Origin: Solemya velum
Taxonomy: Eukaryota
Length of the DNA stretch: 22,338 nucleotides
Reading direction: 5' to 3'
Assembly: GCA_048127485.1 (NCBI GenBank)
Contig: JBHNWI010000632.1
Span: forward strand, 35,183,400 to 35,205,737
The translations under genes and the position numbers were made by a program. The notes beneath the pieces are model-generated. The model was not told where the DNA came from. It ran no database searches and was given only the letters and a program-made list of their open reading frames with translations. Each line of letters starts with the position of its first letter. Within the stretch, counting starts at the first letter, position 1. Positions 1-22,338 of the stretch are shown here, in pieces.

Positions 1-510
1 CCCGTGTAAAGCACAGATACACTAGACCCCGGTTTAAAGCACAGGTGCTTGGGGACAGGATGATCCTGGTGTTTATTTGTCTCTACCCCCCCAATTGTAA
101 TTCATTCACATTATTTTGGTAACTCTGTAGTCATAGCATTCGAATTATATCATTAGTTTCCCTCAAATCGTTCGTTGAAAAAAACCCGTTCCGATAGTAT
201 ATATCAGTAAAGTATATTACAGTCGGAACGTTTTTTTTTCAACGAACGATTTGAGGGAAACTAATGATATATTCGAATGCTAGACTACATAGTTACCAAA
301 ATAATGTGAATAAATTACAATTGGGGTGGATAGAGACAAATAAACACCAGGATCGTCTGTCCCCAAGCACCTGTGGTTTAAAGTCCCTTCCGAACGACTA
401 TAGGTCACACCGAGGTCGAAAACCTATGAAAAATTCCCATCTGATCAACCGGGAATCGAATCACTATCCCTGCATCACAAATCGAGTGCGCTACCACTGC
501 TCTACTTCGG
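1..510 (-). mobile_element. tRNA-derived SINE, copy 1, interrupted by a nested foldback insertion at 33-383
   Basis: The minus-strand reading of 384-510 gives a tRNA-like head: A-box-like TAGAGCAGTGGTAGCGCAC and B-box-like GATTCGATTCCCGG about 35 nt apart. No 3' acceptor complement follows, so it is not a functional tRNA. Positions 1-25 and 384-510 are ~85% identical to 4689-4829. Confidence 0.5.
33..383. mobile_element. Foldback / palindromic MITE-like element with ~165-bp arms, inserted into SINE copy 1
   Basis: Positions 33-~198 are the near-perfect reverse complement of ~221-383, with a central loop near 199-220. The outer termini read TTTAAAGCACAGGTGCTTGGGGACAGG / CCTGTCCCCAAGCACCTGTGGTTTAAAG. 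The uninterrupted SINE copy at 4689 reads ...CACTAAAGTCCC... across the same site. Confidence 0.6.
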
Positions 511-1485
511 TATTTGAACTATGCTTTCTTCGTCCTTTCCCGTGGATAGTCGCAAGCGGGTTATTCATTTCGGCGCCGCACAAACTCTAACGTGTATTCG
601 TCAAGCCAAAACAATTATAATCACCACAATTCCAGTTACCATAAAATAATATTGGTAATACTATTAAGGACTAGGATACCCACATCGCATTGACGCAAAA
701 ATAAATCTTTTACTTCGATAGAATTTTGTGTTACTGTTCACTCTCACACTGCAACGAACCTGTAGACAATTTACACTTGCTATGCGCGTAGTTCTGAGTA
801 AATAAGAAATTAGAAGCTCTGTATACCAGAGAAGCATAACAGAACTTATGACACATTAGTTTACAATCACTCACGCCCAATTTAAAATGTTAGATAGACT
901 CGCCAACACAATAAACTCCGAAGAGTATTGCCAACAAATCAAAGCCGCCAGTTAAGGAAATGTCATGATTTTTGTCACGCGATGGAATGGAAAGTAGGAA
1001 AAAAATGACAGGGAATTTATTGCCAACAAGAAACACCTGTATAAAGCAGTTAAAACTAAGCAAGCAGCTCAGTGGCATCAAGGTGTTATTAAATTTTATA
1101 ATTGATAAAAAGATTTCTCTTCTGTGAATATGTCATGTATTTATATGTTTTCGCCAAGTTATTTAAAAACTATCAATACCGGGTAGTCTAGTATAGATGG
1201 GCGTATTATATAATTGCGAGTACAGTGCTCGGGGAATTTTACTTTTCTACAGATGCGCATTTTGCCACTCGTGCGTAGATTGCGTCATCGCTGACGTCAA
1301 CTAAAAATATGTCAATATCGACCAAGTAAATTTAGATAATCTTAGACCCGGCCCGACTAAATCACCCGTTATAAAATATTAGGCTACTAAATATAACAGA
1401 GTTTGAAGTACGCTCCTGTTTTAACTTAAATTCTTGACACTTTCCCTTGTTCAGAACCTATAGCCACACTAAAAAACATAGTATA

Positions 1486-1500
1486 TAAAAAAAAAAAAAA
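1486..1500. repeat. poly(A) tract
   Basis: Run of ~15 A seen directly. Confidence 0.6.
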
Positions 1501-2644
1501 ACATTTTCACTGGCACTTTGATTATATTTTTGTTCGAATGAAAATAATCCAAGACTTGGTAACATTGAGGGTAGATAATGTAGCCTACGCACGTAATGTC
1601 AATCAACGTAACTTTGATAAGTTGCGAAATAAGAATTTATTAAGATAGTGTCGCGATTTGATTAGCCCAAAGGTTTGTGATGTTGAAGCTACAGGAAATT
1701 CTACTCAGCGTCCACATGGTAATTTTCCAGTTCCTTCATGCCCTATAGATCTACTTAAATAAAAGCTTTATTTGACGCGCTTCTACACAAGTTTAGTTGA
1801 ATAAATCCTCCGAGTTAGGTACACATTTGCTGACCAGCAAATTTAAACGAGATGATTAAATGGGCTTTGTTTTCACATATATAAAATTTCCATGTGCGCA
1901 TTAGGGGGTTTTCCAAACACGTAATTTACTTGACTTTACTTTCACTTTCATTGGCAAACCGTGCTGCGAATCGTTGTGAACGAGGTAGAATTGAGCATAG
2001 CAGTAGAGTCATTAGTCGGAATTCATATTATTTGTTATTTCGTGTTTATGGTTGTATTAATGGCACCTCAGACTGGGGCGTGTGGTGTGTGTGTGTCAAG
2101 GTCGTAGATAACGGTACGACCAGTACGGCCATGGCGTACCACTTTTTGCATAGCATAAAAAATCAGACAGCCCAAATTTTGATAGAGCGGTTGTATCCCG
2201 TGCGGCTTCTTCCTAAGTGGTACGGCCTGTGTCGGCGTTCAGGGACCAAGTCAATATACACCTGTTAGAGGGGCTGGGATGAGACGTGTGGGCTGGATTA
2301 GGCGATGAGCAGATTAGTGAGTCCAATTAACACCCATACCGTGTCCCCCACTATATTCTGTTAAAATCACAATCTGTTATAGTTAGTTTAGCGGTTTATG
2401 ACTTATCTGTTGAACTGGTAAGGCGACAAAGCCAATAAGCTGACCGTTTACGGGGAATTTACACATGTGGCGCAGTGATACTGATTATAAGAACACTATC
2501 CGGAGATGGATGGAGGATGAAACATAGACGTTTCACATATGTCAAAGTAACGATAACGATAAATGCGATACTGACGAAAATGTGCTTGGTCACGGTATTA
2601 GCACCCTCTTATGCCAATATAAACCTTTGCGGATTATACAATTT

Positions 2645-2741
2645 TGTTTGTTTTTACAATAACTATGTGTTAGTTACTAAGTAAAGAAAGGAATTTGTTT
2701 TTACAATAACTATGTGTAGTTACTAAGTAAAGAAAGGAATT
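2645..2741. repeat. Tandem duplication, ~47-bp unit x2
   Basis: TTTGTTTTTACAATAACTATGTGT(T)AGTTACTAAGTAAAGAAAGGAAT occurs twice in tandem. Confidence 0.7.
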
Positions 2742-2870
2742 CCTTCTGACGGGAAATATCGCATTGTAATGGTTGAGGTTCAGATGGAAAAGTTCGTTTC
2801 TGTTCGGTGTCATGCTTGGCCATCTGTTACTTGAGCTTTCCGACAACCTAGGCCGAACCCTGCAACATAA

Positions 2871-3325
2871 CGACATATCAACAGCAGGACAGTCTGTTGC
2901 GCAATGACCCTGAACACACTTGCAAAACTGCGACCCGAAGAAGCCTTCTATCAGTTTTGGGAGTGTGTGAATGCTACTGTCGCAGTCCTGGAGGAAGATG
3001 AACCAGCAATACCCAGAAAGCGAAAACTGCCGAAGAGGTATCAGGAAGGAGATATGGTGCCGTTTTTCCAATCTACACCAAAACCCCTGTACCGCCAGCA
3101 TTACTACCAGGTGATCCACCTCGACATGATGTGTTTCAAGGACCGGTTCAACAACCTGGTTACAAGACGTACAGAAAAACACAGGACCTTCTGCTTTCAT
3201 CTGTGAACGGAAAAACCTTCGACGATGAATTGGACTTTGTGGCAATTTTCTACGAAACGAACATAGATCGCGACACGCCTCAATGTTCAACTGCAAACTC
3301 TGCAGACAGCAATGAGCTCCAATAA
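2871..3325 (+). pseudogene. hAT-superfamily (ZMYM1/TTF-type-like) transposase remnant, C-terminal portion, frameshifted
   Basis: An open frame without ATG from 2871, then a second frame at 3131-3325, encodes ...EAFYQFWECVNATVAVLEEDEPAIPRKRKLPKRYQEGDMVPFFQSTPKPLYRQHYYQVIHLDMMCFKDRFNN... This fits the conserved pattern WEEFW...RRRKVPRRF...DYYR..FY..LD..L..RF that lies between the DUF4371 domain and the hAT dimerisation domain of ZMYM1-like transposases. The frameshift and stops indicate decay. The match is recalled from memory, not searched. Confidence 0.45.
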
Positions 3326-3485
3326 GGAGGAAAAATTCTGATCACACTTGCAGACGTGTTGAAGTACATGTACTTTCAAAATATGTTGGCGTCGATACGA
3401 TGTGTTTTCAGAAGTTGTGACACTCACCAGACTGATACTAATTTAACTAGTAGATATACCACAACTAGACCAAAATTCCTCTGTG

Positions 3486-3539
3486 TCACGACGGCTCTTA
3501 CTACTGACGTAGGCCTGTCAGTAGTAATAGCCGTCGTGA
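3486..3539. repeat. Perfect 23-bp-stem hairpin with an 8-nt loop
   Basis: TCACGACGGCTCTTACTACTGAC gtaggcct GTCAGTAGTAATAGCCGTCGTGA. Confidence 0.6.
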
Positions 3540-3959
3540 GACAGAGGGATTTCGGTCTAGTCCGCAACCAACGCCACTAGCGAACGGGCGTTTTTTGTTC
3601 TCCGTCAGCTGAAGACGTACCTCCGTACGACAATGAGCTAAAGTAGACTGCATAACCATATGCTACTGCACGCCCACAAACAAAGAACAGACGGTCTCAA
3701 CATGACATTAGTGAGGTCTCGCCGATTGTGGACAAATCCATTGGGCAACGTGAGAGACGTCGTTTGGTCTTTGGGAAAGGTGTAAAGAAGAACTAGAACT
3801 GCAAAGACCTGCGTCAGAAGTCAATATTAAGCTCTAAATTTTTCCCCCGGGGGACTGGCTACGAACCCCCACTACATAGCTTCGCGTCTGCGACGCTCGC
3901 ATTGTCCAATGGCTATGTTAGATTTGGGCCGTACCACTTTTCAAGGCTTTGCTACGCCC

Positions 3960-3960
<1 letters not shown>

Positions 3961-3999
<39 letters not shown>
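3961..3999. repeat. (TG)n microsatellite, ~19 units
   Basis: Seen directly. Confidence 0.95.
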
Positions 4000-4000
<1 letters not shown>

Positions 4001-4026
4001 GTGCATGTCACGTCATGATGTGTCCG

Positions 4027-4075
4027 TGCGTGCGTGTGTGTATATGTGTGTGTGTGTGTGTGCGCGCGCGCGTGC
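4027..4075. repeat. Compound (TGCG)/(TG)n/(GC)n simple repeat
   Basis: GTGCGTGCGTGTGTGTATATGTGTGTGTGTGTGTGTGCGCGCGCGCGTGCG. Confidence 0.9.
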
Positions 4076-4119
4076 GATAGATATTTTGATCGCAAATCTC
4101 TATAATGTGGACAATCTAA

Positions 4120-4308
4120 TACGATATGGTACTGCGTACGGGAAACGGAATAACACATTTCTGGATAAACGACTTCTTGAACAATATGAATCAGAGGGTT
4201 ATACTCAAAGAATCTGCGGTCGCAGTCGACTCGGGAGTCCCACAGAACGTTTTTGAGCCTCTCTTATTCATATTGTTCATAAATATGATGTCATGGAATC
4301 CGACGTGA
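4120..4308 (+). pseudogene. Reverse-transcriptase fragment (non-LTR retrotransposon, CR1/L2-like), truncated
   Basis: The frame encodes ...FWINDFLNNMNQRVILKESAVAVDSGVPQNVFEPLLFILFINMM. The SGVPQ...PLLF..(Y/F)IND block is a hallmark RT motif. The 5' side is cut off by the microsatellite, and the frame stops at 4308. Confidence 0.55.
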
Positions 4309-4688
4309 AACTACATGTATTTGCGAATGAATTTTATCTACAGAACATTCAACAACAGACAGCATTCCAGCCAGCAGAGCAATTTCACAAGGAATCGTAA
4401 CTTTAGTACCAAACGTAAATGGGATTGAACTTACGTTACGTTCACGACAATTGTTGATTTCACGAGTATAATTTACACTTCTCAGGATGGAAGAAAAGTA
4501 GCTACTCATCATGCAGTCTATTCCTACATTTACTTTGTGTTTTTTTTTGTTTAATAGAGAACCTTAGGCCGTCGACCCATATGTTCTTGAGTGAAGAATA
4601 TAGAGAAAGACGGATACAGGTCAACCCGGAGAAGCACCCTGCTCTTTATTCGACAGAGCCAGCCTGGTTCTTTATAGTGGCAAAGTGC

Positions 4689-4829
4689 CCCGTGAAAGCA
4701 CAGATACACTAAAGTCCCTTCCGAACGACTATAGGTCACCCCGAGGTCGAAGACATCTGAAAATCACAAACGGATCAACGGGAACTCCGATCGGGGCATC
4801 ACAAATCGGGTGCGCAACTTACCTAGAGC
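4689..4829 (-). mobile_element. tRNA-derived SINE, copy 2, uninterrupted but more degenerate
   Basis: Colinear ~85% match to 1-25 plus 384-510: CCCGTGAAAGCACAGATACACTAAAGTCCCTTCCGAACGACTATAGGTCAC... Confidence 0.5.
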
Positions 4830-5098
4830 TTTATAACTCTACAGTCCCAAATGCTGGATATACCTCTGATTTTTTTTGTGTCATCTGCAAATAGGTATGC
4901 TTTGATTTTGTCGGTTCCGGAACGTGAGGGAGGAGGAATTATTTGTTTTAGAAGCATGCGTTCAATCCCTATTGGGACATTATGCCCCTGTCTGTGCGGA
5001 ATGGTGGAGGAAGAACCCATGTAGAAACATGGTAAGAACCACCGCACACTCGCCAGGTCACGGACAACCTTCCCACAATCGAGCTCGGTCCATTCCAC
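4823..5098 (-). pseudogene. Reverse-transcriptase fragment containing the FADDTK box (non-LTR), degenerate
   Basis: The minus-strand ORF ends ...GTDKIKAYLFADDTKKIRGISS. The FADDTK(L/I) motif is the catalytic YXDD region of CR1/L2-type RTs. The upstream part is poorly conserved. Confidence 0.4.
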
Positions 5099-5180
5099 TC
5101 AGTGAAATTTTAAGACTCGAACTCGGGCGGTGGGAAGCCAGAGGTCTCGACGCCAGGCGCCTAGACCACTCGGCCAGCGA
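5085..5180 (-). mobile_element. tRNA-Ser/Leu-like SINE head fragment
   Basis: The minus strand reads GCTGGCCGAGTGGTCTAGGCGCCTGGCGTCGAGACC...CCCGAGTTCGAGTC. It has a class-II tRNA-like D-arm (GCCGAGTGGTCTAGGCG) and a T-arm-like GAGTTCGAGTC, but no cloverleaf can be completed. Confidence 0.35.
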
Positions 5181-5486
5181 GGGCCCCAGGTTCCGGAACG
5201 TCATTTCGAAAGAGTACGAACAACACCGGTCCAAGCACAGATACTTGCTTATTTGGGTGTGTCACTGCGGGGTTAAATTCTTCAAGTCTGGGGTGGATGG
5301 GTACAGGGGGCGGTGGACTGGTACGGTGTTGAAGGAGGCGGTGAGCGATGTTTTTTTATTTTTTTATTTTTTTTTTATTTTTTTATATTTCAACAGCATT
5401 ATAAACAAGTAGTAATATACATTTTATCATATCTTGAAACAATATAAAACTGCCAATTTTTAGTCTTATCTAAGTTATCAACAGTT

Positions 5487-5531
5487 GAGAGTGGAGAGAG
5501 GGGGAGAGAGAGGAGAGAGAGAAAGAGAGAG
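5487..5531. repeat. (GA)n-like purine microsatellite
   Basis: GAGTGGAGAGAGGGGGAGAGAGAGGAGAGAGAGAAAGAGAGAG. Confidence 0.85.
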
Positions 5532-7152
5532 TTATTGGATTTCTATATTAATTGAGTTGTGCATCACAGTCACTATTCTTTTCACATGAGCAACACTAAT
5601 TCCTTAAACTAGTACTGGAAATGAGAAAGTTGTTTGATGCATTTGCAAGGGCTGGGGTATACTGAGGATATCTAATATATGTGCTGTTGAACTGAATATA
5701 TAATGAATTTAGTAATTAACCAAATATGTTTTTAAAATAGTCCCAGTTTTTCCTAAATATATCTTCTTTACCATTATATGTAGCAACAGATTTTTCCAAG
5801 TTATAGTACTCATTTAATATTTTTATGAAAGTCTGTAGATCTAGTTTTTTTGTAGGCATCTTGTGTTGTATATATAGTATCTTAGTATAAGGAAAATGTA
5901 ATTAAGTGCTTTATGTTCATTTGTATTTAGTGGTCCAAAAATGAGATTTTGTTTGTTGAATTCAATTAAAATATTGTTTGCAATTAGATAATTTTCAAAT
6001 TCTCCTATTAGATTTTGAATAAGATTACAATCCCAAATAAATGTTCAAGTGTTTCCATGTCGCCTTTACAGAAACAGCATTGGTTATTTTGTACAATACC
6101 AATTTTAAAAAGCAATGTATTAGTTGGTAGGATATAGTGATTAATTCTGAATTGTAACCAGAGTAGTTTACTGTTATGAGTTATTTGAAAGCAATTGTTA
6201 AAAATGTTTTGCCACTGTTCATCTGTAAAGTTGAAGGTTTTGTTCCATTTTTCTTGCCTGTTGGTTCAGTTTCATTTTTTATAAAAATTCTGTACATATC
6301 TTTTGATCCTTTCTTGGTTTTTATTAGTACCTGTATTGAGTCTGGAATGGTAGGCAACTTAATTGTTTTGGTTGGTTGCGGATATTGTTCTCTCACCAAA
6401 TTTATTGCACTAGCAATGCCGTAGAATTTCAAAAAATTACAGTCTAGATTAAATTTTTCTCTAAATTCTCTGAAGTCGATTGGAACTAGATTACCATTCA
6501 TTAAGTCATTTATACAGCGGATGCCTTTTTTGAACCAGTCTTTATAAAATACTGTAGAATTGTCTATCATAATTTGTTTATTATAAAATAAAGGCATTTT
6601 CAAAAAGGATTCTTCAGACCTGGTAAGTTGTTCATTTTTAATCCGCAATTTTTTAAAAGCTGTAAAAACATCTTTCCAGAAACTGTTGGTTATGTTTTTA
6701 ATACAAATGTCTAAATAATCTGTACCACATTCAAAAGTAAGTGGGTGTCTATTTCACACTCTAGTATTTTAGTATATTTGCATGTATTAGCATTAGTAAT
6801 AAGTCTACGTATCCAAGCAGTCTTTAGAGAATAGATGAATGATTGTATATCTATCATTTTGAGACCTCCTTCCCTGTATGTTTTTATTATTATGTCTCTT
6901 TTGACTCTATCTGGTTTATTGTCCCAAAGGAAACTGAATAAAATGGAATTAGGATTGGAAATGAATTCATCATTGGGATTAGGCAATGCTATAAACAGAT
7001 GGTTAAACTGTGATATAAGAAGTGTTTTAATAACAGTTATTTTACCTAAAGGTGTTAGTTTGCGTCTTTTCCATTTACTTAATATGTGTTTTAGCTTAAC
7101 TAACTTTTTGTCATAATTCATTCTGATAATTTTCTGTAGATCTACATTAAAC

Positions 7153-7953
7153 TCAACTCCAAGTAGATAGAATGAGCTGTTGCCCCAGTATAAAATTCCA
7201 CTTAGAACATAATTTTCCAGCACTATATTTTTTGCTTCCTATCCATACTAACTGTGTTTTTGAATAGTTAATTCTTAGTCCTGAAATTTTTGAAAAAAAG
7301 TATAAGTCTTCTAGTGAGCTATTAAGTGATTCGTAACTACCATCTAGAATCAGAGATGTGTCATCGGCAAAGAGAGATATAAGAAATTTTTCCCCTTCAA
7401 TATTTATACCTTTAATCCTGTCATTATTTCTAATCTTAATTGCCATTATCTCGGCACACAGTATAAATATGTATGGTGAAATTGGGTCACCTTGCCTACA
7501 TCCTCTACTGATAATAAAAAACTCTGAAATATTACCCCTTTGGTTTATTGCGGATTTGATGTTTCTCTGAAAAATTTCAACCCATTTTCTGAATGAATTG
7601 CCGAAGTTAAAAAAAGATGGTGTTTCCTGAATAAATTTCCAGGCAATACTGTCAAACGCTTTTTCGAAATCTATAAGAAGTAGTAGTCCGGGTATATTAT
7701 TGTCTTCTGTATATTGTAAACTGTCATATATTAAACGAGTATTTTCCCCGATATATCTTCCAGGTATAAACCCTGTTTGATCATTTTTGATAAGTTTGTT
7801 CAAAACTGATTTCAGTCTAGAGGCAATCGAGCCGGCTGCTATCTTATATACAGTATTTAGTAAAGTTATTGGTCGCCAGTTTTTTAAGAATTGTCGAGGC
7901 TTGTCTCCTTTAGGTAGACAAGTTATCATACCTGTTCTTTGTGAGTCTGACAA
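7153..7953 (-). pseudogene. LINE ORF2 reverse-transcriptase domain (motifs 0-5)
   Basis: A 266-aa ORF carries the canonical L1-type RT motifs listed above. Confidence 0.85.
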
Positions 7954-8156
7954 TTCTCCAAAACAATATCCATAATTGATAGACCTGACAATGAAATCTC
8001 CAATATTTTTCCAGAAAAATTAAAAAAATTCTTGTGGGAAGCCATCTGACCATGGACTTTTGTTATTTTGCATCTTCTTTAGTGTATTATATGCTTCAAA
8101 GTATGTAATTGGCCCTTCTAAAGATTGTACCGGTGGGCGATGTTGGTGAAGCGGTG

Positions 8157-8222
8157 TGGGGAGGGGAGGGAAGTGGGAGGAGAGGGGGAGAAAGGTGGGA
8201 GAAGGGATCCCCGGTATCCCCT
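8157..8222. repeat. G/A-rich low-complexity tract
   Basis: GGGGAGGGGAGGGAAGTGGGAGGAGAGGGGGAGAAAGGTGGGAGAAGGG. Confidence 0.8.
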
Positions 8223-8382
8223 CTGCTAAATTCACACCGGTATCATACTTAGAGATCTTCTATTAATTAGCACAGTGACTTACGTATCTGTATATATTCA
8301 TTATATAGTATGAGGCTGATTTGCACAAACGAGGAACATATTACACGTGGAATACGCCCGAATTAGTCCGGGAGCTAGTACC

Positions 8383-8770
8383 GATACCCTGCACCCCCCA
8401 GGATTTAACTTTACCCCATTCATTTTGTTCCTTATCATGTCCCTGAACACTTAAGCAATGTTAACATGAAAAAACTGGCCTCATAGACACCAAACAAGAT
8501 GGCGTCCATATGGCCGCCATTTACACCGAATTCATACCATATTACGTCTACCATAGTTAGCAGTATCAGACAAAAAACAAATTCACATCAGTGCTATGAT
8601 TTACTATGGCAATATAAAAGGTTGATATTTTAAACAAAAAATGTGTGCACAAATCCAATATGGCCGCCAAAATGGCTGCCAGAAGTAACAAAATTGAAGA
8701 CATTTTGAGATTTTGAGGCCTATTCTTTGCTGTCAAGGTAGACTTATCCAGATTTCCACCACGCAAGCGA
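8383..8770 (-). repeat. Left arm of a long inverted repeat (inverted copy of the 360-bp monomer plus its terminal segment)
   Basis: The reverse complement of 8383-8770 aligns nearly base for base (>90%) with 9870-10262. Confidence 0.85.
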
Positions 8771-9236
8771 CCATTAACTCCTCATATCAGGCATGCAAAC
8801 TACAGAGTTGGCCAGTGGAAGCTGTCACACCTCAATGACCTATCTCATCCAGATCCGAATGCGCATGGATGGAAACATGAGGAAGGACATCTTGAGCCAG
8901 TGTGGTCAGAGGGACCAATCATACCTGAAAGCCTTTTTGATCTTCTTGGTGAAGGACAATCAGAATCATCGGATAATGAAGATGATGCTGAGGATTTAGA
9001 CTCCAGCTTCAGTTCGGAATCGGATACCTCTGATATGGACTGAGTACTCTTGATAGACTGTCATTATAAAAATACATGTGCTATTCAAGAATGACATTCA
9101 TATTGCATTATTCAGTTTCCACCAGTTTTACTGATACTATAAAGTAAATTATGGCCTCTTCAAATTCAGGAAGAAATAACAAAAGTACAGATAATTATTT
9201 TTGATTGAAAAGTTTGAAAAACTTTATGTGATATCT

Positions 9237-10110
9237 TTTACTTTTGGCAGCCATCTTGGTGCCATATTGGATTTTCATGCTAATGTTTTTTAAATATCAA
9301 TCTTTTCTAGCTGCATAGTGAATTATAGTACTAATGTGAATTTGTTTTTCCATCTGATACTGCTAACTGTAGTAGAAGAAACATAGTATGAAAATAGCGG
9401 CCATATTGGGCATATGTATTCAGACTGGGATTGTATGTGAAGTGGATGACCTAGAATGGTCTAGATTGATATTTTTGATTAGGAATTGATAACCCTTGCT
9501 ACAAATAGTTGGATAGAGCCCATAAGCTGGAGCAATTTGGAAAAACAGCAAAGAATAGGCCTCAAAATATCAAAATGTCTTCAATTTTGTTACTTCTGGC
9601 AGCCATTTTGGCGGCCATATTGGATTTTCACACACATTGTTTGTTTATAATATCAACCTTTCATATCTGCATAGTAAATTATAGTACTCATATGAATTTA
9701 TTTTTCCATTTCATACTGCTTACTGCAATAGAAGACACATAGTATGAGTTAACAGAAAATAGCGGCCATATTGGGCATATCTATTCAGACTGGGATTTTA
9801 TGTGAAGTGGATTACCTAGAATGGTCTAGATTGATATTTGTGATTAGAAATTGATAACCCTTGCTACAAATAGTTGGATAGAGTCCATAAGTTTGGACAA
9901 TTTGGAATGACAGCAAAGAATAGGCCTCAAAATCTCAAAATGTCTTCAATTTTGTTAATTCTGGCAGTCATTTTGGCGGCCATATTGGATTTTTGCACAC
10001 ATTTTTCGTTTAAAATATCAACCTTTTATATTGCCATAGTAAATCATAGCACTGATGTGAATTTGTTTTTTGTCTGATACTGCTAACTATGGTAGACATA
10101 ATATGGTATG
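9237..10110 (+). repeat. Tandem array of ~2.5 monomers of ~352-365 bp, each carrying GGCGGCCATATTGG / CAGCCAT(C/T)TTGG motifs
   Basis: Landmark GGCAGCCAT(C/T)TTGG(C/T)G(G)CCATATTGGATTTT recurs at 9246, 9598 and 9963. A second landmark AATAGCGGCCATATTGGGCATAT recurs at ~9400 and ~9762. Units are ~85-90% identical. Confidence 0.85.
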
Positions 10111-10262
10111 AATTCGGTGTAAATGGCGGCCATATTGGACGCCATCTTGTTTGGTGTCTATGAGGCCAGTTTTTTTTCATGTTAACATTGCTCAAGTGTT
10201 CATGGACATGATACGGAACAAAATGAATGGGGTAAAGTTAAATCCTGGGGGGGGGGGTACTC
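9870..10262 (+). repeat. Right arm of the long inverted repeat
   Basis: See the left arm. Homology ends at a poly-G run (10247-10258) followed by GTACT, mirrored as CCCCCCAGG at ~8392. Confidence 0.85.
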
Positions 10263-10920
10263 AAACAGAACACAAACCACTTAGAAACTAAAATTCGATC
10301 ACATTCTAAGGCAAAATTGCAAATATGTCTCTCCTCACTGCCATTGGAAAAAAGACAACACTGAAAAAAAGCAGCAATACATAATAATACTCGAGGCTGG
10401 CGCAAATGGGATTTCATCCTAGGCTGCCATGAACACAAAATACAAACAATACAACATTTTCTATTTCTTTGTTCGTCACCTGAAGTTAAAATTAATTAGT
10501 TAAACAACTACCTTTAATACGTTTAATTGTTTCTTAATTAAATGAATATCGAGGTCGCGTGCCAAGGACAATATATTTACCTTGGCTCTTATAACGACGG
10601 CGATTCCAGCACCAGAATCATCAACACAAAGCGAAGAAAGTTAAACTGATTGATCAATTCAAAGCTGGATAAGAAAAAAGAGCACAAAAGCGACGGAAGT
10701 TTATATCATTTCAATAATAATCTTAATTTTGTCAATTAACATGCACACAACAATTATACAATTTCATCAAATCTTACAGCTATCTGGACATATATTATAC
10801 ACACATTATTCATTATGAAAAGGAACCTTAAGAAAAAGAGTTAACTTAAAATTGTAATGACAGAATATATTTACATATAAGTATACAAAATATAAACTGT
10901 ATGGTGTTTATTTTTTAGAG

Positions 10921-11025
10921 TGGTTACGTTTTGACCAAATTTTGGTTACATTTTGACCAAAATGTTGGTTACGTTTTGACCAAATTGTTTGGTTGCGTTT
11001 TGGTTTGGTTACGTTTTGACCTGAT
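10921..11025. repeat. Minisatellite, ~23-bp unit GGTTACGTTTTGACCAAA(T/A)TTT x ~4.5
   Basis: Seen directly. It is followed by a short hairpin CCCCCTTTATTCAGGGGG at 11027-11044. Confidence 0.8.
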
Positions 11026-11054
11026 CCCCCTTTATTCAGGGGGACACAGGTGAT

Positions 11055-11330
11055 ATGGAGCAAAGTCAAGAAACAGTTGTGATAGATTTTGAAATGATAA
11101 AACAGCGAATATTAGATCATAGTATTTATAAACAAAATTGGCATGAAAATAGTTCCAAATCGAATAGATTACAATATTATAAAATATATAAAGAAAATTT
11201 GGAAATTGAACATTATCTGGAACATATTATGACTGATAAATATAGAATCTCTTTAACAAAATTTAGACTGTCATCATATGATTTGGCGATAGTAAAAGGA
11301 AGATATACAAAAACAGATTTTTTTATATTC
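11055..11330 (+). pseudogene. Retroelement-derived ORF fragment with an ...ISLTKFRLSSYDLAIVKGRY... motif
   Basis: The ORF 11055-11414 contains KYRISLTKFRLSSYDLAIVKGRYTK. This resembles the L..LR.(S/G)SH.L.IE.GR(Y/W) C-terminal domain that recurs in retrotransposon ORFs of cnidarian and mollusc genomes. The downstream part is degenerate. Assignment is from memory only. Confidence 0.3.
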
Positions 11331-11426
11331 AGTATTCCCGTTGAAAAGTCTGTTATTTGGTGCTTTTTGTTCTTTAATATATTCAAGATATTTCTGTTGA
11401 AAATGTCTCGATGATTCATGCCACTT

Positions 11427-11495
11427 CTCTTGACGTTCTATGCCAAATCTCTTGACGTTCTTGGTTTGACGTTTTCGAATCTTGACGCTCTCGAT
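11427..11495 (+). promoter_or_regulatory. Four direct repeats of TCTTGACG(T/C)T (TGACG half-CRE / bZIP-like motif) upstream of the MVP start codon
   Basis: CTTCTCTTGACGTTCTATGCCAAATCTCTTGACGTTCTTGGTTTGACGTTTTCGAATCTTGACGCTCTC. The repeats lie 210-280 bp 5' of the ATG at 11705. Confidence 0.35.
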
Positions 11496-11704
11496 GTCTC
11501 CCAATACACGTACAGGTACGTTGTTCGATGTTCTATGTTGAACTCATAACATGGTGATAGTATCATCTTTGGAGCAAGCCTACTCGGGTTTCTGTTTACA
11601 TTGGACGAACTATCAGTAATCATCGACAGCACAGTCAGCACTTCAACTCAAGGGAACGGAGACTCATTCACATTTTTTTCAGTTTCAGGAGAGCATTTTC
11701 CAAA

Positions 11705-11758
11705 ATGAGTAGCGTTATTGGGATTGCGCCTTTCCAATTTGTACATATTTTCGACTCG
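11705..11758 (+). CDS. MVP: Major vault protein, first coding exon ([18 protein letters not shown])
   Basis: An ATG in a Kozak-like context (CAAAATGA) opens 18 codons, then a GTGAGG donor at 11759. The peptide aligns position by position with the human MVP N-terminus FIIRIPPYHYIHVLDQ (I/V-I-x-I-P/A-P-Y/F-x-Y/F-I/V-H-V/I-L/F-D). It ends in phase 0, which matches exon 2. Confidence 0.7.
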
Positions 11759-12507
11759 GTGAGGAAACATTATTGAACTTCGATCACTCTTAAGAAGTTA
11801 AATTATAGAAGTTAGTTATACACTCTAATGTAACATCAACTGAACACTAGGCTTAGTTAAGGAAGTAACTTCTACATGTAGTTCTATTGTTATCTGGAGT
11901 ATTACCAAAGCTGTTGTATATACATTATATATTGATTCTAAAAGACATTCTGGTAGTGAACTTTGCGCACCCATTTTCACATGTATTGGCATTTATATTT
12001 TAAAATATTTGCATCTAAAATAAAAGAATGTGTTATTCTCACAAGTTTGTTTTTTCCATTTTTAAAGTTGCATGTGTAATATTTGCAAATAATCATGGGT
12101 TGTCACTGGTCCAGTTCCTTCAATGTCGAACCTAGTTGGCTTACTGCCTAATACTGGTGTCCCTGGAATTTATACCACCCTGGAAATACGGTCAAAATAT
12201 CCCAGTCTCCCGGGTGCTCATATTTCACAGGTTTTACTGTACATGTATACATACACACAAGCCTAGGCATAAAATTTATCAACCCGGCAAATAAGATAGC
12301 GAGGGTCTATTATATATGATATAAGACTATAATAAGTTATTAGGTTATGTAAGATACAGAGCTCCATCTAAGCTTCTCCAAAAAGTAATTAAAATTATGT
12401 CGATGAATACTAAAATAAAATTGTAGATCTAAATGAACTGGATTATTAGAAACCCTGGGATTTGCAACCCAAGGGGGAAATTCGACTGTTTGCATGCTGC
12501 CATTTTT

Positions 12508-12525
12508 GTTGTTGTTGTTGTTGAC
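12508..12525. repeat. (GTT)6 microsatellite
   Basis: Seen directly. Confidence 0.8.
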
Positions 12526-12546
12526 ATATTTAAGTATCAAAACAAA

Positions 12547-12930
12547 TAGTCCTGAAGCTCATATGACTAGTTACCCTAAAGTCTTGGTTCTGTCATTGAT
12601 ATGAAAGTGAACTTTCAAACTTGTCGACAATGACTGTAAAATTTTTTTTTTCAAACTATGAATACGATAAACATCCATGCTATATTGCTTGGGTGTACAA
12701 ATCAATGTATCCCTCATTGGATACCTAACATCCATGATGTGTTAAAGAACATATAGTTGCCATTATAAGCTGTGGTACCGAAAAAATTCAATGTTGGCCT
12801 GGCCATCTTGAATAACAGCCCTATACTCTTTACCATAGGTGAGAACTGTCATCTCCCTTCAATCAAATATCCTATATCGGACCTATGCTCGAATCATGAC
12901 TAGGGTAACCAGTCATAAGCTTCAGGACTA
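12547..12930. mobile_element. hAT-type MITE (384 bp) with ~35-bp TIRs and a perfect 8-bp target-site duplication, in MVP intron 1
   Basis: Left TIR is TAGTCCTGAAGCTCATATGACTAGTTACCCTAAAGTC (12547-12583). Right TIR is GACTAGGGTAACCAGTCATAAGCTTCAGGACTA (12898-12930), ~33/37 matches as reverse complement. It is flanked by identical AAAACAAA at 12539-12546 and 12931-12938. Confidence 0.75.
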
Positions 12931-14377
12931 AAAACAAACATCCTGAATACTGGCACTTCTCTCACAACTGCAGATGCTAACTTCCTATAGGTACTGTAGG
13001 CATGTTCCTATACTTTTCTGCCAAAATAAAAAATTGAAATGCCAAAAATATATCACTGACTGTCATCGTGAGCAGTGTTACATATCCACAAAAAAATGAA
13101 CATTGACACATTGGCTTCAAGAAAGTGAAGAAAACTTGAGTTTTTTCTAAACTCATGATATACCAGTATGTATATTTCTGCAAATAAAACACATGGAGTC
13201 AACACGCAACAACAGTATCACGGACAGTACTGTGAAAATTAACATTTCTTCTCTCTCTTATTCTTGGTCTGTTGATATATATGCTAAAATACATCCACCG
13301 CAATGAAGATTTCTAAATTTTCACGGTGGGGAATGGTGAAGGCGGTTACTTGAGAAATTTTAATTGTAATTGACTGTTGATTTACACCAATAAATGTTGA
13401 AAATGTTCATAGGAATGCATGCAAACTCTTGGCTAGAAACTGAGAAACGCTGTAGATGGCATCCCAAGTAACCTGAATTTTCGAAATTTTTACAGGAGAT
13501 CATGCCCCAGGACCTCCCCCCCCTCCCCGAAGGCTTTGGTCACTTTGGGACCTTGCGATCAAATGCGCTACTGCCTATGATATGTGCCTACACATCTTTG
13601 TTGTGTTAGATATACCCCTGAACTTGGAAACAATATATTTTTATGGTATTGTCCATGTGATGAAAAGGGGAAGTATATTTAAACTATACCCAATTGAGTT
13701 TTTGATTGATTGATTTCTGCAAGGCAATCCACTATGGGTGATTTTTTGGATGCATTTTGCATAAGCATGCAAATTGGTTTTAAGGATATTGACTTTAAAT
13801 CAATTTGTGGAGTTGGCAGTGGGAAGCGAGGTGATGATCTGGACGAAAGTCTTATAGTATGGTGTTGTGCTTTGAATTTTGACTGAATTAAATTGAATAG
13901 TTTTTAATACCCTAATTTATTTGATGGATTTGATATCGAAATTGAAGTACGGTAGGTTTCAATTGGTTGGTCTTAATGTTGTACATGGGGCGTGTTGACC
14001 AGCCTTATATGTATTTTGTCCACTCTATTATGAAGTGGACCATTATGATAATGCAGTGACACCAACCAACCTACAACAATTTTATGCAAAGTATTAATTG
14101 ACCTAAACCTCTTGTAGCAATAGCAGCTTAACAGAGTTGGTGATCAAGAACTACGTCCTTAGCTGTTCATTATTTCATGGATGTAAAATAATGTAATTTG
14201 GGATTTGGAACGATCATCTTGGAAAATGTATACAGAAATGGACTTCCAGGCATAAAACTATAGATGTTAGGTTTTTTAATTAATATACATAACGATACAT
14301 GATCATCCATCTTATTTTCGCATGATAACTACATTTTATCATGTCAATTATTCTTCGAATGATTTTTTTTTCTCTAG

Positions 14378-14511
14378 AATACGAACATCACCCGCCTACT
14401 AAATGGGCCCAAGAGACTAGTACTTCAGAATCATGAGAAGTCAGTGATGGGCCCACTGCCCATGATCATCATCCCGCCCGGACATTACTGTATGATAAAG
14501 GACCCTATGAG
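14378..14511 (+). CDS. MVP: Major vault protein exon 2 ([44 protein letters not shown])
   Basis: A polypyrimidine tract plus AG acceptor (TTTTTTTTTCTCTAG) and a GTGTGT donor bound the exon. It aligns with human MVP [44 protein letters not shown] and keeps the PPxHYC motif. It ends in phase 2. Confidence 0.85.
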
Positions 14512-15944
14512 GTGTGTTGTCAGTAGTTTTTTTTTTGAGCAATCATCTTCATAATTAAGCCAATCAAATCAAATAAGATTTCAAATGTCTATTCTAAAGG
14601 CAGTTGAACTGATTTTCCTGGCAACAATTGTTGATTTACTCTGATCAGAAGAATTTATAATACTATGTGTCAACTTGATCAGCTGATATAACTCTGCCAT
14701 TACTCGACAAACCAGGGTTAGTTGTCTTTTAATTCTGGATTGTGTCTTTTTTATTATTTGAATTAGTAATCATATTGATGTGCCACAAAACCCTCCCATG
14801 CAGGAAGGTTATTAACTCTATGTTACTAAACAATTCATGGTTTCTATTTAAAAAACCTGGGGAACCATGAAGCACAGGGGCCCAAATCGTTGGCTCCACT
14901 ATAATAGGCCTACTGATATCGACTATTTTTGGGTCTAGGGTAGCGAATTAGGTGTCAATTCAGAGGGTATTCATTATTCTACGACACAGGTATGTTATTT
15001 TCTGTTATTTCAACGCGTTTTATCGCCACACGTGATAAATCACAAGTTGTTGGAAATATCACGTATCGCGAGTTGGTCCCCTTGTATATCTTATGATATC
15101 AGTGTATATAGTTAAGCCAACGTGTCGGGCCCCTGTGCCATGAAGCAGATATTCAATTGCATTTGAAGCTTAATAAATATATTAAGATAATTGCTGTTAA
15201 ATTGTTTTAACAATATCGATGAAACATTGTTCTACACATCATTACACAATCCTAAACATTTATACTCCAAAATATTCAGAATGGTCCAATGTTGACTTGC
15301 AACAAAAGAAATCTTTGGTGAATGGCTGGAAATAAGAAATGCTGTGGAATGGATATTATCTTGAATGATACAACGACATTTGAACATGATTATCGAGTTA
15401 ATCTGGATTATTTCAACCATGATTTTTCACAGGATAACTTTTAACATCATATTAAATTTGTCACAAACAGAAAGGCTACTACATGAGACCAAACAAGACT
15501 TCCATTTTAATTCATTGAAATAGTTTCAGAAACTAGCACATCAGTTTGTTGACAGATTTACATGATTTTTTTCTTTTCAATCTTCATTGTTTTCATTTAC
15601 TGAAGCAAAACTTGGATTTACAATCTTCCTAAAGAAGAAATATTGTTCATGTCTCTTCCCTAACATCTCTGCTCTGAGTGAACATTCAGGCTTAATTTAC
15701 ATTCATCTAGTCATAGCATGTTCTGGAAAAAATCTGACATGAGATTCCTTGATTTCGTTGAACTTCTGATATTAAAGTGCATCATTGAGAAAACAGTTAT
15801 GACTACTATGAGATGAACAAGATATGTTACTATCATGGCTGGTTGACTAGTTTAATGTCCTGTATAGCAATTTTTCAGCTGTTAAGACATGTATGCAGTG
15901 TATGTGCGTGCGTATCATATGTGTCTGCTTGTCTTGAAGCTCTT

Positions 15945-16185
15945 TAGAGTGCTGCCTCACTGGAATGCCATATCGCAGACTATATGACATCCCACCAAGT
16001 CACATTATACTGACACCGGGCCAACCAGCCGTTGCGATAACCATCGTGTTGGACGTCTGTCAGGCAGCCACAACGAATACCGATTTTAAAGACTTTGGTT
16101 TGTCTCGGCCGGGAACCTGCGACCTCCCAGTCATCGAGCAGACGTCCTACCCACTAGGCCACGGCGCTGGTGTGTTACTATCATA
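15945..16185 (-). mobile_element. tRNA-derived SINE in MVP intron 2
   Basis: The minus strand reads ...GCGCCGTGGCCTAGTGGGTAGGACGTCTGCTCGATGACTGGGAGGTCGCAGGTTCCCGGCCGAGACAAACCAAAGTCTTTAAAATCGG... It has a tRNA-like D-arm (GTGGCCTAGTGGGTAGGACG) and T-arm-like GGTCGCAGGTTCCCGG, followed by a non-tRNA body. Confidence 0.5.
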
Positions 16186-16337
16186 AATACCAGTATAGAT
16201 GAACAGTATGAATGTGAAAGACCTGTTTAACATTCATCTATCAAGCCATGTGATAAGTTCATAATATAATGAGTTGCAAAGAAGTTTGAGAGTCATGAAA
16301 TTTTATTGAGCCATTGAATTCCAATGTAGAAAGTCTA

Positions 16338-16838
16338 TTAAAGGGATAATTCCACACCCAGTCTTGTAAACTATATCGTCACCAACAGTCACATTAAACT
16401 ATTTTCCAACAATTTTTCCCCACTCACCGGTTGTATTCTGCAAATATAGCCAACTTTTGAGGGAGAATCCCCACCCATCGGCTATCGGCAACACGTTTAC
16501 ATTTGTTCAAAAGATTGTGTCAACCAATCACAGCAGACTGGCAATCACTTCGGAACGCCATTGTATGACGGAGTGCGCACGTGTGCGAGAAAAGCACTAA
16601 AATCTAAAAATACACTGGTATTATGCGTTGCGTCACAATTCAGTTGTAATGGTCGGTAAGCAATGCCGATAAATTGACTTGTGTCAATTTAAGAAAAAGG
16701 TCTTCGATACCGCTAGTTCAAGGCAGAACTCAACCTTTGCTACGCGGCTACAGTCAACACTCATGGAGGGGTTATCAAAACCGTAAGTACCAAAATAAAG
16801 GAAGTTACTGAGATTTGGGTGTGGAATTATGGCTTTAA
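16338..16838 (+). mobile_element. MITE family B, copy 1 (~500 bp) in MVP intron 2, ending 87 bp upstream of exon 3
   Basis: Termini are TTAAAGGGATAATTCCACACCCAG ... TTGGGTGTGGAATTATGGCTTTAA, a ~23-bp TIR. Versus copy 2 it carries an extra ~190-bp internal segment (~16445-16635). Confidence 0.7.
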
Positions 16839-16924
16839 GTTTAAGGCCCTACTCAAAGAACTACATTGTACTACTTTTTTCTCTGTGTCACCCAACTAAT
16901 ACACATTGATTTTTAAATATTCAG

Positions 16925-16988
16925 CCAGTATGAAGATGGCAAATCCTGTGAGCTTCGCATGGGACAAACAGATGTCCGTTTTCACCAG
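16925..16988 (+). CDS. MVP: Major vault protein exon 3 ((S)[21 protein letters not shown])
   Basis: Acceptor TTTTTAAATATTCAG and donor CAG|GTTTGT bound the exon. A phase-1 start completes the AG+C = Ser codon. It aligns with human ...GQVRLRHADLEIRLAQ and reads straight into the PFPLYPGE of exon 4. Confidence 0.75.
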
Positions 16989-17081
16989 GTTTGTAAATGC
17001 TTGCATGTATTTCACACACTTATTATAATATTTTCTTACTTAGAGCAAACCTTGTGAGAAAAGACAAGTTCTGTCCTAGTG

Positions 17082-17241
17082 GCTATTGGTGGGAACAATA
17101 GGGCTTCATAGCTGTAATTGTGCATTAGAATCCCCTAAAAAATAAACTCATTATACAGACAGCTATTGGTGGGAATAATAGGGCTTCATAGCTGTAATTG
17201 TGCATTAGAATCCCCTAAAAAACAAACTCATTATACAGACA
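17082..17241. repeat. Tandem duplication, 80-bp unit x2, in MVP intron 3
   Basis: GCTATTGGTGGGAA(C/T)AATAGGGCTTCATAGCTGTAATTGTGCATTAGAATCCCCTAAAAAA(T/C)AAACTCATTATACAGACA is repeated back to back. Confidence 0.85.
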
Positions 17242-17624
17242 GAAACTATACGATTTGTCACCGTCCAAAAGTCACCTGAAATTAGTCAAGAATGAGTTCA
17301 CCTGTTTTCAATGGGGGCTTCCTGCAGAACAACATTGGGAATACATGAACATTCAATTTTGAAATTCATTTATAGAGTCTGATTTAGTTATTATACCATA
17401 GTGACTTCAGACATGTTTTATCTGGTATAGCATAGCAAAATGCTATGCATTTCAACACACTTGCTTCACAAATCTGTAAATGGCAGTGTTGCTTCGAATT
17501 TTCCCGTCAGTATAGCTGGAGAATTGTTTGAACTAATAAAAAATATATAAACCCATGTACTTGGAATATAATTGTAGGTGAACTATCTATGAAATGTTTA
17601 TCTTGTGTTTTGTTGCTGATGCAG

Positions 17625-17846
17625 GAACCATTCCCATTGTATCCTGGTGAGTCTCTGGTTGGTGCTCCAGACTTTGGGCAGTCAGCTGACTACAAGGCAG
17701 CCATTATACAGCTACCTGTGATCAAAGCTAACCATGCCATTCGACTGAGGGCCCTAGTGGACCATATGGATGGGGAGATCCATCGGAGAGAAGAGGAGAT
17801 GTGGCAGATAGAGGGGCCCCTGCTGTACCACCCCACTCCTAATGTT
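17625..17846 (+). CDS. MVP: Major vault protein exon 4 ([74 protein letters not shown])
   Basis: Acceptor TTGTTGCTGATGCAG and a perfect GTATGT donor bound the exon. It contains the MVP-diagnostic PFPLYPGE motif and aligns with human [11 protein letters not shown]...[38 protein letters not shown]. The exon is 74 codons, phase 0 to phase 0. Confidence 0.9.
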
Positions 17847-18997
17847 GTATGTTCCAAACCTCAACTGTCCCCATGATCAGTTCTTGAAATACAGTCAAAC
17901 CTGCTCTAAAGACCACCTCTATATAAAGAAAACTCGTATATAGAGACCATGTACTTTTAGTCCTATCTCTTTAAATCTGGTAAATTCTACTTGTATATAA
18001 AGACCACCTGTTCATTAAGACCACATCTATGAGGTTCCCAGGGTGGTCGTTACAGACAAGTTTGACTGTACTAATATGGCGTTGAGGATCCCATTCTTTA
18101 TGGACTTGATCTATCCTACTAATACTATTACAAGAGAACAGGGGGTAGTGTCATTGTCAAACCTAGAAAGTGTTTATACACATTTTGAAATGGACACCCA
18201 GTCTCTACATGGGTATTGCTATGGCTATGGATATGACATGGTCTTCTAAGTAGTTATTGTATCCATTTTAGGGTTACTGATTCAGTGATTGTAAAGGAAG
18301 AGGTCCATTGTCCATTTGCGCATTGTTTCTAAAAATGGCCCATTGAAAAGTGAAAAAGTTATATGACTTATATAAGGAATGGCCCATTCAAATTTTTGAG
18401 AACCACCAAAGAGCATGAAAACGGTCCATTCAGTAGAATAGTCTTCCCAATCACTGCTGATTAGTACTATTAGTGAATATTTGTGTGGCATTGAAAGTTT
18501 TGAATAGATACACGCATGACAACTTGGAAACATGTAGTTTGAAATTGTATGTTCACAGCTCATCAGTCAACTGGACAACGTGTATCAGAGAATATAAACA
18601 TATAAACATACAAATGATATATATAGTCTACAATGTATGAATGCAATATACTGGTTTCCCTCCCAAACTGGCCAACTTTTTATAAGTTAAAATGAACACA
18701 CTGCTCCGGCCACACCTCTATACAAGTTTCTCGTTAATGATAATTGGCTTAGAAATGTAGAATGCAGGTAATGGCATTTCACACCCCAGACCACCCTAGG
18801 GGTCTTGGATCATGCATTGCTCTCAGTTCAGGCACTTACTCACCTTAAAATGTCCTTGAGAAATTCTTTAATTTGTAAGAGTGTTTAGTTGTATGAACCT
18901 TGTTTCAGTAGTTGAACTTTATGTATGGTCTTGAAAACATATTGTAGGGTACAACTGGCAGTTGGTTTCAAGGTTGAAACGATTTGATTTTTTGCAG

Positions 18998-19080
18998 ACT
19001 ATAATAGACATAATTAAGCCTGTGATCATCAGGCCAGGGGAGGCACTGAAGATGAGGGCCATACAGGACACTACAGACAG
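18998..19080 (+). CDS. MVP: Major vault protein exon 5 ([27 protein letters not shown])
   Basis: Acceptor GATTTGATTTTTTGCAG and donor CAG|GTGTGG bound the exon. It aligns with human [27 protein letters not shown] and ends in phase 2. Confidence 0.85.
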
Positions 19081-19115
19081 GTGTGGCAGGTATGGCACGT
19101 ACATACGTACAATGT

Positions 19116-19440
19116 TTGAAGCCATAATTCCACACCCAAATCCCAGCAACTACCTTTATTTTGTTACTTATGGTTTTGATAACCCCTACATGAGTGTCGA
19201 CTGGAGCCTCGTAGCAAAGGTCAGGTTCTGCCTTTAACTAGCTGTATCAAAGACCTTTTTCCTAAATTGACACGAGTCAATTTATCGCCATTGCTTACCG
19301 ACCGTTACAACTGAATTATGACCCAGCGCTACATTTGCAGAATACGACCGGTGAGTGGCGAAAAATTGTTGGAGAATAGTTTAATGTAACTGTTAATGAC
19401 AATATAGTTTACAATACTGGGTGTGGAATTATTCTTTTAA
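19116..19440 (-). mobile_element. MITE family B, copy 2 (~325 bp, inverted relative to copy 1, internal deletion), in MVP intron 5 immediately after exon 5
   Basis: Its reverse complement aligns along its length with copy 1 apart from the deleted segment. Termini are TTGAAGCCATAATTCCACACCCAAATC ... CTGGGTGTGGAATTATTCTTTTAA. Confidence 0.7.
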
Positions 19441-19888
19441 TATTCTACGTCAACATGGCTAAATGTTGTATCTCTTTGAGAATTGTTGGAAGTTAGCAAT
19501 ATTGCAGTTGAAAATGAATGTTTCTAAATATGTGTGTCCAATCATTGCATGAATTTTCTTCATAGTACAATGAGACTAGTGCTGTGTATTGCCAGATAAG
19601 TAGTGATAGGATACAGTGCCACAATATGATATGTATCAGAAAATATCTGCGCATTTACACCTCAATCTGCCATGGTCTCTGGGTCCCCCGTTCATGTGCT
19701 CTAATGGAGTTATAGTTAGTAGAACATTAGTATTTGACATAGGAGGCAATATTAGGACAAGGGGAGGTAATTAATGGAGTCCACTGTTATTGCTTTACAG
19801 GTTCATTCTAAGCTTTCTACTGGCTATTACTGCTCTGCGATCAACCACCTTTTCACAAAGAGCACTATTTTAACTGCAATATATTCTA

Positions 19889-20043
19889 CCACCATGAAAT
19901 TTAGAATATCTATTACGTGAGCAGCTATTGACGTAAAAAACTTTTATTCTTATTATGAGGATAGAGTGGAATAAAAGTCGATTGTTTTTTTACGTCACTA
20001 GCTGCTCGCGAAATAGATACTAGTATCCTAAATTTCATGGTGG
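19889..20043. mobile_element. 155-bp TA-flanked MITE / nested cruciform-forming palindrome in MVP intron 5
   Basis: Imperfect 50-55-bp inverted arms read CCACCATGAAATTTAGAATATCTATTACGTGAGCAGCTATTGACGTAAAAAA / TTTTTTACGTCACTAGCTGCTCGCGAAATAGATACTAGTATCCTAAATTTCATGGTGG. The loop itself holds the inverted repeat CTTTTATTC...GAATAAAAG. TA dinucleotides flank both ends (19887-88 and 20044-45). Confidence 0.5.
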
Positions 20044-20900
20044 TAAGTATATCTGGTTAAAATACATTTTATTCTAAAATTACAAATCATGCTACAACAC
20101 ATGACCAATCATTGCCTTGATACACCACCTGGCTATACGATTCATCCATGCATTAGTGAATTGTTACACTAATGATTGAAACCTTTTGGATAACAGGAGT
20201 TTGACAGGTTCAAGTCAGATTTTCAAACTTCTGAGGGACTTACAGTTCTCTTTGTTGAAGAACCTCAGAGTCAACAGGGAAGAGCAGACGTTGATTATTT
20301 TGGCACAAATGTTTTCTAGTCTAAATTGTGATGAAAGAGAAAATATAGTGTTACATATCATGTATACATGTATATACATCAGCGTCACATTTTTTAGCCT
20401 TCTTTATCGCTGTGGGTTATGTGGTTGGAAAACTGGTGTATTGGTGATGTCAATGTCCACAAATAGCAGCCAATCAGAAGAGGTGTTAGAGCCAACACAT
20501 ACCAATGGTTGATGTCCTTAACTGATGTTGATACAATGATATCCATTCATACAAGCTGAAATGCCTTGTAGCAAACAGCTTGCACTACCCCCCACTTTGT
20601 TTAGATAAATAAAAGTTTTTTCTTTACAACAAATTTTGAAAATTTTCTTCACATCTTGGATTTGTAGTCTCTCACAGGTACTTGAAGTAGAGATTGATTG
20701 AAGTTACTTCATATTTTCTGCTCGCCTCACTGGGTGGAACCACTAAGAGTGATTCATCAGATATTTATGAGAATGTCGGCTTCTCAACATCAAAAATCAC
20801 ATTGACATACAATTTATAGAATTATATTTTCTCACATACCTAGGCATGAAAGACTGGTGTATCCCATGTGATATAGCCATGTGATATATGTCACATACCC

Positions 20901-20975
20901 ACGTCATTGCACGTGCGCTTAACGAGAACGTCATGAAAAAATGACGTTGGATAAAATGGCAATGCGATGACGTAC
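20901..20975. promoter_or_regulatory. Cluster of four ACGTCA/TGACGT (CRE-like half-site) motifs including the palindrome AACGTCATGAAAAAATGACGTT, in MVP intron 5
   Basis: ACGTCATTGCACGTG at 20901, AACGTCATG at 20928, ATGACGTTGG at 20941 and GATGACGTAC at 20966. The adjacent near-palindrome ATGTGATATATGTCACAT lies at 20876-20893. Confidence 0.25.
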
Positions 20976-21030
20976 ACACTCTACTTGGAGTACCTAAATG
21001 GCTTTTTTTGGATCACGGTATTAGAGAAAA

Positions 21031-21186
21031 GGAGTATTTCATATTTTGAAATGTGATATAGAACTATTCTACCTTCGGGGGCACACACTGTTGATAAAAC
21101 CCTCGGCAAGCCTCGGGTTTTATCCCAATTTGTGCCCCCTTTGGGTAGAATCGTTCTATATCACATACCAGCATATGAAATACTCC
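21031..21186. mobile_element. 156-bp foldback (palindromic) element with ~75-bp arms
   Basis: GGAGTATTTCATATTTTGAAATGTGATATAGAACTATTCTACCTTCGGGGGCACACACTGTTGATAAAACCCTCGG at 21031-21107 is ~85% the reverse complement of 21110-21186. Confidence 0.6.
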
Positions 21187-21256
21187 TATAATATTTTGAC
21201 AATCAGTATTAGACTATACAGTATACCTCATATTGCTATAATTGATCAATGATTTA

Positions 21257-21285
21257 ATCACGGGCAATCAATCAATCAACCAATC
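21257..21285. repeat. (CAAT)n-like simple repeat
   Basis: CAATCAATCAATCAACCAATCATC. Confidence 0.6.
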
Positions 21286-21430
21286 ATCTTTGTTATCTGT
21301 TCAAAGTGATCCGTGGAATAACTTGCAGTGATATCCACTGTTGCATATTTCATCTCTATAGACTACTGTTCTGGGGGAGTATTTGGCAATTGTGAAGGAC
21401 ACCTAATACTATGTTTTGCTTGTTGAGCAG

Positions 21431-21497
21431 GAAGCGTGTGACAGGAGAAGAATGGATGGTATGCCAGCCGGGGCCTACTTACGGCCGGTGTGAGGAG
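21431..21497 (+). CDS. MVP: Major vault protein exon 6 ((R)[22 protein letters not shown])
   Basis: Acceptor TTGCTTGTTGAGCAG and donor GAG|GTACGT bound the exon. The phase-1 start makes AG+G = Arg. It aligns with human [27 protein letters not shown]. Only this frame is open across the exon. Confidence 0.85.
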
Positions 21498-21837
21498 GTA
21501 CGTATGGGCTGGTCTGTGTGGTGTTGATGGTCTCCAAATCAACTGATTTCATTGGTCATCAGTCAGTTGAACCATTTGATTGATTATTGATTCAGATTTC
21601 TCATGATCGATTCAGCTCTACTGCTACCTAAACACAACTGTGTTCCAATAAAATAGGGCTAACATAATTTCGTGATTGTTTGCTTCTGGTTGTTTGGTTT
21701 ACTCATTATATCTTTAAGTTTCATATAGCTACATAATGTACAAACTTAATAACAAAACGTATGGTATCATCTCATGGCTATCAATATACAATATTTACAT
21801 AGGAGTGGCATTGATACTATATGAACCTTACAAATAG

Positions 21838-22079
21838 CAATGGCATTCATAGGGCTATGAATGCCATTGCTCAGGGTATGAGTGCCATTGTATATTGATA
21901 CATGTCCTGTTCACGAAGCTTTCCATAGGCACCATAAGAACTAAAAAGTAAACATAAGCATTGAACTGCTTTCAGACGGCCTTCATATTGAATATGAATG
22001 CCACAGGTATTCCCGGAAATCTCAACATAAAGCGCTTACGTACTTCATTAAATTTTCCTGGAATACCCGTGGCATTCAT
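21838..22079. repeat. Cluster of GAATGCCA / TGGCATTC motifs arranged as two palindromes
   Basis: CAATGGCATTCATAGGGCTATGAATGCCATTG (perfect 15-bp arms, 21838-21869), plus ATGAGTGCCATTG. A second inverted pair GAATGCCACAGGTATTCCCGGAAAT ... TTTCCTGGAATACCCGTGGCATTCAT lies at 22000-22079. Confidence 0.5.
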
Positions 22080-22338
22080 ATTTACTATGAACACCATCTG
22101 ATAGCAGTTCATTGCTTAAGTAACATGGTAGTTTAGGGTCCAAGAAACCACGACTATCAGTATACAGTAATATGGTAGTCGGGGTTCAAGAAGTCAGAAC
22201 TGCATTATAAGTGGGACACATTTGTTGCTTCATCAACCCATTCTTCTATCCACTCAGTTCAAGCTTGGAACTATTTCCACTATTTTCTCTATTCTTTTCG
22301 TCCTTCCATAAAACCACCAATTTAAAACCATAGTATAA

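Follow-up and report, generated by a model that had tools for sequence, protein, structure and literature searches.

Credit for the Academ superfamily of transposons reportedly goes to Kapitonov and Jurka. According to the portion of the AcademX literature consulted (Kojima 2020, PMC7165386), Academ elements are cut-and-paste DNA transposons of eukaryotes; those of the AcademX lineage carry a DDE transposase and an XPG-like nuclease in one large protein and produce 3-bp target-site duplications (TSDs) in animals. The same portion describes AcademX families from Acropora whose ends begin with TAGTC, TAGAC or TAGTG (TAGTCAGGGGGCC, TAGTCCATGGGCC, TAGTGTGG and TAGACTGGG), and a Cys8 zinc finger at the C-terminus of the protein that is frequent, not universal.

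The DNA analysed here, referred to throughout as the window, is a 22,338-nucleotide stretch from Solemya velum. The genome is AT-rich, and the G+C content of the window is mostly 0.30-0.47. A 1887-bp element at positions 8376-10262, on the + strand in the sense of its transposase remnant, is very probably an internally deleted, non-autonomous AcademX copy in which the left arm has been joined to the last ∼100 transposase codons. Three features of the sequence point to this assignment: (i) inverted arms, (ii) a remnant of the transposase C-terminus, (iii) a 5'-TAG tip followed by poly-C, as in the related elements L001, L002 and L004. What is left comprises both arms (∼360 bp each), the 3' end of the transposase gene and, on the right side, a subterminal 365-bp unit present ∼2.4 times. 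The sequence-only reading had bounded the element at 8383-10262 and offered three options for its nature: a non-autonomous DNA transposon with long sub-repetitive terminal inverted repeats (TIRs), a LINE-promoter-like array or a satellite-like regulatory repeat. The right edge stands and the left edge moves out to 8376, while the first option was the right one and can now be named as an internally deleted AcademX element.

Self-comparison resolves the inverted repeat into three blocks: 8508-8735 with 9908-10135 (228 nt, 98% identity), 8394-8474 with 10172-10252 (81 nt, 96%) and 8469-8508 with 10136-10175 (40 nt, 100%). Aligned from end to end, the left arm (8376-8735, 360 bp) and the right arm (9908-10262, 355 bp), neither of which is assigned a strand, are 95.5% identical over 352 aligned positions. 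The near-perfect outer inverted repeat described earlier is thus present, with a length of ∼355-360 bp rather than 390 bp. The left arm opens with 5'-TAGTACCGATACCCTGCA, followed by C6 (8394-8399) and AGGATTTAAC, and its inner edge is the deletion junction. The right arm is composed of the end of monomer 2, half of monomer 3 and a 125-bp terminal segment, with G11 at 10247-10257 and a tip reading ...GTACTC. The two ends do mirror each other down to a poly-G/poly-C run, as had been noticed: the left reads TAGTAC-CGATACCCTGCA-C6-AGGATTT and the right, on the reverse complement, GAGTA-C11-AGGATTT. Set against the left end, the right tip has thus lost 12 nt, and its first base is altered. The AcademX-like 5'-TAG(T/A)C terminus appears as TAGTAC on the left and, with one mismatch, as GAGTAC on the reverse complement of the right. 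No 3-bp TSD borders the element 8376-10262, which is flanked by AGC (8373-8375) and AAA (10263-10265); this fits a damaged or rearranged copy. The deletion and changed base at the right tip, together with the missing 3-bp TSD, point to a copy that has probably lost its mobility.

Foldback and Mutator-like elements typically have long, sub-repetitive inverted arms, which those of the element recall, and the CAGG that follows the C-run is loosely like hAT ends. These likenesses would accommodate an element from a different long-TIR superfamily (Foldback/MuDR-like, hAT or CACTA), itself non-autonomous, that has captured an Academ gene fragment. Such an origin is very improbable: there is no 8- or 9-bp TSD at either possible end of the element, the C-runs are mutually inverted and therefore belong to the arms and not to a duplication, and both the tip with its C-run and the motif arrays match elements that have Academ proteins between their own arms.

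The assignment to AcademX leans on the gene remnant between the arms, which occupies 8738-9043 on the + strand and comprises the last 101 codons of the transposase gene and its stop codon (VDLSRFPPRK...HGW...LEPVW..., then an acidic Ser/Asp/Glu tail), as delimited by HMMER, alignment and profile. An ATG-less frame with an acidic Ser/Asp/Glu tail had been reported here; it is real, and it is identified as the C-terminus of an AcademX transposase. An exhaustive HMMER search is needed to detect its homologs: the internal peptide gives 489 matches at E<=1e-3 (best 1.2e-21), all of which align at the C-terminus, acidic tail included, in proteins of up to ∼620 aa; on the window side the match covers 8738-9040. 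A word-indexed protein search with the peptide alone returns nothing, Pfam returns nothing or weak DUF6589 matches only for the peptide and at least 10 homologs, and a PDB sequence search with the family profile is empty. The closest protein is ∼55% identical to the remnant, where Arg replaces the conserved Cys of the LPPC motif.

The extent of the deletion is defined by two profiles. One, of the C-terminal region, matches from 8738 onwards (E=1.2e-22); the other, built on the 70 residues upstream, has no match in the element, and the deletion junction is placed accordingly near 8735/8738. An inverted monomer had been drawn at 8383-8770; it exists but ends at 8735, with coding homology from 8738. 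Some alignments by tblastn that run upstream of 8738 into the left arm, through the motif, which translates there as NMAAKMAA, are rejected as over-extension because the profile of those 70 residues finds nothing. Downstream of the stop codon, a non-repeated spacer (9044-9237, + strand) without repeat or protein match leads to the tandem array and presumably represents the 3'UTR of the parent gene; in complete relatives, the ORF end lies ∼300 bp (L010) or ∼820 bp (L002) from the right arm. The earlier figure of a 1.1-kb interior at 8771-9236 is inconsistent, given that 1172 nt separate the arms and ∼500 bp of the interior are non-repeated. Penelope-like, DIRS-like and Helentron readings, prompted by the head-to-head arrangement, were dropped once the frame had been identified as the C-terminus of an Academ transposase.

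What the deletion removed can be seen in the relatives. In L001 and L002, the gene runs upstream of the shared C-terminal region into an ORF of 571 or 743 aa. The upstream ORF of L002 (5765-7996) matches the published Academ-2_SP transposase domain (E=1e-26) and that of L001 the N-terminal part of a further protein, P0229 (E=3e-43). The DDE domain, which the window copy lacks because it was deleted, is thus seen in L002 through the Academ-2_SP match, with weak DUF6589 matches in relatives. The XPG-like nuclease domain is likewise not in the window copy. For the relative P0164, an AlphaFold2 model (pLDDT 81.8) has Xrn1/Rat1 as its best solved-structure match (E ∼1e-4, probability 1.0), with XPG, Rad2 and the T5 D15 flap nuclease next in line; searches of Pfam and of PDB sequences gave no match. 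The Academ-2_SP match, the P0229 match and the P0164 model mark the homologs of the window remnant as AcademX proteins, in keeping with the published definition of a transposase and an XPG nuclease in one protein. A Cys8 zinc finger is not in the window peptide, which ends, like most close homologs, in an acidic tail; a more distant homolog (P0255) has a weak Tesmin/TSO1-like CXC match (E=0.0077, below the curated cut-off), and the C-terminus of another (P0143) holds a short Cys-containing stretch.

The relatives also supply termini for comparison. L001 starts with TAGACAATGGGCC..-C13/14-TTGGGGATTTT and has TSD TAA, L002 starts with TAGTCCATGGGCC..-C8-TAGGGAATTTT and has TSD ATA and arms of ∼570 bp, and the right end of L004 reads TAGCCCGGCATC..-C14-AGGACAATTTT. 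L010, a complete element of 5.5 kb, has arms of 343 bp and a terminus reading 5'-TAGTAGAGTC. All four begin with TAG, and the order of 5'-TAG, C-run and AGGA seen in the window element recurs in complete relatives. A TSD is absent in L010 and present as CAT/CAT in its sister copy L019. An exact-match DNA scan for the TIR tip of the window element returned 0 viral and 0 metagenome contigs, and neither an autonomous partner nor a second copy was found among them. A scan of the whole window against Rfam at gathering thresholds gave 0 matches, and therefore no ribozyme or RNA gene is involved.

The right side of the element is enlarged by a tandem array, which Tandem Repeats Finder (TRF) places at 9238-10088 with a period of 365, 2.4 copies and 86% matches. 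Monomer 1 (9238-9590, + strand) has motifs at 9250, 9261 and 9400, and monomer 2 (9591-9954, + strand) at 9602, 9614 and 9765. The two are 89% identical, and the register of monomers 2 and 3 is 91% identical over 300 nt, in agreement with the similarity of >85-90% first given. Three direct monomers had been counted at 9237-10110; the tandem array is there, and it consists of two full monomers and a half monomer joined to the 125-bp terminal segment. A dimeric make-up of the 365-bp monomer, from two units of ∼150-180 bp, was rejected, since its halves showed no homology beyond the motif. In another locus (L015), a 152-bp motif-bearing unit is repeated four times in tandem.

A tandem 365-bp unit accompanied by an inverted copy is what a non-mobile, satellite-like or regulatory repeat with a palindromic local rearrangement would leave. 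That explanation, the third of the original options, is extremely improbable. The long head-to-tail array of a satellite is not seen, only ∼2.4 units being present and these confined by transposon ends; the borders are sharp and mirrored; the transposase remnant lies in the expected place and orientation; and complete relatives share the architecture and have 3-bp TSDs. The neighbourhood raises a different explanation. On the minus strand, coding homology at 6538-8190 marks a LINE fragment that bears a reverse transcriptase (RT) and whose upstream end faces the array; its RT is 97% identical to its closest match (P0377, from a Logan assembly). In mouse L1 elements, the 5'UTR is built of tandem promoter monomers, and the human L1 5'UTR has a YY1 site, so the array could be imagined as a monomeric promoter of the neighbouring retrotransposon that has been locally inverted. 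The fragment does face the array. Its coding homology stops at ∼8190, and neither endonuclease-domain nor ORF1 sequence lies 5' of that point, so that it is truncated within its RT-bearing ORF. A promoter origin is nevertheless hardly credible: ∼185 bp of unrelated sequence separates the LINE fragment from the element, the monomers are not contiguous with a full-length LINE 5' end, the array is enclosed by inverted arms with AcademX-type tips and comes after the remnant of an AcademX gene, and in 16 other contigs the motif accompanies Academ genes and not LINE genes. The array is part of an element with its own termini and transposase remnant, and the LINE-promoter option is not supported.

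The motif itself is concentrated in the element. GCCATNTT occurs 12 times inside it and 7 times in the remaining 20.5 kb of the window, where at least 12 copies of it or of the CArG-like motif in 1.9 kb had been claimed at the outset, and all 10 occurrences of GCCATNTTGG in the window fall inside the element (0.11 expected). The density also holds against base composition, for which a check had been proposed: after the repeats are collapsed, 488 bp of non-redundant sequence hold 4 GCCATNTT against 0.126 expected, a number reached by 0 of 3000 dinucleotide shuffles of those 488 bp. The motif, as a 13-mer, is the sole sequence common to otherwise unrelated parts of the non-redundant sequence. 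The CArG-like label also given to the repeats does not survive, since CC[AT]6GG occurs 0 times in the element and CCATATTGG is one base short, with five A/T between CC and GG.

Each arm has two motif clusters ∼150 bp apart, built on an outward-facing 12-bp unit with a consensus of approximately GGC[G/A]GCCATNTTG[G/A]ATTT. In the left arm, on the minus strand, the outer cluster (8496-8514) comprises GCCATCTT (8496-8503) and GCCATATGG (8506-8514, one base shorter by deletion than in the right arm), and the inner cluster (8655-8676) reads GCCATTTTGG-CG-GCCATATTGG. In the right arm, a motif scan places the clusters on the + strand at 9967-9988 (inner) and 10129-10148 (outer). L010 also has two clusters per arm, 153-154 bp apart where the window has 150-151 bp.

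Beyond the window, the motif pair GCCATNTTGGNGGCCATATTGGATTT (24 specified bases) is found exactly in 28 metagenome contigs, collected by searching for the motif itself and representing ∼10 families with unrelated flanks. Academ-like proteins are encoded on 16 of the 28 (up to 256 bits). The motif points outward in all 17 instances on Academ-coding contigs: downstream copies lie on the strand of the gene and upstream copies on the other strand, which is also the arrangement in the window. In five families, another cluster follows at a distance of 150-154 bp on the outer side. Among the loci fetched by protein alone (four in all), the exact motif is absent inside L001, L002 and L004, and it therefore marks only part of AcademX. 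Two loci considered as unbiased carriers were discarded: the 72% inverted repeat of L003 belongs to another repeat family, and the motif array at L004 lies ∼700 bp outside the Academ end. A further candidate box, TAGACACCAR, occurs in both window arms and 13 loci; it was set aside as weak because its position and direction with respect to the motif vary.

The outward motif is read as a conserved element-end signal and most likely as a transposase-binding array. This element-specific role is put first because the outward orientation is fixed beside Academ genes in several unrelated families. A deletion has fused the left inverted arm directly to the final ∼100 transposase codons. The deleted copy could not make transposase and would be movable only with enzyme from an autonomous relative that recognises its arms. 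The outward 12-bp units are most likely the sites by which the transposase, or a factor that it needs, would find and pair both ends, the candidate bound sequence being GGCGGCCATNTTGG; duplication of the monomer would multiply such sites. No DNA-binding domain was recognised in the examined proteins.

The units may instead be sites for a host protein. The YY1 consensus has the core GCCATNTT and a longer form GCCGCCATCTTG; GGCGGCCATNTTG fits the core and nearly fits the longer form. The YY1-core likeness pointed out by the sequence-only reading is real at this level and enriched over chance, with the first reading of the motif passing to an element-specific end signal. Within the same transposon, the GCCAT units would then be sites for a YY1/Pho-type zinc-finger protein of the host, acting as promoter, enhancer or chromatin anchors. 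Human L1 has a YY1 site near the start of its 5'UTR, and the left arm units, AAGATGGCG / AATATGGCCGCCAAAATGGC in the transposase sense direction, have the same orientation. A conserved host factor would also easily explain why the motif is kept in several families with unrelated flanks and from different metagenome samples. On the other hand, just one end needs a promoter, whereas the units sit in both arms with extra copies on the 3' side, and the conserved unit exceeds the YY1 core (...TTGRATTT) in clusters that hold a fixed spacing of ∼150 bp. The host-site reading is therefore judged unlikely, if with some real chance of being correct, and it is compatible with transposase sites since a host factor could assist transposition. 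A combined proposal is more doubtful still: an AcademX sub-lineage (at least 6 or 7 families with unrelated flanks) might keep a near-invariant outward 12-bp unit, GGCRGCCATNTTGRATTT, in two clusters ∼150 bp apart per arm, the remaining arm diverging freely, and might recruit host YY1/Pho to its ends for transcription or end pairing. If so, these elements would scatter ready-made arrays of YY1 sites through host genomes.

The element matters little by itself, since it is a probably dead, non-autonomous copy of a known but rarely annotated superfamily. ORF- or Pfam-based annotation would miss it because neither the protein nor its relatives match Pfam above threshold. A recognition rule can be given instead: a 5'-TAG tip, a C-run ∼20-30 nt inside, arms of 340-570 bp and a C-terminal HGW...LEPVW followed by an acidic tail. 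As a candidate cis-acting site of Academ transposition, the outward GCCAT arrays would be the first to be defined. Since the unit fits the YY1 consensus, such arrays call for a check for transposon ends before they are annotated as host regulatory.

Compared with AcademX, including its 'Academ-N' families, the window element shares a gene remnant homologous to the C-terminus of Academ DDE + XPG-like proteins, ends that start 5'-TAG like the published Acropora families, and complete relatives with 3-bp TSDs. It differs in having no visible TSD and a damaged right tip, and its protein ends in an acidic tail, not in the Cys8 zinc finger of many AcademX proteins. A C-run near the tip, arms of 340-570 bp and outward GCCAT arrays were not found in the portion of the Academ literature searched (PMC7165386). 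The outward array of GCCAT units is possibly an undescribed family feature. In the plant elements Ac/Ds (AAACGG hexamers) and En/Spm-CACTA (a 12-bp motif), subterminal repeats are bound by the transposase and needed for mobility. As in the window, a short motif recurs many times and in fixed orientation within the few hundred bp inside each end, and by analogy these repeats may serve as a working model; superfamily and motif are different, and in the window the motif is also carried by a tandem unit of 365 bp. Foldback (FB) elements share tandem direct repeats within long inverted arms and a copy number that is asymmetric between arms, but their sub-repeats are 10-31 bp and fill the arms, their TSD length is different and there is no protein relation. 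L1 5'UTR promoters and the YY1 arrays of imprinting-control regions likewise consist of tandem units of a few hundred bp with GCCATNTT-type sites, but those belong to mammalian retrotransposons or host control regions, whereas the units of the window lie in both arms of a DNA transposon.

The element occupies window positions 8376-10262 and is a defective, non-autonomous AcademX transposon, a new member of its group. Repeat detection resolves its inverted arms (8394-8735 and 9908-10252) into three blocks of 96-100% identity and a 365-bp unit present in 2.4 copies at 9238-10088, which bears out the inverted arms and tandem units proposed by the sequence-only reading. Aligned end to end, the arms (~360 and ~355 bp) are 95.5% identical. 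The three direct monomers of that reading stand only in part: tandem units are present, monomers 1 and 2 aligning at 89% identity, but the third is half a unit fused to a 125-bp terminal segment, the same segment that closes the left arm. As divergence is ~2-5% between the arms and ~10% between the monomers, the tandem duplication is probably older than the insertion, and the parent element probably had it already. The noted mirroring of the tips, with their poly-C/poly-G runs, also holds: following agc, the left tip reads TAGTAC CGATACCCTGCA C6 AGGATTTAAC, and the right tip, in reverse complement and following ttt, reads GAGTA C11 AGGATTTAAC, with 12 nt missing and the first base altered.

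Of the three identities first considered, a non-autonomous DNA transposon proves correct: a C-terminal remnant of an AcademX gene lies between the arms, and the termini are of AcademX type. The open frame at 8738-9040 has no Pfam match and none in a word-indexed protein search; exhaustive HMMER searching finds 489 relatives (63 with E<=1e-10), all matching over the C-terminal ~100 residues, acidic tail included, of listed proteins of up to ~620 aa. Profile searching adds longer forms (750-1040 aa) from hagfish, amphioxus, sea slug and many other assemblies, several with weak DUF6589 matches in the N-terminal part. The gene extends upstream in two long contigs: the 743-aa ORF of L002 matches the Academ-2_SP transposase-domain sequence from the supplement of Kojima 2020 (E=1e-26), and the 571-aa ORF of L001 matches the N-terminal part of the protein P0229 (E=3e-43). 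An AlphaFold2 model of the relative P0164 (pLDDT 81.8) has Xrn1/Rat1, human XPG, yeast Rad2 and phage T5 flap endonuclease as top solved-structure matches, and its predicted fold is that of a FEN/XPG-type 5' nuclease. PMC7165386 defines AcademX by 3-bp target-site duplications (TSDs) in animals and by the union of a DDE transposase with an XPG nuclease in one large protein; the relatives' proteins and TSDs together fit this definition. No DNA-binding domain is recognised in the window peptide or the homologs searched. Most peptide relatives (P0003-P0150) are 70-180-aa 'proteins' consisting of the C-terminal segment alone, either products of deletion, common in many genomes, in which the AcademX gene retains its 3' end, or fragmentary ORF calls.

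A profile of the C-terminal region matches the window from 8738 (E=1.2e-22), and one of the preceding 70 residues matches nowhere in 8300-10300; the rest of the 22-kb window holds no other match to the AcademX protein family. The left arm ends at 8735, so it is joined directly to the gene, at codon V-D-L-S, and over 90% of the coding region has been lost. This copy has Arg in place of the conserved LPPC Cys.

Published Acropora AcademX termini are TAGTCAGGGGGCCAGAC (TSD TAC), TAGTCCATGGGCCAGACC and TAGTGTGG... (TSD GGA). Among loci fetched through protein matches, L001 ends in TAGAC(A/C)ATGGGCCAGTAGGGGAAATCCTG-C13/14-TTGGGGATTTTT (TSD TAA, arms ~185 bp), L002 in TAGTCCATGGGCCAGAAAGTGAAAACCT-C8-TAGGGAATTTT (TSD ATA, arms ~570 bp, 97% identical) and L004, at its right end only, in TAGCCCGGCATC...-C14-AGGACAATTTT; the left terminus in the window is TAGTACCGATACCCTGCA-C6-AGGATTTAAC (arms ~360 bp), and no TSD flanks this copy (AGC / AAA). 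As C-runs lie near the tips of all four, the run in the window is a shared feature of this element group, not a target duplication. The motif-bearing contig L010 likewise has no TSD; its sister copy L019 has CAT/CAT. An inverted pair around the Academ gene of L003 (2755-2990 / 11770-12002, 72% identical) was rejected as its arms, since it belongs to another repeat family that has a hairpin of its own, ATAATGGCTTGGCGCC...GGTGACAAGCCATTAT. At L001:419-707, ~2 kb outside that locus's AcademX element, six tandem 43-bp units come after CTGCAG11AGGG; this may be one terminus of a separate element built on a homopolymer and repeats.

Each arm carries an inner and an outer cluster of paired GCCAT units. 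There are 12 copies of GCCATNTT in the element versus 7 in the other 20.5 kb of the window, and all 10 copies of GCCATNTTGG (0.11 expected) lie within the element. With repeat copying controlled by collapsing the element to 488 non-redundant bp, four GCCATNTT remain against 0.126 expected, a count that 3000 dinucleotide shuffles never attained; the motifs are genuine, since neither base composition nor repeat copying accounts for them. A 13-mer, GCGGCCATATTGG, is present at three places, site A, site B and the terminal site, whose contexts are otherwise dissimilar, and every unit points toward the nearer end. The CArG-like sites once proposed drop out, a motif scan finding no CArG box in the element.

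An exact scan of a metagenome collection for GCCATNTTGGNGGCCATATTGGATTT yields 28 contigs, ascertained by the motif itself, whose similarity to the window is limited to 30-50 bp around it and whose flanks fall into ~10 unrelated families. Academ-like proteins of up to 256 bits are encoded by 16 of the 28 (families F1, F2, F4, F7, F10 and, weakly, F3). Across these 16, a motif downstream of the gene shares its strand and one upstream lies on the other strand (17/17 instances), and the motif thus always points outward, as in the window. L010 is a complete 5.5-kb element whose 343-bp arms (98-99% identical) each hold two clusters 153-154 bp apart, the window spacing being 150-151 bp; in five families outer clusters, which fall outside the search pattern, lie 150-154 bp outward with the consensus GGC(G/A)GCCATNTTG(G/A)ATTT. 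Sub-repetitive ends are not unique to this element, since L015 has a 152-bp motif-bearing unit in four tandem copies (alternatively scored as 315 bp x2). The exact motif is absent inside the L001, L002 and L004 elements (n=4 protein-fetched loci with L003) and so marks only part of AcademX. In the searchable literature the motif sequence is absent, except that an unrelated Xenopus paper has one of the strings. The conserved outward array, borne by part of the Academ superfamily, seems not to have been described before.

A second short box, TAGACACCA(A/G), adjoins the outer cluster of each arm (8484-8493 (+) and 10151-10160 (-); 2 in the window vs 0.13 expected). Its sequence is similar to that of some AcademX tips (TAGAC..., for instance), and it occurs at 13/28 motif loci, near the motif in F1, F4, F9 and F10, in varying order and orientation. 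At L004:12332-13508, ~700 bp beyond the right end (11643) of that locus's element, five of ~seven tandem sub-repeats (130-170 bp each) bear a C-run followed by GGCGGCCATGTTTTT(C/T), with a core identical to that of the window motif; the array may be an adjacent non-autonomous relative.

The suggested link between the array and the neighbouring LINE finds no support. The LINE fragment (coding homology 6538-8190 (-), RVT_1 domain, 2450 database relatives) is truncated on its 5' side, within the RT-bearing ORF, and lies ~185 bp from the element; P0377, from a Logan assembly, matches it at 97% identity over 55% of the query, which implies that public read archives include this species or a near relative. 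The gap includes a purine/G-rich tract (ggtgggcgatgttggtgaagcggtgtggggaggggagggaagtgggaggagagggggagaaaggtgggagaaggg, 8131-8205). Elsewhere in the window, a 119-aa ORF with an ATG start (11055-11414 (+), no Pfam match), preceded by a 23-bp tandem repeat of 3.6 copies (10921-11018), seems to resemble a C-terminal ORF2 fragment of a different LINE. A 100-aa ORF (2904-3206 (+), no Pfam match) is possibly what remains of a transposase; downstream of it (3961-4062) are ~50 units of a (TG)n microsatellite. Short tandem duplications occur at 17082-17242 (80 bp x2, 97%) and 2647-2741 (46 bp x2, 97%).

The anatomy and family assignment of the element are established, as is the conservation of motif orientation and spacing. 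Such an element would be a passenger, mobile only if an autonomous AcademX copy provides transposase; the window copy, its right tip damaged and its flanks showing no TSD, can probably not move. Wider interest is limited to the outward array, a directly testable feature in a little-studied superfamily. The main alternative to a role in transposition is that the motif would bind a host YY1/Pho-type factor, the arms serving as a putative promoter: the unit matches the YY1 core, and along the sense strand of the gene the left-arm unit is AAGATGGCG. Most likely, however, the arrays would be bound by the transposase, or by a factor it uses, to recognise and pair the ends, and monomer duplication would add sites. 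Ac/Ds and En/Spm offer the analogy: there, transposase binding to subterminal repeats serves end recognition and pairing.
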